Shown here: one piece after another, positions 1-64,000 of the stretch
Layout: each line of letters begins with the position of its first letter
How positions within the stretch are numbered: the first letter of the stretch is position 1
Origin: an uncultured Phascolarctobacterium sp.
GTDB lineage: Bacteria; Bacillota; Negativicutes; Acidaminococcales; Acidaminococcaceae
Reading direction: 5' to 3'
NCBI GenBank assembly: GCA_900541915.1
Contig: UQLS01000003.1
Coordinates: forward strand, 104,196 to 168,195
DNA length: 64,000 bases
The notes under the pieces: generated by a model
The model's input: only the letters and a program-made list of their open reading frames with translations
The model's database searches: none
Told to the model about the DNA's origin: nothing
Made by a program: the position numbers and the translations under genes

Positions 1-210
1 AAACATGGCTGCCCCTACAACAAACATTCCACCAAACAATACCACAGTAGGATCAGCTAAACCAACAAAGATTTGTTCTACAGGTATAAGACCTAATAAC
101 CAGCAGCTTACTGCCGCTCCCACTGCAGTCACTGCCAGCGGGATGAGTTCAGTTACAAACAGCAGTGCTACTACTCCCAATAAAAATAAACATTTAATAG
201 CAGGTGTCAT
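1..210 (-). CDS. N-terminal fragment (about 70 aa) of an anion permease of the DASS/SLC13 (ArsB/NhaD-type) family; the gene continues beyond the window start
   Basis: Minus-strand translation from ATG at 210 reads MTPAIKCLFLLGVVALLFVTELIPLAVTAVGAAVSCWLLGLIPVEQIFVGLADPTVVLFGGMFVVGAAMF, a hydrophobic N-terminus typical of this family. RBS AAGAGGGT lies upstream. The plus-strand ORF 5..241 looks like a shadow of this gene. Confidence 0.5.
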   Translation of the reverse strand, partial: MTPAIKCLFLLGVVALLFVTELIPLAVTAVGAAVSCWLLGLIPVEQIFVGLADPTVVLFGGMFVVGAAMF

Positions 211-217
211 CTGTTTA

Positions 218-433
218 TTACCCTCTTTTCTTATTAGATAAGTTCAAATATTGCAATGAATGAAGAAAAAAATATTTTTGTTCCAAAGGATGCGTAAGTA
301 TGTTGCCTTTTAATCTGCGGTACTGAATCATCTTATGATAAAAAGAACTGTCAGCTTTTCTCAGCAATCTTTTTATCTTCAGCAATTCCCTCTGCTCATC
401 CATATATTCCGCAGCGGTAACAGTTTTATCCAT
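218..433 (-). CDS. Small hypothetical basic protein of 71 aa
   Basis: Strong RBS AGGAGGAG 6 nt before ATG at 433. It sits immediately upstream of the transporter fragment. I do not recognise the family. Confidence 0.4.
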   Translation of the reverse strand: MDKTVTAAEYMDEQRELLKIKRLLRKADSSFYHKMIQYRRLKGNILTHPLEQKYFFLHSLQYLNLSNKKRG

Positions 434-614
434 ATCACGCTCCTCCTTTAAAGTAAACAGCAGCTGCATGCTGTTTATACAAAAAAATCATACAGATACT
501 AAAAACAAAAGAACCAATTAATACATATACTAAGCTTAGTGTCAAAAGATCCATTCATATCTAAATATAACTTTTAAATGATTTTATAAAATAATCCAGC
601 TGGCTATTATCTGA

Positions 615-809
615 TTAAAATCTTTTCAATGCTTTCAGAGCAGACAGGCTAAGTCGCTGACCCTGCACAAATCTGCTGAAGCTGTAGCCACGTTCACCAC
701 AATGAGGAAATACTTTAGCAGCAAGCTTCCTCTTTCTGCACAGATAAGCTAAAATACCAATCTGTTTATCAGGTGATAAATTCTTACCGTTTGTTGTTCC
801 TCCAGCCAT
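615..809 (-). CDS. Small hypothetical basic protein of 64 aa (MAGGTTNGKNLSPDKQIGILAYLCRKRK...)
   Basis: RBS AAGGAG 8 nt before ATG at 809. It is divergent from the LysR gene. I do not recognise the family. Confidence 0.4.
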   Translation of the reverse strand: MAGGTTNGKNLSPDKQIGILAYLCRKRKLAAKVFPHCGERGYSFSRFVQGQRLSLSALKALKRF

Positions 810-1016
810 AAAGTTCACTCCTTTTTAATTGATAATAATTTCTTTTAGGCACTTCAAATTATATATAAGACTCGTTTAAAATAAAAATATCCTTTTGGCA
901 TAAAAGCTATAATTATTAGTATTTACTTCTATTTAATAAGATTATTTACATTCGATAAAAGCAATGTTAAAATAAAAGAAATTTTTAAACATTTACCAAT
1001 ATGCAAGGAGGGAAAA

Positions 1017-1949
1017 ATGGAATTAGAAAATTATAGAAATTTCCTTGCTATCATAGAGGCCGGCAGCTTTACCGGAGCGGCAGAATGTGTGCATCTGGCA
1101 CAACCAGCTCTCAGCAAACAGCTTAAAGCACTGGAAAACTATTTTGGCACGAAGCTTATCATTACCCAGCGCGGCAGCCGCCAGCTTATTCTTACAGAAG
1201 CAGGACATATACTATATCAAAAGGCAAAATATATCTGTGCTCTGGAAGACCTGGCTAAAATGGAAATAGACAATATCACAGGCGGTTATACGGGCACACT
1301 TCGCATCAGTGCTGCTAATTCGCGCTCTGCCTTATTTATCAGCAATGTCCTTAAAGATTTTCACCTGCGCTATCCCCAGATAACATACGAAATTTATGAA
1401 GGCGGTATCACCGAACAGGTACAGCAGCTTTTAAACGGTATTACCGAACTGGGAATTTTCAGCGTTCCCATCAACCATGAAGATAACTTTGAAGTCTTAT
1501 TTCGCCGTCAGGAAGAGCTTTCTGCCGTTTTTCACCAGGATTGTATCTGGGCAAAAGATTCCCGCAAGGAAATTTCTTTAAACGAACTGGCTGATGTTCC
1601 AGTCAGTATTTCGGCTGGCTGTTGGGAAGCACTGCAAAAACAACGTTCTCAGCTTCCCTTACTCAAAAATATCGTCTGCATCAGCACTACGCGCAGCACT
1701 GCCCTGCAATGGGCCATAGATAACACCGCTGCAGCTATTATACCTGCAGAGCCTGATGAAAAGTTTGGCTCGCAGCTGCTGAAAAAGAAAATTACCGGCA
1801 CCGACATTCAGCTTTTCAAAACCGTAGTAAAAGTAAAGGACAGGCCGCTCTCTGTTATCGCACAAAAATTTTTAAAATTCTACGCCCAAAAGCGTAATTC
1901 TCAGCAGGTATGCAATCTTGACGAATTACTGCGACGTGAACTCATATAA
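1017..1949 (+). CDS. LysR-family transcriptional regulator
   Basis: N-terminal HTH FTGAAECVHLAQPALSKQLKALE, followed by a LysR substrate-binding domain. 310 aa. Confidence 0.85.
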   Translation: MELENYRNFLAIIEAGSFTGAAECVHLAQPALSKQLKALENYFGTKLIITQRGSRQLILTEAGHILYQKAKYICALEDLAKMEIDNITGGYTGTLRISAANSRSALFISNVLKDFHLRYPQITYEIYEGGITEQVQQLLNGITELGIFSVPINHEDNFEVLFRRQEELSAVFHQDCIWAKDSRKEISLNELADVPVSISAGCWEALQKQRSQLPLLKNIVCISTTRSTALQWAIDNTAAAIIPAEPDEKFGSQLLKKKITGTDIQLFKTVVKVKDRPLSVIAQKFLKFYAQKRNSQQVCNLDELLRRELI

Positions 1950-1986
1950 AAAAGAAAGCATAAGGTTTAAACCTTATGCTTTCTTT

Positions 1987-3123
1987 TTACTTTTCATTCA
2001 GATATTTATTTATAATAAAATGTAAATCCAGCACCTTACTTTCTGAAATACGTACCTTGTCAGTTTTGCCGATAAAATACTGATAAAAGGGCAGCTGCAT
2101 AATAAGCTCCATCGCAACAACGCTCATCATGAGCATCAGGCAAAAAAGCAGCGGATAAAAAATCAGTGTATCCGGCGTAATACCAGACAACGTCAATAAA
2201 GCATCTCCGCAGTACATAAAAATAATATGCAGCAAAAAAATACCAAAAGAATAATTTCCCAGATAAACAATCAGATACCGCCGAAAATTATTCTGCTTGC
2301 TCCAGCTGCTGGCCGAATAAAAAATCATGGCAATAAGTATTGTATATAAAAACAAATTGAGCGGAAAGCAGATAAATTCCAGTATCTGATAATCATGCAG
2401 GTAATACCTGGTGAACCAGCAGCCGGCAACAGCCGGTATAAAAATAAGCAGCAGCAAATTAAGCAGTCCGTAATGCCTTCCCGTCCAGCTTAAAAGCCGT
2501 CGACGATATAGACAAGCCGCCATGCCAAAAGAAAAATATGCTATATAACGTAAAAACGAAAGCGCCATTACCAAATAAGCTTCTTCCTGCCCAGGTACAA
2601 CTAAATTGTTCCAGCATTTCCACAGCAGCTGCAAAATTATTACTGCAGCAAAATACAAAGGCAGCACTTTCTGCTTCTGACAATATCTAAAGCACCTGAT
2701 TATCAGAGGATAAAAAATATAAAAACCGAATAATGCTCTAAAAAAGCCTAAATGCACGGCAGCACTGCCGGTAATAATCATGGTAATAATCTTATCAAGA
2801 CTATATTTATCATTGTTAACCCAGCAGGCGCCCACAAGATACATCAGTGAAAATAAAAGATATGGCGACAGAACGGACAAAAACATCTTTCTGCAGAAAC
2901 CTATGCCATATTTATCGGCGTGACTGTGCCTGCTGATAAATAAATATCCGGAAATAAACATGAAGAGGGGCACGGCAAAGAGAGAGATTATATCCAGCAG
3001 CATCACAGAAAGCGTTTCCCAAGACCCGCCCGGTGCCTGCTTAAAAAACCATGCTGTATGCATCAGCATAACTCCCAGAACTACAAATCCGCGTAACAAT
3101 AATATCATCTGCACAACTATCAC
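1987..3123 (-). CDS. Acyltransferase-3 family integral membrane protein
   Basis: 378 aa with about 10 TM segments, in the typical acyltransferase_3 architecture. Confidence 0.7.
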   Translation of the reverse strand: MIVVQMILLLRGFVVLGVMLMHTAWFFKQAPGGSWETLSVMLLDIISLFAVPLFMFISGYLFISRHSHADKYGIGFCRKMFLSVLSPYLLFSLMYLVGACWVNNDKYSLDKIITMIITGSAAVHLGFFRALFGFYIFYPLIIRCFRYCQKQKVLPLYFAAVIILQLLWKCWNNLVVPGQEEAYLVMALSFLRYIAYFSFGMAACLYRRRLLSWTGRHYGLLNLLLLIFIPAVAGCWFTRYYLHDYQILEFICFPLNLFLYTILIAMIFYSASSWSKQNNFRRYLIVYLGNYSFGIFLLHIIFMYCGDALLTLSGITPDTLIFYPLLFCLMLMMSVVAMELIMQLPFYQYFIGKTDKVRISESKVLDLHFIINKYLNEK

Positions 3124-3353
3124 TCTTTATATAAAAATTTTCCGTATCAGCGGCAGTACTTATTATATGAAGCAGCCTGTAAGATAGCAAATTACTTTTC
3201 AGCATATCTTTTATTCCACAAAAGTATTACTTTATTTAGAGCACAGGCACAATTTAAAAAAGTAAATTTTTCACAATTTTCTTGAGCAAAAAAAAAGTTT
3301 GTGATAGGATAAATATGTTCAGATAAACTTGTTACTAACGAAAGGGTGCTATT

Positions 3354-4037
3354 ATGGAAAAAATTTACGAAGGTAAAACCAAAACCGTTTATCAACTGGA
3401 AAACGGTAATGTACTGTTAAAATTTAAAGATGACTGCACCGGCAAAGACGGCGTTTTCGATCCGGGTGAAAACAGCATCGGCCTGACCATTGAAGGTATC
3501 GGCAAAGCAAACCTGGAAACCTCTATCCACTTCTTTGAAATTCTGAAAGAAGCAGGCATCAAAACCCATTATGTATCCGCTAACGTTGACGAAGCAACCA
3601 TGGAAGTACTTCCTGCTAAAGTATTCGGCAAAGGCCTCGAAGTTATCTGCCGCCTGAAAGCAACCGGCAGCTTCATCCGCCGTTATGGCGACTACATTGC
3701 TGACGGCACCGAACTGCCCGGCGGTTATGTTGAAACCACTTTCAAAGACGATGCTAAAGGCGATCCGCTGGTTACCTGCGAAGGTCTGGAAGCATTGCAC
3801 ATCATGACTCGCGAAATGTTCGAAAGCATGAAAGCACAAACTTTGAAAATCACCCATATCGTTGCAGCTGACCTGGCTAAAAAAGGTCTGGATCTGTATG
3901 ATATCAAATTTGAATTTGGCTACAATAACGATGAAGTAATCCTCATCGACGAAATTGCCAGCGGCAACATGCGCGTTTACAAAGACGGCAAAATTGTTGA
4001 CCCGATGGATCTGACCAAAATCATCCTTGGCAAATAA
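3354..4037 (+). CDS. purC: Phosphoribosylaminoimidazole-succinocarboxamide synthase (SAICAR synthetase)
   Basis: N-terminal YEGKTKTVY motif. Short-form PurC of 227 aa. Confidence 0.9.
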
Positions 4038-4091
4038 TTTTTCGTAAAAGTAAAAGCAGTTATATCCAAAAGGATATAACTGCTTTTTTAT

Positions 4092-5051
4092 TTATTCTCT
4101 GCTTTTCAGCATATAATAAGGGTCTACAGCCTGACCATCTACCAGCACCTCATAATGTATGTGCGGACCGGTACTGTAACCGCTGCTGCCCACGAAGCCG
4201 ATAATCTCGCCTTTAGCAACCTGCTGCCCTGCTTCTACAGCAAGACTGCTCATGTGACCGTAAGCACTTTCATAGCCATTGCCATGATTTATTCTGACAT
4301 AACGTCCGTAGCCGCCGTTCCAGCCAGCCTGCTCTATCTTGCCTGCAGCACTGGCATATACAGGCGCACCAAAATCAACAGCAATATCTATGCCCTGATG
4401 CCATTCGTAGCCGCCTTCAATAGGACCAACTCGGCTGCCGTACGGAGAGCTTATCTCGCCGCCCTGAACAGGCCATTTATCCGGAAAGGCTGCCATAGTA
4501 CCGCTTTGTCCGCCAATCACCTGCAACAGCTCTGAAACGGAGCTTTTTCTTTCTGCAATCATCTGGCTGATATTTTGATTCTGCACTTCAAGCATGGCTT
4601 TAAGTTCACTGGTGCCAAGTTTTTCTTTAGGTCCGCCCTGACCAAGATAACGTCCAGATTCTGTGGTTTCTGCAGCTTCATCAGTACCGCCAGATAATTT
4701 ACTGTTATCTACATCACGAATCAGCGTACGGCGCAGCTTCTTTTCCAAATTGGAAAGCTCTGCCATATCACGCAGCATTTTTTCATTGTCATTGAGCATT
4801 TTTTGCAGTGCTGCCTGCTCCTGCTCCTTATGCTGCTGATATTCGGCAAACGCACTTTGTTCACTGCAGAACTGATAAAGACGATAGCCAAAATAACCTG
4901 CTGCTGATACAGAAGCCAGAATAATCACAGCCCCCAGCACAACCAGCCATTTAAAACTTCCTGCACTGCAGGAAAGCACCTTATTGCCGGGCAGAACTAT
5001 CCTGCAGCTTTCACATTGTTCTTTTTTGATATCTTTCTTTTCTGTTTCCAT
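4092..5051 (-). CDS. M23 (LytM-type) peptidoglycan metalloendopeptidase with an N-terminal TM segment and a coiled coil (EnvC-like)
   Basis: C-terminal M23 motifs HQGIDIAVDFGAPVYA ... GSSGYSTGPHIHYEV. Confidence 0.85.
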   Translation of the reverse strand: METEKKDIKKEQCESCRIVLPGNKVLSCSAGSFKWLVVLGAVIILASVSAAGYFGYRLYQFCSEQSAFAEYQQHKEQEQAALQKMLNDNEKMLRDMAELSNLEKKLRRTLIRDVDNSKLSGGTDEAAETTESGRYLGQGGPKEKLGTSELKAMLEVQNQNISQMIAERKSSVSELLQVIGGQSGTMAAFPDKWPVQGGEISSPYGSRVGPIEGGYEWHQGIDIAVDFGAPVYASAAGKIEQAGWNGGYGRYVRINHGNGYESAYGHMSSLAVEAGQQVAKGEIIGFVGSSGYSTGPHIHYEVLVDGQAVDPYYMLKSRE

Positions 5052-5055
5052 TTTC

Positions 5056-6672
5056 TTATCCTTTAAAATACCCGAAGCGTTGTCCTAAACGCAGCATTCT
5101 TGCACCTACAAAAGGAATATTCTCCATATCCTCCTGATGCAGGCCACCGCAGGCAATCAGCGCCAACGCATAAGACGGCACAGCCGCTATCATGGCAACT
5201 AAAATAGCCCAGGCACCCCAGCCGCCGCAGAAATACAGAACGCCATAAATAACTGCCCCCATTACACCGGATGCAGCCAAAGGTTTTAATAAATTACCAG
5301 CTGACAGATGATAACCGGTAAATTTATAAATAAAACACATATTGATAATCGCAGCTACAGCAAAATCTGCCACCGTCGCCATAGAAGCACCTTTAACGCC
5401 TAAAGACGGTACCGCAGTCAAGGTCCAGCTCAAAACTACCTTAACTACACCGGCTAAAATCATATTGATTACCGGTATGGAAGTTTTGCCAAGCCCCTGC
5501 AGAATACCTGTACTGATCTGATGCAGACCTAAAAACAAGATGCCCACACTCATTGTCTGAATAGCAGCTGCAGCACCCGGCGCATTATAAATCAGCGCTG
5601 CTACTTTTTCTGCCAGGAAATACAGGCCCATAAAACATGGACAGGTAATAATCATGGCAACCCTAAACGCAATTTTAATCTTTTCTCGAATAGCCTCCAA
5701 GTTACCGAGAGCTCTTGATTCAGAAATAGAAGGAACCAAGCTGATCGTCATAGCTGCGGTAAAGATTGCTGCAAGATTAACCAGCGGCACTGCCATGCCA
5801 GTAAGATAGCCGAAAAGTTCCGTTGCCGTTCTGACGCTGAAGCCGGCTGCCTCCAAACGCTGCGGCACAATTAAAAGGTCAAGATTAGCACCAATGGGCA
5901 GCATTAAGCTTGAAAGCGATACAGGCAGTGCCAGACGCAGCATTCTTTTAATAATATGCCAGGCACCCTCAACCTCAGCAGTATCATCCTGCGCCGCAAT
6001 TTCCGCATGCAGTTTGCGTTTAAGCCGTCTGTAAAACCACATCAGCACCAGCAGAGCACAGAAGGCACCTACACCGGCACCCATGCTTGCACCGCCTGCT
6101 GCATAAGCCAAACCATAAGGCAGCAGCAAATCTGCAAAAATCAGCATAGTGAAAACGCGCATCAGCTGCTCTACTATTTCCGAAACTGCGGTCGGCGTCA
6201 TAATCTGCCAACCCTGCAAATAACCACGGAAGCTGGCCAGGAAGGTTACAAAAAATACAGCCGGCGCCAGTGCAATAATAGAGTAATAAGCACGTCCGTC
6301 GCGAATAAAATTATTATCAATTAACCAGCCGGCACCAAAGAACAGGGCCGAAGAAAAAATCAGACCGCTGACCAGCAATAGCCGCAAAGAAACACTGAAT
6401 ACCCGCTTGGCACCGCGATAATCCTTATTAGCCAGCTTTTCAGCCGTAATAATAGAAATAGCTACCGGTATGCCTGCAGAAGAAACAGTAATTGCCATCA
6501 GATAAATGGGAAAACCCATCTGATACAGGCCAATGCCCTCACCGCCTAAAACACGTGATAAGATAATCCAGTTTAATGAACCGATTACTTTTACCACAAT
6601 ACTGGAAGCAGTAAGAATCAGCGTTCCCTTGAGAAATTTTTTATTATCATTATTAGCCGTAGTCTCGCTCAT
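5056..6672 (-). CDS. MOP-superfamily polysaccharide/lipid-II flippase (MurJ/Wzx/SpoVB-like)
   Basis: 538 aa with about 14 TM segments, in a polysaccharide-biosynthesis-protein-like layout. It lies adjacent to the M23 peptidase gene. Confidence 0.7.
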   Translation of the reverse strand: MSETTANNDNKKFLKGTLILTASSIVVKVIGSLNWIILSRVLGGEGIGLYQMGFPIYLMAITVSSAGIPVAISIITAEKLANKDYRGAKRVFSVSLRLLLVSGLIFSSALFFGAGWLIDNNFIRDGRAYYSIIALAPAVFFVTFLASFRGYLQGWQIMTPTAVSEIVEQLMRVFTMLIFADLLLPYGLAYAAGGASMGAGVGAFCALLVLMWFYRRLKRKLHAEIAAQDDTAEVEGAWHIIKRMLRLALPVSLSSLMLPIGANLDLLIVPQRLEAAGFSVRTATELFGYLTGMAVPLVNLAAIFTAAMTISLVPSISESRALGNLEAIREKIKIAFRVAMIITCPCFMGLYFLAEKVAALIYNAPGAAAAIQTMSVGILFLGLHQISTGILQGLGKTSIPVINMILAGVVKVVLSWTLTAVPSLGVKGASMATVADFAVAAIINMCFIYKFTGYHLSAGNLLKPLAASGVMGAVIYGVLYFCGGWGAWAILVAMIAAVPSYALALIACGGLHQEDMENIPFVGARMLRLGQRFGYFKG

Positions 6673-6830
6673 ATAATCCGCCTTTAAATTTAGATATACA
6701 TAGATATTATCCTATTTTTCACATCTTTTTACAAGTATTTTAAAGCTTTTGTAAAATAACTGACACTTATTATTCTTGCATAAAATTTTTAGTATGTTAA
6801 AATAAAAAACGAAATATTTAAAGTAAAGGA

Positions 6831-7448
6831 ATGAAAACTATGAAGAAAATTTATGCAGTACTCCTTGCCAGCGCTGTTATTACAGCAGGTCTATCTACCG
6901 CCGCCTACGCTTCTCCGCTGAAAAGCTACGAGCCAGGCAAAGTAGCTATTGATGCTGGTATCACTCTTCCTTCCAGCATTGAAGGCGACAATTACAAAAT
7001 GAGCAAATCTGACAGCACCTATCTGGGCGCCACCGTAGGTCTGGGCAGCAATACTGCTCTTAACTACAGATGGGATAATTTCAAAGCTGACGAAGGCAAA
7101 ACCCGTACCCAGCAGCTGAACCTCATGTATAAACTGCTTCCCAATCTTTCTGCGTATGCAGGCTATCTGAATGCTGATACCAGCACTGACCATATGGGCG
7201 GACACAACAACAATTCCGGTCAGATTGGTTTACAGGCTCAGTTTGAATTGCCGCTGCTCTTCACAGTATGGGGCAATGTTGGTTACGGCGATAAAAACAA
7301 ATCCTATGAAATCGGTGTAAGCAAACCCATCCTTAATAATGTAGAATTGAATCTCTCCTATTATGACCACAAATTCCAGGAAGCTCTTGGCGATGACGGC
7401 GATATGAAAGCCAGAGGCGTCAACATGGGCGTAACCGTAAAATTCTAA
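6831..7448 (+). CDS. Outer-membrane beta-barrel protein (OmpW/OmpA-like small porin)
   Basis: Signal peptide ending AYA-SP, alternating amphipathic strands, and a C-terminal aromatic residue (VTVKF). Confidence 0.6.
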   Translation: MKTMKKIYAVLLASAVITAGLSTAAYASPLKSYEPGKVAIDAGITLPSSIEGDNYKMSKSDSTYLGATVGLGSNTALNYRWDNFKADEGKTRTQQLNLMYKLLPNLSAYAGYLNADTSTDHMGGHNNNSGQIGLQAQFELPLLFTVWGNVGYGDKNKSYEIGVSKPILNNVELNLSYYDHKFQEALGDDGDMKARGVNMGVTVKF

Positions 7449-7459
7449 TAAAATTACAG

Positions 7460-7490
7460 CACGTGCCAAACGGCACGTGTTTTATTTTTA
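7460..7490 (+). terminator. Rho-independent terminator
   Basis: CACGTGCC-aaac-GGCACGTG stem followed by a T-run. Confidence 0.7.
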
Positions 7491-7505
7491 TTTTTTGTAA
7501 TAAAT

Positions 7506-7545
7506 AATAATTATTGTTGACGAATCATTTGAAGTATGCTATTAT
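7506..7545 (+). promoter_or_regulatory. Sigma-70-type promoter for the rubrerythrin gene, overlapped by a palindromic Fur/PerR-like box
   Basis: -35 TTGACG at 7517-7522 and -10 TATTAT at 7540-7545, separated by a 17-nt spacer. A perfect palindrome AATAATTATT at 7506-7515 abuts the -35. Confidence 0.5.
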
Positions 7546-7623
7546 ATGAAATGTCAAGGATACATCAACTAAGATGTGCAATTAAAATTCAAATATTAAG
7601 ATAATAATATGGAGGGATACTCA

Positions 7624-8166
7624 ATGAAAAAATTCGTTTGTCAAGTATGTGGTTATGTATATGAAGGCGAAGCAGCTCCGGAATACTGCCCGCAATGTAA
7701 AGCTCCTGCTTCCAAATTCACCGAAATGTCCGGCGAAATGAGCTGGGCTGCTGAACACGTAGTAGGTATTGCAGCTGACGTTCCTGAAGATATCAAAGCT
7801 GACCTGCGCGCTAACTTCAACGGCGAATGCAGCGAAGTTGGTATGTACCTGGCTATGAGCCGTGTTGCTTTCCGTGAAGGCTATCCTGAAATCGGCCTGT
7901 ACTGGGAAAAAGCTGCTTTTGAAGAAGCAGAACATGCAGCTAAATTCGCTGAACTGCTGGGTGAAGTTGTAACCCCGTCTACCAAAAAGAACCTTGAAAT
8001 GCGTGTAGAAGCTGAAAACGGTGCAACCGCTGGTAAAGCTGATCTGGCAAAACGCGCTAAAGCTCTCAACCTGGATGCAATCCATGACACCGTTCATGAA
8101 ATGGCTCGCGACGAAGCTCGTCACGGCAAAGCATTCGAAGGTCTGCTGAAACGCTATTTCGCATAA
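7624..8166 (+). CDS. rbr: Reverse rubrerythrin: N-terminal rubredoxin-like CxxC...CxxC domain followed by a ferritin-like diiron domain
   Basis: N-terminus [15 protein letters not shown]...CPQCKA; diiron E..EH motifs follow. RBS GGAGGG 7 nt before ATG at 7624. Confidence 0.9.
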
Positions 8167-8182
8167 TAAATCCTTAACTAAA

Positions 8183-8220
8183 AACTCCGTCATCTTGAAG
8201 ATGACGGAGTTTTTGTTTTT
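8183..8220. terminator. Bidirectional rho-independent terminator between convergent genes
   Basis: CTCCGTCATCTT-ga-AGATGACGGAG stem with T-runs on both strands. Confidence 0.8.
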
Positions 8221-8229
8221 CATTTATAA

Positions 8230-9300
8230 TTATTTTTTCTTTTTAGCTTTGGCATTAGCATCGTTAGCATTAGCCACAGCTGCCCATTGTCTTAATAAAT
8301 CTGTGCAGGCTGCCGCATAATTTCCGGCAGTACCAAAAGCTCCTGCTTCTTGGCTGTATACAGTCAGCAGCTGAATATCGTCATAGTAGATATGAGCATA
8401 ACTGCCGTTATCATATACTACAAAATAGTCGGGATTGACAACGCCGCGCTGCCGCACAGTCCATAAACTTCCGGCAAGCAAGTAAGCGCGGTATTTAGCT
8501 TTATTGCTGCCGATGCTGCGGCTGATATTAAAGCGCCAGTCCCCTTCACATACATAGGCATGGTCATCATCCTCAATAACTACATCAGGATGTACATCAA
8601 GCTTATCAATAAGCTTCATTACTCTTTTTACACGTTCTTCCGGCTCCGGGTGGCTGGAAAAAAGGCCATAGCCGGGATTTCCCTGCTGAGCAGCCAAATC
8701 ATCCAGCTTATTTAAGGTAATAATCATGCTGTAGGGATTGTAACCTGCTTTAACAGTATTATAAAAACCTTCTTTATCTGCGCCGCGTTCATCTGTACGG
8801 CTGTAGCCCGCAAACAAAGCCTGCTGGGCCATCTGTACCAGACCAAGCGCCTCTCCGCGTGTTACTGCCAGCAGTACAAGCGTAGTCAGCATCTGTTTTT
8901 CTATCTGATGGACCGTATGCTTTTCCACTACGTGACCTATTTCATGGCCCAAAACACCTGCCAGTTCTGCATCAGTCGGCATGTAGTCAGTCAAACCTTT
9001 AAACACATAGATAAATCCGCCCGGGCAGGCTAAAGCATTAACTTCGTTGCTGTTCAAAACTTTAAAGGAATACTCAATATCCTGCCGTCCGCAGACACTT
9101 ACCAGCTTCTGCCCTATCCTGTTCACCCTTGCCTGCAACTCTTCATCCTGTACTACCCCATACTGAGCTTCCAGCTGCATAGCTGTTTCGCGTCCCATTT
9201 CAATTTCCTGCTGCTGGCTAATGATGCCGGCTTCAGTAGACGGTGCAAATCCTAAAAGCAGGCAGCAGACAAATAATACAGTTAAAAATATCTTTTTCAT
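8230..9300 (-). CDS. Secreted M48-family (Ste24/HtpX-like) zinc metallopeptidase
   Basis: HEIGHVVEKH zinc motif. N-terminal signal peptide. Confidence 0.85.
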   Translation of the reverse strand: MKKIFLTVLFVCCLLLGFAPSTEAGIISQQQEIEMGRETAMQLEAQYGVVQDEELQARVNRIGQKLVSVCGRQDIEYSFKVLNSNEVNALACPGGFIYVFKGLTDYMPTDAELAGVLGHEIGHVVEKHTVHQIEKQMLTTLVLLAVTRGEALGLVQMAQQALFAGYSRTDERGADKEGFYNTVKAGYNPYSMIITLNKLDDLAAQQGNPGYGLFSSHPEPEERVKRVMKLIDKLDVHPDVVIEDDDHAYVCEGDWRFNISRSIGSNKAKYRAYLLAGSLWTVRQRGVVNPDYFVVYDNGSYAHIYYDDIQLLTVYSQEAGAFGTAGNYAAACTDLLRQWAAVANANDANAKAKKKK

Positions 9301-9312
9301 AATGCCTCCTTA

Positions 9313-10455
9313 CTAGATAATCTTCTGCTCGAAAAATTCAGCAATTTCCTTCTCATTATAACCAAGTTCAGTCAGTATTTCTTTGGTATGCTCACCTAAT
9401 AAGGGAGCACGGCGCCGTACCGAAGCCTGCTGCTCTGAAAATTTAACAGGAGCCCCTACATATCTTATGCTGCCTAAATCGCTGTCTTCCTCTATCAACA
9501 GCTTCTGCTGCTCGGTTAATTCGCTTTGCAGTGCCTCCTGCAAGGAACATACCGGTGTTACGCAAAATTCTTCATCGCCAATAAGCTGCAGCCATTCCTG
9601 CTGAGTATGCTCTGCTATTTTAGCGGCAATAATTTGTTTCATTTCCTGCTCATGGGCAAAGTCATACTGTCTTTCTGTAAGCTCCTCGCACCCAATCAAA
9701 CTGCAGAAGCGCTGCCAAAATTTCGGTTCAATAGTTCCAACTGTTAGGTAACGATTATCTTTCGTACGATAAATATTATAATAATGTGCGGTACGGCCAA
9801 ATTCAGCTGCTCCAGTTTCTTCGCTGCCCCAACGGCTGCTGATGCCTGTTACCTGCATGCTTAGCGCCGTAGCAAAAAGGCTGACATCAAGATGTTGACC
9901 ACTGCCTGTACGTTCACGGGCTAATAAAGCCATACATACAGCACTTAAAGCATTCAAGCCGCTGCCTATGGCAGAAACCTGTACCTCCGGCACACAGGCT
10001 CCGCCGGTATCATCCAAAGAGTTAAGCCCTGCCAGCCCCACTACATTAAGATCATGCGCAGGCTTATGACAATGCTGTCCAAAACCCGTGATAGAGCAAT
10101 AGACTAAGCGTGGATTAAGTGCATGCACTGTTTCATAATCAAGGCCATAACGCGCCAGATATCCGGGTCTGAAACCCTCTAAAAATACATCCGCATCCTG
10201 CAAAAGTTTTAAGAGTATTTCCTGACCCTGCTTTTGACGGATATCTACAGCAAGCCCGCGTTTATTTCTGTTCAGCATCAGATGCCAATAGCTCATCCCA
10301 GGAGCTTTTTCCGGAAAGAAGTTTCTCGTACTGTCTCCCTTTACATCCTCCACCTTGATAACTTCCGCCCCATAATCACCCAGCAGCATCCCGCAATATT
10401 GTCCGGGCAGCCACTTGGAAAAATCTATAACCTTAATACCTTCTAAAGCCTGCAT
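9313..10455 (-). CDS. CoA-transferase family III (CaiB/BaiF-type)
   Basis: N-terminus LEGIKVIDFSKWLPGQYCGMLLGDYGAEVIKVE, typical of family III CoA transferases. Confidence 0.85.
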   Translation of the reverse strand: MQALEGIKVIDFSKWLPGQYCGMLLGDYGAEVIKVEDVKGDSTRNFFPEKAPGMSYWHLMLNRNKRGLAVDIRQKQGQEILLKLLQDADVFLEGFRPGYLARYGLDYETVHALNPRLVYCSITGFGQHCHKPAHDLNVVGLAGLNSLDDTGGACVPEVQVSAIGSGLNALSAVCMALLARERTGSGQHLDVSLFATALSMQVTGISSRWGSEETGAAEFGRTAHYYNIYRTKDNRYLTVGTIEPKFWQRFCSLIGCEELTERQYDFAHEQEMKQIIAAKIAEHTQQEWLQLIGDEEFCVTPVCSLQEALQSELTEQQKLLIEEDSDLGSIRYVGAPVKFSEQQASVRRRAPLLGEHTKEILTELGYNEKEIAEFFEQKII

Positions 10456-10528
10456 AATCTGTACCTCGCCAATTAAAAGTGTTTCTTTTTAAATTCTACA
10501 GAAAATCTTTTTCACCTGCAATTTTTTA

Positions 10529-10557
10529 TTGCACCCCTGCCAGCTAATGCTTATAAT
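10529..10557 (+). promoter_or_regulatory. Near-consensus sigma-70 promoter
   Basis: -35 TTGCAC and -10 TATAAT separated by a 17-nt spacer. Confidence 0.55.
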
Positions 10558-10600
10558 AAAAGTTAAACTATCTTTTACTAATATGAAACGAGGTCTGTCC

Positions 10601-11098
10601 ATGCAGGTACGTAAACTTACTACGGCGGCACTGCTGATTGCCATAGGTACTTTAAGCGCTCATCTGGTCTATATCCCCGCCGGAGTTTCCAAATGCTTTC
10701 CCGTGCAGCATGCTATAAATGTTTTGGCTGCAGTTATTCTGGGCCCTTTTTACAGTACTGCTATAGCTTTCATTATTTCCTGCCTGCGCAATATGCTGGG
10801 CACTGGTTCACTGTTAGCCTTTCCCGGTAGTATGATAGGCGCATTGCTTGCAGGACTGGCTTTTGCCCGTTACCGTAATATTGCTGCAGCAATGGCAGGA
10901 GAAATAATCGGCACCGGCCTGCTGGGCGGATTTGTAGCCTGGATAATAGCTTCTGTCGTGCTTGGCAGCAATGCTGCAGCCTGGTTCTTTATTCCGCCCT
11001 TTCTTGTAAGCACTGTCGGTGGCAGTATTATTGCCGGTCTGCTTATTAAGAGCGGTATTCTTAAACAAAGCCGTCTGAGCGGCGGAACGGATAAATAA
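10601..11098 (+). CDS. thiW: ThiW-like ECF-transporter S component (membrane substrate-capture protein)
   Basis: 165 aa with 5-6 TM segments, ThiW-like. RBS GAGGT before ATG at 10601. The ORF-track start at 10529 is a TTG inside the promoter. Confidence 0.65.
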   Translation: MQVRKLTTAALLIAIGTLSAHLVYIPAGVSKCFPVQHAINVLAAVILGPFYSTAIAFIISCLRNMLGTGSLLAFPGSMIGALLAGLAFARYRNIAAAMAGEIIGTGLLGGFVAWIIASVVLGSNAAAWFFIPPFLVSTVGGSIIAGLLIKSGILKQSRLSGGTDK

Positions 11099-11099
11099 T

Positions 11100-11393
11100 A
11101 TGGACATCGGCATACTGATAAATTATATTCTTTACGCGCTGAGCGGCTTCTGCTTCGGCATCTTTGCTTCCCGCTACAGCGTACTTTCCTGTCTGAGAAT
11201 TAAGGAACGCCTTGCTGCCTCCGGTCTGAGCGGATTAATAACAACACTGCCCCAGATTTTATTTTTGCTGGTCAGCTTTTTTATTTTTCCTGCCTGGTTT
11301 ATCACCCGCACTCCTATCGGAGGCTTTTTCTACTGTGCAATACTGATTTACTTTTTCTCGCAGGGCTACAGAACATATATTAAAAACAGGTGA
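11100..11393 (+). CDS. Small hypothetical membrane protein of 97 aa
   Basis: Two or three TM segments. Its ends overlap the neighbouring genes, so it lies in an operon with the thiW-like and ArsR genes. Confidence 0.4.
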   Translation: MDIGILINYILYALSGFCFGIFASRYSVLSCLRIKERLAASGLSGLITTLPQILFLLVSFFIFPAWFITRTPIGGFFYCAILIYFFSQGYRTYIKNR

Positions 11394-11737
11394 AACCCAT
11401 GACTACTTCTCATCAGCATAATACAACTCTTCCCCTGCCGGGACACGAAAATGAAAAATATATTCTTCCCATGGCAGCCATCTTTAAAGTGCTCAGCGAC
11501 CCTACACGCATTCGCATTCTGGCGCTTTTAGCACATCAGGAACTCTGCGTCAGCTGTATCGCCGAAGCACTGAACATGACTCATTCTGCTATTTCTCATC
11601 AGCTGCGTCTGCTGCGCTCTGCCAATCTGGTAAAATATACCAAGGACGGCAAAGAAGTTATTTACTCGTTGGATGATGAGCATGTATTAACACTCTTCGA
11701 TCAGGCACTTGACCACGTTAAGCATAAAGTAGAGTAA
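11390..11737 (+). CDS. ArsR/SmtB-family metal-sensing transcriptional repressor
   Basis: HTH SHQLRLLRSANLV. An ELCVSC motif sits in the alpha3 metal-site position. Confidence 0.85.
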   Translation: MKPMTTSHQHNTTLPLPGHENEKYILPMAAIFKVLSDPTRIRILALLAHQELCVSCIAEALNMTHSAISHQLRLLRSANLVKYTKDGKEVIYSLDDEHVLTLFDQALDHVKHKVE

Positions 11738-11740
11738 ACA

Positions 11741-11778
11741 AAAAGCTCTTCTGACATCAGTCAGAAGAGCTTTTCTTA
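11741..11778. terminator. Bidirectional terminator
   Basis: AGCTCTTCTGA...TCAGAAGAGCT stem with flanking A- and T-runs. Confidence 0.8.
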
Positions 11779-13269
11779 TTTATTCTCGTTTAACAAGGCA
11801 GCAAAATCTTTATTCAGTTTATTCTCTGCCTCCTGCTGACGTTTAACAGCCGCTTCTGTCCAGGCCTTATTACGCTGCAGCTCTTTATCACACTGCTGCA
11901 GCATTTTAGCCATTTCTGCCGGCTGCGGTCCTCCCTTAACCGCTCTGGCAGCCACAATAGCCGCAGGATCAAGAGCTGCTTTAAATTCAGCTCTAGTCAG
12001 AGGCAGCATCGCCGGCAAGCTTTTATCCTTAGCCGCCAGCTGCAGATATATCTTCTGTGCCTCTTCGTAAGAAAAATCTGAAGGCGGGATATTATTCTTA
12101 CGGGCATAAGTTACTATTTCAGAAGCAAAGTGATGTCCAGTTCGGAAAGGAATCTGATATTTACGCATCATCAAATCGGCAATTTCCTGTGAACAGGTCC
12201 AGTCCAGATTAAGTTCTGCCAGGCTGCGCTCAGGATCAATAACCAAAGCCTGTAAAATATGATCAAAATCACGCACAAGCTTAGCTGCATCCTTCAATAA
12301 TGTTTCCGCCCCGGTCCTGCCATCCGGCATGCCAGCCGGAATATTATGAGCTCTGAACAATACCGTTGTTCCATCTCCCAACAGCATGGAAGCATCTCTT
12401 CTTGCATTATTTAAAATACCAGGATTACGTTTTTGCGGCATGGCACTGGAAACATAAGTGTTGCCGCCGCCCTCACGCAAAATTATCCATGGACGCGGCT
12501 GCGCATATTGCTGCATAATTTCTTCAATAAAACTGCCGATATGCAGCGCGATATTATTTGTTACCGCAGCTGCATCCGCCGCATTTTCAGAAGTATAAAT
12601 CTGTCCAGCATCGTAAGTATTATAGGCAATACTGTCAAAGCCCAGATAACCTGCTATTCTATCCCTGTCAAGCGGCCAGCCGGTGCCGTTCAGTACTGTA
12701 GCTCCCATCGGCGAACGATTAAGTCTGCCATAATATTGCTGTAATCTTTGCGCATCACGCCCAAATGCATACGCATAGCCGAGCAGATAATGTCCCAGGC
12801 TGTTAGGCTGTGCTGCCACACCATTGGTATAGTTGGGAATAATAGTCGCTTGCTGCTGAGCAGCAAGTTTCAATAAAGTTGTCTGCATATCGTCCAGCGC
12901 TGCCGCAAGCTCCAGAGCCTGCTCGCGGCTCATGGCAAAATTCACTGTGCTCAGCATATCCTGACTGGAACGTCCTGCATGCAGCATGGTAATTTCTTCG
13001 CTGCCATAAGTCTTAATCAGCAAGGGTTCAAAAGTAATTACCAAATTAGGGCGTGCACCGCCATTATCTCCGTCCTGCAAAACCTGTGCAATACTTTTGG
13101 CAAAGCCTTGCCCCTGTTCTTTAGTCAGCAGACCTTGCTGCGTATTTATAACTGCTGTAGCCTTATTAATCTGTCCCAGCCAGTAAAAGTTGTCTTTTTC
13201 TGCTGCTTCTGCAGTCACAGCATTCATTGCCAACATTGCCAGAAATGCCAATATTCCAAACTTTTTCAT
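11776..13269 (-). CDS. Secreted lyase class I (fumarase/argininosuccinate-lyase superfamily) protein with a signal peptide and a C-terminal coiled-coil tail
   Basis: Motifs GRSSQD, PNYTNGVAAQP and SSAMPQKRNP align to the ArgH motifs GRSRND, PGYTHLQRAQP and SSLMPQKKNP. Signal peptide MKKFGILAFLAMLAMNAVTAEA. Its ATG overlaps the stop of the upstream SBP gene (TAATG). Confidence 0.8.
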   Translation of the reverse strand: MKKFGILAFLAMLAMNAVTAEAAEKDNFYWLGQINKATAVINTQQGLLTKEQGQGFAKSIAQVLQDGDNGGARPNLVITFEPLLIKTYGSEEITMLHAGRSSQDMLSTVNFAMSREQALELAAALDDMQTTLLKLAAQQQATIIPNYTNGVAAQPNSLGHYLLGYAYAFGRDAQRLQQYYGRLNRSPMGATVLNGTGWPLDRDRIAGYLGFDSIAYNTYDAGQIYTSENAADAAAVTNNIALHIGSFIEEIMQQYAQPRPWIILREGGGNTYVSSAMPQKRNPGILNNARRDASMLLGDGTTVLFRAHNIPAGMPDGRTGAETLLKDAAKLVRDFDHILQALVIDPERSLAELNLDWTCSQEIADLMMRKYQIPFRTGHHFASEIVTYARKNNIPPSDFSYEEAQKIYLQLAAKDKSLPAMLPLTRAEFKAALDPAAIVAARAVKGGPQPAEMAKMLQQCDKELQRNKAWTEAAVKRQQEAENKLNKDFAALLNENK

Positions 13270-14282
13270 TAGCCAGCCTCCTCTGCACCTGCACTTAGCC
13301 ACTGCCTGATAATTTCATTTTTCTCTATTGCTGTCCAGCTTAAATCATCAACCGGTACCCGTACATTTCCTAAAAGCTCTTTCCGCAGATTATTATGCGG
13401 ATAATCCTTTACATGCCATAAATACTGGTAGCCATTATTATTCAGCACCTGCAGGCTGTCATCACTCATTAAATAATCTATAAAGCGGCAAGCCTCCTGC
13501 TGCTGTTTGCTGCCGTTAATAACTGCAGCACCGGTGAGCAGATTTCTGTTAGCATCTTCTACTACAGTAGCAAACAGGTGATTATAACGCTCTTCCAATT
13601 TTAATGCATAGCGCAGCGGCAAAACCGCTACAGTCTTGCGGCCCGTATAAACCATATCCACCGCATCACTGATATGGTCGGTATATGTAACCTGCTGCTT
13701 ATTAAGCTCAGCAGCATATTGCAGCGCCTGCTGACGTCCGCGCAGCTGCCAGATAGAAGTTAACAGTCCGTAGCTTGCACCGCCATAGATATAATCAGGA
13801 ATAACTATTTCACCGCGCAGCTGCGGCTTTAAAAGCTCTGTGCAGGTATCAGGTGCATACAATCCCAGTTCATGCAGTCTGTCCTTATTGCTGATAAAAG
13901 CAACGTATTCAAGATACAAACTGGTCCAGTATCCCTCTTTGCTGCGCATAGCTGCCGGTACTTTATAAGCTTCCTTAGTAAGATACGGCTGCAGTAAATT
14001 TTGCTGGCTGGCAAGATAATATTCTTCCACAGTACCGCCAAGCCAACAATCTACATTATTCTTTCTTATAAACTCTATACGTTCGTTAAAGGAACCGGCA
14101 GGCAAACGTATTATCTTAACCTTAATACCCGTCTTATTTGTAAAATCATCTGCTAAAACAGCAGTAGCCTTACTTTCCATACTGCTGCAGACAGTTATCT
14201 CTGCTTTCTGCTTCTGCTGCTGTTGGCAGCCGGAAAGCAATAAGCTCATAAGCAGGATTACTGCTATAAAAACTCTGTGCAT
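13269..14282 (-). CDS. ABC-type periplasmic solute-binding lipoprotein (PBP2 fold, Fe3+/thiamine/polyamine-like)
   Basis: Lipobox LLSGC. RBS AAGGTGG before ATG at 14282. No cognate permease or ATPase genes are adjacent. Confidence 0.75.
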   Translation of the reverse strand: MHRVFIAVILLMSLLLSGCQQQQKQKAEITVCSSMESKATAVLADDFTNKTGIKVKIIRLPAGSFNERIEFIRKNNVDCWLGGTVEEYYLASQQNLLQPYLTKEAYKVPAAMRSKEGYWTSLYLEYVAFISNKDRLHELGLYAPDTCTELLKPQLRGEIVIPDYIYGGASYGLLTSIWQLRGRQQALQYAAELNKQQVTYTDHISDAVDMVYTGRKTVAVLPLRYALKLEERYNHLFATVVEDANRNLLTGAAVINGSKQQQEACRFIDYLMSDDSLQVLNNNGYQYLWHVKDYPHNNLRKELLGNVRVPVDDLSWTAIEKNEIIRQWLSAGAEEAG

Positions 14283-14341
14283 CTTCTTCCACCTTTCTGC
14301 TTTCATTATAGCATATTAAGATGCAACTGCTTGCTGCAACA

Positions 14342-14689
14342 TTATTCGCATAAAGGATTAGTCAGTTCAAATCTGTCATCCATATGCTCACTGCCCCAGC
14401 TGCACATCATTTCCAATAACGGCTCCAGGCTTTTACCCTTTTCCGTTAAGTAGTATTCTACTTTGGGAGGTACCTGAGCATATACTTTACGTTCAATAAG
14501 TCCGTCTGCTTCCAGCTCACGCAGCTGATTAGTCAAGGTACGCTGAGAAACTGTCCCTATTTCACGCTGCAGCTCATTAAATCTTTTTCCCGGTGCAGCT
14601 AAAAGAGAGGCAAGCAGCAAAGGCTTATATTTTCCGCCAATAAGCTTAATGGTTACTTCCATTTCGCAGATTACCTTAATTTTCTCCAT
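14342..14689 (-). CDS. HxlR-family winged-helix transcriptional regulator
   Basis: HxlR-type HTH (...RFNELQREIGTVSQRTLTNQLRELEADGLIER). Confidence 0.8.
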   Translation of the reverse strand: MEKIKVICEMEVTIKLIGGKYKPLLLASLLAAPGKRFNELQREIGTVSQRTLTNQLRELEADGLIERKVYAQVPPKVEYYLTEKGKSLEPLLEMMCSWGSEHMDDRFELTNPLCE

Positions 14690-14826
14690 TTTATCCTCCT
14701 AAGTGCACTTTTTTTCACTTACAGCCAAAAAACTGCGTTCTTGTACAGCCTTCTGTAATAATTATAATTATATAGAGATTATAAATCCTGTACTAATTTT
14801 TGTAAAATAAGAAAGAAGGTTATAAG

Positions 14827-15549
14827 ATGCTTAAAGAATTAGTAGTTATTACAGGCGCCAGCTCCGGTATCGGCAGTCAATTAGCCCGTCGTTTTTCCGC
14901 AGCCGGACATCCTTTGCTTTTGCTGGCAAGAAGACTGAAGCCTATGAAGGAACTCAATTTGCCTAACAGTATCTGCATTTCTGCAGATGTTACCAATCCT
15001 GAAGCTGTAACGAATGCTATCCGCCAGGCGGAAGCAGAATACGGCAAAACAGACTTACTCATCAACTGTGCCGGAGTTATGCTTTTAGGACATCCTGACC
15101 GCCAGCTGTATACTGAATGGGAGCAGATGATTGACGTCAACATCAAAGGCATCCTCACTAGTACGCAGGCTGTACTGCCGGACATGCTGGAACGCAATCA
15201 TGGCACGATTATCAATATCAGCTCCATAGCGGGACGCAAAACCTTTGATAATCATGCTGTTTACTGCGGCACTAAATTTGCTGTACATGCTATTACAGAA
15301 AATATGCGCAAAGAAATTGCCGATAAAAACGTACGTCTTATTGTACTGGCTCCCGGCGTAGTGGAAACACCGCTTTTAAGCCATACCAGCGATGAAGGAA
15401 TAAAAAGCGATTACAATCAGTGGAAAGAAACCATTAACGGCGGACTTGATGCTGATAAAATTGCCGATTGTGCTCTTTTTGCTTACCAAATGCCGCAGGA
15501 AGTCTGCATACGTGAAATCGTTATTGCCAAAACTAAACAGGCAGATTAA
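14827..15549 (+). CDS. SDR-family short-chain dehydrogenase/reductase
   Basis: TGASSGIG cofactor motif and a YxxxK catalytic dyad. It is divergent from the HxlR gene. Confidence 0.85.
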   Translation: MLKELVVITGASSGIGSQLARRFSAAGHPLLLLARRLKPMKELNLPNSICISADVTNPEAVTNAIRQAEAEYGKTDLLINCAGVMLLGHPDRQLYTEWEQMIDVNIKGILTSTQAVLPDMLERNHGTIINISSIAGRKTFDNHAVYCGTKFAVHAITENMRKEIADKNVRLIVLAPGVVETPLLSHTSDEGIKSDYNQWKETINGGLDADKIADCALFAYQMPQEVCIREIVIAKTKQAD

Positions 15550-15592
15550 AAAAATCCGTCAAGATATTTTAATATCTTGACGGATTTTTTAT
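15549..15592. terminator. Bidirectional terminator
   Basis: 18-bp stem AAAATCCGTCAAGATATT / AATATCTTGACGGATTTT. Confidence 0.85.
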
Positions 15593-15598
15593 TAATCA

Positions 15599-16645
15599 TT
15601 AATCACGGTCAAAAACCATAACCTGTTCAAAGTCCAGATATACGGTATCTCCATCTTTGAATTTATGCAGATCAGCGCCTTTTTCAATAACGCGTACGTT
15701 ATGGTCTCCCACCTGAATACGATAATCAACAGCGTCACCCAGATAGAAACGATGGGTAAGTACACCTTTAATCAGACCGCCGCTCAGAGACATAGTGATA
15801 TTTTCCGGACGAACGGCAATAATTGCATCGCCGCTGACATTAGCAGAGTTAGCAAAGGAAATGTCCGTACCTTTAATAAATACACGATCACCTTTAGCTT
15901 CACCGTCCATGAAGTTAACCAGACCGATAAAGTCTGCTACCATCTTATTAGCCGGAGTAGTATAAATTTCATGGGGAGCACCAATCTGCTGTACAACGCC
16001 TTTGCTCATAACCACGACACGGTCGCTCATTGCCATGGCTTCGCTCTGGTCATGGGTTACATAGACAACGGTAATACCAAGCTTTTTCTGAATGGACAGA
16101 ATTTCAAAACGCATGCTTTCACGCAGCTTAGCATCCAGGTTAGACAAAGGTTCGTCAAGCAAGAGCAGTCCAGGCTGAGCTACCAGCGCACGTGCCAATG
16201 CAACACGCTGCTGCTGACCGCCGGAAAGCTGATGCGGATAACGTTTGCCATATTCACCCAAATGCACCAGTTCCAACATTTCCTGCACACGCTGCATTCT
16301 TTCTTCTTTGGGAACTTTCTGGATTTTCAGCGGATAGGCTACGTTTTCTTCTACTGTCATATGCGGCCATACTGCATAGGATTGGAATACCATGCCGATA
16401 TCGCGTTTTTCCGGCGGAGTGAAGCTGCCTTTGATGGAAGAGCTTACACAGGCATCACCAATATAGATTTCACCTTCCGTTGCACGTTCAAAGCCGGCAA
16501 TCATACGCAGAGTAGTAGTCTTGCCGCAGCCGGAAGGACCAAGGATGGAAACAAATTCACCATCTTTTACAACCAGGTGAAAATCATTAACAGCAGTTAC
16601 TTTGCCAAATCTTTTATAAACATGTTCAATACGTACTTCAGACAT
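15599..16645 (-). CDS. ABC transporter ATP-binding protein (FbpC/PotA-like)
   Basis: Walker A GPSGCGKTT and LSGGQQQR signature. A C-terminal TOBE-like domain is present. Confidence 0.9.
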   Translation of the reverse strand: MSEVRIEHVYKRFGKVTAVNDFHLVVKDGEFVSILGPSGCGKTTTLRMIAGFERATEGEIYIGDACVSSSIKGSFTPPEKRDIGMVFQSYAVWPHMTVEENVAYPLKIQKVPKEERMQRVQEMLELVHLGEYGKRYPHQLSGGQQQRVALARALVAQPGLLLLDEPLSNLDAKLRESMRFEILSIQKKLGITVVYVTHDQSEAMAMSDRVVVMSKGVVQQIGAPHEIYTTPANKMVADFIGLVNFMDGEAKGDRVFIKGTDISFANSANVSGDAIIAVRPENITMSLSGGLIKGVLTHRFYLGDAVDYRIQVGDHNVRVIEKGADLHKFKDGDTVYLDFEQVMVFDRD

Positions 16646-16661
16646 TGATTACACTCCTTCG

Positions 16662-18329
16662 TTAAATACCAACATTACCCTTACTCAGTTTATTAAGAAT
16701 CAGATTGCCAATCAATACGATAGCCAAAATAATTACCGACAGTACGGAAGCATTCTGAGTATCAGCATAGGTCTGCAGTTCATACAGCAATACACCGATA
16801 GTCTTGGTATCACTGCCGTACAGAAGCAATGACATGGTCAGTTCGTAGAAAGACGGCATAAAAATCAGGAACCAGCCGGCAATAATTGACGGAGCAATAA
16901 GCGGCATAATAATGTCCTTGCAGCATCTCAGCCAGTTAGCACCAGAATTAAGCGCCGCTTCTTCCAGGGAAATATGAACCTGACTCAGAGAAGCAGCAAT
17001 GGTACGTACGGACATAGTCATATATTTTACCAGATAGCTGACTACCAGTATCCACATAGTTGAATACAGGTTCAGACCGAAGTTGCCGGAGAAAGTAACA
17101 ACCAATGCCAGAGCAATAACGATACTAGGAGTACTGCCGCCGATAACAGTCAGCAGGTCAGGAATGCTGCGTCCTTTAACATGAGTCTTAACCGCCAGAT
17201 ACGCAACGAACAGAGAAAGCAAAGTACCGATAGTAGCAGCAATAACTGCATAAATAACGGAGTTCCAAATGCTTTCCATGTACTGAGAGCTGCTGATAAC
17301 AGGAATCCAGGCATCAAAACCCAGGTTGGAAAGAGTAATCGGTTTAGACATACTCTTAATCAGAGAGGTAATGACGATAGAGCCTAAAGGAATAATTACA
17401 GAAATCATGCTGTAAGCACCTACGGCGCAGAAAGCAGGCCATTTCCATTTTCCCAGCTCAACAATATTAGGACGAGTGCTCTTGCCGCTGATAGTAGTAT
17501 AGTCCTTACGTCCTACAATCCAGGTCATGAAGAACAGCAGGAAGTTTGCTAAGAACATCAGAGATGCAGCCAAAGCAGTAGCATCGCGGACACCATCAAC
17601 GTCACCCATGTAAATATAAGTTACGATACGGGTAGTCATAACTTCTATGTTACCAGGCATACCAACGATAGCAGGAATACCGAAGCAGCTGCCTGCGGCA
17701 ATAAATACCAGGAGTCCACCGGCAAAAATACTGGGAGCCATCAAAGGCAGGGTAACATCAAGCAGAGTGCGCAGCGGTGAAGCACCGGAAACTCTGGCAG
17801 CTTCCTCCAAAGTCGGGTCCATTTTCTCCATTGCGCGGGAAATAGTGATAAACGCAAAGGGAGAATAAAATAATGTTAATACCCATGCTAAGCCGCCAGT
17901 AGTATAAATATCAAAAGGAGCCTGCTGCAAGCCAAACATCCACTTGAAAATATTGTTCATATAGCCAACACTGGGATTAAGCAGCTGTACCCACGCAATA
18001 GCACCTACATAGGGCGGAATCATATAGCTGGAAACCAAAAGGGTACGATAAGCCTTCTTGCCGGGCATATCAGTACGGCCAACCAGCCAGGCCAGCGGGA
18101 ATGTAATAATAACGCTGGCAACCATAACCAACAAAGACAGATTGATAGTATTGGTCAAAGCACGCCAGTTAACATCCTGACTGTATACGTTACGATAGTT
18201 TTCAAAATTGATGCTGCCATTATAGATAATGCTGTCATAAAGCAGCACACCCATCGGGAATATTACAAAATATATCAGCATCAATACAGAAAACGCAATG
18301 ACTAAGAATTTGCTGTTAATTCTTCCCAT
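16662..18329 (-). CDS. Fused two-domain ABC permease (FbpB/ThiP-like)
   Basis: 555 aa with about 12 TM segments and two permease repeats. Confidence 0.85.
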   Translation of the reverse strand: MGRINSKFLVIAFSVLMLIYFVIFPMGVLLYDSIIYNGSINFENYRNVYSQDVNWRALTNTINLSLLVMVASVIITFPLAWLVGRTDMPGKKAYRTLLVSSYMIPPYVGAIAWVQLLNPSVGYMNNIFKWMFGLQQAPFDIYTTGGLAWVLTLFYSPFAFITISRAMEKMDPTLEEAARVSGASPLRTLLDVTLPLMAPSIFAGGLLVFIAAGSCFGIPAIVGMPGNIEVMTTRIVTYIYMGDVDGVRDATALAASLMFLANFLLFFMTWIVGRKDYTTISGKSTRPNIVELGKWKWPAFCAVGAYSMISVIIPLGSIVITSLIKSMSKPITLSNLGFDAWIPVISSSQYMESIWNSVIYAVIAATIGTLLSLFVAYLAVKTHVKGRSIPDLLTVIGGSTPSIVIALALVVTFSGNFGLNLYSTMWILVVSYLVKYMTMSVRTIAASLSQVHISLEEAALNSGANWLRCCKDIIMPLIAPSIIAGWFLIFMPSFYELTMSLLLYGSDTKTIGVLLYELQTYADTQNASVLSVIILAIVLIGNLILNKLSKGNVGI

Positions 18330-18379
18330 AAAGTAAAAAATACTCCTTTCTGCATATAAAAACCGGAGAAAAATAGATA

Positions 18380-18420
18380 CTTTTATAACGCAGGAAAAAC
18401 AGGGAACGTATAAACGCCCC
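18380..18420 (-). promoter_or_regulatory. Intergenic hairpin plus T-run between the SBP and permease genes, a possible partial terminator or attenuator
   Basis: On the minus strand, CAGGGGCG...TTCCCTG is followed by TTTTT. Confidence 0.35.
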
Positions 18421-18462
18421 TGTTTTTCGCCATACTACCTAATTTTTATAATTTTCGGCAGC

Positions 18463-19506
18463 TTATTCCATAACTCTCTTACGGAATTCTTCCTTGATTT
18501 CAGCATTGTTGTCAGCAAGTTTCTTCCAGTCAACCTTGATTGCGCCTTCTACCAGTTTCTTGGTTTCAGGAGCACCTTTCGGAGCCGGTACATCTCCGCG
18601 AACAGAGTGCATCCAGCCTTTAACAACTGCTTCCTGACCTTCTTTGGACAGCCACCAGTCAACCAGTGCCTTAGCACCTTCCGGATTCTTAGTGGTGTTG
18701 AAAATAGCAATCGGAGACGGAACCATTACTACGCCGTCTTCAGGATAGGATACTTTCAAAGGCTCGTTCTTGGTATTAGCAAGTTTCAGAATATTTTCTT
18801 CCAAAATCATAGCTGCAGCATATTCGCCGGTCAACAGTTTATTTTGGATAGCAGAGTTGCCTTCTTCAACACGGATACCGTTTGCTTTCAGTTTATCAAA
18901 GTATTCCCAGCCATATTTGTCAGCCAATGCACCTACTGCAACATAAGCAGTACCGGACAGCATCGGGTTAGGCATAGCAATTTTGCCTTTCCATTTCGGG
19001 TCGGTCAGATCTTCCCAGGTTTTCGGAGCATCTTCCGGTTTCAGTTTATCGGAATTGTAGGCAATGATCATGTTGCTGATACGTACTGCAGTCCATGCGC
19101 CTTCTTTATCTTTTTCACTGATAACATTTTTAGCTTCCGGAGAAACATACGGAAGCAGTAATTTCTGTTCGTCAAGTTTCAGATAATAGGAAGGATCTGC
19201 TACCATCAATGCATCAGCAGCAATTTTTTTAGCTTTAATTTCACCGGTAATCTTAGTGATAACTTTTTCAGTACCGCCCTGGAACCAGTTTACTTTCATA
19301 TCGGGGAAAGCTTTGGCAACATTAGGTTTGCACATATTGTCGATAATATCCGGATAAATAGAGGTATAAACCATTACTTCACCGGACAAACCGCCTTTGC
19401 CGCTATCAGCTTTTTTGTCGTCACCGCCGCAACCTGCAACTGCTACGGACAAAGCTAATAAAGCGGCAGCACCTAACATCCATTTAGATTTTTTCATTGT
19501 TAACAC
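18463..19506 (-). CDS. ABC transporter periplasmic substrate-binding lipoprotein (Fe3+/thiamine family)
   Basis: Lipobox VAGCGG. 347 aa SBP family 1 protein. It is the first gene of the SBP-permease-ATPase operon. Confidence 0.85.
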   Translation of the reverse strand: MLTMKKSKWMLGAAALLALSVAVAGCGGDDKKADSGKGGLSGEVMVYTSIYPDIIDNMCKPNVAKAFPDMKVNWFQGGTEKVITKITGEIKAKKIAADALMVADPSYYLKLDEQKLLLPYVSPEAKNVISEKDKEGAWTAVRISNMIIAYNSDKLKPEDAPKTWEDLTDPKWKGKIAMPNPMLSGTAYVAVGALADKYGWEYFDKLKANGIRVEEGNSAIQNKLLTGEYAAAMILEENILKLANTKNEPLKVSYPEDGVVMVPSPIAIFNTTKNPEGAKALVDWWLSKEGQEAVVKGWMHSVRGDVPAPKGAPETKKLVEGAIKVDWKKLADNNAEIKEEFRKRVME

Positions 19507-19718
19507 TCCTTCTTTTTAATAAATTTATCATCATAAACTCACACTACACGTACTTTCCTTTTTTAAATTCTCTTCAATTCTTGCGTTTTCCTGCTTACAG
19601 TTTACAAATTCTTTGCACTTTTTTGAAAATTTCTGTCACTTTTACGTTTCAAAAAAAGACATTCCACCACTATATTACATTTGACGCTTTTTGTCCTTCT
19701 TGGACTTTTTGCGTCCCG

Positions 19719-20792
19719 CTAGATAGCAGCAAAAAAATTTAATTCCCAGGCAGGTATATAAGGATGCTTACGCAGATATACTTTATACTCAGGCACAATC
19801 TGCCATAACAGCAGCGGCAACAAAAAGATATCCGCATCATAATGGTAAGCAGCTGCCAAAATCTTGGGGCGGTACTTAGAAATAACTGCTCTGCCGCCAT
19901 TCAGCGCTTCTTTTTCTGCCCCTTCTACATCCATCTTAATATATGTTACCGGGTCATCGCCGCAGATATTATCAATAGTATCGACCGGTATAATATTTTT
20001 CTGTCCTGCCATTAGTGTTGACTGTCTGCCGCCGCTGTCAGAAAAGCCTTTTTCTTCACTCTGAGACCAGATTCCCTTCTGGCAGGTAACAAAATTGTCC
20101 CGCAAGGTTTCATGTAATTTTTCCAGCTTCTTAAAATTACGTCTGTCAGGCTCTACCGCAACAATTTTACGATAACTTCCGTCAGTAAGCTCCAAAAATT
20201 CCTGTACAGTATCGCCGTTATAAGCTCCCAAATCAAGATATATCTCCTGCTTGCCCCAGGCAAACAATTCCTTAAGGTCTGCTTTTCTGTCTGTTTCACA
20301 GGCCAGCAGATATCTTATATCGCCGCTCAATTTATAGTTTAAGGCAGCAGCAAATACTTCACGTGACTTTTCATCTGCTAATCTGTCGTACACATACTGC
20401 AGCTGCTGTTCATATTTTTCCAGCCACTGACAGCTTACTGTTTCTTCCTCTGCAAAAAGAGCTAAATGCGGCGCCAGTACCTCGTGCTTCTCGGCAAGCT
20501 CTTTAAACTTTGCCAGTACCTCCGGAATCTCGCTGGCAAAGGCAATCACTATCAGAACATCTTCGCCAAATCGTTCTATAATATTCTGATAACTGCATAC
20601 AGTAAAGCCTCTGAATTGCTGATAACGAACAAAACCATCACTGGCAAAAATTCCGCTTATTTTTACTCCGTTTTTTTCGCACCAGTCCAGTATTTTATCA
20701 GCACCATTGCCCATACCATATAAAATAATAGGCTTACGTGCTGCCAGCAGTTTACTCCAGACATCGCTTTTTTCCTTAATAAAATTCAGCAT
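19719..20792 (-). CDS. FkbM-family SAM-dependent methyltransferase with an N-terminal auxiliary domain
   Basis: FkbM motifs DLGAYNGDT ... VEPD ... IKMDVEGAE. RBS GGAGG before ATG at 20792. Confidence 0.7.
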   Translation of the reverse strand: MLNFIKEKSDVWSKLLAARKPIILYGMGNGADKILDWCEKNGVKISGIFASDGFVRYQQFRGFTVCSYQNIIERFGEDVLIVIAFASEIPEVLAKFKELAEKHEVLAPHLALFAEEETVSCQWLEKYEQQLQYVYDRLADEKSREVFAAALNYKLSGDIRYLLACETDRKADLKELFAWGKQEIYLDLGAYNGDTVQEFLELTDGSYRKIVAVEPDRRNFKKLEKLHETLRDNFVTCQKGIWSQSEEKGFSDSGGRQSTLMAGQKNIIPVDTIDNICGDDPVTYIKMDVEGAEKEALNGGRAVISKYRPKILAAAYHYDADIFLLPLLLWQIVPEYKVYLRKHPYIPAWELNFFAAI

Positions 20793-20911
20793 AATAACCT
20801 CCGCTTCTTCCATTTCATTATACACTATCACTGCCTATCGCTGATACTGCTTTATCAATCTCTTTTCTTATGCTAAAATATAATTACAACAATTTGTACG
20901 GAGGTCTTATC

Positions 20912-21274
20912 ATGCCCTTGCTAGAATCCGGTGAAAACTATCTGGAAACAATACTTATTCTTAAACAACGTAACGGCAATGTCCGTTCTATTGATATCGC
21001 TACAGAAATGAATTTTACCAAAGCCAGCGTCAGCCGTGCCATGAGTATTTTAAAACGTGATAACTATATCACTATGGAAGCTGACGGCAGAATTAACCTT
21101 ACCGAAGCAGGCATGCAGAAAGCTTCCTCTGTGCTCGACAGACATGTTACATTAACCCGTTTTATCAACGAATACCTTAAAGTTCCCAAGGAAATTGCTG
21201 AAAAAGATGCCTGTCGCATTGAACATATTATCAGCCCTGAAACCTTTAACGGTATAAAAAATCTATTAAAATAA
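20912..21274 (+). CDS. DtxR/MntR-family metal-dependent transcriptional regulator (short form)
   Basis: N-terminus ENYLETILIL ... SIDIATEMNFTKASVSRAMSIL. RBS GGAGGT 6 nt before ATG at 20912. Confidence 0.8.
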   Translation: MPLLESGENYLETILILKQRNGNVRSIDIATEMNFTKASVSRAMSILKRDNYITMEADGRINLTEAGMQKASSVLDRHVTLTRFINEYLKVPKEIAEKDACRIEHIISPETFNGIKNLLK

Positions 21275-21298
21275 AATTACGAAAGAGGTGTATGCTAA

Positions 21299-21960
21299 TG
21301 AAAAAATTAATTCTTATGGTAATCTGTTTATTATCATTATGCGCATTTACTATTACCGCGAATGCTTCTCCTAGTCACTGGGTACATCCAGAATATGATT
21401 TAACACAAATTACCACTATTAATGTTACACATTTTGAAAATAACACCCAATCATCTGGTAATTACACTGTTGAAAAAAATGCTCAGCAAAATATTATGTC
21501 AGCACTTTATGCTGCTGCCTCAAAACAAAATCTTTTAATTACTGAAAATGTAAATATTGAACAAAATACTGCTGATAATAGTCAAACTTCCTATTTAAAA
21601 AAAACACGTAATACTCCAAAAACTGTTAATTTGCAAATTACAGTCAACAAACTTGGATATTCTTCCACTGTGATTCCAGCACATTTTGACAATCAAGTCG
21701 ATTATGTAAAAACTAAAGTCAAAGATAGTCACGGAAATTATAACGAAGTCAGCGTCCCAGTCACTCATCAAGTATATATACCAGAAACAACATATTATAC
21801 TGCTCATGTAGAAATCATTTATAATCTTTATGATCCTGCAAATGATACAATGATTTTCACCAGCCGTGATTCTAGGGAACGTGGCGGAACTTACGATACT
21901 ACTGGCATGCTGGAGCGCTCCACTAAAGACTTACTGAAAAACATCAAAAAAGGCAAATAA
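21299..21960 (+). CDS. Secreted hypothetical protein rich in Asn/Thr/Gln; the gene is AT-rich
   Basis: Signal peptide ending ANA-SP. GC is clearly below its surroundings. I recognise no domain. Confidence 0.55.
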
Positions 21961-21968
21961 ACTATTTT

Positions 21969-21997
21969 ACAGCTCTGCTAAAGCAGAGCTGTTTTTA
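21969..21997 (+). terminator. Rho-independent terminator
   Basis: CAGCTCTGC-taaa-GCAGAGCTG stem followed by TTTTTA. Confidence 0.8.
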
Positions 21998-22074
21998 TAT
22001 GCTCTTTTTCATTATTAAAATCTATTATCATCTTTATTGACTTATCAATAAAAAATGTTATAATTTTAATATCT

Positions 22075-22245
22075 AAAGCTGAATACGAAGCAGGTTCTTT
22101 TTAGAATATCAAGTCCTTTGCGACGCGGTCCCGCCGCCAACGGCTTACAGCCGGCCTGCATAACCATATTTACCGTTGATCTACGAGCGATAGGGAGGAA
22201 AGTACAGAAATATTTTTCCCTTGCTGAATCGGCAAGGTTTTTTTA
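22075..22245 (+). promoter_or_regulatory. GC-rich structured 5' leader ending in an intrinsic terminator; candidate riboswitch or attenuator in front of the periplasmic CbiK gene
   Basis: About 170 nt of GC-rich leader between AT-rich promoter sequence and the RBS. The nested helices GCCG-ccaa-CGGC and CAACGG...CCGTTG are visible. The terminator CCTTGC-tgaatcg-GCAAGG plus TTTTTTT lies 45 nt before the ATG. Confidence 0.35.
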
Positions 22246-22290
22246 TTCCTCTGATTTGTATTCAGCCAATAAAAAAGGAGTGTTTATACT

Positions 22291-23289
22291 ATGAAATCCA
22301 GTATGAAGAAATTAGCCGTAATGACCTTTACCTGCGCAGCTTTGCTTGGTACTATCCCCGCAGCAGAAGCAGCTTACAGCCTCAGTGAAGAAGTTAAAGC
22401 TCCTACCCCTGCCTTGCTGCAGGCTACTCAAATCGGTGTACGTACCCACGAAACTGCCGCTCTGCAGCAGCTCCCCAACAAAGATGCCATCCTGGTAATG
22501 AGCTTTGGCACTACCTTTAAAGACACCCGCGAAAAAACTATCGACGCTACTGTTAAAGCTATCCAGGCAAAGCATCCTGATACCAAGGTTATGGTTGCCT
22601 TCACCTCTCACATCATTATCGACCGCATTAAAGCTAATGAGGGCATTGAATATCCTACCCCTGAACAGGCTTTAGAGCAGCTGAAAAAAGAAGGTTATAC
22701 CCGTGTGGCTCTGACTTCTCTGGATATCATTCCCGGCATGGAATATGCCTATAAAGAAGCAGTATATAATCTGCACAAAAACGACTTTAAGAAAATGACT
22801 ATAGGTACTCCGCTGATGTACTGGCAAGGCCAGGAAGGTCAGGATGACGATATTACCGCAACCATGCAGGCACTGTCTACTCAATTCCCGAAACTGGGCA
22901 AAAAAGACGGCGTACTGATTATGGCACACGGCACTCCGCATCCGGCAAATGCTTATTACGCAGTAATGCAGGACCGTCTGAATGAGCTCGGTTATGATAA
23001 TGTCTTCATCTATTCCGTAGAAGGCTGGCCGCATCTGGAAACCGTTATTCCGCAGCTGAAAGCTAAGAAAATTAAAAACCTTACCATCATGCCGCTGATG
23101 ATGGTTGCAGGTGACCACGCTAACAACGATATGGCAGGCAGTGAAGAAGATTCTCATAAATCCATCCTGGAAAAAGAAGGCTTTAAAGTAACTCCTTACA
23201 TCCACGGTTTGGGTGAAAATCCTGCTATTCAGAAATTATTTGTTGATAAAGCGGAACAATCCTGGGAAGCTTTGCAAAATAGCAAATAA
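22291..23289 (+). CDS. cbiK: Periplasmic CbiK-family (class II) chelatase paralogue with a signal peptide
   Basis: Strong similarity to anaerobic cobaltochelatase CbiK: FTSHIIIDRI...PLMMVAGDHANNDM...HGLGENPAIQKLF. It carries an N-terminal signal peptide plus a roughly 60-aa extension. Confidence 0.85.
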   Translation: MKSSMKKLAVMTFTCAALLGTIPAAEAAYSLSEEVKAPTPALLQATQIGVRTHETAALQQLPNKDAILVMSFGTTFKDTREKTIDATVKAIQAKHPDTKVMVAFTSHIIIDRIKANEGIEYPTPEQALEQLKKEGYTRVALTSLDIIPGMEYAYKEAVYNLHKNDFKKMTIGTPLMYWQGQEGQDDDITATMQALSTQFPKLGKKDGVLIMAHGTPHPANAYYAVMQDRLNELGYDNVFIYSVEGWPHLETVIPQLKAKKIKNLTIMPLMMVAGDHANNDMAGSEEDSHKSILEKEGFKVTPYIHGLGENPAIQKLFVDKAEQSWEALQNSK

Positions 23290-23299
23290 AAAATATGTC

Positions 23300-23330
23300 A
23301 AAATCCCTGCCATAAGGCAGGGATTTTTTA
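23300..23330 (+). terminator. Rho-independent terminator
   Basis: AAATCCCTGCC-ataag-GGCAGGGATTT stem followed by a T-run. Confidence 0.8.
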
Positions 23331-23379
23331 AACTGCAGTCATATATTACTTTTAAATCTTATAATTACGAGGTCTTAGT

Positions 23380-24192
23380 ATGCAAAACACTTCTGCTTTC
23401 CTTACTCTCAGCTTCGGCTCTACATTTGCCGAATCACGTCAAAAAGATATCGGCGGCATTGAACAGACCCTACAGGAAGCTTTTCCCAACTACCATCATT
23501 GCCGCGCCTACACCTCTGCCATAGTGCGTCGTCATTTGGCGAAAGAAAATATTTTCGTTGATGATCCGGAAACTGCTTTACAGAAACTGCTGGAAGCAGG
23601 TTTCCGCCATATTCTGCTGCAGCCTACACACTTACTGCACGGCGAAGAATTTGAACAAAAAATTCTGACATTAAAGGATAAATTCGCAGCCTCCTTTGAT
23701 TCCTTTATTATTAGTACGCCGTTAATAACTGTAGATGAAGACTATCCTTTAGTTGCGGCTGCTATCGCTGCTCAATTTCCGCAGCTTGCTCCCTCGGAAG
23801 GTATTATCCTCATGGGTCACGGTACTCCCCGCCGTAACAACAAAGCTTTTGGTCAGACCTATGTACGTCTGCAGAAAAACTTTGACTCCATGAATCTGCC
23901 GGTCCTCGTAGGTACAGTCGAGGATGAGGACAGCCCTAATTTTGATGCTGTCCTCCAGCAGCTGCAGCAGCGTAAATATACAAAAGTACACATGTATCCG
24001 CTGATGGTTGTTGCCGGTGACCATGCTGCCAATGATATGTACGGCGATGATGCAGACAGCTGGAAAACACGTATTGAACAACTTGGCATAGCAACCTGCG
24101 GTCATCTGTATGGACTTGGCCGTAATAAAGCTATCCAGGCACTCTATGTTCAACATGCTTTAAAAGCATTACTTTTCAACAAAAACCAATAA
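23380..24192 (+). CDS. cbiK: Cytoplasmic sirohydrochlorin cobaltochelatase/ferrochelatase CbiK
   Basis: Full CbiK fold over 270 aa: LSFGSTFAES...HGTP...PLMVVAGDHAANDM...YGLGRNKAIQALYV. No signal peptide. Confidence 0.85.
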   Translation: MQNTSAFLTLSFGSTFAESRQKDIGGIEQTLQEAFPNYHHCRAYTSAIVRRHLAKENIFVDDPETALQKLLEAGFRHILLQPTHLLHGEEFEQKILTLKDKFAASFDSFIISTPLITVDEDYPLVAAAIAAQFPQLAPSEGIILMGHGTPRRNNKAFGQTYVRLQKNFDSMNLPVLVGTVEDEDSPNFDAVLQQLQQRKYTKVHMYPLMVVAGDHAANDMYGDDADSWKTRIEQLGIATCGHLYGLGRNKAIQALYVQHALKALLFNKNQ

Positions 24193-24262
24193 CCTTTACA
24201 TTGTACAGCAACATTTTTCCTTTTAAAAATCAAAGCATTTACTTTATGTAAATATTTTTACG

Positions 24263-24291
24263 TTGCCAAAGTATTCTGAAAATGATATACT
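24263..24291 (+). promoter_or_regulatory. Sigma-70 promoter for dcuC
   Basis: -35 TTGCCA and -10 TATACT separated by a 17-nt spacer. Confidence 0.5.
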
Positions 24292-24334
24292 TTACCTACT
24301 TAAAATCTATTTTTATTTTGAAAGGGTGTTGCAA

Positions 24335-25705
24335 ATGGGTGTTGTTATTTCGGCTCTTGTTACCTTCTGGGTTGGTTATCTGATCTATAAGAAATACAAG
24401 CCGCAGCCGGTGCTTTTCCTCGGCGGTATGATCCTGATGTATCTTGCTGTTATCTTAGGTTACGGCCAGATTTTGGGAGAAAAAGCCAGAACCGGTTCCG
24501 TATTCTTTGATGCTTTTGAATTTATGCGTTCTGCTATGAGCTCTAACGTAGGCAAATTAGGTCTGAACATTATGTCTGTAGGCGCATTTGCTCGTTATAT
24601 GGATAAAATCGGCGCTTCCCGCGCTCTGGTACGTTTAACTATTAAACCGCTTTTAGCGCTGAAATCTCCTTATCTGGTAATGTCCGGTACCTGGATTGTA
24701 GGTATGCTGATTGGTTTGTGCATTAACAGTGCTTCCGGTCTTGCAATGCTGCTCATGGTTACCATGTTTCCAATCCTGATTGGCCTTGGCGTAAGCCGTC
24801 TGTCCGCTACTGCCGCAGTTGCTACCACACTCTGCTTTGACTGGAGCCCCAGCGATACCGGCACCATCCTTTCTGCTGAAACTGCCGGCGTAAACCCGGT
24901 ATTCTACTGGAGCCATTATCAGGTTCCTATCGTTGCTGTGGCATTCGTAGTTGTAGGCGCACTCCACTATTTCACTCAGAAATATATGGATAAACGCGCT
25001 GGACACGTAGTTACTCCTATGGAAGTTGAAACCGTTAAGGACGAAGCAGATACCGCACCGATGATTTACGCTATTCTGCCGGTAATTCCGCTGGCTTTGA
25101 TTCTTTCTTTCAGTTCTCTTTGGATTACTACCGTTAAAATGAACATTGTTATGGCTATGTTTATCGGTCTCTTCATCGGCATGTGCTGTGAATACATCAG
25201 ATGGCGTGATGCAAAGAAAGTCTTCGGCGATATTCAAGCTTTCTTTGATGGTCTCGGTATGCAGATGGCTAACGTTATCACCCTGATTATCGCTGGTCAA
25301 ACCTTCGCACAAGGCTTGATTGCTATGGGTACCATCAACACCCTTATTGAAGGCAGTAAAGACTTAGGCTTCGGTCCTATGGCTATGATGCTGGTTATGG
25401 TTGCTATCATCGCCGTATCTGCAGTAGTAATGGGCAGCGGCAACGCTCCGTTCTTTGCTTTCGCTGCACTTACCCCGGCTGTTGCAGCTCACACCGGTCT
25501 GCATCCCGTACTGATGCTGCTGCCAATGCACTTTGCAGCTTCCATCATGCGTAACTGCTCCCCGATCACAGCTGTTATCGTTGTTTCCTCCGGCATGGGC
25601 GGTGTATCTCCCTTTGACCTGGTAAAACGTACTGCTATCCCTATGGCAGGTGCTATGATCGTAACCATTGGCATGACCTTCTTCTACTACTATTCCGGTT
25701 ATTGA
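24335..25705 (+). CDS. dcuC: Anaerobic C4-dicarboxylate transporter of the DcuC family
   Basis: YAILPVIPL, GSGNAPFFAF and VSPFDLVKRTAIP motifs match E. coli DcuC. The N-terminal 24 aa of the ORF-track call are dropped in favour of ATG 24335, which has an upstream RBS. Confidence 0.85.
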   Translation: MGVVISALVTFWVGYLIYKKYKPQPVLFLGGMILMYLAVILGYGQILGEKARTGSVFFDAFEFMRSAMSSNVGKLGLNIMSVGAFARYMDKIGASRALVRLTIKPLLALKSPYLVMSGTWIVGMLIGLCINSASGLAMLLMVTMFPILIGLGVSRLSATAAVATTLCFDWSPSDTGTILSAETAGVNPVFYWSHYQVPIVAVAFVVVGALHYFTQKYMDKRAGHVVTPMEVETVKDEADTAPMIYAILPVIPLALILSFSSLWITTVKMNIVMAMFIGLFIGMCCEYIRWRDAKKVFGDIQAFFDGLGMQMANVITLIIAGQTFAQGLIAMGTINTLIEGSKDLGFGPMAMMLVMVAIIAVSAVVMGSGNAPFFAFAALTPAVAAHTGLHPVLMLLPMHFAASIMRNCSPITAVIVVSSGMGGVSPFDLVKRTAIPMAGAMIVTIGMTFFYYYSGY

Positions 25706-25718
25706 TTAACTTACTGAC

Positions 25719-25750
25719 AGCTGGCTGCCAAAGCAGTCAGCTGTTTTTAT
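25719..25750 (+). terminator. Rho-independent terminator
   Basis: CAGCTGGCTGC-caaa-GCAGTCAGCTG stem followed by TTTTTATTT. Confidence 0.7.
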
Positions 25751-25774
25751 TTAGATTGGAAAGGATTGATTCTT

Positions 25775-26725
25775 ATGTTCATTTGCGACTGCCATTGTGA
25801 TACTCTCACAGAGCTGTATAAAAAACAAACTTCTTTATACAGCAATGACCAACATTTTGATATTAAACGCCAGATTGAGCTGGGCGGCGGCCTGCAATTC
25901 TGCGCTATCTTTGTTCCTACCCATGAATTCCGTTACTACGGCGGTCTGCGCTATACCCTCTGCCTGTTGGATAAATACAGACAGGAAATAAAAAAATTGC
26001 AGGCTGACGGCATCGATGTGCTGCCGGTTCTCACTAAGGCAGATGCTGCTGATGCTTTAAATCATAAAGCCGCTACTCTGCTTGCCATTGAAGAAGGCGG
26101 CGCTATCGACGGCAGTCTGGAAGCACTGCGCTGCCTGTATGATCTTGGCGTACGCGCTATGACACTTACCTGGAGCAATCGCAACGATATTGCTGACGGC
26201 ATCAATGAAGCAGCAACCGGCGGCGGTCTTACCGTTTTTGGGCGTCAGGTAGTACAGGAGATGAACCGTTTAGGTATGCTGGTAGACGTTTCCCATATTG
26301 CTCCTGCAGGCTTCTGGGATGTTATCGAAACCAGCAGCAAGCCTATTATCGCTACTCATTCCAATGCTAAGAGCCTTTGCTCCCACCCCCGCAACCTGGA
26401 TGATAAGCAAATTGCCGCTATCAACAAAAATAATGGTTTAATTGGCATTACCTTCGCCGGACAATTCCTCGAAGAGGACTATAACGATGCCTGCATCGAC
26501 AGTGTTTACCGCCATATCGACTATATGCTGAATCTTATGGGCAATGACGAACATATCGGCTTCGGCAGCGATTTTGATGGTATCAGCCATCCTCCCTATA
26601 ATATCAAAGGCGTACAGGATTATCGCCCGCTGATAGAATATCTGCAAAGCAAAAATTACAGTGATGAAACCATCGCTAAGATTACTCATCGCAATGTGCT
26701 GAATCTGCTGCAGAAAGTATTATAA
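25775..26725 (+). CDS. Membrane dipeptidase (peptidase family M19, renal-dipeptidase-like)
   Basis: N-terminal DCHCDT motif; HSNA... and GxGSDFDG motifs further in. Confidence 0.85.
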   Translation: MFICDCHCDTLTELYKKQTSLYSNDQHFDIKRQIELGGGLQFCAIFVPTHEFRYYGGLRYTLCLLDKYRQEIKKLQADGIDVLPVLTKADAADALNHKAATLLAIEEGGAIDGSLEALRCLYDLGVRAMTLTWSNRNDIADGINEAATGGGLTVFGRQVVQEMNRLGMLVDVSHIAPAGFWDVIETSSKPIIATHSNAKSLCSHPRNLDDKQIAAINKNNGLIGITFAGQFLEEDYNDACIDSVYRHIDYMLNLMGNDEHIGFGSDFDGISHPPYNIKGVQDYRPLIEYLQSKNYSDETIAKITHRNVLNLLQKVL

Positions 26726-26726
26726 T

Positions 26727-26768
26727 AAAAAAGCCTGTCAGTTAAGCTGACAGGCTTTTCTGTTTTAT
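26727..26768. terminator. Bidirectional terminator
   Basis: AAAAGCCTGTCAG-ttaag-CTGACAGGCTTTT stem. Confidence 0.85.
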
Positions 26769-27718
26769 TTTACAATATTTTGCGGGTTACCATCCATCCA
26801 GCATCTGATATTAGCAAATACTATTTCCGCACGCTTTTCCAGCGCTTCACGGCTGGCAAAAGCAATATGAGGCGTAAGTACAGCGTTTTTTGCACCGCAC
26901 AGCGGATGCTCAGCGGCAATAGGAGGCTCGTTTTCAAATACATCAATACCGGCGCCTGCCAAACGGCCTTCATTAAGTGCTGCGGCTACAGCCGCACTGT
27001 CCACAACAGGTCCTCGGGATGTATTGAGCAGAACAGCTCCAGGCTTCATCATCGCAACTGCTTTAGCATCAATCAGATTCTTGGTCGCTTCTGTAAGCGG
27101 CACATGCAAAGAAATAAAATCCGCTGTCTGCAGCAAGGTTGTCAGCGGTACATATTCTACACCGGCGTCCTTCAATTCCTGTTTTTCTGTACGGCTGCTG
27201 GCAATAACGCGGCAGCCAAAAGCTTTGGCCAGCATTGCTACGCGGCTGCCAATAGCGCCAGTGCCCACAACGCCGAAGGTCTTACCATACAGTTCAAAGC
27301 CAACCAAACCATCTTTAGTACCGCAGCTGCGGCAGCGCTCATCACAGGGAACAATATTGCGGATAACACTGATAGCAAGGCCAAAAGTAAGTTCTGCTAC
27401 AGCGTTGGTAGAATAGCCTGCAGCATTGCAGACAAGGATATCTTTAGCTTTGCAGGCAGCCAAATCTACGTGATCAACACCGGTAAAAGCTACAGAAAGC
27501 AGTTTCAGCTTCTTGCAGGCAGCAACGGCTTCTCCCAGCAGCGGCTGATTAGCCATGATTACCACATCTGCATCTTCAATTCTTGAAATAAGCTGCTGCA
27601 CATCATCGGCTCTGTCATTATATGCTATAAATTCATTACCAGCCTGGATAAACGGCTGTGCCAATAAAGCTAATTTTTCCTGACTGATTCCCAAAGGTTC
27701 CATAACAACGATTTTCAT
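26765..27718 (-). CDS. NAD-dependent D-isomer-specific 2-hydroxyacid dehydrogenase (glycerate/phosphoglycerate dehydrogenase-like)
   Basis: GxGxxG NAD-binding motif (GVVGTGAIGSRVA) and a catalytic His in the C-terminal domain. Confidence 0.85.
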   Translation of the reverse strand: MKIVVMEPLGISQEKLALLAQPFIQAGNEFIAYNDRADDVQQLISRIEDADVVIMANQPLLGEAVAACKKLKLLSVAFTGVDHVDLAACKAKDILVCNAAGYSTNAVAELTFGLAISVIRNIVPCDERCRSCGTKDGLVGFELYGKTFGVVGTGAIGSRVAMLAKAFGCRVIASSRTEKQELKDAGVEYVPLTTLLQTADFISLHVPLTEATKNLIDAKAVAMMKPGAVLLNTSRGPVVDSAAVAAALNEGRLAGAGIDVFENEPPIAAEHPLCGAKNAVLTPHIAFASREALEKRAEIVFANIRCWMDGNPQNIVK

Positions 27719-28704
27719 TATTTTATCTCCTCTGCAAAATATCTTTTCAGTTCATCATTATTTTGCACTTGCGTAAGTGTCAGCATTAATTTCAGGCGTG
27801 CTTTCTGCCCCGTAAGCTCTCCTGCATACAATAAGCCGAAATTCTTCATAGAACCGGCACTGCCCAAATAGCTGTAAATAGGCACTACTCGTCCTGCGTG
27901 CACCCTGCTGGCTAATACTACCGGAATCCCCTTACTGCGGACATAACGTATACCTTCCATAACAGCAGGCGGTACATTGCCGCATCCAACAGCTTCTACA
28001 ACTAAGCCCTGCACCGGCTTATCGGCAGCGCAGCGGAAAAAGAAATCATCCATACCGGCATAGACTTTCAACAGTTCAACTTCAGCTGTCAGCTTACCCT
28101 GAACAGTAATTTTTTCCAGCTTTTCACTGCGGCGGCGGAATACCACTCCATCCTCATACACATATCCTACCGGACCCCAATGCGGTGATGCAAAGGTGCT
28201 GCAGGACACAGTATGTGTCTTGGTAACCTCAGCCGCAGCATGTATTTCATCATTAAATACCAGCAAAGCACCTCTGCCGCCGGCATCACTGCAGGCAGCA
28301 ACCTTTACCGCCGCCAGAATATTTGCAGGCCCGTCATATCCCATATCACTGGCCCCGCGCATAGCGCCTGTAATACATACAGGTTTTTCCGTCCTGCAGG
28401 CTAAGCTAAGTACATAAGCAGTTTCCTCCATAGTATCCGTACCGTGGGTAACAACTATACCGCTTACATCTGCACGCTCGGCATATTCATCTGCCAAAGC
28501 AGCTACTTCCAGCATCATCTGCGGCGTCATATGCCCGCTGGGCACATTAGCATATTCTTTTACTTCCAAATCAGCAATCTGCTGCAGCGCAGGAACAGCC
28601 TCCAGCAAATCAGCTCCGCTGACAGCAGGCACCAATCCGCCTGCAGCAGCATCATATTTCATGGCGATAGTACCGCCGGTAGTTATCACTACTACTTTCT
28701 TCAT
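27718..28704 (-). CDS. ansA: L-asparaginase
   Basis: N-terminus VVVITTGGTIAM...HGTDTMEETA. ATG 28704 is preferred over the ORF-track start and leaves a 1-nt overlap with the downstream gene. Confidence 0.85.
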   Translation of the reverse strand: MKKVVVITTGGTIAMKYDAAAGGLVPAVSGADLLEAVPALQQIADLEVKEYANVPSGHMTPQMMLEVAALADEYAERADVSGIVVTHGTDTMEETAYVLSLACRTEKPVCITGAMRGASDMGYDGPANILAAVKVAACSDAGGRGALLVFNDEIHAAAEVTKTHTVSCSTFASPHWGPVGYVYEDGVVFRRRSEKLEKITVQGKLTAEVELLKVYAGMDDFFFRCAADKPVQGLVVEAVGCGNVPPAVMEGIRYVRSKGIPVVLASRVHAGRVVPIYSYLGSAGSMKNFGLLYAGELTGQKARLKLMLTLTQVQNNDELKRYFAEEIK

Positions 28705-28821
28705 TTCCAGCCACGCCTTTCTTCTCCATGTATATCTATGATAACACAATATTTTCTTAAATAAAATTCTGCACGTCCGAGAAAATTGTAGTGTATAATA
28801 AAACCACGGAGGATTAAGACT

Positions 28822-29679
28822 ATGCAAATAACTGATACAGCCCTTGTTCTCGAAGGCGGCGGCATGCGCGGCATGTTCTCAGCAGGAGTTTTTGAAGCTT
28901 TTATGCTCAAAGGACTAGTTTTTCCCTATATCACAGCTGTTTCTGCCGGTGCCTGCAATATTTTATCCTATATGTCCAATCAGCCTTTGCGTACTCGCAG
29001 GATAATCGAAAATTATGTTACTGATAAACGCTACTTCAGTCTGAAAAACTGGATGGAAAAAGGCAGTATCTTCGGCTTTGACTTTATCTTTGAGGATTTG
29101 CCTAAAACTCTGCTGCCTTTTGATTTTGAAACTTATTACAATTATCCCGGTGTTCTGCAGGTAGGCACTACAGATTGCCGCAGCGGCCAATCCGTATGGT
29201 TTGGCAAAGAAGCTATTGGTCATTCTTTCCTGCCCGTACGTGCTTCTGCTTCCCTGCCCTTTCTTGCGCCTATCGTGCATATAGGCAGCCGTGACCTGCT
29301 GGACGGCGCGCTCGTAGCGCCTATTCCTTATGAAAAAGCACAGGAAGCAGGCTATAAAAAATTTATCATCGTCCTTACCCGCAACAGCGGCTATCGTAAA
29401 AAGAAATCTGTGCCCCAGATTTTATTGAAAACCTGGTATAAAGATTATCCTAAACTGTGGGAAATTATGCAGCAGCGCCCCGAGCTGTATAATAAGCAGC
29501 TGGAATATGTAGAGCAGCTGGAAAAAGATGGCAAAGCAGTAATCATCCGTCCGCAAATACCACTGGAAATAGACCGTCTTGACATTAAGCCCGATAAGCT
29601 GCTAGGGCTTCATGACCATGGCATTGGCTGCGGTCTGGAAGCTTATGATAAAATCATCAATTTAATAAACAGCAAATAA
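28822..29679 (+). CDS. Patatin-like phospholipase
   Basis: Oxyanion hole GGGMRG. Nucleophile motif GxSxG (VSAGA). Confidence 0.85.
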   Translation: MQITDTALVLEGGGMRGMFSAGVFEAFMLKGLVFPYITAVSAGACNILSYMSNQPLRTRRIIENYVTDKRYFSLKNWMEKGSIFGFDFIFEDLPKTLLPFDFETYYNYPGVLQVGTTDCRSGQSVWFGKEAIGHSFLPVRASASLPFLAPIVHIGSRDLLDGALVAPIPYEKAQEAGYKKFIIVLTRNSGYRKKKSVPQILLKTWYKDYPKLWEIMQQRPELYNKQLEYVEQLEKDGKAVIIRPQIPLEIDRLDIKPDKLLGLHDHGIGCGLEAYDKIINLINSK

Positions 29680-29716
29680 AAAACGTCTGCAATAAATGCA
29701 GACGTTTTCTTTTTAT
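29680..29716. terminator. Bidirectional terminator
   Basis: AAAACGTCTGC-aataaat-GCAGACGTTTT stem. Confidence 0.85.
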
Positions 29717-29723
29717 TCAGCAA

Positions 29724-31139
29724 TTATTTTTCGCTTTTCTTGCCCCAGCAGAAAATACCTTTCTGATCAGGCATTACTGCAGGATCAAACTCCGGCTCTA
29801 CGATACCGGAACGTTTTTGACGCAGATAATCTTCCAGCGCCACAAAAGCATATTTGCCAAGTAAAGCAATAGCCACCAGGTTCGTAATGGCCATCAAAGC
29901 CATAAACAAATCGGCCAAACTCCATACAAAGGGAACCTCAGCAACACTGCCAAACATAACCATAGCGACAACAGCCGCACGATAGAGCATGAGGAAGCTT
30001 TTATTTTTATTGATAAAGGGGATATTGATATCACCATAATAATAGTTGCCTACGATGGAACTGAAAGCAAACAGAATAATCATTACAGCTAAGAAAGTAG
30101 GAGCCCAGCCGCCTATATGCTCAGCCAAAGCAAGCTGTGCCAGCTCGATACCGGTCTTGCCGCTGGCAGTATAATCATTGGTCAGCAGGATAATAAAAGC
30201 AGAAGCACTGCAAACAAACAAAGTATCTACAAAAACACCGAATGCCTGAATCAGGCCCTGTTTTACAGGATGGCTGGTAGACGCAGTTGCAGCCGCATTC
30301 GGCACTGCACCCATGCCTGCCTCATTGGAAAACAGACCGCGTTGAATACCAGTCATCAGCGCTGCGCCCATACCGCCGCCGGCAACAGCCTGCAGACCAA
30401 AAGCAGAGCTGACAATATCACTCAGCATCTGCGGTACCAGAGAAATATTAACAACAGTAACGTACAATGCTACCAAAAGATAAATACCAGCCATTACCGG
30501 TACCATCATTTCAGCAACTTTTGCAATACGGGTAACACCGCCAAAAATAACTGCAGCTGTTAAAGCAGCAATGCAGATACCCACTGCTGTACGGCTGATA
30601 CCAAAAGCCGCACTGAAAGAAACCGCAATAGTATTGGACTGTACAGAGTTAAAGATAAGGCCATAAGTAACACTTATTAAAACAGCAAATAAAATGGCCA
30701 TAGGCTTGTTGCCAAGAACGTTTCTGATATAATAGGCCGGACCGCCGCGGAAACCGCCGCCTTCACGAGGCACTTTATAAATCTGGCCCAGCGTACTTTC
30801 TACAAAACCTGTTGCACTGCCGATAAGAGCAATAACCCACATCCAGAAAATAGCACCAGGACCACCGGTAACAACTGCAATAGCAATACCGGCAATATTG
30901 CCTACACCTACACGGGACGCCGTACTGATGCAGAACGCCTGGAAAGAAGAAACACTGTTTTCTTCTACATTACTGCCTGCAGTCTTAGTAATAAGACGCA
31001 CCATTTCCTTAATGCAGCGCAGCTGTACAAAGCCGCTGCGCAGCGTAAACCAAAGTCCCAGTCCAATCAGCATAATAATAAGCACATAGGACCACAAAAA
31101 TCCGTTAAGAGTACCAACCATACTTTCAATAAATTCCAT
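29724..31139 (-). CDS. Sodium:alanine (amino acid) symporter of the AGCS family
   Basis: 471 aa with 11-12 TM segments and an AGCS-like N-terminus. Confidence 0.85.
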   Translation of the reverse strand: MEFIESMVGTLNGFLWSYVLIIMLIGLGLWFTLRSGFVQLRCIKEMVRLITKTAGSNVEENSVSSFQAFCISTASRVGVGNIAGIAIAVVTGGPGAIFWMWVIALIGSATGFVESTLGQIYKVPREGGGFRGGPAYYIRNVLGNKPMAILFAVLISVTYGLIFNSVQSNTIAVSFSAAFGISRTAVGICIAALTAAVIFGGVTRIAKVAEMMVPVMAGIYLLVALYVTVVNISLVPQMLSDIVSSAFGLQAVAGGGMGAALMTGIQRGLFSNEAGMGAVPNAAATASTSHPVKQGLIQAFGVFVDTLFVCSASAFIILLTNDYTASGKTGIELAQLALAEHIGGWAPTFLAVMIILFAFSSIVGNYYYGDINIPFINKNKSFLMLYRAAVVAMVMFGSVAEVPFVWSLADLFMALMAITNLVAIALLGKYAFVALEDYLRQKRSGIVEPEFDPAVMPDQKGIFCWGKKSEK

Positions 31140-31162
31140 GCTTCCGCCTCCTAAAATAAAAT

Positions 31163-31783
31163 TTAATTTACAGGCACTTCTACTACTTCCCGCGCTTCCA
31201 GCTCAAGCTCCACAGTCTTATTAAGCTTTTCAGTCAGCCATGCTTCTGCCTGCTGCTTATCGCTTTCCTTCATGCGCAGGATTACTTTGGCACGCAGTCC
31301 GTATTCAACTTCGGCAATTTCAAAAAGCTGCTGCTGATACAGGATATTGAGTATCTTTCCCACATCATTTAAATCATCGAGAAAGAAATATCTGCCCATC
31401 ATTACCTTTTCGGCAATCCCGCTGCCGCGTACCGCACCGGCTACACTATTGGTATAAGCCCGCACCAAACCGCCCGCGCCAAGCTTAATACCGCCGAAAT
31501 ACCTTGTTACGACTGCAGCAGTATTAGTCAGCTTATTCTTGCGCAGTACCTCCAACATTGGCAGCCCTGCCGTACCGGACGGCTCCCCATCATCACTGGA
31601 GCGCTGTGCCAGATCATCTATAATATAGGCAGAGCAGTTATGCGTTGCATCCCAGAATTCTTTTTTTATATTCTTAATGAATTCCTGAGCCTGCGCTTCA
31701 TTCTCCACCTTTTTCAGCGTACAGATAAACCGGGATTTCTCAATAACCGTTTCCTGCCGAAAGTCCTTAACAATAGTAAACAA
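31163..31783 (-). CDS. yigZ: YigZ/IMPACT-family protein (UPF0029)
   Basis: VIEKSRFI N-terminal motif, a DDGEPSGTAG core and an RYFGGIKLG motif. A TTG start at 31783 is preceded by GAAGGAGGAG. Confidence 0.8.
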   Translation of the reverse strand: MFTIVKDFRQETVIEKSRFICTLKKVENEAQAQEFIKNIKKEFWDATHNCSAYIIDDLAQRSSDDGEPSGTAGLPMLEVLRKNKLTNTAAVVTRYFGGIKLGAGGLVRAYTNSVAGAVRGSGIAEKVMMGRYFFLDDLNDVGKILNILYQQQLFEIAEVEYGLRAKVILRMKESDKQQAEAWLTEKLNKTVELELEAREVVEVPVN

Positions 31784-32098
31784 GACTGCTCCTCCTTCTA
31801 AATATATTGTTATTATACCATAATCACTCATTATAAAAATGCATATAGCTAATTTTATTTAAAAATTTGCTGAAAATATTTACTAAATATCTTTTTCAAT
31901 TGTCGTTTATCGTAAATATCGTTACATATTTTCTCTGTTACACAAGCCTTTTTCTGTATTTTTCATACATTTCTTAACTTTATGTTTATTTTGCATCTTA
32001 TATTTGTTATAATACTGCACAAATATAAAGGAAAGGCTTTTTTAAGGTACTTTTCTAGGACATTAGTCCATAAATTATAAGGGAAAGAGGTTTTCAGT

Positions 32099-33082
32099 AT
32101 GAAGAATTTTTGTAAGCTCATCGGAAAATATTTCGGTATGATTGCCGTACTTTTTCTGATTCTTGGTATGACAATGCCGCAGAACTTTACCTGGGTAGTC
32201 GGTAAATTCGGCGGAGTGGCAGTTCTCAGCTTACTTTTAGGCGTAGTTATGTTTGGTATGGGTACAACCCTCGATTTAAAGGACTTCGCCTTAGTTTTAA
32301 AAAGACCGCTTGATGTTTTCATCGGCGCCTGCGCTCAGTTTGTCATTATGCCCGGCTTGGCTTACCTTATTGCCAGCGCCTTTAATCTTGATCCGGCACT
32401 GACTGCCGGTGTCGTACTCGTCGGTACCTGCCCCGGCGGCACATCCTCCAACGTTATTACCTTTATGTCCAAAGGCGACGTAGCCTTGTCTGTTACTATG
32501 ACCAGTGTTTCCACTGTGCTTTCTCCAATCCTGACTCCGTTTATTACTTATCAGCTGATTGGTGAAAGAATCGCTTTCGACCCAGTAGGCATGTTCTGGA
32601 GTATTGTGCAAATTGTTATCGTGCCTATCTGCTTAGGCTTGGCAGTAAAATCTTTCCTGCCTAAACTGGCAGCCACTGCTACCGATTACCTGCCTGCAGT
32701 TTCGGCAATTGCCATTTCTCTGATTATCGCCGGCGTTATCGCAGTCAGCCGCGACAACATTCTGCGTACTTCCGGCACCATCCTCTTAGTTGTTATACTG
32801 CATAACTGCCTCGGCTACACCTTGGGCTTCATATTAGCGCGCCTTACCGGTATGAGCTGGAAAAAAGCTATCGCTCTTTCCGTCGAAGTAGGTATGCAAA
32901 ACTCCGGTCTTGCTACTGGCCTTGCCAAAGCACACTTTGCTTCCATGCCTATGGCTACCGTGCCCGGTGCTATCTTCTCCGCATGGCACAATATTTCCGG
33001 CGCTGTGCTGGCGTGGATTTTTATTAACTTCTTAAATCCAAAATTCGACCCGGAATACACTGCAGAAGAAACAACAAAATAA
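32099..33082 (+). CDS. Bile acid:sodium symporter (BASS/SBF) family transporter
   Basis: 327 aa with about 10 TM segments, in the BASS layout. Confidence 0.8.
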   Translation: MKNFCKLIGKYFGMIAVLFLILGMTMPQNFTWVVGKFGGVAVLSLLLGVVMFGMGTTLDLKDFALVLKRPLDVFIGACAQFVIMPGLAYLIASAFNLDPALTAGVVLVGTCPGGTSSNVITFMSKGDVALSVTMTSVSTVLSPILTPFITYQLIGERIAFDPVGMFWSIVQIVIVPICLGLAVKSFLPKLAATATDYLPAVSAIAISLIIAGVIAVSRDNILRTSGTILLVVILHNCLGYTLGFILARLTGMSWKKAIALSVEVGMQNSGLATGLAKAHFASMPMATVPGAIFSAWHNISGAVLAWIFINFLNPKFDPEYTAEETTK

Positions 33083-33183
33083 AAACATAAAAATACAGCA
33101 TCGCTCAGCGGTGCTGTATTTTTTATCACTTTAATAAAATTTCTTATGCTATAATGAACGAAGAAAGCAAAGAGGTGAAACAT

Positions 33184-34245
33184 ATGCCTTTAAATGATAT
33201 AACAAAACTAATCAATAAACTGGCAGCTGAGCATAATCTTGATGAACAGGAGCTGCTGCAGCTGCTGCAAAACAGTAACGAAGCATCCGATGCCTTACTG
33301 TCTGAACTTGCACGTAAGCAGGCACAGCAAATTTTTGGCAGAAATGTCTATCTGCGCGGACTTATTGAATTCAGTAATTACTGCCGCAACGACTGTCTTT
33401 ATTGCGGTATCCGCCGCAGCAACAGCCAGGCAAGCCGCTATCGACTGACACCGGATCAGATTCTTGACTGCTGTAAAGCAGGTTACAATTTAGGATTACG
33501 TACTTTCGTATTGCAGGGCGGCGAAGACTTTGCCTACGACGACCAAAAGCTTACTAAAGTTATCGAGAATATAAAAAAACAGCATCCAGACTGTGCTGTT
33601 ACTATATCTGCCGGTGAACGTCCGCCGCATATTTACAGGCAATGGTTTGAGGCCGGTGCTGACCGTTATCTTCTGCGCCACGAAACAGCAACTGCCGAGC
33701 ATTACGCTAAGCTGCACCCACCTGAACTTACTTTACAGCCCAGACTTGAATGCCTGTATAACCTCAAGGAAATAGGCTATCAGGTAGGCACAGGCTTTAT
33801 GGTTTGCTCACCCTGGCAGACAACGGAAAATCTGGTACAAGATTTATTATTTATCAAAAAATTCCAGCCACACATGGTAGGTATCGGTCCCTTTATACCG
33901 CACCATGACACGCCGCTGGCAGCTTTTCCTGCCGGCAGCATTACACTGACACTCAGACTGCTGGCCATCCTGCGGCTCTTGCTCCCCAATCTGCTGCTGC
34001 CGGCTACTACAGCCTTAAATACACTGTCAGAAAAAGGCCATCAGCTTGGCATTCTGGCAGGCGCCAATGTCATAATGCCTAATCTGTCGCCGCAGGATGT
34101 ACGCGCTAAATATACTCTCTACGACAATAAGCGTTCTACCGGCAGCGAAGCTGCTGAAGGCATCGCTATCTTAAAAGCTCAGCTGGCTGAAATAGGCTAC
34201 AGCGTTCCCGTTAGCCGCGGCGATGCACCTGGAGTGAAGCTATGA
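33184..34245 (+). CDS. hydE: [FeFe]-hydrogenase H-cluster radical-SAM maturase HydE
   Basis: IEFSNYCRNDCLYCGIRR and AGADRYLLRHETA are almost identical to Thermotoga HydE. RBS GAGGTG before ATG at 33184. The upstream ATG at 33154 lies inside a TATAAT -10 box. Confidence 0.85.
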   Translation: MPLNDITKLINKLAAEHNLDEQELLQLLQNSNEASDALLSELARKQAQQIFGRNVYLRGLIEFSNYCRNDCLYCGIRRSNSQASRYRLTPDQILDCCKAGYNLGLRTFVLQGGEDFAYDDQKLTKVIENIKKQHPDCAVTISAGERPPHIYRQWFEAGADRYLLRHETATAEHYAKLHPPELTLQPRLECLYNLKEIGYQVGTGFMVCSPWQTTENLVQDLLFIKKFQPHMVGIGPFIPHHDTPLAAFPAGSITLTLRLLAILRLLLPNLLLPATTALNTLSEKGHQLGILAGANVIMPNLSPQDVRAKYTLYDNKRSTGSEAAEGIAILKAQLAEIGYSVPVSRGDAPGVKL

Positions 34246-35816
34246 ATGCCAAATACCAGGTCATAAACACCTATAAATCTTTAAGCGATTGGCATAGCTT
34301 CAGACTGCGTCTGTTCGGCGAAGGTATCTTAGTCGGTCTGGCAGCCGGACTGGTTATCTGCCTGTTTCGCTTCGGTCTCGAGCAGGCAGAAGAGCTGCGC
34401 AGCCTTGCCTACTTGTATCTTACAACAGCAGAATGGTACTTGCATTTAGGCTGGTTCCTCTTACTGCTCATTATTGGACAAATTTTAGTCTATCTGATTC
34501 GGTTGGAACCAATGGCCGCCGGCAGCGGTATTCCCCAGGTAAAGGGCGTACTGCTTGGGCTTGTAAAGCTGCGCTGGCTCTCTGTCCTCTGCACTAAACT
34601 CGTCGGCGGTATTCTCGGTATCGGCGCCGGTCTTTCTCTTGGCCGTGAAGGCCCTTCTATCCAGCTGGGCGCAGTAGCAGCGCAAGGTATTAGCCGCCTG
34701 CTGGGGCGGACACGTATGGAAGAGCGTTATCTGCTCACCAGCGGTGCCAGCGCCGGGCTGGCAGCTTCCTTCAATGCTCCGCTGGCAGGGGTTATCTTTG
34801 CTCTGGAAGAACTGCACCGCAATTTTTCCGTAGCCGTTATGCTGCCTGCCATGGCAGCCGCTATGATCGCTACTATTGTTTCACGCGCTCTGTTTGGAGC
34901 GGAGGCAGTATTTATCTTTCCTCACTTACCGGCACTGCCGCTCGACTATTACGGTTACGTTATCCTGGTAGCAATCGTTACAGGCTTCTGCGGTGTTATT
35001 TTTAACAAAGGGCTGTTAACCATCCCTGCTTTTTATGCTTTACCCTATTTTCAAAAACCAATAGTTAAAATCTGCTTTCCTTTAGTTATTGCAGGTATTT
35101 TAGGTTATTTTCTGCCTCAGGTACTCGGCGGGGGTAATAAACTGATAAACAGCTTAGCCGCTGTGCCTGTATCTCTGCAGATGCTTTTACTGCTACTTGT
35201 TTTCAAGCTGCTTTTTACCCTGCTCAGCTACGGCTGCGGTGTTCCCGGCGGCTTTTTCCTGCCCATGCTGGTTATCGGTGCTCTCTGCGGCAGTATCTGC
35301 AGTAATATTCTTGTTTCCCTGCAGCTTATCACTGCCGATTATGCCGCTGATATGGTCATTATGGCTATGGCAGCTCTGTTTTCTGCTTCGGTACGTGCAC
35401 CCATTACAGGTACGGTACTGATTATGGAAATGACAGCTTCCTACGAGCAGCTGCTGCCGCTGGCAATTTCCTCTATGGTAGCGCTGATTATCGCTGAGCT
35501 ATGCCGCAGCAAACCCATTTACGAAGAACTTTTGCAGCGTTCTCTGCGGCAAAAGCAGCCTGAAGCTGACTTACTGGAACAGCGTAATATAGCAGAATTT
35601 GCTGTCTGCAGCGGCAGTACTGCCGAAAACAAGCTGGTAAAGGATATCAACTGGCCTGCCGATACCTTGCTGGTTGATATTAAACGCGGCGAACAGAGAC
35701 TCATACCAGCCGGCAATACCCGCATTCGCTCCGGTGATTTTCTCTATATTCTTACACATAATAAAAATATCGTTTTACTGCAGCAGATTACCGGAGAAAA
35801 ACAAACAAAAAAATAA
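34242..35816 (+). CDS. ClC-family voltage-gated chloride channel / H+-Cl- antiporter with a C-terminal TrkA_C-like domain
   Basis: Selectivity-filter GSGIP and GREGP motifs. Its start overlaps the hydE stop (ATGA). Confidence 0.85.
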   Translation: MNAKYQVINTYKSLSDWHSFRLRLFGEGILVGLAAGLVICLFRFGLEQAEELRSLAYLYLTTAEWYLHLGWFLLLLIIGQILVYLIRLEPMAAGSGIPQVKGVLLGLVKLRWLSVLCTKLVGGILGIGAGLSLGREGPSIQLGAVAAQGISRLLGRTRMEERYLLTSGASAGLAASFNAPLAGVIFALEELHRNFSVAVMLPAMAAAMIATIVSRALFGAEAVFIFPHLPALPLDYYGYVILVAIVTGFCGVIFNKGLLTIPAFYALPYFQKPIVKICFPLVIAGILGYFLPQVLGGGNKLINSLAAVPVSLQMLLLLLVFKLLFTLLSYGCGVPGGFFLPMLVIGALCGSICSNILVSLQLITADYAADMVIMAMAALFSASVRAPITGTVLIMEMTASYEQLLPLAISSMVALIIAELCRSKPIYEELLQRSLRQKQPEADLLEQRNIAEFAVCSGSTAENKLVKDINWPADTLLVDIKRGEQRLIPAGNTRIRSGDFLYILTHNKNIVLLQQITGEKQTKK

Positions 35817-35850
35817 AAAAGCACTGCCTAAGCAGTGCTTTTTTATTTTT
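35815..35850. terminator. Bidirectional terminator
   Basis: GCACTGC-ctaa-GCAGTGC stem flanked by A- and T-runs. Confidence 0.85.
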
Positions 35851-35865
35851 TAATCGTCAAAGCTA

Positions 35866-37128
35866 TCAGATTCCCAGCATGACATCAATAATTTCTCTGT
35901 CCGTTTCTACCATACCCTGACTGGCAATCTTACCTACTGCAGCAATAGTTTCGTCTGCAGTCTTTTGCACAATGCCGTCGCCGCCGGCAAAGTTTTTCTC
36001 AGCCATCATCATATCGAAAGCCAGCAGACCGCCTTCAATAGACATAGCTATTTTAGCCGCGCAGGATGATTTCGCGCCGTCACAGATAATACCGGAATTA
36101 ATCGCCAGAGCATTTTCTACTACATGCTCAATCTGCTCGGAAGTACAGTCATGCAGGAAAGCAATACCTGCACCGCTGCCGCAGCCGGCGCTGACAGCAC
36201 CGCAGTATGCAGAAAGCTTGCCGATACCCTGTTTAAGATAAATAGTGATTAAATCACTTAACAGCAAAGCACGCAGCAGTTTTTCCTGCTCAACCTTCAT
36301 AGCTCGTCCATATACCACTACCGGTACGGAAGCAGTGATGCCTTGGTTGCCGCTGCCGGAAACAATTACTACCGGCAGCTCGCAGCCGTTCATACGGGCG
36401 TCAGAAGCCGCTGCCGCATTAGCCTTAGCCTGGATACGTTTGCTGTTAGGCTCACGCTGCAGCAGGATTTTGCCGATACTTGCACCATATTCGTTTTTCA
36501 GGCCTTCTTCCGCAATAGCCATATTATAATCTATCTGGCGCTGTAAAAACTCTTCAACAGGCGCTAAAGGCATATTAGCAGCCGCGCTGATAACCTCATC
36601 CAGCTTCCACAGGCACTCAGCCTTTTCTTCCTGCATCGGCTCCACCTGTTTTTCCATTATTACGCAGTCATCTTTCTTAATGCAGGTAATATTGGTATGG
36701 TCAGTACGAATAGTAACCGCTGCCGTATGACCTCCCTGCGCAGCTTCTACTCTGATATAGAAAATATCCGGCTCTTCAGACACATGTACCTTTACTATGC
36801 CTGCTTCCGTATATTTTTTAATAGCCGCTTTTTCTTCTTCGCTGATATAAGCCAGTACCTGCAGTTGACGTTCAGAATGACCGGCTACAAAGCCTGCCAC
36901 ACAGGCAACCTCTATACCACGCATCTTATTGGTATTAGGCACTACTACGCTCTTAACGTTCTTAATAATATTACGGCTTACATAGATATCTACGCTCTCC
37001 GGAAAACCCTCCAGTTGCTCTCTGCACACCGCACTGGCATAAGCAATAGCAATAGGTTCAGTACAGCCCATGGCAGGGATAAGCTCTGCCTTCAACGCCT
37101 CCACATACACTGCATATTTGTCCTGCAT
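35866..37128 (-). CDS. UPF0597/YhaM-family serine-dehydratase-like protein (L-cysteine desulfidase family)
   Basis: MGCTEPIAIAYASAV and ASDARMNG...SGSGNQGITASVPVV match YhaM/CdsB. Confidence 0.8.
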   Translation of the reverse strand: MQDKYAVYVEALKAELIPAMGCTEPIAIAYASAVCREQLEGFPESVDIYVSRNIIKNVKSVVVPNTNKMRGIEVACVAGFVAGHSERQLQVLAYISEEEKAAIKKYTEAGIVKVHVSEEPDIFYIRVEAAQGGHTAAVTIRTDHTNITCIKKDDCVIMEKQVEPMQEEKAECLWKLDEVISAAANMPLAPVEEFLQRQIDYNMAIAEEGLKNEYGASIGKILLQREPNSKRIQAKANAAAASDARMNGCELPVVIVSGSGNQGITASVPVVVYGRAMKVEQEKLLRALLLSDLITIYLKQGIGKLSAYCGAVSAGCGSGAGIAFLHDCTSEQIEHVVENALAINSGIICDGAKSSCAAKIAMSIEGGLLAFDMMMAEKNFAGGDGIVQKTADETIAAVGKIASQGMVETDREIIDVMLGI

Positions 37129-37241
37129 ATTTTTTCCTCCTCCGATTTTTCGCCTATCACAGCGAAAACATTCTCTCTAAAATAAAAAAGGAACTATATA
37201 TATCATATACAGTTCCTTTATTTTTAGCAAATTTTCTGTTT

Positions 37242-38528
37242 TTATTTATTAAATAAACCGGTGAAATCGAAGGTAGCAAAATAATCTGCCGGAGTTTCTG
37301 CACGTCTGATCAGCTCAGTGCTGCCGTCTTCTTTCAGCAGTACCTCTGCACTGCGCAGCTTGCCATTGTAATTGTAGCCCATAGCAAAGCCGTGCGCACC
37401 TGCATCATGGATAAAGAGCAGATCACCGATATCAATTTTCGGCAGCATACGGTCAATCGCAAATTTATCATTGTTTTCGCACAGACCGCCGGTTACATCA
37501 TATTTATGGTCGCAGGGAGCATTTTCCTTGCCCATAACAGTAATATGATGATAAGAACCATAGATTGCCGGACGCATCAGGTTAGCAGCGCAGGCATCCA
37601 GTCCGATGTATTCTTTATAAGTGTGTTTTTCATGAATAGCTTTTGCAATCAGCGCACCATGGGGTCCAAGCATAAAGCGGCCCATCTCGGTAAAGATTTT
37701 TACATCATCCATACCAGCAGGAACCAGGATTTCCTCATAAGCCTTGCGCACGCCTTCACCAATAGCAAGGATATCATTGCCTTCCTGTTCAGGTTTGTAG
37801 GGAATGCCTACGCCGCCGGAAAGATTGATAAATTCAATATGTGCACCGGTTTCCTCTTTCAGTTCTACAGCAGTTTTGAAGAGAATTTTTGCCAGTTCAG
37901 GATAGTAATCGTTAGTAACAGTGTTAGAAGCCAAAAATGCATGCATACCAAAATGCTTAACGCCTTTTTGCAGCAGGATTTTGAAAGCTTCGGTCATCTG
38001 AGCGCGGGTCAGACCGTATTTAGCATCTCCGGGGTTGTCCATGATATTGTTCTCAATGGCGAAATGACCACCCGGGTTAAAACGGCAGCTGATGGTATCA
38101 GGAATATCTGCTACCTTTTCCAAAAGTGCAATATGAGTAATATCATCAAGGTTGATAGTTACGTTCAGCTTGCGTGCCAGCTGGAAATCTTCCGCCGGAG
38201 TTGCGTTGGAGGAAAACATGATTTCATCATTTTTAAAACCAACTGCATCAGCCATAATCAGCTCAGTATAGGAAGAGCAGTCTGCGCCGCAGCCTTCCTC
38301 ACGCAGGATTTTCAAAATGGTCGGATTAGGAGTTGCTTTAACGGCAAAATATTCCTTAAAGCCTTTATTCCAGGCAAAAGCCTGATTTACCAGACGGGCA
38401 GTTTTGCGAATGCCAGCCTCGTCATACAGATAAAACGGAGTTGCGTAATGAGCAGCAATCTCATCCAGCTGCTCTTTGTTAACAAACGGTATCTTTTCAG
38501 CCACGGTTATCACCTTTCTGCAATTCAA
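37242..38528 (-). CDS. lysA: Fold-III PLP-dependent decarboxylase of the diaminopimelate decarboxylase (LysA) family
   Basis: PFYLYDE start, FAVKA lysine motif, and C-terminal CENND...GAHGFAMGYNYN. 428 aa. Confidence 0.7.
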   Translation of the reverse strand: MNCRKVITVAEKIPFVNKEQLDEIAAHYATPFYLYDEAGIRKTARLVNQAFAWNKGFKEYFAVKATPNPTILKILREEGCGADCSSYTELIMADAVGFKNDEIMFSSNATPAEDFQLARKLNVTINLDDITHIALLEKVADIPDTISCRFNPGGHFAIENNIMDNPGDAKYGLTRAQMTEAFKILLQKGVKHFGMHAFLASNTVTNDYYPELAKILFKTAVELKEETGAHIEFINLSGGVGIPYKPEQEGNDILAIGEGVRKAYEEILVPAGMDDVKIFTEMGRFMLGPHGALIAKAIHEKHTYKEYIGLDACAANLMRPAIYGSYHHITVMGKENAPCDHKYDVTGGLCENNDKFAIDRMLPKIDIGDLLFIHDAGAHGFAMGYNYNGKLRSAEVLLKEDGSTELIRRAETPADYFATFDFTGLFNK

Positions 38529-39204
38529 TTAATTTTATTTCATTTTTCAGCGCATCCTTGAACAGATCTACCAGGTTACGCTTACAGGAATATAAGCAGG
38601 TTGAATTTTCTTCGTCTGCCAAATCACCGGTCAGTACCGTATGCGAATCGGCAATCAGACGGATCTGTTCATGCTGCTTGCTGGCAGAGTAGCATATAGC
38701 TCCCTGCATCGTAAAATCCTTATCGCTGATGATTACAACCTTTAATTTTCTGTCGATAGCCTCCTGCAGTTCCTGCTGCAAAAGCTCCATTACTCTGGCA
38801 TTGGCAGAAACATAAATTCTGGCCTGTGCCTGACGAACGGTATTTTTTAATTTATTTATTATCTCCCGCTCGCCTTTAATAGTAATGTAGCCTTCGGCAT
38901 CGTTCTTTAACTGCGGCAGCTGCTGCAGAATATCCTGCTTGATTTTTTGCAGTCGTTCCAGCTTGTTCTGACAAAATTCTTCTGCCGCTACAGGTGTATA
39001 GCGTGTTACCTTACCTTCTTCCAGAATATAGGCAGCACCCTTATCTACCAGCCCAGCTAAAGCCGTATAGGTATTAGAACGCGAAATACCTGTCTGCTTG
39101 GCAGCTTCGTAGCCCGTAAGGCTGCCTGCCTTCAGCAGCAGTACATACAGCGTTGCTTCCTGCTTTGTGAGATTAAAGTTTGTTAATCCTTCGATAAGTT
39201 CCAT
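38497..39204 (-). CDS. TrmB-family transcriptional regulator
   Basis: N-terminal HTH LTKQEATLYVLLLKAGSLTGYEAAKQTGISRSNTYTALAGLVDKG. It overlaps the lysA-like start by 32 nt. Confidence 0.75.
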   Translation of the reverse strand: MELIEGLTNFNLTKQEATLYVLLLKAGSLTGYEAAKQTGISRSNTYTALAGLVDKGAAYILEEGKVTRYTPVAAEEFCQNKLERLQKIKQDILQQLPQLKNDAEGYITIKGEREIINKLKNTVRQAQARIYVSANARVMELLQQELQEAIDRKLKVVIISDKDFTMQGAICYSASKQHEQIRLIADSHTVLTGDLADEENSTCLYSCKRNLVDLFKDALKNEIKLIELQKGDNRG

Positions 39205-39256
39205 TGTCCCTCATTCAGCTCTTCTTTTTATTGTTCCTGTTTAAGAACACTATATT

Positions 39257-39341
39257 ATATTTTTTTTGAGTTGTCAATAGCTAACAGCTATTTTTTCTCT
39301 TATAAACTTTTCTTGCCACCGCTGACTGGCAGCGTTATAAT
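39257..39341 (+). promoter_or_regulatory. Promoter with a candidate palindromic operator upstream of the NifX-like gene
   Basis: Palindrome AATAGCT-aac-AGCTATT sits upstream. -35 TTGCCA and -10 TATAAT separated by a 17-nt spacer. Confidence 0.45.
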
Positions 39342-39442
39342 ATTATTGTCATATGTCAGAAAGTTTATATTGCCTTTACAGCACTGACTTAGTACATTCA
39401 TCAAGCTGCCGTAAACGGCCAATCTGAAAGGAAGAAATAATT

Positions 39443-39835
39443 ATGAAAATAGCAGTAACCTATGCAGACGGAAATATTTTTCAGCATTTCGGTCATACCG
39501 AGCAATTTAAAGTATATGAAGCAGAAAATGGTCAAATCATCTCCGCGCAGGTCATCAGTACTAACGGCAGCGGTCATGGTGCTTTAGCAGTTCTGCTCTC
39601 TGACCTGCAGGTTGATACGCTGATTTGCGGCGGTATCGGTGCCGGCGCACAAAATGCACTGGCACAGGCTGGCATTAAATTATACGGCGGAGCAGCCGGC
39701 AGCGCCGACGAAGCAGTAGCTGCGCTTTTAGCAGGCAAGCTTGCTTTCAATCCTGACGTACATTGCAGTCACCACGACCATGAGCATGGTGAACACCACT
39801 GCGGTGAACATCATACCTGCGGCGGTCACAATTAA
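39443..39835 (+). CDS. NifB/NifX-family (dinitrogenase FeMo-cofactor-like, DUF134) protein with a His/Cys-rich C-terminal tail
   Basis: MKIAVTYADGNIFQHFGHTEQFKVYE core. Tail HCSHHDHEHGEHHCGEHHTCGGHN. Confidence 0.8.
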   Translation: MKIAVTYADGNIFQHFGHTEQFKVYEAENGQIISAQVISTNGSGHGALAVLLSDLQVDTLICGGIGAGAQNALAQAGIKLYGGAAGSADEAVAALLAGKLAFNPDVHCSHHDHEHGEHHCGEHHTCGGHN

Positions 39836-39838
39836 TTT

Positions 39839-40288
39839 ATGCGGCTTAAAGAAGAACTTAATCGTCCTGATGCTTTGCTGCAGCAGCTGACACATGTTTG
39901 GGAAAGCTCAGTAAGAGCAACACATCTATTTCTGCCGGAATCAGATATTATTGCTATCAAAAAATGTATTCCTCGATACCTATCGGCTGTGCCTATACTA
40001 ATCACCGTATCAGATAACAATAAACATATTGCATTCATGGGTCTACAGGAAAATAATATCGAAATGCTTTTTATTGATGCGAACTACCGAGGTAAAGGTA
40101 TAGGTAAAAGACTTATCAGCTATGCTTTAAATAAATATGCGGCAGATAAAGTAACCGTCAACAAACAAAACCAGCAGGCAATAGGATTTTATGAAAAAAT
40201 GGGTTTCGCAGTTTTCAAGGAAACACCTGTCGACGAACAGGGCAGACCCTATCCACTTCTTTATATGGCTTTACAAAAAAAGACTTAG
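39839..40288 (+). CDS. GNAT-family N-acetyltransferase
   Basis: Acetyl-CoA motif RGKGIGKRLI. Confidence 0.8.
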   Translation: MRLKEELNRPDALLQQLTHVWESSVRATHLFLPESDIIAIKKCIPRYLSAVPILITVSDNNKHIAFMGLQENNIEMLFIDANYRGKGIGKRLISYALNKYAADKVTVNKQNQQAIGFYEKMGFAVFKETPVDEQGRPYPLLYMALQKKT

Positions 40289-40342
40289 GCTAAGTGATAT
40301 GTACCCAGAGTTCTGGACATATTTCTTAACTACACTGAGTAT

Positions 40343-40391
40343 ATGGATGCCATCTTATATTTTAAAGATGGTATCCATTTTGTCTTTTTCT
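40343..40391 (+). terminator. Rho-independent terminator after the GNAT gene; it forms the left edge of repeat copy A
   Basis: ATGGATGCCATCTT...AAGATGGTATCCAT stem followed by TTTTGTCTTTTT. Confidence 0.7.
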
Positions 40392-40855
40392 AAATTCTTT
40401 ATTTGTTGTAATAGTTTATATCTTATACGACTTTCTCAAATTCTTCAGTTAAATAACATTTAACAAATCTTTTTTTGAAATATAATGTCAATTCTTCTGA
40501 TTTCAAAATATTATGTTGATTTTAGAATATACATTGTCTTTAGTAGATATTTTAATTTGTACTCTTTTCTATGAGTTCTTTGACAATTGCTGCTTTTTCT
40601 TCTTGAGTTACACAGCACATTTTTCTTCTCTTTCTTTTATTATGTTAGTGCATTATAACCTTAATATTTATATTTTTGAACTCATTGATATAGCATTTCA
40701 GACTTTATACCGATAGTTAATGTCACTTTTATCATTTTGTCATTGTTATGTCGAAATCTGTTCTGACTAACACCATATGATGTTTCTGTGCTTTTTTCTT
40801 TTGTACATATCAACAAATTTTAATTTGCGCTTATAACTGTAACACACAAAAATAC
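40373..40855. repeat. Direct repeat copy A (483 bp, identical to 42286..42768), AT-rich and non-coding
   Basis: Base-by-base comparison with copy B. Homology extends with mismatches to about 40300..40895. Confidence 0.9.
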
Positions 40856-40888
40856 CCTCTTTACTTGTTTTGTCCAGTAAAGAGGGTA
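40843..40888 (-). terminator. Rho-independent terminator for the minus-strand hypothetical gene
   Basis: Perfect 12-bp stem ACCCTCTTTACT / AGTAAAGAGGGT; the T-run is on the minus strand. Confidence 0.7.
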
Positions 40889-40906
40889 CATATCTTACTA
40901 TAGCAG

Positions 40907-41599
40907 TTACTTTTTTATCTTAGTACCAAATACATAATCCCAAGTTGCTAAATTATTACCACTTTCGCTATGTCTGACTAAAATATTTAATTCTTCAGGA
41001 TTTAATTTAAAGCCACGTGCCCCCATCATTCCTGAGTATGTAGAACCGATATCTTTAACAAAAGCTATTTTATCTTCTTTATGAAGATTAAACCAATGTG
41101 AATTTACTTCAACCAATAAGGTTTTTCCATCATATGTAAGGTTACATGCTTCAAATAATCCTTCATATTTATTTGATAAAACAGAAGCATATGATTCGCC
41201 AATTTCGTTATGTTGTCCTTCTGTTAAATAAAATTTTTGAGATTGAGTTACGTTATTAGCTACTTGTTGTTCTTTTTTCTCTATAATATTGTCTGACTTT
41301 TGTTGATTTTGTTTGTTATCTTTTTGTTCTAATACTGTTTGATTTGTGGTATTTACTCTAATGGATTCATATTTTGTATTAGGAGTAAACGCTGATATCA
41401 TCATCATTATGCCTAATATTATTGTTCCATAATAGTAATATTTCTTTGTATTGTCATATTTCGTTTTTATTGCTTTATATCCTATAAATGCAATTGTAAA
41501 ACCTAATGCAAAGGTTAATGATTTCACTCCTGCAATAATAGCTATAATTAAGCTTATTATAAAGGATTTAATACCATATTGTTTGAATAGATTTATCAT
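40907..41599 (-). CDS. Hypothetical membrane-anchored protein (two N-terminal TM segments plus a C-terminal domain of about 150 aa) on an AT-rich island
   Basis: RBS GAGGTGA 7 nt before ATG at 41599. GC is far below the genome background. I recognise no family. Confidence 0.6.
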   Translation of the reverse strand: MINLFKQYGIKSFIISLIIAIIAGVKSLTFALGFTIAFIGYKAIKTKYDNTKKYYYYGTIILGIMMMISAFTPNTKYESIRVNTTNQTVLEQKDNKQNQQKSDNIIEKKEQQVANNVTQSQKFYLTEGQHNEIGESYASVLSNKYEGLFEACNLTYDGKTLLVEVNSHWFNLHKEDKIAFVKDIGSTYSGMMGARGFKLNPEELNILVRHSESGNNLATWDYVFGTKIKK

Positions 41600-42285
41600 A
41601 TGAAATCACCTCAAATTCATCTTTTTATATTCCGTTTCTATAAAAGTACTGATTTATCTTTTCAAATATAAAATAAAAGGGATATTTTTTATTCTTTCTG
41701 TTATTTTAAGAGATTTATTAAATTGTGTAAATCTTCTTTATGGATTTGATAGCCTAAAATGCTTTCTACTGCGACTCCTATCTAAATTAATCTTTTCGTT
41801 CTATCTTTTCTTTGGGCAAGTTTTTATTTTGCCAAGATATCTTTTTCGTGCTTTTAGTTGCTCTAATCGTTTATCTTTATTCTGCTGTTTTTACATTGTC
41901 CATAATTGGCCTCCGTATCACAGTATTTTTATTATACTATTTATACAGAAATATTGCACAATTTTTTGCATATAAGTATAAAAAAAACAGTAGAAGTAAA
42001 TCCCACGTTTTTATACAAAAGCACATTTACAGACACAAAATTGTGTCCATTTTGCGATCTGTATAGCAGATAAAGAAAAATAAGGTAGCATATTATGGCA
42101 GTTTATAGTTATAATATATCAAATATAAACCGTGGAAAAATCAACTTCCACAACCACACTTGCATATATTCCTGGCAAAAAACAAAAGAGGCAAGACTTT
42201 GTTTGTCTGATATGTACCCATAATTTAGAGTATATTTCTTGACTACATGGAATATGTAGATACCATCCTGTATTTTAAAGATGGC

Positions 42286-42768
42286 ATCCATTTTGTCTTT
42301 TTCTAAATTCTTTATTTGTTGTAATAGTTTATATCTTATACGACTTTCTCAAATTCTTCAGTTAAATAACATTTAACAAATCTTTTTTTGAAATATAATG
42401 TCAATTCTTCTGATTTCAAAATATTATGTTGATTTTAGAATATACATTGTCTTTAGTAGATATTTTAATTTGTACTCTTTTCTATGAGTTCTTTGACAAT
42501 TGCTGCTTTTTCTTCTTGAGTTACACAGCACATTTTTCTTCTCTTTCTTTTATTATGTTAGTGCATTATAACCTTAATATTTATATTTTTGAACTCATTG
42601 ATATAGCATTTCAGACTTTATACCGATAGTTAATGTCACTTTTATCATTTTGTCATTGTTATGTCGAAATCTGTTCTGACTAACACCATATGATGTTTCT
42701 GTGCTTTTTTCTTTTGTACATATCAACAAATTTTAATTTGCGCTTATAACTGTAACACACAAAAATAC
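42286..42768. repeat. Direct repeat copy B (483 bp, identical to 40373..40855)
   Basis: Identical sequence. It encodes the same spurious 67-aa ORF as copy A. Confidence 0.9.
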
Positions 42769-42822
42769 ATTCCTTACTTGTTTTATACAGCAAAGAGAGT
42801 AAATATCACAAAGTATAAGTAT

Positions 42823-43410
42823 TTAAATTGCTTCTATAATCTTCTGCAGTATCTCCACCGTTTCCTCCAAAGGCCGCGCCATGCTTTCATCCCAAACCAT
42901 TTCCGGCATTAACGGCACATGAACGAATCCTATCTTCATTTTAGTATTCTGATAATTATGCAGCGAGAGATAAAAAACCTCATTGCAGATATAGGCGCCG
43001 CTGCTGTAGCCAATGGCTACCGGCATTTTTTCCTTGCGCAGCTTCTTCACCAGCGTATGCACATCAAGTGTAGCAAAATAAGCAGTCGGGCCATCTGTTA
43101 CAATAGGCTCATTCCATGGCTTTTTACCTAAATTATCCTCTATCAGTGCATCTCTCAGATTGATTGCCACAGTATCTAAAATAATATCCGTACTGCCGCT
43201 GTTCATCCCCAGCATTAAAAGACAATCCGGCTGCAGCTGCTCCACTGCGTGGGCAATCTTCTTAAATTCGGAACCGTAGATATTTAAAAGCTGCAGCTTA
43301 TGCAGCTCAAAATCGCCTATCTTATCAGGAATAGACTGTACAGCCTGCCAGGAAGGATTGATTATATATTTGCCAAAAGGGTCAAAGCCTGTTATCAGTA
43401 ATTTACGCAT
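42823..43410 (-). CDS. pcp: Pyrrolidone-carboxylate (pyroglutamyl) peptidase I
   Basis: N-terminus LITGFDPFGKYIINPS. Pcp fold over 195 aa. Confidence 0.85.
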   Translation of the reverse strand: MRKLLITGFDPFGKYIINPSWQAVQSIPDKIGDFELHKLQLLNIYGSEFKKIAHAVEQLQPDCLLMLGMNSGSTDIILDTVAINLRDALIEDNLGKKPWNEPIVTDGPTAYFATLDVHTLVKKLRKEKMPVAIGYSSGAYICNEVFYLSLHNYQNTKMKIGFVHVPLMPEMVWDESMARPLEETVEILQKIIEAI

Positions 43411-43506
43411 TTTTTCTCTGCACCACCTTTAACAGTATAGTATAACTTTAACCTTCAAACAGCAATAAAAAAATCTGTATAATCATAGATTATACAGATT
43501 TTTATT

Positions 43507-44286
43507 TTATTTAATTTTCGTAAACAAAGCTTTGACGTTTTTGGTAGTCTGCTCTGCCAGTTCTTCAAAAGGCACACCCAAGACCTCGGCTGCATTACGC
43601 GCCGTCAGTTCCACATAACCCGGATTATTGCGTTTGCCGCGGTACGGCACCGGCGTCAGATAGGGACTGTCTGTTTCAAATAGCAGCAGCTCTCGGGGAA
43701 TATAGCTCATTACCTCCCGCACCTTCTGGGCATTCTTATAGGTAGAAGTACCGCCAAAGCCAAAATAATAACCGCGTTTAACCAGTTCCTTAGCCATTTC
43801 CAGCGAGCCGGAAAAACAATGGAATACTGCGCGCACGCCGGTTACTTCCTTCTGAAAGATTTCCAGCATATCTCCATGAGCATCACGGTCATGAATAATA
43901 ACTGGCAAATCAAACTGCTTGGCTAAATCTAACTGTTCTAAAAAAATACGCTTCTGTACTTCTTTAGGCTCGTTTTCCTTCCAGTAATAATCAAGTCCAA
44001 TTTCTCCGATAGCTGCAACCTTCGGATGCACCGCCCAGGCTGCCAGCTTATCCAGATAATCGGCAGGTATGCCTTTTAATTCTTCCGGATGCCAGCCCAC
44101 TGCCGCATAAATAAAATCATATTTTTCCGCCAGTTCTACTGCAAAGGCGGAAGTAGCTTCATCACAGCCGGGATTGACAATACCGTCCAAATCCTGCTGC
44201 AGCTTACTGATAAGTTCTTCCCGATCGTCCGTAAAATAATCGGAATCAAGGTGTGCGTGGGAATCCCACAATCCTGTTCTGCTCAT
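43507..44286 (-). CDS. tatD: TatD-family metal-dependent hydrolase/DNase
   Basis: N-terminal DSHAHLD motif; HxH and D residues conserved. Confidence 0.9.
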   Translation of the reverse strand: MSRTGLWDSHAHLDSDYFTDDREELISKLQQDLDGIVNPGCDEATSAFAVELAEKYDFIYAAVGWHPEELKGIPADYLDKLAAWAVHPKVAAIGEIGLDYYWKENEPKEVQKRIFLEQLDLAKQFDLPVIIHDRDAHGDMLEIFQKEVTGVRAVFHCFSGSLEMAKELVKRGYYFGFGGTSTYKNAQKVREVMSYIPRELLLFETDSPYLTPVPYRGKRNNPGYVELTARNAAEVLGVPFEELAEQTTKNVKALFTKIK

Positions 44287-44289
44287 AAT

Positions 44290-44883
44290 TTACCCCAACA
44301 TATAACGTAAAAAGCCTATATATAATTCCAGTACGAACATTATCCATAACAAAATATATCTCAGCACCGCAGCCTTGCGGGAGTAGATTTCTTCTCCCGG
44401 CAGATAAAACAGCTGTGGGTTTTGCGCATTATACATCAGCTTTTTCTTCAAGCCTGCTGTAAAGCCGCTGTCGATAATATCCTCGTTTTTCGTTCTGCGT
44501 CCCTTTGCCTCATTGATAGGACAGCTGTAATCCTGATGCTGTACTTTAAAGTCAATAATCGGACGAAGCTGACTGCCTCTGTCCCAGGTCTTCTTATAGC
44601 CGGATACAGTACCGTTAGCTTTTTCCGTACAGAGCTTTTCCAGCGTAGGAAAATAATCAGCTGTCATGGCCCTGACCAGAGAAATAATAGCTATCAGCAT
44701 CGACAGCTTAACCATCCAGGTTACGGTCTTAACCAGATAGAAATAATAGCCCGGAACATGCTGCTCCAGCCACGCATAAGGCAATATATAAGGCGCCAGG
44801 CTGCCGATCAAGACCAGCAGCACACTGACGCCTAAAAGTACATAAGGACGCCAGTAAAGTCTGAAAAACAGCTTTTCTGACAT
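44290..44883 (-). CDS. Hypothetical membrane protein of 197 aa
   Basis: Three to four TM segments. It sits between metG and tatD. Confidence 0.5.
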   Translation of the reverse strand: MSEKLFFRLYWRPYVLLGVSVLLVLIGSLAPYILPYAWLEQHVPGYYFYLVKTVTWMVKLSMLIAIISLVRAMTADYFPTLEKLCTEKANGTVSGYKKTWDRGSQLRPIIDFKVQHQDYSCPINEAKGRRTKNEDIIDSGFTAGLKKKLMYNAQNPQLFYLPGEEIYSRKAAVLRYILLWIMFVLELYIGFLRYMLG

Positions 44884-44900
44884 TATGTCCTCCTATGAAT

Positions 44901-46862
44901 TTATTTTACTCTGCTGCCGGAAGCAATGCCGGGAGCATCTGCCAGCACCAGATTGCCGTTGCCGTCAGAAGCAGCAAGCAGCATGCCGCGGGATTCAATA
45001 CCACGCAGCTTAGCAGGTTTCAGATTAGCGATAACAATAACATTACGGCCAATCAGCTGTTCTGCTTCATAGTATTGAGCGATACCGCTGACAATAGTGC
45101 GTTCTTCTTCACCGATTTTTACCTGCAGCTTCATCAGCTTATCGGTTTTAGGTACGCGTTCTGCAGCAATAATTTCTGCTACACGTAAATCCAGCTTACC
45201 AAAATCATCAATGCTGATTTCCGGTTTGATTTCTTCTACTTTTGCCGCCGGTTTTGCTTCTGCTTTAGGAGCAGGAACAGCTTCCGGTTTATGTTCAAAG
45301 CGTTTGCCGCCGATGATGGTAGCACCGTCTTCGGTTACTTCGATACGCGGATACAGAGGCTCGCCTTTCTGTACTTTGGTACCGTCAGCAATACCGCCCC
45401 AAACTGCTTCTGCCAGCAGGAATTCTTCCGGCACAGTCAGACCCAGCTGAGCAAAGATTTTCGGACTGGTAGACGGAATAAACGGAGCAATCAGGATAGC
45501 TACGATACGCAGGGTTTCTGCCAGATTGTACATAACAGTCTGCAGACGTGCTGCCTTAGTTTCGTCCTTAGCCAAAATCCAGGGAGCTGTTTCGTCGATA
45601 TATTTGTTAGCGCGGCTGATAAGAGCCCAAACGCCTTTAATAGCACTGTTGATTTCCATATTATCCATATCTTTGATATATTGCTCAACAGTAGTTTTTA
45701 CCAAGGCCTGTAATTCTTCGTCGATAGCTTCAGCAGCACCGGCATTAGTAACAATACCGCCATGATATTTTTCAATCATGCTCACAGTTCTGTGCAGCAG
45801 GTTGCCCAGGTCGTTTGCCAAATCGGCGTTAATACGATTGATAAGGGCATCACGGGAGAAGTTGCCGTCGCTGCCCAGATTGATTTCACGCAGCAGGAAA
45901 TAACGGATAGCATCAGCGCCAAATTCGTCAATCAAGCCCAGCGGGTCAATAACATTGCCTTTGGACTTGGACATCTTGTCGCCTTCTACAACCAGCCAGC
46001 CATGTCCGTATACTTTTTCCGGCAAAGGCTGACCCATAGCCATCAGCATAATCGGCCAGATGATAGTATGGAAACGTACGATTTCCTTGCCTACCAGATG
46101 CAGGCTTGCAGGCCAGTATTTCTGGAATTTTTCCGGATCACTGCCGTAGCCGATACCGGTGAAATAGTTCAGCAGCGCATCGAACCATACATATACAACG
46201 TGTTTTTTATCGAAAGGTACAGGGATGCCCCAGTCGAAGGTTGTTCTGGTAATGCACAGGTCTTCCAGACCTTGTTTGATGAAGTTAATCATCTCATTGC
46301 GGCGGCTGACAGGCTGAATAAAATCAGGATGGGTTTCAATGTATTCCAGCAGTCTGTCCTGATATTTGGACAGCTTAAAGAAATAGCTTTCTTCTGCCAT
46401 TTTCTCTACCGGACGGCCGCAGTCAGGGCACTTGCCGTCTACCAGCTGACGTTCCAGCCAGTAAGATTCGCAGGGAACGCAGTACAGACCTTCATAGTTC
46501 TTTTTGTAGATATCGCCCTGGTCAAAGATTTTTTGCAGTACTTCCTGCACAACCTTATGATGGCGTTCTTCACTGGTACGGATAAAATCATTATTGGAGA
46601 TATTCAGACGCTGCCACAGCAGTTTGAAATTAGCAATAATCTTATCAACATATTGAATGGGAGTAATACCCTGTTCATTAGCTTTGCGCTGAATTTTCAG
46701 GCCGTGTTCATCACTGCCGGTCAGAAAGAATACATCTTCTCCCTTTGCTCTGTGAAAACGTGCCAGAGAATCGGCAATCGTAGTGCAGTATGCATGTCCG
46801 ATATGCAGGTTATCACTGGGATAATAAATAGGTGTCGTAATATAATACGCCGGTTTTGTCAT
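44901..46862 (-). CDS. metG: Methionyl-tRNA synthetase with a C-terminal tRNA-binding domain
   Basis: HIGH motif (HIGHAY), KMSKS motif and a C-terminal EMAP/Trbp111-like domain. ATG 46862 is preferred over the GTG ORF-track start. Confidence 0.95.
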   Translation of the reverse strand: MTKPAYYITTPIYYPSDNLHIGHAYCTTIADSLARFHRAKGEDVFFLTGSDEHGLKIQRKANEQGITPIQYVDKIIANFKLLWQRLNISNNDFIRTSEERHHKVVQEVLQKIFDQGDIYKKNYEGLYCVPCESYWLERQLVDGKCPDCGRPVEKMAEESYFFKLSKYQDRLLEYIETHPDFIQPVSRRNEMINFIKQGLEDLCITRTTFDWGIPVPFDKKHVVYVWFDALLNYFTGIGYGSDPEKFQKYWPASLHLVGKEIVRFHTIIWPIMLMAMGQPLPEKVYGHGWLVVEGDKMSKSKGNVIDPLGLIDEFGADAIRYFLLREINLGSDGNFSRDALINRINADLANDLGNLLHRTVSMIEKYHGGIVTNAGAAEAIDEELQALVKTTVEQYIKDMDNMEINSAIKGVWALISRANKYIDETAPWILAKDETKAARLQTVMYNLAETLRIVAILIAPFIPSTSPKIFAQLGLTVPEEFLLAEAVWGGIADGTKVQKGEPLYPRIEVTEDGATIIGGKRFEHKPEAVPAPKAEAKPAAKVEEIKPEISIDDFGKLDLRVAEIIAAERVPKTDKLMKLQVKIGEEERTIVSGIAQYYEAEQLIGRNVIVIANLKPAKLRGIESRGMLLAASDGNGNLVLADAPGIASGSRVK

Positions 46863-47102
46863 TCTGTAATCCCTTCTCACTTTATAGATTATGGCTTATC
46901 GCCTTTATGTACTATGTACGCTGCCAAAAGCAGGCATACTACCAGTTACCCTGTAATTTTAACATATTTTGCCTGTTATTGTCCAAAAATATTAAGCTTA
47001 CAGGTAATTTATCAGCCTGAAAGTAATTTTTAAAACCTAATAAGTACTGTAATAAAAAACAGCTGTATTCTAAATAAAAAGACTGCCCAAAGGCAGCCTT
47101 TT

Positions 47103-47945
47103 TTACTCTTCCTGCAGCAAACTGTTATATAATTCTCGTTTAGGCACACGGCGCGCTTTGGCAACCTTTGCCAGCGCTTCCTTCTTATCCATACCGCCAG
47201 CAATAAGCTGTTTAACTTCTGTCAGCGGATCAACCTCTGCCTCTTCCTGCGCAGGCTGCTCTCCCGGAGCCAGTACTAAACAGAACTCTCCGCGCGGTGG
47301 CTGCACTTGAAGCCACTCCAGACACGAAGATACTGTTCCGCGGAAAAATTCCTCATGCAGCTTGGTCAATTCCCTTGCTGCTGCTATCTGTCTGTCTCCC
47401 CAGCAAGCTAAAATATCCTGCAGCACTTCCTCCAAACGGTGAGGAGCTTCGTACAGGATAATAGTAGCAGGAATATACTGCCATTTTTCCAGCTGCTCCT
47501 TACGGTTACGTCTGCTTTTAGGCAGAAAACCGCCGAAAAAGAACGGATAAGTTGGCAGCCCGGAAGCAATCAGCGCACAGAGAGCCGCATTAGCACCCGG
47601 TACAGGCACTACTTTAATACCTGCCGCAATAGCTTCCTTAGCCAGTGCCTCACCAGGGTCAGCAATACCCGGAAAACCGGCATCACTTACCAGGGCAACA
47701 TTTTTGCCATCCTGCAGCTCCTGCAGCAGATATGCGCCCTGCTTTTCCTTGCTGTGCTCGTCATAACGCACCAATCGTCCTTTAATCTCAAAATGATTCA
47801 GCAGCTGTCTGGTATGACGTGTATCCTCGGCCGCAATAATATCTGCTTCACTAAGCATACGTATTGCGCGCGGCGTCATATCCTCCAGATTACCGATAGG
47901 CGTGGCGCACAGATATAAAGTTCCGTATGCAGTTTCTATTGCCAT
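47103..47945 (-). CDS. rsmI: 16S rRNA (cytidine1402-2'-O)-methyltransferase
   Basis: N-terminus GTLYLCATPIGNLEDMTPRA. RBS GGGAGG before ATG at 47945. Confidence 0.9.
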   Translation of the reverse strand: MAIETAYGTLYLCATPIGNLEDMTPRAIRMLSEADIIAAEDTRHTRQLLNHFEIKGRLVRYDEHSKEKQGAYLLQELQDGKNVALVSDAGFPGIADPGEALAKEAIAAGIKVVPVPGANAALCALIASGLPTYPFFFGGFLPKSRRNRKEQLEKWQYIPATIILYEAPHRLEEVLQDILACWGDRQIAAARELTKLHEEFFRGTVSSCLEWLQVQPPRGEFCLVLAPGEQPAQEEAEVDPLTEVKQLIAGGMDKKEALAKVAKARRVPKRELYNSLLQEE

Positions 47946-47992
47946 AACTTTGCCTCCCGTCTGCGCCTCCAGCGCCAATCTTATTATCTTTT

Positions 47993-48700
47993 TTATTCAT
48001 AATATTTTTTTACCTGCTGAGTATAACTGCCGTCTGCCTCATACATAATCAGCGGCGGCAAAACATCCATGCCGTAACTGCCGCCCTTGACCATTTCCAT
48101 AAGAAAGATCCAGGCCGGTTTATCAATCGCAGAATGTACCCACTGCAGTTTTTTCGGCTGCAAGCCATATTTAAAGGCCAGCTGCATCGCTTCGGCAAAA
48201 CGCTCCGGCAGCTGCACCAAAGCAAAGCGTCCGCGAAAACGCACTGCATAAGCCGCTGCCTGGAAAAAATCTTCCAAAGTAGCAGTTACCTCATGACAGG
48301 CAGCAGTGCCAATCTGACGCACATTTCCGCTGTTGCGATAGGGTGGATTGGCAGCCACTAAATCCATACTTTCAGGTTTAACAATTTCTTTTATGCTACG
48401 GATATCACCATCTACGACAGTAAATTTCTCCTGCAGCATATTGTCTTCAACACTGCGCCGCAAAAGCTCCGTTACCTGGGGATTGCAGTCCACTGCCGTA
48501 ACATGCGCCGCGCCGCGGCTTTCCAGCAGCATGCTGATAGCTCCTGTACCGCAGCCAAGCTCAAGCACCTTAGCCTGTCTTACCAGATGAGGGAAATGCC
48601 CTAAAAATACGGCATCAGTAGTAAAGCAGAACTGCCCTGCATCCTGCCAGATTTTATAACGACACCCCGGCAGATAATCACATCTTACTGAACTTTCCAT
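47993..48700 (-). CDS. tRNA1(Val) (adenine37-N6)-methyltransferase-like SAM methyltransferase (YfiC/TrmN6 family)
   Basis: NPPY motif and GxGxG (LELGCGTGAIS). Confidence 0.8.
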   Translation of the reverse strand: MESSVRCDYLPGCRYKIWQDAGQFCFTTDAVFLGHFPHLVRQAKVLELGCGTGAISMLLESRGAAHVTAVDCNPQVTELLRRSVEDNMLQEKFTVVDGDIRSIKEIVKPESMDLVAANPPYRNSGNVRQIGTAACHEVTATLEDFFQAAAYAVRFRGRFALVQLPERFAEAMQLAFKYGLQPKKLQWVHSAIDKPAWIFLMEMVKGGSYGMDVLPPLIMYEADGSYTQQVKKYYE

Positions 48701-48701
48701 A

Positions 48702-49553
48702 TCAGATATTGTCCGCCTGAGAAGCGTCTACGATTTCATCCCATTCTACCTGGATGATATTATCCGGAGCTAATTGTACGGAAGCAGTACGCTGTCCGCG
48801 GTTAATGCCGGTTACCTTACCTTCACCCAGCGGCGTTACTACCATAGCACCCATTTTAGGAATATCCGTCTTTTCACGACGGCCGCAGCCACCGCAGCTG
48901 TTTTTGCAGTACATGTGATTTTCATATTTCAGGCAGCACATCAGACGGCCGCAGATACCGGAAATCTTAGTCGGATTCAAAGACAGGTTCTGGTCCTTAG
49001 CCATTCTGATGGATACAGGCTCAAAGTCTCCCAAAAATGTAGCACAGCACAGCGGACGGCCGCAGCTGCCGATACCGCCTAGCAGCTTAGCCTCATCACG
49101 TACGCCTATCTGGCGCAGCTCAATACGGGTACGGAATACTGCTGCCAAATCCTTAACCAGTTCACGGAAATCAATACGTCCTTCGGCAGTAAAGTAGAAA
49201 ATAATCTTATTCACATCAAAGGTAAATTCTACATCAATTAAATTCATGGGCAGGCCGTGATTTTTAATTTTACGCAGGCAAATGTTAAAGGCCTCACGTT
49301 CACGCACTTTGTTTTCAGCAACTTTTGCTGCATCCTGCTCAGTAGCTTTACGCATAACAGGTTTCAGCGGCGCGATAATGTTTTCTTCAGGAACCTCGCG
49401 GCTGCCTATAACAACCTCACCGTATTCCACCCCGCGCGCTGTTTCTACAATGGCAAAATCTCCCTTGCAGACTCCGGTCTCTGCCGGATCAAAATAATAT
49501 ATCTTAGAAGCTTTTTTAAATCTGATACCTACAACTGTCGGCACTTGCTTCAC
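48702..49553 (-). CDS. ricT: PSP1-domain protein YaaT/RicT
   Basis: PSP1 C-terminal domain with a Cys cluster (CGRLMCCLKYE). Conserved position next to holB. Confidence 0.85.
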   Translation of the reverse strand: MKQVPTVVGIRFKKASKIYYFDPAETGVCKGDFAIVETARGVEYGEVVIGSREVPEENIIAPLKPVMRKATEQDAAKVAENKVREREAFNICLRKIKNHGLPMNLIDVEFTFDVNKIIFYFTAEGRIDFRELVKDLAAVFRTRIELRQIGVRDEAKLLGGIGSCGRPLCCATFLGDFEPVSIRMAKDQNLSLNPTKISGICGRLMCCLKYENHMYCKNSCGGCGRREKTDIPKMGAMVVTPLGEGKVTGINRGQRTASVQLAPDNIIQVEWDEIVDASQADNI

Positions 49554-50539
49554 TCCTTTCTCAGAATATCTATTTGTAAAGCCATGACTTCCAGCGTCAG
49601 TTTGATACCTGCGCTTTCCGTTAAGGCCTTATAAGCATCGTCAATTTTCCGCAGCGCTCCTCTCAGCTGCCGCGGCTGCCAGCCTGCAGCTAATTCCCGC
49701 AGTTCTTCTGACAGATCTGTATTATATAAATCAGCAGATGCAGCAATCTTCAGCAGCAGCATATCACGCATCAATACCTGCAAAGCTTTGATAAACAGCT
49801 GCGCCTGCGAATAATCTTTATCAGGCATATTAAAAGTACTCAGATAATTAAAAGCACTGGGCAGTGGAAAAGCCTCAATCAGCGCCAAAGCCTGCTTTCT
49901 GCAGTCAAAAAACTGCTGCTCAGAAAGCGCCAGTGCCGTACCAGCGGAGCCTTCGCTTACTCTGGCAAGGACTTCCGCCTCCTGCTCTGTAAGCTGCTGC
50001 TGTTGCAGCAGTTGCTTCACTAAGGTAACATCCACAGGATTAAAACGCAAACGTACTACTCGCGAAAGAATGGTAGGCAGCAGCGCATTTTCTGCTGTAG
50101 CAATCAGGATAATAACCCATCCCTGCGGCGGCTCTTCCAACAGCTTTAAGAAACTGTTAGCCGCATCTGCTGTCATCTTATCTGCCCCGTCTACAATACA
50201 AACCTTATACTTAGAAAGTACGGGTGCAAACGCAGATTGTCTGATAATTTCTTTAACCTGTTCTATTTTAATGTTTCTGCTATCTTCTTCCGGTGCCAGC
50301 AGCAAAAAATCCGGATGACTGATATTGCCGTCAGCAAAATTTAATAAACGGCAGGATTCACAGCTATCCATGCCATCTGCATGCAGGCATAATAAGGTTT
50401 TGGCAAACTGCTGCGCCAAAGCGCGTTTGCCAAGTCCTTCGGCACCGCAAAATAATAAAGCATGGGGTCTGCTTTCTGCCTGCAGATACCTTTTTAAAAA
50501 CTCTTTATTCTGCTCATGACCTAAAATACTGTCCCACAT
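49550..50539 (-). CDS. holB: DNA polymerase III subunit delta'
   Basis: AAA+ motif HALLFCGAEGLGK. Synteny with tmk. Confidence 0.9.
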   Translation of the reverse strand: MWDSILGHEQNKEFLKRYLQAESRPHALLFCGAEGLGKRALAQQFAKTLLCLHADGMDSCESCRLLNFADGNISHPDFLLLAPEEDSRNIKIEQVKEIIRQSAFAPVLSKYKVCIVDGADKMTADAANSFLKLLEEPPQGWVIILIATAENALLPTILSRVVRLRFNPVDVTLVKQLLQQQQLTEQEAEVLARVSEGSAGTALALSEQQFFDCRKQALALIEAFPLPSAFNYLSTFNMPDKDYSQAQLFIKALQVLMRDMLLLKIAASADLYNTDLSEELRELAAGWQPRQLRGALRKIDDAYKALTESAGIKLTLEVMALQIDILRKE

Positions 50540-50545
50540 ATCAGT

Positions 50546-51175
50546 TTACTCCGCTAAAACTTCTTTAATAGCTTGCAGCACATCTGTTTCTACATCTTCG
50601 GCATTTTGCTCAGCATCGATAATTTTAATACGCTGCGGTTCCAAAGCAGCCAAAGTCAGAAAACCTTCACGTACCTGGCGCTGAAAATCAAGCCCTTTCT
50701 CTTCATAACGGTCGCTTATACCGCGCAAACTGCGCCGCTCTGCCAGAGCTTCCGTTCTTCCGTCCAGCAGCAGTGTTAAGTCGGGAAACAGCTCACCACA
50801 GGCATAAGTATTAAGCCTGCGCAGCTGCGCCAGCTGCTCTTGGCTAAAGCCTTTGACCAGACCCTGATAAACGAGGGTAGAATCACAAAAACGGTCGCAT
50901 AAAACAATTTTTCCTGCTGCCAAAGCCGGACGCAGTACCTTATCAACATGCTCACTGCGTGCTGCCAAATACAGCAGTACTTCCGTCTGCTGCGCAAGCG
51001 GCAAAGAAGCATCTAATACAAGGGCACGTACTTTTTCGGCCAGCTCTGTGCCGCCCGGTTCACGGCTCTCCACAACTTCATAACCCAGTTTTCTCAGCGC
51101 ATCTGCTGCTTTATGCAGCTGTGTTGTTTTGCCGCTGCCGTCAGGCCCTTCAAAAGTTACAAACAGACCTTTCAT
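50546..51175 (-). CDS. tmk: Thymidylate kinase
   Basis: P-loop FVTFEGPDGSGKTTQ. Confidence 0.95.
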   Translation of the reverse strand: MKGLFVTFEGPDGSGKTTQLHKAADALRKLGYEVVESREPGGTELAEKVRALVLDASLPLAQQTEVLLYLAARSEHVDKVLRPALAAGKIVLCDRFCDSTLVYQGLVKGFSQEQLAQLRRLNTYACGELFPDLTLLLDGRTEALAERRSLRGISDRYEEKGLDFQRQVREGFLTLAALEPQRIKIIDAEQNAEDVETDVLQAIKEVLAE

Positions 51176-52632
51176 TTTTTCACCACCCGTATCCGCTGCA
51201 AGCTGCTGTCAGCCGGTCCGCTTACCGGCAGTCCTAAACTCTTCATGTGCTGACAGTAATCTATAATTTCCTGCGTGATTATTTCTCCCGGCAATAAAAC
51301 AGGTATTCCCGGCGGATAAAAGCTGACCTGCTCGCCGCAAATAAGTCCAGCTGCAGCTGCAAGCTGCACATCCATCTTTTCACAGTTAAATACCTGCCGT
51401 AATCCCATACCAGACTGCGCTGTCGGCGGCACCTGCACCGACGGCTGCTGGAGCACCGGACGCTGATTTTCCCGCATAGCATTAAATGCTGCTTCAATAC
51501 GTTCCAGCGCTGCAGCATAATCTTCTGTAGTATCTGCATAAGTAACTAAAAACAGTACATTATGTGTATCTACCAATTCCACAGCTATATCTGCCTGCCG
51601 CAGCAAATCTCCGGCTTCTACGCCTGTATAGCCCCAGCCGCTGACATTGACAGTTACCTTAGTTCTATCCAGAGTAAAATCGCCGCAGTCTTCCTGTTCC
51701 AGCACCTTTAATCCCGGCTGCTTTTGGCAAAGTGCCCGCAGTTTTTCTGCAGCCTGCAGCGCAGCTTCTGCCATGCTTTTGCCATACTGCTGCACCTGGC
51801 ATCTTGCCGCATCCAGAGATGCCATTAAAAGATAATTGGGACTGGTAGTGGTCAAAAGGCTCATCACATCTGCCGCTCTCTGCAAATCAAGCCGCTTTCC
51901 CTGTACATGCAGCATACTGCACTGAGTCATCGCTCCCAGCAGCTTATGAGTGCTCTGAGCACAGGCATCTGCTCCGCACTGCAGTGCCGACGGCGGCAGC
52001 TGCTGACTGAAGCCCAAATGCGGTCCGTGCGCTTCATCTACTAAAAGCAGTACACCTCGCTGATGACAGATATCAGCAATTTCTTTTAACGGCGCTGCTA
52101 TTCCGTAATAATTAGGGCTGGTAACCAATACCGCTTTGATATCATGATCCTTATCTAAAGCCTGCTCTATTGCTGCTGCAGTAACCTGCGTATGAATACC
52201 GAACTCACTGTTATATTCCGGCTGAATATAGACTGCATCAATATCACCTAAAATCAGTCCTCCTGCCACACTGCGATGCGCGTTGCGCGGCAGCAGTATC
52301 TTTTCTCCTGGGCGCAAAGCAGTCATCAGCATAGCATGAATTGCCTGTGTAGTACCGTTAACAGCCCAAAAGCAGGCATCACTTCCATAAGTATTAGCAG
52401 CCAGCTGCTGTGCTTCTTTAATATAGCTTACCGGCTCATGGATATCATCAAGCTCACTCATCAGCGATACATCCATCTGAACAGCTGCTCCCAGCTCCTG
52501 TCTGAGCAGACGCTGCATCCCGCGTCCGCCTTTATGTCCCGGTGTATGCAGAGGATAAACATCCTCATATTTATACTGCAGCATAGCCGCCAGCAACGGC
52601 ATTTTACTGCAGTCTTTCTTATCTATCTGCAC
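51172..52632 (-). CDS. Orn/Lys/Arg decarboxylase family protein (YaaO-like fold-I PLP decarboxylase)
   Basis: LHTPGHKGG motif. 486 aa. Conserved position upstream of tmk. Confidence 0.85.
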   Translation of the reverse strand: MQIDKKDCSKMPLLAAMLQYKYEDVYPLHTPGHKGGRGMQRLLRQELGAAVQMDVSLMSELDDIHEPVSYIKEAQQLAANTYGSDACFWAVNGTTQAIHAMLMTALRPGEKILLPRNAHRSVAGGLILGDIDAVYIQPEYNSEFGIHTQVTAAAIEQALDKDHDIKAVLVTSPNYYGIAAPLKEIADICHQRGVLLLVDEAHGPHLGFSQQLPPSALQCGADACAQSTHKLLGAMTQCSMLHVQGKRLDLQRAADVMSLLTTTSPNYLLMASLDAARCQVQQYGKSMAEAALQAAEKLRALCQKQPGLKVLEQEDCGDFTLDRTKVTVNVSGWGYTGVEAGDLLRQADIAVELVDTHNVLFLVTYADTTEDYAAALERIEAAFNAMRENQRPVLQQPSVQVPPTAQSGMGLRQVFNCEKMDVQLAAAAGLICGEQVSFYPPGIPVLLPGEIITQEIIDYCQHMKSLGLPVSGPADSSLQRIRVVKK

Positions 52633-52784
52633 TTACAACCTCCGTAAAAACACTTCTCCAGTATATCCTTTTATTTTATCATAAAGACATAATTTAAACC
52701 ACGAAAAAATACCAACTGACGTTCTTCTTATCGCAATAAAAAACTCCGCAATGCTTGGCATCACGGAGTCTGAATTGTATAAAA

Positions 52785-53948
52785 TTATTCTGCTGCAGTG
52801 AAAGAATCACAGATATCTTCCCAAACAACAAATTGCGCTTTACTGAAACCGTTAAACGTAGTTGCAGACGCAGAAGTATAGGCACCGCAGGAAGGTACCA
52901 GCAGCAAGTCGCCAACTTCCAGCGGCACAGTCATCTTGCCGCGGAACATAATGTCAAGGGAATCGCAGCTCGGACCGGCAAAGGTAGCAGCAACTCTTTC
53001 TTCACCCTCTTTAAAGCTGATCAGCTTAAAGTCCCACTGGTCAAAAATAACGCCGGAAAAAGTTCCGTACAGGCCTTCATCCAGGAAATACCAAGGCTGA
53101 CCGCCTCGTTCGTTAACACCGATAACACTGGTAATTAAGTTCACAGCAGTACCGCAGATATAACGGCCCGGTTCTGCCCAAACATCAATGCCGGGGAAAT
53201 CCTCATCAAGACGTGCGTTAATCTGCTTCAGCATTTCAGGAAGATTAAAACGTACTTTAGGTTCAGGAATCGGAAAACCGCCGCCAATATCGAGAATACG
53301 CAGTTTTAAACCTGCAGCAGCAGCTTCTTCAAACAGCTCTCTGGCAATATCCAAACCATGCAGATATGGGTCAGCACTTACGGTCTGACTGCCTACATGG
53401 AAAGCAATACCAGCCATATCCAAGCCTGCCTCTTTAGCTTTAAGCATCAAATCAAGCGCATGCTCTCTGGCAGCACCAAATTTTTTATTTAAATCAACAT
53501 GAGCGGAAGAATTATCAATTCTCAGACGCAGCAGCACTGTAGCATCAGGACAGATTGCGCGGATTTTTTCTATCTCGCTGGCACTGTCAAAGGTCATTTT
53601 GCTGACACCGCATTCACGGCATGCCTGCAGTCCTCCGGTAGTCTTAACCGGGTTAGCATAAATAAGGCGCTCTCCTTCAACTCCCATATCATGCAAGGTA
53701 CGAATTTCTCCGTCAGATGCCACGTCAAAGGAGGAACCAAGCTTAATCATAGTTTTTAAAATTTCAGGATGCGGATTGGCTTTAATCGCATAAAAGACCC
53801 TTGCTCTGGGCATATATGTTTTTAAGCACATGTAATTTGCTTCTATTTGTTTTAACGAAAGAACCAGCAGCGGAGATCCGTATTTTTCAGCCAGTTTTTC
53901 CACAGATTCACGTTCAAGTTTAAATACCTTATCTCTGTTCATATCCAC
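52785..53948 (-). CDS. Eukaryotic-ODC-like fold-III PLP decarboxylase (lysine/ornithine decarboxylase)
   Basis: FYAIKANPHPEILK lysine motif. 387 aa, ODC/LDC-like and similar in size to the Selenomonas-type LDC. Confidence 0.8.
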   Translation of the reverse strand: MDMNRDKVFKLERESVEKLAEKYGSPLLVLSLKQIEANYMCLKTYMPRARVFYAIKANPHPEILKTMIKLGSSFDVASDGEIRTLHDMGVEGERLIYANPVKTTGGLQACRECGVSKMTFDSASEIEKIRAICPDATVLLRLRIDNSSAHVDLNKKFGAAREHALDLMLKAKEAGLDMAGIAFHVGSQTVSADPYLHGLDIARELFEEAAAAGLKLRILDIGGGFPIPEPKVRFNLPEMLKQINARLDEDFPGIDVWAEPGRYICGTAVNLITSVIGVNERGGQPWYFLDEGLYGTFSGVIFDQWDFKLISFKEGEERVAATFAGPSCDSLDIMFRGKMTVPLEVGDLLLVPSCGAYTSASATTFNGFSKAQFVVWEDICDSFTAAE

Positions 53949-54177
53949 TCTCCCCTTGCTTTAGCAATATTTTTACTCATATGATTTTACCACAAAAGTC
54001 AGAAAGTACAATAGGAAAACCGCAGAAAAAGGATTTTTTTTGAGAAGAAAAGAAAATTTTAAAAAATATAAGCTAAAATCTCATATTTTTGCAAAAAACA
54101 GCTATTTTTTTAGATTTTTTGCGAAAATAAAAATACTGGTTAAAAACTTTTATTACAGCTTTTAACCAGTATTTTTT

Positions 54178-54789
54178 CTAATCTAATTTATTTTTTACAG
54201 CATCCTGTAAAGCATCTTTCAATAATCGGAACATCATCATATAAGCGCCAAACTCCGCTAATTCTTCTGCTACTGCGCCATGAAATCCTGTTACATTCCC
54301 TTTTTCACCAAGCCAGGAACAAAAGATGAAAAGCAGCAACAAAACAAAGTTTTGTGTCGGTATTTTAACCATCTGCAAAAATTTCCACACTTTAGCACGA
54401 TACAGGCAAACCAATAAAATAATAATTAATACACCCACCATAGGATGTACCATTTGTCCATATAATCCCATATCGCTATATTCATAGTAACTGCCATCAG
54501 GATGCGTTAATAATGTTCTGCCCCAGTTTATTTCCCGCATAATCAGCAGGAAAAAGTATACTACACCGCCATATAACAGGCTTTTAGAATCTCCGCCCCA
54601 GTTCTGAAACTGCTGCTGACGCATTTTCCAGCATACATAGAGCCCGCCAAAAAGCCACAGCATCTGCAAATTTTCTATTGGGCCATTTTCATCACCAGTC
54701 CAAGTCGGCAATATCATTTCCAAAATGAACATTACAGGCAGATACAGCCAGCCTATTTTAAACCATGTACCTTTTTTAAACATTTCCAC
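54178..54789 (-). CDS. Hypothetical membrane protein of 203 aa
   Basis: Four to five TM segments. I recognise no family. Confidence 0.45.
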   Translation of the reverse strand: MEMFKKGTWFKIGWLYLPVMFILEMILPTWTGDENGPIENLQMLWLFGGLYVCWKMRQQQFQNWGGDSKSLLYGGVVYFFLLIMREINWGRTLLTHPDGSYYEYSDMGLYGQMVHPMVGVLIIILLVCLYRAKVWKFLQMVKIPTQNFVLLLLFIFCSWLGEKGNVTGFHGAVAEELAEFGAYMMMFRLLKDALQDAVKNKLD

Positions 54790-54873
54790 ACTCTTTTCTG
54801 ACTAACCAGTCATTTTTATTATGACTTTATTATTATAAACTAAACTTCTGCACATTTCAAATAATTTGTGACA

Positions 54874-54928
54874 AGACAAAATAAAAGACATCTGAAATCC
54901 AGCTAAAATACTAAATTCCAGATGTCTT
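54874..54928 (-). terminator. Rho-independent terminator for serS
   Basis: 10-bp stem AAGACATCTG / CAGATGTCTT with the T-run on the minus strand. Confidence 0.7.
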
Positions 54929-54949
54929 AATAATTAATATTAAACTATG

Positions 54950-56233
<1,284 letters not shown>

Positions 56234-56302
56234 CTATTCCTCCAAACAAATTCTCATAAGAGCTATTTTAACACAATTTATAAGGATAATCAAAGCTCCG
56301 CC

Positions 56303-57175
56303 TTAATATCCTATACGCTCATCACGCTTTGCCAGGTATCTGATAGCACTGAGCGCTGCTTTTTGTCCCTGTCCTGCAGCACGGTTGCACTGCCAAGGCT
56401 GACCAGTGCAGTCACCGCCGGCAAAAACACCTTCAATATTAGTTTCAGCCTGGTCGTCAACATATACGCTGCGGCCACGAATTTGCAGTCCCGGCAGGAA
56501 ACTATTCAAAGGATCACTGGCACGGAACATAAATACTGCCTGTACACTAAAGAAATCACTATCTGTATGCAATCCAGTTACTTTATCAGTACCAGTAATT
56601 TCCAGCGGAGTTTCCAGTACTACAGTAATATTTTTCTTTTTAAGAGGTACAAAACCGGTATAACGCGGGAAAAAGAAAACATGCTCGCAGATATCAGCAA
56701 GATATTCCACTTCTGCCAAAGCATCAGGAACAGTAGCAATAGCAACAACTTTTTTCCCTTTATAGTTCATGCCGTCAACTTTAGCACAATAGCTTACACC
56801 ACGGCCAAGAAATTCCTTCTCACCCGGAAGCAGTTCAGAACGGGAAATGCCCGTAGCCAGAACTACAGCATCGGCTTCATAAACACCGCTGGGAGTACCA
56901 AGTTCAAAACCTTCGCCAACTTCTTTCAGTGCAATGATTTTTTCTTCAACTACATCTGTATCAGTCATACGCAGATGCTCAACAAAAATATCCATAAGCT
57001 TATTGCCACTGACGTCAGGAATACCCATATAATCAGTTACTTTTTCTACACTGCGCAGACGGGGGCTGAATCCATGTGCTTCAAACAATACTACTTTTCT
57101 TCCTTTGCTGGCTGCAGTAACCGCTGCGGAAATACCTGCAGGGCCGCCGCCGATAACAGCGATATCGTATTTCAT
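56303..57175 (-). CDS. Thioredoxin-reductase-like FAD/NAD(P) oxidoreductase lacking the CxxC redox disulfide
   Basis: IAVIGGGPAG FAD motif. SYCAKVDG replaces the canonical CATCDG. RBS GGAGGAAAG before ATG at 57175. Confidence 0.75.
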   Translation of the reverse strand: MKYDIAVIGGGPAGISAAVTAASKGRKVVLFEAHGFSPRLRSVEKVTDYMGIPDVSGNKLMDIFVEHLRMTDTDVVEEKIIALKEVGEGFELGTPSGVYEADAVVLATGISRSELLPGEKEFLGRGVSYCAKVDGMNYKGKKVVAIATVPDALAEVEYLADICEHVFFFPRYTGFVPLKKKNITVVLETPLEITGTDKVTGLHTDSDFFSVQAVFMFRASDPLNSFLPGLQIRGRSVYVDDQAETNIEGVFAGGDCTGQPWQCNRAAGQGQKAALSAIRYLAKRDERIGY

Positions 57176-57273
57176 AATCTTTCCTCCGCAAAACAATTTA
57201 GAAGCTTTTTCTTAATATTTTATGCTTTTATAAAATAGTAGTCAAATTTTTTATAATTTTTTTGAAAAAAAGC

Positions 57274-57302
57274 TTGCCAAAAAAGAAAAAATCGTGTATT
57301 AT
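57274..57302 (+). promoter_or_regulatory. Sigma-70 promoter for the tRNA cluster
   Basis: -35 TTGCCA and -10 TATTAT separated by a 17-nt spacer. Confidence 0.55.
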
Positions 57303-57321
57303 ATGCAAGTAACATCACTAC

Positions 57322-57397
57322 GGCCCATTAGCTCAGTTGGTAGAGCACCTGACTCTTAATCAGGGTGTCGTAGGTTCGAGGCCTACATGGGTCACCA
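57322..57397 (+). tRNA. tRNA-Lys (anticodon CTT)
   Basis: Cloverleaf folded by hand. Anticodon loop cTCTTAAt. Encoded CCA. Confidence 0.85.
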
Positions 57398-57402
57398 ATC
57401 AT

Positions 57403-57477
57403 GGCCGGTTGGTCAAGCGGTTAAGACACCGCCCTTTCACGGCGGTATCGGGGGTTCGATTCCCCCACCGGTCACCA
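57403..57477 (+). tRNA. tRNA-Glu (anticodon TTC)
   Basis: Anticodon loop CTTTCAC. T-arm GGGGGTTCGATTCCCCC. Encoded CCA. Confidence 0.85.
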
Positions 57478-57483
57478 TAATAC

Positions 57484-57559
57484 GGGCGCTTAGCTCAGCT
57501 GGGAGAGCGTCTGCCTTACAAGCAGAATGTCAGCGGTTCGATCCCGTTAGCGCCCACCA
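57484..57559 (+). tRNA. tRNA-Val (anticodon TAC)
   Basis: Anticodon loop CTTACAA. Acceptor GGGCGCT/AGCGCCC. Encoded CCA. Confidence 0.85.
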
Positions 57560-57585
57560 CTTTTTCCATGTATCCTCTAAATAAT

Positions 57586-57662
57586 GGCCCGGTGGTTCAG
57601 TTGGTTAGAATGCCGCCCTGTCACGGCGGAGGTCGTGGGTTCGAGTCCCATCCGGGTCGCCA
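57586..57662 (+). tRNA. tRNA-Asp (anticodon GTC)
   Basis: Anticodon loop CTGTCAC. Encoded CCA. Confidence 0.85.
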
Positions 57663-57666
57663 TTAT

Positions 57667-57742
57667 GCCTCGGTAGCTCAGTTGGTAGAGCAAAGGACTG
57701 AAAATCCTTGTGTCCACAGTTCGATTCTGTGCTGAGGCACCA
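57667..57742 (+). tRNA. tRNA-Phe (anticodon GAA)
   Basis: Anticodon loop CTGAAAA. Encoded CCA. Confidence 0.85.
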
Positions 57743-57755
57743 TTGGAAAACATTG

Positions 57756-57784
57756 CACCTGCAGATTTGGCAGGTGTTTTTTTA
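57756..57784 (+). terminator. Terminator after the tRNA cluster
   Basis: CACCTGC-agatttg-GCAGGTG stem followed by TTTTTTT. Confidence 0.85.
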
Positions 57785-57816
57785 TATCTGCAGTAAATAC
57801 ATAAAGGAGTTTACTC

Positions 57817-58026
57817 ATGTTTGAAAAATTTTCTCACGAAGTAACAAGCCCCTATTTATGGTTTTTCATTTTACTTTTAGCTCTGCGTGCAGAATATGCC
57901 TGCCTGAAAAAAAAGGACTATGTTCACGCTGCTGCTTTCTTAGCTGTAATTGTCGTTGCCGCTTATTTTGCTGCTTCTAAATACGGACTTTTGCCTCACG
58001 GCTTTGAGGAAAGTCTTTTCTCCTAA
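57817..58026 (+). CDS. Small hypothetical membrane protein of 69 aa
   Basis: RBS AAAGGAG 7 nt before the ATG. Two TM helices. It is followed by a terminator. Confidence 0.45.
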   Translation: MFEKFSHEVTSPYLWFFILLLALRAEYACLKKKDYVHAAAFLAVIVVAAYFAASKYGLLPHGFEESLFS

Positions 58027-58045
58027 AAAATTAATAACGAATACT

Positions 58046-58084
58046 AAAAGACCTGATATAAAAATATATCAGGTCTTTTTTATT
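58046..58084. terminator. Bidirectional terminator
   Basis: 15-bp stem AAAAGACCTGATATA / TATATCAGGTCTTTT. Confidence 0.85.
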
Positions 58085-58090
58085 ATCCGT

Positions 58091-59394
58091 TTAAACATTA
58101 TTTGCAAAAGGCTTCCTTAGAAGTCTGCCGTAATACAGATACAGTAAAACTAAAAATTCCGCAAATACTATTCCCAGCCAAATACCGTTATTTTGAAAAA
58201 AGCCAGCTGCTGTAAAAATACATAAAGAATTAAGTATTACACTTCGCAAGATGGCAATTTTTACGGCAGTACCAGTTTCTTTAGTTGCCAGAAAAAGGTA
58301 GTATAAACTATATTGCAAGACGCAAATAGAAAACTGATACCATAAATACCGATACATGCATAGGCAATCTGTAAAATATCACTATCATTAGTAAAAATTT
58401 CTATGATTATATGACCAAATACTGCAAAAATTCCATAAATAAGACAAGCCAGACTTATATTAGTCTTGATGCCAACTTTAAAAAACTGTTTCAGTGCTTC
58501 ACTGTTCTTCTCACCAAAACTTCTGCTCAAAAGGGGCTGTAAACCTTCCGCTACACCGATAAATACCGCAAAAACAATAACCAGCAAATAAGAAACTATG
58601 GAATAAGCAGCAATGCCTTTTTCTCCCAGCAGCTTGATAATAATGATGTTATAACAAAATATAGTAATTGGTGAGCTCATCTGCGTTATGCATTCCGGAA
58701 AACCGGTTTTTATAATATTATAAATATTATTTTTCTTTAAAATCTGTCTGGAAAAATACAATTCTCCCTTACGCTTCATAAAGTGGCTCAGTAATAATAC
58801 AAAAGAAAAAATCTGCCCCAAGCCGGACGCAACAGCAGCTCCTTTAATACCCCAATGCAAAACAAAAATAAACAGCCAATCCAAAAAAATATTACTTATG
58901 GCGCCTATAATCATCCCCCAGAAAGCTAGCCTGGGATTACCGTCATTTCTCACAAAAGTTGCTAAAGCAAGTGTTCCAGAAAAAAATATATCAAATGCAA
59001 CATAATATTTGATATACTCCATAGTCGGCTGCAGCAAGATATTACTGCAGCCTAAAGACAAAGCTATTTCTTTTAAAAATAAAAACGTTAAAAGCAAAAA
59101 CACTACTGCTATTGATAAAATCAAGGTAATACTCGTATTAAAAAATACATTAGCCTGCTTTATATTTCTCTCTCCCAAAGAAATCGATGCCAGTGTTGCT
59201 CCGCCTATGGCCAGCATAGTAGTTATGGAAGAAAGGACAGAAATAAACGGTACTGCTAAATTGATTGCTGCCAAACCATTGCTGCCAACACCTTTAGCTA
59301 CAAAGATTCCATCAACTACAAAATATAAACCTACTACCAGCAATGCCCCAACTGACGGCAGCGCATAATGGAAAAATTTACTGCTGTAACTCAT
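58091..59394 (-). pseudogene. MATE-family multidrug efflux transporter interrupted by a frameshift. The 5' part 58261..59394 is in one frame; the last roughly 60 residues continue in another frame, 58091..58357
   Basis: The two overlapping ORFs together give about 450 aa, which is normal MATE length. RBS AAGGAG before ATG at 59394. Confidence 0.6.
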
Positions 59395-59479
59395 ACAAAA
59401 CTCCTTGTATTGTCTTTTCTTGCTAAACAATATAAACTATACCCTAAGGGTATAGTCAATAGATAGGAGTTATGTATAT

Positions 59480-60241
59480 ATGTCTGAATATCTAACCATT
59501 GGCGAACTGGCAAAGACTAATTCAGTTTCAGTAAAAGCACTACGTTATTATGAAAAAATAGGTATTTTAAAGCCTGCTTATATTAACCCTCATAACGGGT
59601 ATCGCTATTACACTCCTAAGCAGTCCTTAATTGTCAGTTTTATTATTACCTTTTTAGAACTGAATATACCGCTGAAAAATTTTAAAAATTATATTCACGA
59701 TGATACTCTAGATACAGATAAGCTGCTTTTTGACAGCTCTGCACTCTTAAACAAAGAATTACAAAGATTGCAGTTTATAAAAAATAAAATCACCAACATT
59801 TCCCGGCATATCCAGGAAAGCAGCGACTGTTTAAAACAAAGAAAATATCAAAAGCACTTTTCTCAGCGTTATTTTGTTATAACCCCTGCCAAGAATAATA
59901 TCTTATTTAACAAGGACTATATCCGCAAAATAAATGAATTATATAAGGATATAGAAGAAAAAAATCTCATTCCCTTATACCAAAACGGAATAATTTATAT
60001 GAAGGAAAATAACAAAATAACTTCTTATATTTTTGTGGAGGTAGAACAACCTCTGCAAAAATTTAATCATATAATCTCTATCCCGAAAGGATTATTTAGC
60101 TGTCAGACTTGTATCAATGATCCTGAAATATATCAGAATGAAATAAAATATACTGACTGTCAATACACGTTATTAGTAGAGCGCTGGATGCCCCAAGTAA
60201 ATTCAGAAAACATTTTTATTGAGATACAGCAATATAAATAA
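59480..60241 (+). CDS. MerR-family transcriptional regulator with a C-terminal effector-binding domain (BmrR-like)
   Basis: N-terminal HTH YLTIGELAKTNSVSVKALRYYEKIGIL. It is divergent from the MATE gene. Confidence 0.85.
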   Translation: MSEYLTIGELAKTNSVSVKALRYYEKIGILKPAYINPHNGYRYYTPKQSLIVSFIITFLELNIPLKNFKNYIHDDTLDTDKLLFDSSALLNKELQRLQFIKNKITNISRHIQESSDCLKQRKYQKHFSQRYFVITPAKNNILFNKDYIRKINELYKDIEEKNLIPLYQNGIIYMKENNKITSYIFVEVEQPLQKFNHIISIPKGLFSCQTCINDPEIYQNEIKYTDCQYTLLVERWMPQVNSENIFIEIQQYK

Positions 60242-60246
60242 AAAAG

Positions 60247-60278
60247 AAAAGCACCCTGCTATAAGCAGAGTGCTTTTT
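60247..60278. terminator. Bidirectional terminator
   Basis: GCACCCTGC-tataa-GCAGAGTGC stem with one mismatch, flanked by A- and T-runs. Confidence 0.7.
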
Positions 60279-60287
60279 TGCGTTAAA

Positions 60288-60518
60288 TTATTCGCAAGTG
60301 AACGGCAGCAAAGCAACGTTACGAGCACGTTTGATTGCTACGGTCAGTTGGCGTTGATGTTTAGCGCAGGTGCCGGAAATACGGCGCGGTAAAATTTTAC
60401 CACGTTCGGTAATATAGCGGCGCAGTTTTGCTACATCCTTGTAATCGATTTCTTCTACTTTATCAACACAGAAGCTGCAAACTTTTCTTCTGGGTCTTCT
60501 GCCTCTTTCGCGTTTCAT
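60288..60518 (-). CDS. rpsR: 30S ribosomal protein S18
   Basis: [16 protein letters not shown]...[22 protein letters not shown]. Confidence 0.95.
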
Positions 60519-60535
60519 TACATAACCTCCCTTAA

Positions 60536-60955
60536 TTAGAATGGAATTTCTTCATCAAAGGGAACGGCTGAACCGAAGGATTCCATATCGCTCTTGTGAG
60601 CGCCATTATCTGCTGCAGCACTATGGCCTGCAAAATCACCCTTACGCTCAATAAATTCGAAGCTATTGGCAATAACTTCTGTTACCCAGCGTTTAGAGCC
60701 GTCTTTTGCATCATAACTGCGAATCTGCAGACGTCCTTCGACCAATGCTCGCTGTCCTTTGGTGAGACTGTTCCCGCATAATTCAGCCTGTTTACCCCAA
60801 ACAATAACGGGGATAAAGTCGGCTTCTCTTTGGCCTTCCTGATTGGCAAAAGGTCTATCAACCGCCAGTGTGAATTGGCAAACAACTTTGCCGGTCTGAG
60901 TGTAGCGTACCTCAGGATCACGTACTAAACGGCCCATAAGTATAATCTTATTCAT
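60536..60955 (-). CDS. ssb: Single-stranded DNA-binding protein
   Basis: OB fold starting [15 protein letters not shown]. Acidic tail DEEIPF. Confidence 0.95.
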
Positions 60956-60958
60956 GGA

Positions 60959-61243
60959 TTATTCACCTTTTCTGATAATCATATGGCGCAGAACTTCGTC
61001 GGTAATTTTCATAACACGATCAAGTTCTTTTACAGCAGCGGGTTCAGCGCTGAAGGTTACGAGAACGTACAGACCTTCGTTCAGGTCTTGAATCTCATAA
61101 GCAAGGCGTTTTTTGCCCCAGCGATCGGTTTTTTCTACATTACCACCGTTTGCAGTGATGAGGTTTTCAAATTTAGCAATAACTGCTTCAAATGCTTCCT
61201 CTTCAACCGGTTTAACGATGTACATGACTTCGTATGCTTTCAC
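60959..61243 (-). CDS. rpsF: 30S ribosomal protein S6
   Basis: KAYEVMYIVKP N-terminus. GTG start at 61243, 7 nt after AGGAGG. Confidence 0.9.
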   Translation of the reverse strand: MKAYEVMYIVKPVEEEAFEAVIAKFENLITANGGNVEKTDRWGKKRLAYEIQDLNEGLYVLVTFSAEPAAVKELDRVMKITDEVLRHMIIRKGE

Positions 61244-61413
61244 GAAATCACCTCCTCCTTTGGACTTTGGCCCCCTCATGGGAGCAGGGGAAGTATATAT
61301 TACTATATACAAGCTTTATAATTATAGCATTAGTTTTACTGTAATGCAATAAGTCTATAAAAATTTTTTAGCTGCTGCGAAATATTTTTTAATAACTAAC
61401 GAATATTTCAGCC

Positions 61414-61448
61414 ATAAAAAATACTGCTGCCATTTAAGGCAGCAGTAC
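61414..61448 (-). terminator. Rho-independent terminator for ilvC
   Basis: TACTGCTGCC-atttaa-GGCAGCAGTA stem with the T-run on the minus strand. Confidence 0.8.
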
Positions 61449-61462
61449 TACTTTATTAAATA

Positions 61463-62458
61463 TTATTTTTTCTTCATCCAGCTCATCATACCGCGCAGCT
61501 GTGCACCAACCTGCTCGATAGGATGTTCTGCAGCTTTACGGCGCAATGCGTTAAACTGCGGACGATTAACCTGATTTTCCAAGAGCCATTTTTTAGCAAA
61601 AGTGCCATCCTGGATTTCTGCCAGTACTTGTTTCATTTCTGCTTTGGTAGCATCAGTAATAATTCTGCTGCCAGTCATATAATCGCCGTATTCAGCAGTA
61701 TCAGAAATGGAATGACGCATTTTAGCCATGCCGCCTTCATACATCAAATCTACAATAAGTTTCATTTCATGCATGCATTCAAAATAAGCGCTTTCCGGTT
61801 TGTAGCCTGCTTCAACCAGTGTTTCATATCCTGCAGTGATAAGAGCAGTAATACCGCCGCAAAGAACTGCCTGTTCACCAAACAAGTCTGTTTCAGTTTC
61901 TTCACGGAAAGTAGTATCAAGTACACCCGCACGGGTGCCACCAATGCCTTTAGCATAAGCCAGCGCAATATCATAAGCCTTTCCGGTAGCATCCTGATGT
62001 ACAGCTACCAGACAGGGTACGCCTGCACCTTCGGTAAATACGCGTCTTACCAGATGTCCAGGTCCTTTAGGCGCAACCATGAATACATCTACATCAGCAG
62101 ACGGCACGATTTGTCCGTAATGGATGTTGAAACCATGAGCAAAACCAAGTGCGCTGCCGGGTTTCAAATTAGGTGCAACGTCTTTTTTATAAACCGCGGC
62201 CTGTTTTTCATCAGGAATAAGCATCATAACTACGTCAGCAGCTTTAACAGCATCAGCAGCAGTCATAACTTTCAAACCATGACCTTCTGCTTTCGCCCAG
62301 GATTTAGAACCTTCATAAAGACCTACGACAACATCTACGCCGCTTTCTTTTAAATTTAATGCATGTGCATGGCCTTGAGAACCGTAACCGATAACTGCAA
62401 CAGTTTTACCTGCCAGCATTTCCATATTTGCGTCATTATCATAATATACTTTTACCAT
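61463..62458 (-). CDS. ilvC: Ketol-acid reductoisomerase
   Basis: [29 protein letters not shown] motif. 331 aa. Confidence 0.95.
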
Positions 62459-62536
62459 TTTTCTTCACTCCATTTTTCTAATAATATTATTTTTTCTATT
62501 TTTATTTAAAAATAAAATCCCTTATTTTATGACTGT

Positions 62537-64000
62537 CTATCTCTGTACCTTAACGAAATCATCAAGTACAGCTCCTGGCGCTACCATAGGCTCTACCAAA
62601 TCCTGCTGCATAATCACTGCTTCGATAACGCAGGGCATTTTTTTCTGCAAAGCTTCCTGCAAAGCAGCTTTAAATTCCTGTCTGGTAGTAACCCTCTTGC
62701 CACTGGCACCACAGGAAGCAGCAAAGCCTGAGAAGTCAAATTCTGTCAGCAGCGTTGAGGAATATCTGCCATTATAAAACAGCTGCTGCCACTGTCTTAC
62801 CATACCCAGACAGCTGTTATTGATAACTATGCTGATCAGCGGCAAGCCTTCACGACAGGCAGTAAATAATTCCAGTCCAGTCATTTTAAAGCCACCGTCA
62901 CCACAGATATGAATTACTCTTTTATCAGGACATGCAAGGGCTGCACCCATAGCTGCCGGCATGCCAAAACCCATAGTGCCGCAGCCGCCGGAAGTCAGAT
63001 GCTGACGCGGTTTATCTATTTTTAAATACTGCGCTGCCCACATCTGATTTTGTCCTACATCAGTAACAAATACCGTATCCTGACCTTTTAAAACCTCATT
63101 CATACATTCCATCAGCCAAGGAGCTGTCAGCTGCTCGCCAGAAAGTAATTTTCTTTCTTCCTGTGCATCCCATTCCCTGATCTGAGTAAACCATTCTGCA
63201 TGCTGCTTTTGTTCCACCAAGGGAAGCAATTGCTGCAGAACTGTTTTTATATCTCCTTCAAGGGGAATACCTGTCGCTACATTTTTATCCAGCTCTGACG
63301 GGTCTATGTCAAGCTGAATAATGGTCTTTTTGCCTACATATCTGCTGCGGTCACCGGTTACCCTGTCGCTGAATCTGCTGCCCGCTACTACTAACACATC
63401 TGCGTTAGCAACAGCCATATTAGCAGCGATATGTCCATGCATACCTGTCATTCCAAATGATCTGGAGTCAGAAGCAGGAAATACACCCAATCCCATCAAT
63501 GTACTAACCACCGGTAAGTCTGCTTTTGCTGCCAGCTCCATCAGCTCAACAGCAGCATCACTGTGTACTGCACCGCCGCCTACCAGTAATACGGGTTTGT
63601 GCGAAGCATTAAGTACCTTGGCGGCTTCAGCAACCTTATCTGTACAAGCAGCCTGTTTCTCAGGCTGTACTTCTTCCTCTTTCTCTACCCATTCCAGCTC
63701 TTCTACCTGCAGATTACTGGGAATGTCTACCAGTACAGGTCCCGGCCTGCCCTCACGGGCAATAGCGAAGGCTTTTCTTAATGCAGGCACCAGTTCTTCA
63801 CTGCGCCTTACCATCAGATTATATTTAGTAATCGGCATTGTAACACCGACAATATCAATTTCCTGAAAGGAATCACGTCCCAAATTGGCAACAGGAACCT
63901 GTCCCGTAATAGCCACTAAAGGAACTGAATCAAGATAAGCTGTTGCCAGTCCCGTAACTATATTGGTAGCACCAGGGCCTGAGGTAGCAATGCATACACC
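62537..64000 (-). CDS. ilvB: Acetolactate synthase large subunit (TPP-dependent); the 5' end lies beyond the window
   Basis: GVCIATSGPGATNIVTGLATAYLDSVPLVAITGQV continues in frame upstream of the ORF-track Met. TPP-binding GDGGF motif present. Confidence 0.9.
   Translation of the reverse strand, partial: GVCIATSGPGATNIVTGLATAYLDSVPLVAITGQVPVANLGRDSFQEIDIVGVTMPITKYNLMVRRSEELVPALRKAFAIAREGRPGPVLVDIPSNLQVEELEWVEKEEEVQPEKQAACTDKVAEAAKVLNASHKPVLLVGGGAVHSDAAVELMELAAKADLPVVSTLMGLGVFPASDSRSFGMTGMHGHIAANMAVANADVLVVAGSRFSDRVTGDRSRYVGKKTIIQLDIDPSELDKNVATGIPLEGDIKTVLQQLLPLVEQKQHAEWFTQIREWDAQEERKLLSGEQLTAPWLMECMNEVLKGQDTVFVTDVGQNQMWAAQYLKIDKPRQHLTSGGCGTMGFGMPAAMGAALACPDKRVIHICGDGGFKMTGLELFTACREGLPLISIVINNSCLGMVRQWQQLFYNGRYSSTLLTEFDFSGFAASCGASGKRVTTRQEFKAALQEALQKKMPCVIEAVIMQQDLVEPMVAPGAVLDDFVKVQR

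Follow-up and report, generated by a model that had tools for sequence, protein, structure and literature searches.

A predicted exported EDDS-lyase-like enzyme encoded behind a lipoprotein solute-binding protein gene in an uncultured Phascolarctobacterium

To our knowledge, every characterised aspartase/fumarase superfamily member acts in the cytoplasm. In the EDDS lyase, catalytic roles have been described for several residues, including Ser280, Ser281, Lys286, Asn288, Ser111 and Thr158, and Arg112 is one of three residues that stabilise the enediolate (PMC6973171, PMC7586795). The ArgH-like XcbC shows that an ASL-like enzyme is able to eliminate phosphate (PMC9457059).

Here we describe a lyase of this superfamily that carries a signal peptide and is encoded directly behind a lipoprotein solute-binding protein (SBP2), in a stretch of 64,000 nt (the window) of an uncultured Phascolarctobacterium sp. 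The reading that we prefer, although tentatively and at slightly less than even odds, is that a catalytically competent periplasmic lyase has been recruited behind the SBP2 of an AfuABC-like importer, and that its beta-elimination would be tied to uptake. This reading is built on sequence comparisons and structural models.

Family placement and active site of the lyase

The lyase gene and its signal peptide are located as follows:

11776..13269 (stop codon included), minus strand: exported EDDS-lyase-like / ArgH-like lyase, 497 aa (Pfam Lyase_1 and ASL_C2, PDB match, AF2 and Foldseek)
13204..13269, minus strand: Sec-type signal peptide, residues 1-22, MKKFGILAFLAMLAMNAVTAEA, with predicted cleavage after AEA (n/h/c pattern kept in orthologues)

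The protein matched the Pfam profiles Lyase_1 (2.6e-26, 93.2 bits against a curated cutoff of 27) and ASL_C2 (43.4 bits, cutoff 27.3). Its score with TIGR00838, the ArgH equivalog, was 190.9 bits, below the cutoff of 279.5, and the NCBIfam XcbC model NF052535 was matched over the full length with 180.7 bits (cutoff 575). By sequence, the best PDB match was EDDS lyase (6G3D/6RX8, E 7e-41). The AF2 monomer model (pLDDT 87) presented the all-helical three-domain fold of the superfamily, and the Foldseek comparison gave a TM of 0.85 with EDDS lyase 6G3I (rmsd 2.4 A, 473 columns) and of 0.74-0.77 with ArgH. Judged by these profiles and by the modelled fold, the lyase belongs to the aspartase/fumarase superfamily, in the EDDS-lyase branch, and it is not the arginine-biosynthetic ArgH because it scores under the equivalog cutoff. 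The original prediction had already set arginine biosynthesis aside, and the ArgH score agrees with that. It had also called the protein argininosuccinate-lyase-like, which is right as regards the superfamily and both Pfam domains, but the closest solved relative is EDDS lyase and not ArgH. The gene content of the window showed no arg genes near the lyase, no canonical argH was found within the 64,000 nt, and no xcb genes were present beside the lyase. The name "argininosuccinate lyase", under which the exported family appears in databases, is almost certainly wrong. Furthermore, a coiled-coil tail of about 40 aa had been regarded as an appendage; this C-terminal helix, of roughly 45 aa, belongs to the EDDS lyase fold, with an alignment to EDDS lyase that extends as far as its residue 484 (of 508).

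The SS-loop of the lyase, SSAMPQKRNP (residues 274-283), corresponds to the superfamily signature GSSxMPxKxN, which contains the catalytic Ser; its Ser-Ser, Lys and Asn were invariant in 80/80 genome loci and in 120/120 representatives. Ser274/Ser275, Lys280, Asn282, Ser101 and Thr148 are the equivalents of Ser280/Ser281, Lys286, Asn288, Ser111 and Thr158 of EDDS lyase, all of them invariant. The alignment with E. coli ArgH confirmed that the loop PGYTHLQRAQP reads PNYTNGVAAQP here, with Thr148-Asn149 instead of Thr-His. Asn149 is invariant in the lyase family, and EDDS lyase, which has Gln159 at this place, likewise lacks the His of ArgH. The superfamily motifs had been considered as retained, and this was true for SSAMPQKRNP but not for GRSSQD, which differs from the GRSRND of ArgH and EDDS lyase by the changes of Arg to Ser and Asn to Gln.

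Other differences with EDDS lyase concern its substrate pockets. Arg112, in the beta-carboxylate pocket, is replaced by Ser102, which is invariant in the close family, and Asn113 by Gln; Asp290 of the amine pocket corresponds to Gly284, and the Tyr320 region is not alignable. The replacement of Arg112 by Ser could mean an altered chemistry. The substitutions in the carboxylate pocket (Arg112 to Ser, Asn113 to Gln) and in the amine pocket (Asp290 to Gly), read from the alignment, imply a substrate other than argininosuccinate or EDDS. Because of the Gly at the Asp290 position, the exported lyase is possibly a naturally different C-N lyase scaffold; the same position has reportedly been changed in the engineering of EDDS lyase for biocatalysis.

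The signatures GRSSQD, YTNGVAAQP and SSAMPQKRNPG of the exported clade were near-invariant in 80 genomes of Negativicutes and Alpha- and Betaproteobacteria, with identities of 51-98%. This conservation has consequences for the suggestion, made originally, that the protein is a pseudo-enzyme, i.e. that the lyase fold was kept solely for binding a periplasmic ligand or partner. The changes of His to Asn in the T-H loop and of Arg to Ser in GRSRND point in that direction, and with delta-1 crystallin there is already a case of an ASL homologue that has no activity. However, the Ser-Ser, Lys and Asn of the SS-loop do not vary in any of the loci and representatives compared, the active EDDS lyase has Gln at the same His position, and Asn149, being itself invariant, is selected and not decayed. 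Since there is so little variation across the 80 genomes in the T-N loop, in GRSSQD and in SSAMPQKRNPG, we consider a pseudo-enzyme very unlikely.

Signal peptide and export

The Sec signal peptide attributed to the lyase was recovered in our analysis. The N-terminus of the 497-aa ORF (13269..11776, minus strand) could be divided, by inspection and with a hydropathy script, in an n region MKK, an h region FGILAFLAMLAM and a c region NAVTAEA, and the AF2 model showed low pLDDT at residues 1-21. This pattern is kept, with a drifting sequence, in 110/120 cluster representatives and in essentially all of the ~80 genome loci, and the mature part of the homologues always opens just ahead of an invariant (R/K)D.F(Y/F)WLG. 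On these sequence features, the lyase is very probably exported. The 10/120 representatives that have no signal peptide look like truncated gene calls.

If the start had been mis-called, the lyase would be a cytoplasmic ArgH paralogue, as the original prediction itself had warned. Only the general rule of a cytoplasmic superfamily counts for this alternative, which we regard as extremely improbable: the sequence AGGAGG is located 7 nt ahead of the ATG, there is no downstream alternative start outside the hydrophobic core, almost every homologue, whatever its phylum, has a hydrophobic N-terminus, and the alignable part shared with EDDS lyase and ArgH does not start before residue ~28.

Achromobacter genomes carry the exported lyase family, and periplasmic proteomics of Achromobacter xylosoxidans detected proteins under the name "argininosuccinate lyase", which may belong to it (PMC11533796). 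A literature search that covered ArgH-like proteins exported by Tat or otherwise, C-N lyases of the periplasm and lyases acting on metallophores yielded only this proteomics listing and no functional work.

Coupling to SBP2 and gene neighbourhoods

The elements of the SBP2-lyase unit are the following:

13269..14282 (longest ORF to 14306), minus strand: SBP2, lipoprotein SBP assigned to the AfuA/P5PA/Fe3+ cluster, 337 aa (profiles, structures, conserved lipobox Cys)
14305..14313, minus strand: extended -10 promoter element TGCTATAAT, 5' of SBP2 (kept in the related loci L001, L087 and L088 and in the window)
13267..13271, minus strand: TAATG stop/start overlap of SBP2 and lyase (TAATG or TGATG in L001, L087 and L088)
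13277..13282, minus strand: Shine-Dalgarno sequence AGGAGG for the lyase, within the 3' end of SBP2 (GGAGG at the same place in L001, L087 and L088)
11740..11775, both strands: bidirectional intrinsic terminator that ends the SBP2-lyase unit and a convergent ArsR gene (16-bp stem, T tracts on both strands)

The lipoprotein features predicted for SBP2 were found, with the Pfam domains SBP_bac_11/6/1/8 and the lipobox LLSGC, which in orthologues reads TSGC, ATGC, TAGC or AVGC. Its start is most likely the second ATG (14282, MHRVF..., 337 aa), because of the AGGTG ribosome-binding site, the length of the orthologues (336-338 aa) and the overlap of the ATG at 14306 with the conserved -10 box. The lyase start overlaps the SBP2 stop at 13271-13267, as originally observed, and the overlap and the Shine-Dalgarno sequence inside SBP2 are kept in four lineages, with a divergence of the lyase down to 81%. 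For this reason, the co-expression of the lyase with the lipoprotein SBP2, which had also been predicted, is supported at the level of sequence. An Rfam scan of the window and seven related loci detected no riboswitch near the lyase.

Upstream of SBP2 the following features were identified:

18463..19506 (probable start ATG 19497), minus strand: SBP1, lipoprotein solute-binding protein of the same cluster as SBP2 (keeps the AfuA/P5PA S-G-T motif)
16662..18329, minus strand: fused two-domain ABC permease, 555 aa (profile search)
15599..16645, minus strand: ABC ATPase with TOBE domain (profile search)
15548..15590, no strand assigned: terminator 3' of the gene for the ABC ATPase, AAAAAATCCGTCAAGATATT..TATCTTGACGGATTTTTTT (also kept in relatives)
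14827..15549, plus strand: short-chain dehydrogenase (SDR), divergent from HxlR, second inserted gene (profile and relatives)
14342..14689, minus strand: HxlR-family regulator, inserted together with the SDR gene and not ancestral (absent from L001, L087, L088 and L091)

The solute-binding protein had been thought to lack accompanying permease and ATPase genes. This did not hold, as the genes of SBP1, the fused permease and the ATPase share the strand of SBP2 and lie 1.3 kb upstream of it, with the HxlR-SDR pair in between, and in relatives these genes directly abut SBP2 without that pair. The HxlR gene does lie 35 bp upstream, measured from its stop to the longest SBP ORF. As an ancestral regulator of SBP2-lyase HxlR was rejected, since together with the dehydrogenase it forms an insertion absent in relatives; a read-through from the HxlR promoter into SBP2-lyase is possible. 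Divergently upstream, a DtxR-family regulator and exported CbiK genes were observed.

The distribution of the pair showed that the coupling is present in the window, L001, L087 and L088; in Dialister and Schwartzia, as in other Phascolarctobacterium sp., the lyase appears alone. In L010 an SBP2 orthologue is situated 2.4 kb from the lyase. Related Acidaminococcaceae have the SBP1-permease-ATPase-SBP2 locus without the lyase. An ancient origin of the pair as a module is thus not supported, with SBP2 orthologues lacking the lyase and lyases mostly lacking an SBP. As the relatives' ABC locus has no lyase and the lyase is elsewhere alone, the coupling is best seen as a lineage-specific recruitment. 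In other groups, Allopusillimonas presents the order lyase-SBP-permease-ATPase, and more distant exported lyases are located directly upstream of TonB-dependent receptors. The neighbours differ among ~70 proteobacterial loci, and the clustering of neighbours at 86 loci revealed no conserved partner, a rough result since the simple ORF picker took antisense ORFs in high-GC loci. LysR, Bug/TctC binding proteins, GntR, MFS and TonB receptors were found near lyases at frequencies compatible with their genome abundance, and the few proteobacterial ABC or TonB-dependent receptor (TBDR) adjacencies are not clearly above chance.

This distribution makes it a real possibility that the lyase is active and exported but has a job unrelated to the importer, its place behind SBP2 being incidental; the two genes may have come to adjoin recently and by chance, without taking part in one pathway. 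Such a job could be the scavenging of fumarate or other C4-dicarboxylates from conjugates, or envelope housekeeping, in users of organic and amino acids. The solitary lyases of Dialister, Schwartzia and other Phascolarctobacterium agree with it, as do the same ABC locus having SBP2 without the lyase, and the cross-phylum identity of 51-56% with invariant motifs and no conserved neighbour. The hosts, Phascolarctobacterium, Dialister, Schwartzia, Bordetella, Achromobacter and Comamonas, are for the most part asaccharolytic and use organic acids, which also fits. On the other hand, the maintenance of the overlap and of the internal Shine-Dalgarno sequence despite the divergence of the lyase argues for a functional link, and so do the other lineages in which the lyase has independently come to lie beside SBP/ABC genes or a TonB-dependent receptor.

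Possible roles and comparison with known systems

Under our preferred reading of a competent lyase recruited behind SBP2, the protein would be exported unfolded by Sec, cleaved after AEA and presumably assembled in the usual tetramer outside the cytoplasm. In the window lineage the gene would have been recruited 3' of SBP2, the second lipoprotein SBP of the SBP1-permease-ATPase importer, giving rise to a unit of two translationally coupled cistrons that has a promoter and a terminator of its own. Ser274 would then start a periplasmic beta-elimination, the target being an anionic carboxylate conjugate of succinyl type or with some other beta substituent, and SBP2 with the adjoining ABC importer would handle the substrate of the lyase or one of the products.

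Regarding the nature of that substrate, the closest structures to SBP2 were P5PA 6WCE (E 3.8e-22 by sequence), AfuA 4R73 and VcA0625 8X1A, the top Foldseek matches (TM 0.73-0.76); the matches to FbpA-type Fe3+ SBPs were weaker both in sequence and in fold. Where AfuA and P5PA carry the phosphate-binding Ser-Gly-Thr at a helix N-terminus, SBP2 reads GGAS, whereas SBP1 keeps SGT. One alternative, by analogy with EDDS lyase, is the cleavage of a metallophore: the lyase would split an EDDS-, AEAA- or aspergillomarasmine-like aminopolycarboxylate in the periplasm, and the Fe3+-type ABC importer would take up the released metal or fragment, in parallel to what the enterobactin esterases of the periplasm do. 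The nearest characterised enzyme breaks down the chelator EDDS, the transporter belongs to a cluster annotated for Fe3+ uptake, the DtxR-family regulator and exported CbiK genes are divergently upstream, and distant exported lyases stand beside TonB-dependent receptors. We nevertheless consider it unlikely, given that the lyase has lost Arg112 and does not keep the EDDS-binding residues Asp290 and Tyr320, that in structure SBP2 resembles P5PA and AfuA, which bind organophosphates, more than FbpA, and that no TonB-dependent receptor adjoins the pair in the window.

A different leaving group would match the adjoining organophosphate-type binding proteins. The lyase would in this case eliminate phosphate or another group from an organophosphate, by analogy with the action of XcbC on phosphosulfolactate, and not cleave a C-N bond. 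The XcbC model nearly equals the argH model over the full length (180.7 vs 190.9 bits), PLP or sugar phosphates are the ligands of the proteins structurally nearest to SBP2 and SBP1, and the carboxylate pocket is altered. Yet the score is far under the XcbC cutoff of 575 and there are no xcb genes nearby, so we judge this chemistry improbable.

In a broader sense, the exported family is highly conserved, and its active-site signatures are near-invariant in gut Negativicutes and as far away as Bordetella, Achromobacter and Comamonas. The substrate, once found, would correct a common misannotation and would reveal a periplasmic reaction common to abundant gut commensals and opportunistic pathogens. 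It is conceivable, though rather doubtful, that the clade is a widespread periplasmic aspartase/fumarase branch whose members would be the first known to perform beta-elimination outside the cytoplasm, as a step after capture of a chelator or of a conjugated nutrient by TonB receptors or SBPs and before its import by an ABC system.

Among known systems, the periplasmic siderophore esterases PfeE, Cee and IroE work with TonB receptors and ABC importers. They follow, as an analogy only, the logic proposed for the lyase, in which a periplasmic enzyme cleaves an imported conjugate ahead of inner-membrane uptake; fold and chemistry are unrelated (hydrolase vs beta-elimination lyase). The importers AfuABC, P5PAB and those of FbpABC type share the architecture of SBP1, SBP2, fused permease and TOBE-ATPase, but identity is only ~22%, SBP2 has GGAS for S-G-T, and the locus has two SBPs, both of them lipoproteins. 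XcbC, which acts as phosphosulfolactate phosphate-lyase when bacteria make coenzyme M, is ASL-like, has ~495 aa and is matched over the full length about as strongly as argH; it differs in that it is cytoplasmic, that the lyase falls well below its cutoff (180.7 of 575 bits) and that xcb neighbours are missing. With ArgH/delta-crystallin (TIGR00838) the lyase shares the superfamily, Lyase_1 and ASL_C2 and the SS-loop signature, and it is distinguished by the score under the cutoff, T-N for T-H, GRSSQD for GRSRND, the extra C-terminal helix, export and a context that is not one of arginine biosynthesis. EDDS lyase of Chelativorans sp. BNC1 (6G3D-6G3I, 6RX8, 6RXA) differs from the exported lyase in its cytoplasmic location, in an identity of only ~25%, and in Arg112, Asn113 and Asp290 (Ser, Gln and Gly in the lyase) and the Tyr320 region. 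However, it is the best match both in sequence (E 7e-41) and in fold (TM 0.85), and it shares the length class with the long C-terminal helix, the catalytic Ser-Ser loop, the Lys and Asn, the Ser111 and Thr158 equivalents and the absence of the ArgH His.

Gene pair and predicted export of the lyase

The lyase is a 497-aa, very probably exported protein resembling EDDS lyase, and its gene lies directly behind SBP2, which encodes a lipoprotein solute-binding protein (SBP). The features of the pair, in window positions, are as follows.

13269 to 11776, minus strand: lyase ORF, 497 aa, N-terminus MKKFGILAFLAMLAMNAVTAEA
13271-13267, minus strand: TAATG, in which the lyase ATG and the SBP2 TAA stop have one base in common
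7 nt from the lyase ATG, minus strand: Shine-Dalgarno sequence AGGAGG of the lyase
11740-11775: strong bidirectional terminator, 3' end of the SBP2-lyase unit

The overlap of the SBP stop with the lyase start, as originally predicted, is present, and TAATG or TGATG together with the internal GGAGG is conserved in all four lineages with the pair, which supports the proposed co-expression; judged by its sequence, the lyase is co-translated with SBP2. SBP2 has the lipobox LLSGC and SBP_bac_11/6/1/8 domains (Pfam). Its longest ORF starts at 14306, and translation more likely begins at the alternative ATG at 14282 (MHRVF...), because an AGGTG ribosome-binding site precedes it, because the resulting length is that of the orthologues (336-338 aa) and because the 14306 ATG overlaps the conserved -10 element TGCTATAAT.

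The lyase N-terminus presents, by inspection and a hydropathy script, an n/h/c layout and an AXA site. This layout precedes the invariant (R/K)D.F(Y/F)WLG in 110 of 120 representatives, in very different sequences, which supports the predicted signal peptide; the other 10 resemble truncated gene calls, and a mis-called lyase start is poorly supported. About 80 loci have an equivalent arrangement, most of them without a twin-arginine motif; they belong to Negativicutes, Alpha- and Betaproteobacteria and one Holophagaceae MAG. The family is also encoded in Achromobacter genomes. In the periplasmic fraction of Achromobacter xylosoxidans, three predicted exported proteins are listed under the name "argininosuccinate lyase", and that proteomics work did not address their function (PMC11533796). 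Our literature searches found no functional studies of the exported clade.

Family placement and active site

The lyase matches Lyase_1 (2.6e-26) and ASL_C2 in Pfam. It scores 190.9 bits against the NCBIfam argH equivalog (cutoff 279.5), in agreement with the proposal that it is not the arginine-biosynthetic ArgH, and 180.7 bits against the XcbC model (cutoff 575). The closest solved structures are 6G3D-6G3I and 6RX8/6RXA (E 7e-41; lyase residues 28-483 on 40-484 of 508 in 6G3D-type structures), deposited as "argininosuccinate lyase" and actually EDDS lyase of Chelativorans sp. BNC1 (PMC6973171). The AlphaFold model (pLDDT 87, pTM 0.87) has an N-terminal helix of low confidence (residues 1-21) and a confident 45-residue C-terminal helix. 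Its top Foldseek match is EDDS lyase (TM 0.85, rmsd 2.4 A, 473 columns), followed by ArgH and delta-crystallins (TM 0.74-0.77). The "coiled-coil tail" thought to be appended is therefore no addition but a C-terminal helix as in EDDS lyase.

We mapped the lyase to EDDS lyase numbering; all residue types that the literature names are recovered in this way.

Active-site residues: EDDS lyase, lyase, state
Ser280 (catalytic base), Ser274, kept
Ser281, Ser275, kept
Ser111, Ser101, kept
Thr158, Thr148, kept
Lys286, Lys280, kept
Asn288, Asn282, kept
Arg112, Ser102, changed
Asn113, Gln103, changed
Gln159 (His in ArgH), Asn149, changed
Asp290, Gly284, changed

The predicted His-to-Asn change is real by alignment; EDDS lyase, which is active, also lacks the ArgH His at that position. 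Both ArgH and EDDS lyase have GRSRND, so GRSSQD does not count as retained. Motif conservation was evaluated in 120 cluster representatives (58-98% identity) and 80 genome loci; in the loci, GRSSQD and YTNGV.AQP are each present in 79 of 80, and SSAMPQKRNPG in 80 of 80. As far as the alignment can tell, the lyase carries an intact EDDS-lyase-type apparatus for beta-elimination. The conserved pattern argues against the pseudo-enzyme first considered and points to active-site residues that are not decaying, in an enzyme with its own specificity; a binding-only protein is poorly supported. Loss of Arg112 and replacement of Asp290 by Gly imply that the substrate differs from both argininosuccinate and EDDS.

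Homologues at 58-98% identity belong to Phascolarctobacterium, Dialister, Schwartzia and other Acidaminococcaceae/Selenomonadales, and those at 51-56% to Bordetella, Achromobacter, Comamonas, Herbaspirillum, Caballeronia, Cupriavidus, Roseomonas, Bosea, Phyllobacterium and others. Remoter exported relatives (30-45%) carry GRSRQD and YT[H/N]GVQAQP. There are also exported fusions of about 880 aa, with a signal peptide, an M14 carboxypeptidase/AstE-AspA-like domain and the lyase. One fusion has a 1021-aa TonB-dependent receptor gene 109 bp downstream, and a 39%-identical exported lyase has a CarboxypepD_reg+Plug protein gene 50 bp downstream (fusion and receptor cases: proteins P0152, P0157, P0161, P0180; loci L093:7001-12823, L095:1144-3793).

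The transporter locus and the age of the pair

The SBP had been described as lacking a permease and an ATPase, which does not hold: an ABC importer lies on the same strand.

19506 to 18463, minus strand: SBP1, lipoprotein SBP, same strand as SBP2-lyase
18329 to 16662, minus strand: fused permease, 555 aa
16645 to 15599, minus strand: TOBE-ATPase
14342-15549: inserted HxlR and divergent short-chain dehydrogenase genes, bounded exactly by the ATPase terminator on one side and the SBP2 promoter on the other

SBP1 probably starts at ATG 19497 (MKKSKWMLG, AAGGAG RBS) and not at GTG 19506. One protein in the sequence cluster of the permease bears the name Phascolarctobacterium, the genus of the window. 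Of the original interpretation, export, co-expression and distinctness from ArgH stand; against it, the SBP is not an orphan, the lyase is unlikely to be a pseudo-enzyme, its C-terminal tail is not appended and GRSSQD is not retained.

In three relatives whose lyases are 91, 83 and 81% identical, the order methyltransferase-SBP1-permease-ATPase-SBP2-lyase is uninterrupted, and the ATPase-SBP2 gap holds a terminator followed by a conserved extended -10 box and RBS. All three elements are present in the window, plus the insertion; SBP2-lyase is therefore a separate bicistronic unit. HxlR is not its ancestral regulator; since no terminator lies between, transcripts from the strong HxlR promoter (14806-14778) may extend into the unit. 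The insertion is common within the species, as an identical HxlR protein is present on 288 contigs.

SBP1, permease and ATPase (15599-19506) are 95-99.5% identical across the window and loci L001, L087 and L088 of related lineages, against only 67-91% for the FkbM-type methyltransferase, SBP2 and lyase, a difference suggesting that the transporter genes are under very strong constraint or were recently exchanged. The FkbM-family (Methyltransf_21) methyltransferase (19719-20831), an unusual partner for an importer, heads the ABC operon in all close relatives. Divergent from this operon, with synteny kept in relatives, 20870-24192 encodes a DtxR-family regulator, an exported 222-aa protein without Pfam match and two CbiK proteins, of which the first carries a Sec signal peptide and the second lacks it. 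Five clustered tRNA genes are on the plus strand at 57322-57739.

The pair thus recurs in related Negativicutes only in part, namely in the three relatives. In other Acidaminococcaceae, SBP2 orthologues (53-63% identity) occur in three arrangements, all without the lyase: DtxR divergent from methyltransferase-SBP1-permease-ATPase-SBP2, followed by ArsR and ThiW genes as in the window; SBP1-permease-ATPase-SBP2; and SBP2 alone. Another Phascolarctobacterium, Dialister and Schwartzia carry the lyase as a stand-alone gene, and its neighbours differ among Proteobacteria. An old SBP2-lyase module is thereby ruled out. Since each gene occurs without the other, the ancestral locus consisted of the transporter and both binding proteins, and the window's lineage gained the lyase behind SBP2. 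A rival reading gives the lyase an independent scavenging or envelope role; the stand-alone genes agree with it, and no enrichment of lyase-transporter/receptor adjacencies over chance was found among the few cases. Nevertheless, the conserved overlap and GGAGG, a rabbit-gut Phascolarctobacterium with an SBP2 orthologue 2.4 kb from the lyase, the one-strand lyase-SBP-permease-ATPase cluster of Allopusillimonas and TonB-dependent receptor genes directly 3' of two remoter exported lyases argue, few as they are, against dismissing the addition as noise. A protein-glutamine gamma-glutamyltransferase (TGL) gene comes next after the Allopusillimonas cluster (L084:15555-16703).

Binding proteins and the possible reaction

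We propose a periplasmic beta-elimination, started by Ser274, in which the lyase would cleave an anionic conjugate; SBP2 and the adjacent importer may handle the substrate or a product. Another possibility is cleavage of a chelator with metal release. The closest structural relative is EDDS lyase; SBP1 and SBP2 (25% identical to each other) are, by sequence and fold, nearer P5PA, AfuA and VcA0625 than true ferric-binding proteins. P5PA binds PLP, and AfuA and VcA0625 bind sugar phosphate. The S-G-T phosphate-binding motif of AfuA/P5PA is kept in SBP1, and the aligned place reads GGAS in SBP2. The ligand may be an organic anion or a metal species. Phosphate elimination is possible for XcbC, an ASL-like enzyme (PMC9457059), and the same reaction by the lyase would fit binding proteins of the organophosphate type.

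Follow-up and report, generated by a model that had tools for sequence, protein, structure and literature searches.

The island between the GNAT acetyltransferase gene and pcp in the 64-kb window (the whole stretch of DNA analysed, 64,000 nucleotides from an uncultured Phascolarctobacterium) is ordinary mobile-DNA wreckage rather than a new kind of element. It is probably the debris of an IS-bounded capture, made up of two IS3-family insertion sequence relics and the leftover of a mobilizable plasmid, all lodged in the loop of a split terminator. A striking perfect repeat around a lone gene is thereby reduced to familiar processes: insertion of an IS in the hairpin of a terminator, capture of part of a plasmid, conversion between the IS copies, and loss by recombination. 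The features of the locus are as follows.

39839–40288, plus strand: GNAT acetyltransferase gene (Pfam Acetyltransf_10/7/1; 38% GC)
40275–40294, no strand: left arm of the ancestral bidirectional terminator (AAAAAAAGACTTAGGC, then TAAG), intact, overlapping the GNAT stop codon
40295–40895, minus strand: IS3-family relic copy 1 (u1, 601 bp), from blastn to IS3-family elements on plasmids and a phage and alignment to a full-length IS
40373–40855, no strand: perfect-repeat core, copy 1, from self-comparison; variants in contig L004 at 40723 (T>C) and 40753 (G>A)
40907–41599, minus strand: intact cargo gene (230 aa), an open reading frame with homologues P0002–P0004
41644–41903, minus strand: frameshifted DUF3847 pseudogene (stitched translation against PF12958, E 1.5e-6; tblastn with the L029 protein, E 3.5e-15)
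42095–42207, plus strand: 5′ stub of a MobA_MobL relaxase gene (~38 codons, MAVYSYNISNINRGK...), cut by the copy-2 IRR end (tblastn E 5.6e-4)
42208–42808, minus strand: IS3-family relic copy 2 (u2, 601 bp), with the deletion architecture of copy 1
42286–42768, no strand: perfect-repeat core, copy 2, from self-comparison; variants in L004 and L005 at 42377 (C>T), 42383 (delT), 42400 (G>T) and 42451 (C>T)
42809–42824, no strand: degenerate right arm of the split terminator (CAAAGTATAAGTATTT against ancestral TACGCCTAAGTCTTTTT, from comparison with the empty sites L018, L024 and L025), abutting the pcp stop codon
42823–43410, minus strand: pcp (pyroglutamyl peptidase, Peptidase_C15; Pfam E 3e-47), the right chromosomal flank

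Self-comparison of the window showed the two cores to be identical at 483 of 483 positions at an offset of 1913 bp. Homology continues past both core edges, as a first-pass annotation of this DNA had noted (61 of 78 positions identical on the left, 31 of 39 on the right), giving a full unit of 601 bp, and the low-GC, foreign character that it ascribed to the insert is equally apparent (27% GC for the island against 43% for the window). The unit occurs twice in the 64-kb window, and scans of GTDB representative genomes, JGI metagenomes and IMG/VR returned no other location of either the relic core or the IS-passenger-IS unit, which counts against the earlier idea of a multicopy element.

Judged by homology, the repeat is the interior of two dead, internally deleted copies of an IS3-family element of ~1466 bp, with the transposase sense on the minus strand. 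Full-length relatives are found in Finegoldia magna pFMC, a Flavonifractor plautii plasmid, prophage Javan118 and a metagenomic contig (L012); the relics share with them terminal inverted repeats that begin TGA...CCC and end ..TCA, 73–92% DNA identity at the ends, and the order of an IRL hairpin carrying the ribosome-binding site and orfA start, then orfA (HTH) and orfB (rve). Both copies keep their terminal inverted repeats, have lost the DDE core and have every reading frame broken. Alignment to the full-length IS (L012:8476–9941) places the core deletion at IS positions ~803–1310, with positions ~1–131, 204–251, 316–365, 533–695 and 1311–1466 kept in copy 1, and the transposase survives as fragments of orfA (residues 80–108, tblastn E 2e-5) and orfB (residues 228–263, E 9e-6). 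Since orfA and orfB are both present in the relatives and neither is intact in the window, these are relics and not functional members of the family, from which they differ in length (601 against ~1466 bp), in the missing DDE core, in further deletions and in having neither an intact frame nor a target duplication. The statement in the first-pass annotation that no transposase is present thus has to be revised, the repeat itself being a dead transposase gene, and what it described as hairpin terminators are the terminal hairpins of the IS, including the IRL with its ribosome-binding site and orfA start. No full-length IS is present in the window.

That the 0.5-kb unit is instead a functional multicopy non-coding element under selection, for example a regulatory RNA or recombination site, is extremely improbable. 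Between-strain divergence is indeed 0.4–0.6% in the core against 2.5–7% in the flanks, and copy 1 has strong end hairpins, yet the orfA/orfB homology is clear and is riddled with deletions and stop codons, and two copies in the window with none in three public collections do not describe a multicopy element. An Rfam search of the island gave no match, and a structured RNA there was rejected on that basis. Terminal inverted repeats give copy 1 one attribute of a MITE; against such a classification stand a copy number of two in 64 kb, with none elsewhere, and the lack of duplications.

The ends of the two copies are in different states. Copy 1 has its IRR end at 40295 (TGATATGTACCC..CTGGACA) and its IRL end at 40895, both of which align with the termini of L001, L002, L003 and L012 and form intact hairpins (−21.9 and −20.5 kcal/mol), whereas the copy-2 versions are degenerate, with broken hairpins (−8.4 and −9.7 kcal/mol), changes at positions invariant among the relatives (CTGGACA to TAGAGTA or CTGTATA) and a ribosome-binding site altered from GGAGGG to GGAATG. 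The left hairpin of copy 2 is a mosaic: its 5′ arm is of the ancestral type seen in L012 and L003 (CCATCCTGTA) and its 3′ arm of the copy-1 type (AAAGATGG). This boundary supports gene conversion between the copies, which had been put forward earlier as an alternative. Conversion between copies with ends 78–79% identical needs interiors that were more similar at the outset, which counts against this account.

GNAT and pcp converge, and the island (40295–42808) occupies the loop of the terminator that separates them; the terminator's left arm is supplied by the last GNAT codons. Empty sites (L018, L024, L025 and L021) read AAAAGACTTAGGC-TAC/AGA-GCCTAAGTCTTTTT and fold into a hairpin of −18.5 kcal/mol (z −6.6). 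The ancestral intergenic region is thus a ~30-bp terminator (L018, L024, L025), and the repeat, a decayed IS3-family IS, was not copied from the GNAT-pcp intergenic region as had been proposed. For the IS relatives in L001 and L003, reconstruction of the empty sites likewise gives terminator-like hairpins; the relatives show a tendency towards hairpin apices. Insertion into palindromes and the loops of palindromic units has been described for IS1397 and ISKpn1 of the IS3 family (PMC1525189), and insertion at the apex of an intergenic hairpin is common to those elements and to the present case; here, however, the target is a rho-independent terminator rather than a REP or PU repeat, and the preference is drawn from 3 of 5 sites only. 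The relatives are flanked by target duplications of 3–4 bp (ATA in L001, AAG in L002, CTTG in L003). None was found for either relic or for the whole island in the four end pairings tried (flanks AAG/TAC, GTC/CAA and AAG/CAA), and with no target duplication visible, transposition into the terminator site is putative. Homology past the left IS end was considered for an AAGACTT motif lying 8 nt outside both copies; it was rejected as coincidence, or at most target preference, because the copy-2 instance sits in a stretch of relaxase coding sequence shared by L029, which carries no IS there. The u1 IRL hairpin probably terminates the cargo gene, and the intact copy-1 end hairpins may now act as terminators for both GNAT and cargo; their exaptation to replace the terminator destroyed by the IS is a secondary possibility.

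The 1312 bp between the relics (40896–42207) form a colinear piece of a MobA/MobL-DUF3847 mobilizable element, containing the relaxase stub, an intergenic region, the DUF3847 pseudogene and the intact cargo gene. DUF3847 is a small relaxase-associated protein of mobilizable elements, and the pseudogene has 73–76% nucleotide identity to intact genes in L028–L033. Positions 41904–42094 are the counterpart of the divergent mobA/DUF3847 intergenic region, and a single 553-bp alignment at 75.8% identity joins 42208–41682 of the window to L029:4755–5302. The relaxase assignment comes from the Pfam MobA_MobL match of a 520-aa neighbour, and the order MobA_MobL (reverse), DUF3847, cargo in L029 and L030 is that of the passenger. 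The ~630 bp previously taken as non-coding therefore include the 5′ portion of a relaxase gene as well as a DUF3847 gene with a frameshift. Modules of this kind in mobilizable elements of Bacillota likewise have relaxase and DUF3847 in divergent orientation, with a variable cargo gene after them (L029–L033), but in the window the relaxase is cut at about codon 38, DUF3847 is frameshifted and the cargo alone is intact, making this only a fragment. Its ends fall at about mobA codon 39 and 10 nt beyond the stop codon of the cargo gene, two points that do not adjoin in the native element, so the insert is a linear, colinear fragment and not the self-contained circular element assumed before. A circularly permuted passenger, in which the copy-2 flank would be the cargo's own terminator, was also tried: the alignment to the L028 tail was not significant (69 of 500 shuffles), and the permutation is refuted by that flank being relaxase coding sequence colinear with L029.

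The 483-bp direct repeat exists in the window as first described, but there is reason to doubt that its two copies are perfectly identical. On the two flanks, contigs assembled by MEGAHIT from run ERR1018193 (L007 and L026) agree with the window at 100% for 6.8 kb and 6.0 kb; nevertheless, independent assemblies, including one from a run with contigs that match the window exactly, carry six core-to-core differences, four in the left part of copy 2 (in L004 and in L005, a contig from a second assembly) and two in the right part of copy 1 (in L004 only). The L004 end at 40597 lies exactly k−1 = 126 nt from the variant at 40723, and for the contig ends at 40661 and 42574 the distance to the nearest variant is 123 nt. 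True core identity is probably ~98.8%, perfect identity having most likely arisen when the window's assembler collapsed the bubbles, and we caution that such collapse can create perfect repeats in metagenome-assembled genomes. In a short-read graph, an integrated island with two copies looks no different from a single copy accompanied by a 1.9-kb circle, or from a tandem array of greater length, and the integrated two-copy structure depends on the window's own assembly. We nonetheless think it improbable that the chromosome holds a single relic and that the 1.9-kb unit is a separate circle or tandem array threaded once through the collapsed repeat. The core does exceed typical short-read length, every independent assembly breaks within it (L004–L007 and L026), the ends of L004 overlap by 65 bp in loop fashion, as the graph would give anyway, and the window's core alleles contradict the k=127 linkage in L004. 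On the other hand, all four junctions are found in independent contigs, the collection index has 50–200 kb contigs with the cargo gene, a 1.9-kb circle would have no replication gene, and the variant alleles sort cleanly into two copies, as two integrated copies would.

Comparison with uncultured Phascolarctobacterium from the human gut documents four allelic states of the locus in this population: the two-copy form, a solo relic, an empty site with an intact bidirectional terminator, and a state in which GNAT is missing too. As the first-pass annotation had anticipated, relatives with a single copy occur. The solo relic (L008 and L010) is exactly one unit, matching copy 1 at its left end and copy 2 at its right end base for base; the terminator hairpin is empty and intact in L018, which has GNAT, and in L024, L025 and L021. 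GNAT behaves as an accessory indel, present in L018, L008 and L010 and absent from L020, L021, L024 and L025. The two-copy form occurs in one or two samples and the solo form in at least two, counts that fit a recent insertion as well as a deletion.

The identity of each part, the empty, solo and double alleles and the mosaic boundary are observed, whereas the sequence of events and which way the locus changed are inferred. A plasmid-derived segment lying between two related IS copies would have been taken into the chromosome as a pseudo-compound transposon, or else as an IS-mediated cointegrate that an IS-adjacent deletion then cut back. Gene conversion may then have homogenised the relic interiors while the ends escaped at ~21% divergence, and RecA-type recombination across the near-identical cores would delete the 1913-bp unit and leave a solo hybrid relic. 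The two-copy and solo states thus appear to interconvert by homologous recombination. Change from two copies to one is the direction towards which we lean slightly; the reverse is possible and is put forward tentatively. Both ends of copy 1 are strong and near consensus and both ends of copy 2 are degenerate, which gives the solo allele the look of a recombinant product; such a pairing, intact ends together in one copy and degenerate ends together in the other, if anything favours the two-copy state as the parental one. Polarising insertion against deletion by the core SNP phases was tried and abandoned, the phases being symmetric under both models.

A Campbell-type origin, as originally proposed, would run the other way: a solo hybrid relic in the terminator, joined through its core by a circular plasmid-derived molecule with a relic beside the cargo, would gain 1913 bp, the rest of the plasmid having been lost beforehand or later by IS-adjacent deletion. 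We consider this reading rather unlikely. The direct-repeat layout and the single-copy relatives speak for it, the solo alleles having exactly the expected ends and occurring in more samples than the double; the SNP phases fit a crossover within 40754–40855, in either direction; the cargo protein is extremely rare; and the passenger comes from a mobilizable, presumably circular, element. A one-copy allele with the outer ends of the two-copy allele (L008, L010) is, however, equally predicted by deletion. Campbell integration also demands that the chromosomal and plasmid relics each be a complementary chimera with one intact and one degenerate end, and such chimeras are most simply the product of an earlier exchange between copies 1 and 2. 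The non-adjacent passenger ends mean that a simple Campbell event needs an additional deletion, a 1.9-kb circle would be without replication functions, and plasmid, phage, GTDB, JGI and IMG/VR searches returned no donor molecule with one repeat plus the insert.

The preferred reading, IS-bounded capture followed by exchange between the copies, has parallels in several known arrangements. Like IS-mediated plasmid integration and excision (Campbell-type, as in Hfr formation), it places a plasmid segment between chromosomal direct IS repeats, with a solo-IS allele in relatives and a crossover inside the shared core; it differs in that only 1.3 kb of plasmid is left, the fragment ends are natively non-contiguous and the event can be polarised both ways. 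Compound and pseudo-compound transposons and MITE-flanked units similarly have two direct IS-derived copies bracketing a passenger gene, with one IRR and one IRL as outer ends and a solo copy left by recombination between the two. Unlike compound transposons, the island has no flanking target duplication (outer AAG and CAA), shows no sign of movement as a whole unit, has no visible transposase source and includes one copy with degenerate ends.

The gene annotated at 40907–41599 proved to be real and intact. It is preceded by a GAGGTG ribosome-binding site, and its product has three TM-like helices predicted at the N terminus, followed by a low-complexity linker and, at the C terminus, a conserved alpha/beta domain of ~105 aa that is presumably extracytoplasmic. 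Nucleotide identity to the gene after DUF3847 in L028, L029 and L030 is 87.8%, and a dN/dS of 0.15–0.26 suggests that purifying selection keeps the gene while the remainder decays. In L012 a homologous cargo gene is followed, a few nucleotides past its stop codon, by a full-length IS of the relic's family, an arrangement that we count as support for the linkage between IS and cargo being old. According to the collection index, the protein itself occurs only in the IS-passenger-IS arrangement. A Pfam search gave only a sub-threshold DUF6095 match over the TM region and PHROGs only weak matches; Foldseek of an AF2 model (mean pLDDT 61) against the PDB returned nothing below E 0.08, its matches being generic alpha/beta folds such as RbfA and ring-building motifs. 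The wider family comprises 73 clusters among 1.84 billion representatives, has a variable membrane anchor and a conserved domain that matches nothing in Pfam or the PDB, and its members sit directly after DUF3847 in relaxase-DUF3847 (MobA_MobL) modules; this protein family travelling with MobA/DUF3847 modules is the only part of the island of possible wider interest. It is a rather doubtful proposition that the cargo is a domesticated plasmid determinant of a new, very small family, perhaps with a role in entry or surface exclusion or in phage defence, although such a role would explain why the cargo alone is intact while the relaxase, DUF3847 and both IS copies decay.

The island between the GNAT acetyltransferase and pcp genes is a pair of IS relics around a plasmid fragment, and it is polymorphic in the population. 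The direct repeat described in the first-pass annotation is present in the window sequence, where 40373-40855 recurs without a mismatch at 42286-42768 (483 bp, offset 1913 bp); gapless homology extends beyond this core to 40295-40895 and 42208-42808 (61/78 positions identical on the left, 31/39 on the right). No further unit-like sequence was found in the 64-kb window besides the two copies. The GC content of the island is 27%, compared to 43% for the window.

Searching plasmids and phages with blastn matched the unit to annotated IS3-family elements. Their full-length relatives of ~1466 bp (Finegoldia magna pFMC, a Flavonifractor plautii plasmid, Streptococcus prophage Javan118 and L012, a 1-Mb metagenomic contig from another gut genome) encode orfA (HTH_Tnp_1) and orfB (rve), corresponding to the minus strand of the window. 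Both IS ends, with the terminal inverted repeats TGATATGTACCC...CTGGACA, and scattered internal blocks are kept in the window unit, while ~800 bp in total are missing, including the entire DDE core (IS positions ~803-1310); traces of orfA and orfB persist at the protein level (tblastn E 2e-5 to 7e-7). The feature at 40856-40890, earlier annotated as a hairpin terminator, is the IRL hairpin, which in active relatives is followed directly by the RBS and orfA start (GGAGGGTATTTTTATG); the orfA start codon in the window has changed to GTG.

Features of the island
40295-40895, copy 1 of the IS relic
40896-42207, passenger
40907-41599, minus strand, cargo gene, intact
42095-42207, relaxase stub of ~38 codons, truncated at the IRR end of copy 2
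42208-42808, copy 2 of the IS relic

Read in gene sense, the 1312-bp passenger is colinear with contigs L029 and L030, in which a MobA_MobL relaxase gene and a divergently oriented DUF3847 gene occur together with a small cargo gene. Window positions 42208->41682 align with the first ~39 relaxase codons, the intergenic region and DUF3847 (553 bp, 75.8%), and 41233->40907 with the C-terminal half of the cargo gene (87.8%); DUF3847 is frameshifted (Pfam E 1.5e-6 on the stitched translation, tblastn E 3.5e-15). Together, the relaxase stub, the frameshifted DUF3847 and this colinearity make the passenger a scrap of a mobilizable element, neither non-coding nor a circle complete in itself.

The perfect identity of the 483-bp core stands in the window sequence, but independent contigs hold six core differences, and the identity appears to be an assembler consensus. 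Against MEGAHIT contigs from run ERR1018193, the window shows 100% identity for 6.8 kb (L007) and 6.0 kb (L026), and all of these contigs end within the core. The passenger contig L004 differs from the window at four positions in the left part of copy 2, shared with L005 from another assembly, and at two further positions in copy 1's right part. Independent contigs (L004, L005, L007, L026) sort six variant sites into two distinct copies. The distance between the L004 end at 40597 and the variant at 40723 is exactly k-1 (126 nt), and the ends at 40661 and 42574 lie 123 nt from their respective variants. The two right-part alleles of L004 are those of the solo alleles in loci L008 and L010, and the window's copy 1 alleles contradict the 127-mer linkage of L004. 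On the simplest reading of these sequences, the window's assembler would have popped bubbles and written one consensus into both copies, in which case true core identity would be ~98.8%. A solo relic with a separate 1.9-kb circle would also fit the same assembly graph, as would an array of more than one unit; a circle of this kind, having no replication gene, is unlikely to persist. More generally, perfect repeats in MAG contigs may be assembler consensus. Variant sites in the cores span 40464-40753 and 42377-42666.

Among the window, from an uncultured human gut Phascolarctobacterium, and its relatives, we found four states of the locus.

States of the locus
State i (L020, L021, L024, L025): nifB-like gene, terminator and pcp, without GNAT
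State ii (L018): GNAT, intact bidirectional terminator AAAAAAAGACTTAGGC-TAC-GCCTAAGTCTTTTT, pcp
State iii (L008, L010): GNAT, one 601-bp relic, pcp
State iv (window): two relics plus passenger

The state ii terminator folds at -18.5 kcal/mol, and the relic sits in its loop, with the left arm intact and overlapping the GNAT stop codon and the right arm degenerate. The solo relic of state iii matches copy 1 at its left end and copy 2 at its right end, base for base; states iii and iv are therefore one homologous exchange within the core apart.

GNAT (within 39829-40294) is itself an indel polymorphism, lacking from all four state i loci, even from L024 and L025, whose flanks are 97-99.6% identical to the window. 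In these strains the nifB-like gene has a different, longer C-terminus running straight into the terminator. GNAT has 38% GC, against ~45-50% in its neighbours. The right arm of the split terminator (42809-42824) is heavily changed (substitutions all from GC to AT; 2 nt lost), whereas near-identical strains retain an intact terminator, suggesting that the IS-bearing allele is old and introgressed, or has decayed unusually fast.

As for the direction of change, core SNP phases are symmetric under deletion and insertion. Copy 1 has two near-consensus ends with strong hairpins (-21.9 and -20.5 kcal/mol); in copy 2, both ends are mutated at positions invariant in all relatives and both hairpins are broken (-8.4 and -9.7 kcal/mol). 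If ends are naturally paired within copies, it is the solo allele that arose by recombination, and its parent is the two-copy state or an earlier form of that state. We lean slightly towards deletion, from the two-copy state to the solo relic. The opposite order, a Campbell insertion into a pre-existing solo relic, agrees with the double form being rarer than the solo form in our data, but needs two complementary chimeric elements beforehand, and we regard it as possible though rather doubtful.

The surviving ends of the two copies are only 78-79% identical. In the left-end hairpin of copy 2, the 5' arm (CCATCCTGTA) has the state of L012 and of the related locus L003, and the 3' arm (AAAGATGG) shows the derived copy 1 state, which pairs only with copy 1's own 5' arm. 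The loop of this hairpin is thus a mosaic boundary, and one copy has apparently had its interior overwritten by the other, which supports the gene conversion raised as an alternative in the first-pass annotation.

Reconstructed empty sites of relatives in L001 (1501-2966) and L003 (2501-3967) also form strong terminator-like hairpins (-17 and -22 kcal/mol vs shuffle means of ~-7 and -10). With the window site (40275-40294 with 42809-42824), they suggest that this IS3 subgroup, repeatedly located at the apex of hairpins resembling rho-independent terminators, prefers such apices; within the IS3 family, IS1397 and ISKpn1 are documented to target palindromes (PMC1525189). The heptamer AAGACTT (40281-40287, 42194-42200) occurs at both copies, exactly 8 nt beyond the IRR end, in unrelated flanks (GNAT stop and terminator arm vs relaxase coding sequence), and may reflect coincidence or target preference.

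Every feature of the island falls within known IS biology, of which it is a new instance only; the remaining curiosity is the uncharacterised cargo protein. This protein is very rare: among 5.8 billion proteins, only the protein itself and three relatives were found, and when 1.84 billion representatives were searched with a profile, 73 clusters passed E <= 1e-3. The relatives have in common a C-terminal domain of ~105 aa, attached to differing anchors: three helices in the cargo protein (P0001) and P0003, one signal-like helix in P0002 and P0004, and a TM2 domain in P0127. The cargo gene is under purifying selection (C-terminal domain dN/dS 0.15 vs L029, 0.26 vs L012). Pfam and PHROGs gave no usable assignment, the AlphaFold model is modest (mean pLDDT 61; C-terminal domain 65-84), and Foldseek against the PDB returned nothing below E 0.08. 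A role in exclusion or defence is a guess from gene context.

In L012, a full-length IS of the relics' family lies 19 nt past the stop codon of a cargo homologue and shortly before the terminator that, in the IS-free L028, comes directly after the cargo gene; this IS family and the cargo gene therefore have an old or recurrent association. This part of L012 (5843-9941) is a small island flanked by a glycerol-3-phosphate dehydrogenase-like operon and by gyrA; besides the 152-aa cargo homologue and the IS, it encodes an HTH_3 regulator and proteins of 187 and 200 aa. P0003, a full-length homologue (41% identical), lies on contig L011 (1-11552) in a mobile-looking context with a resolvase, a HaeIII-type restriction-modification pair, HTH regulators and a UvrD-like helicase.

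Elsewhere in the window, five tRNA genes cluster at 57322-57739 (plus strand). An AT-rich 21-nt inverted repeat at 43464-43508 (90% complementary, 3-nt spacer), between pcp and a TatD-like gene, is conserved in relatives and is probably the intergenic terminator of these genes.
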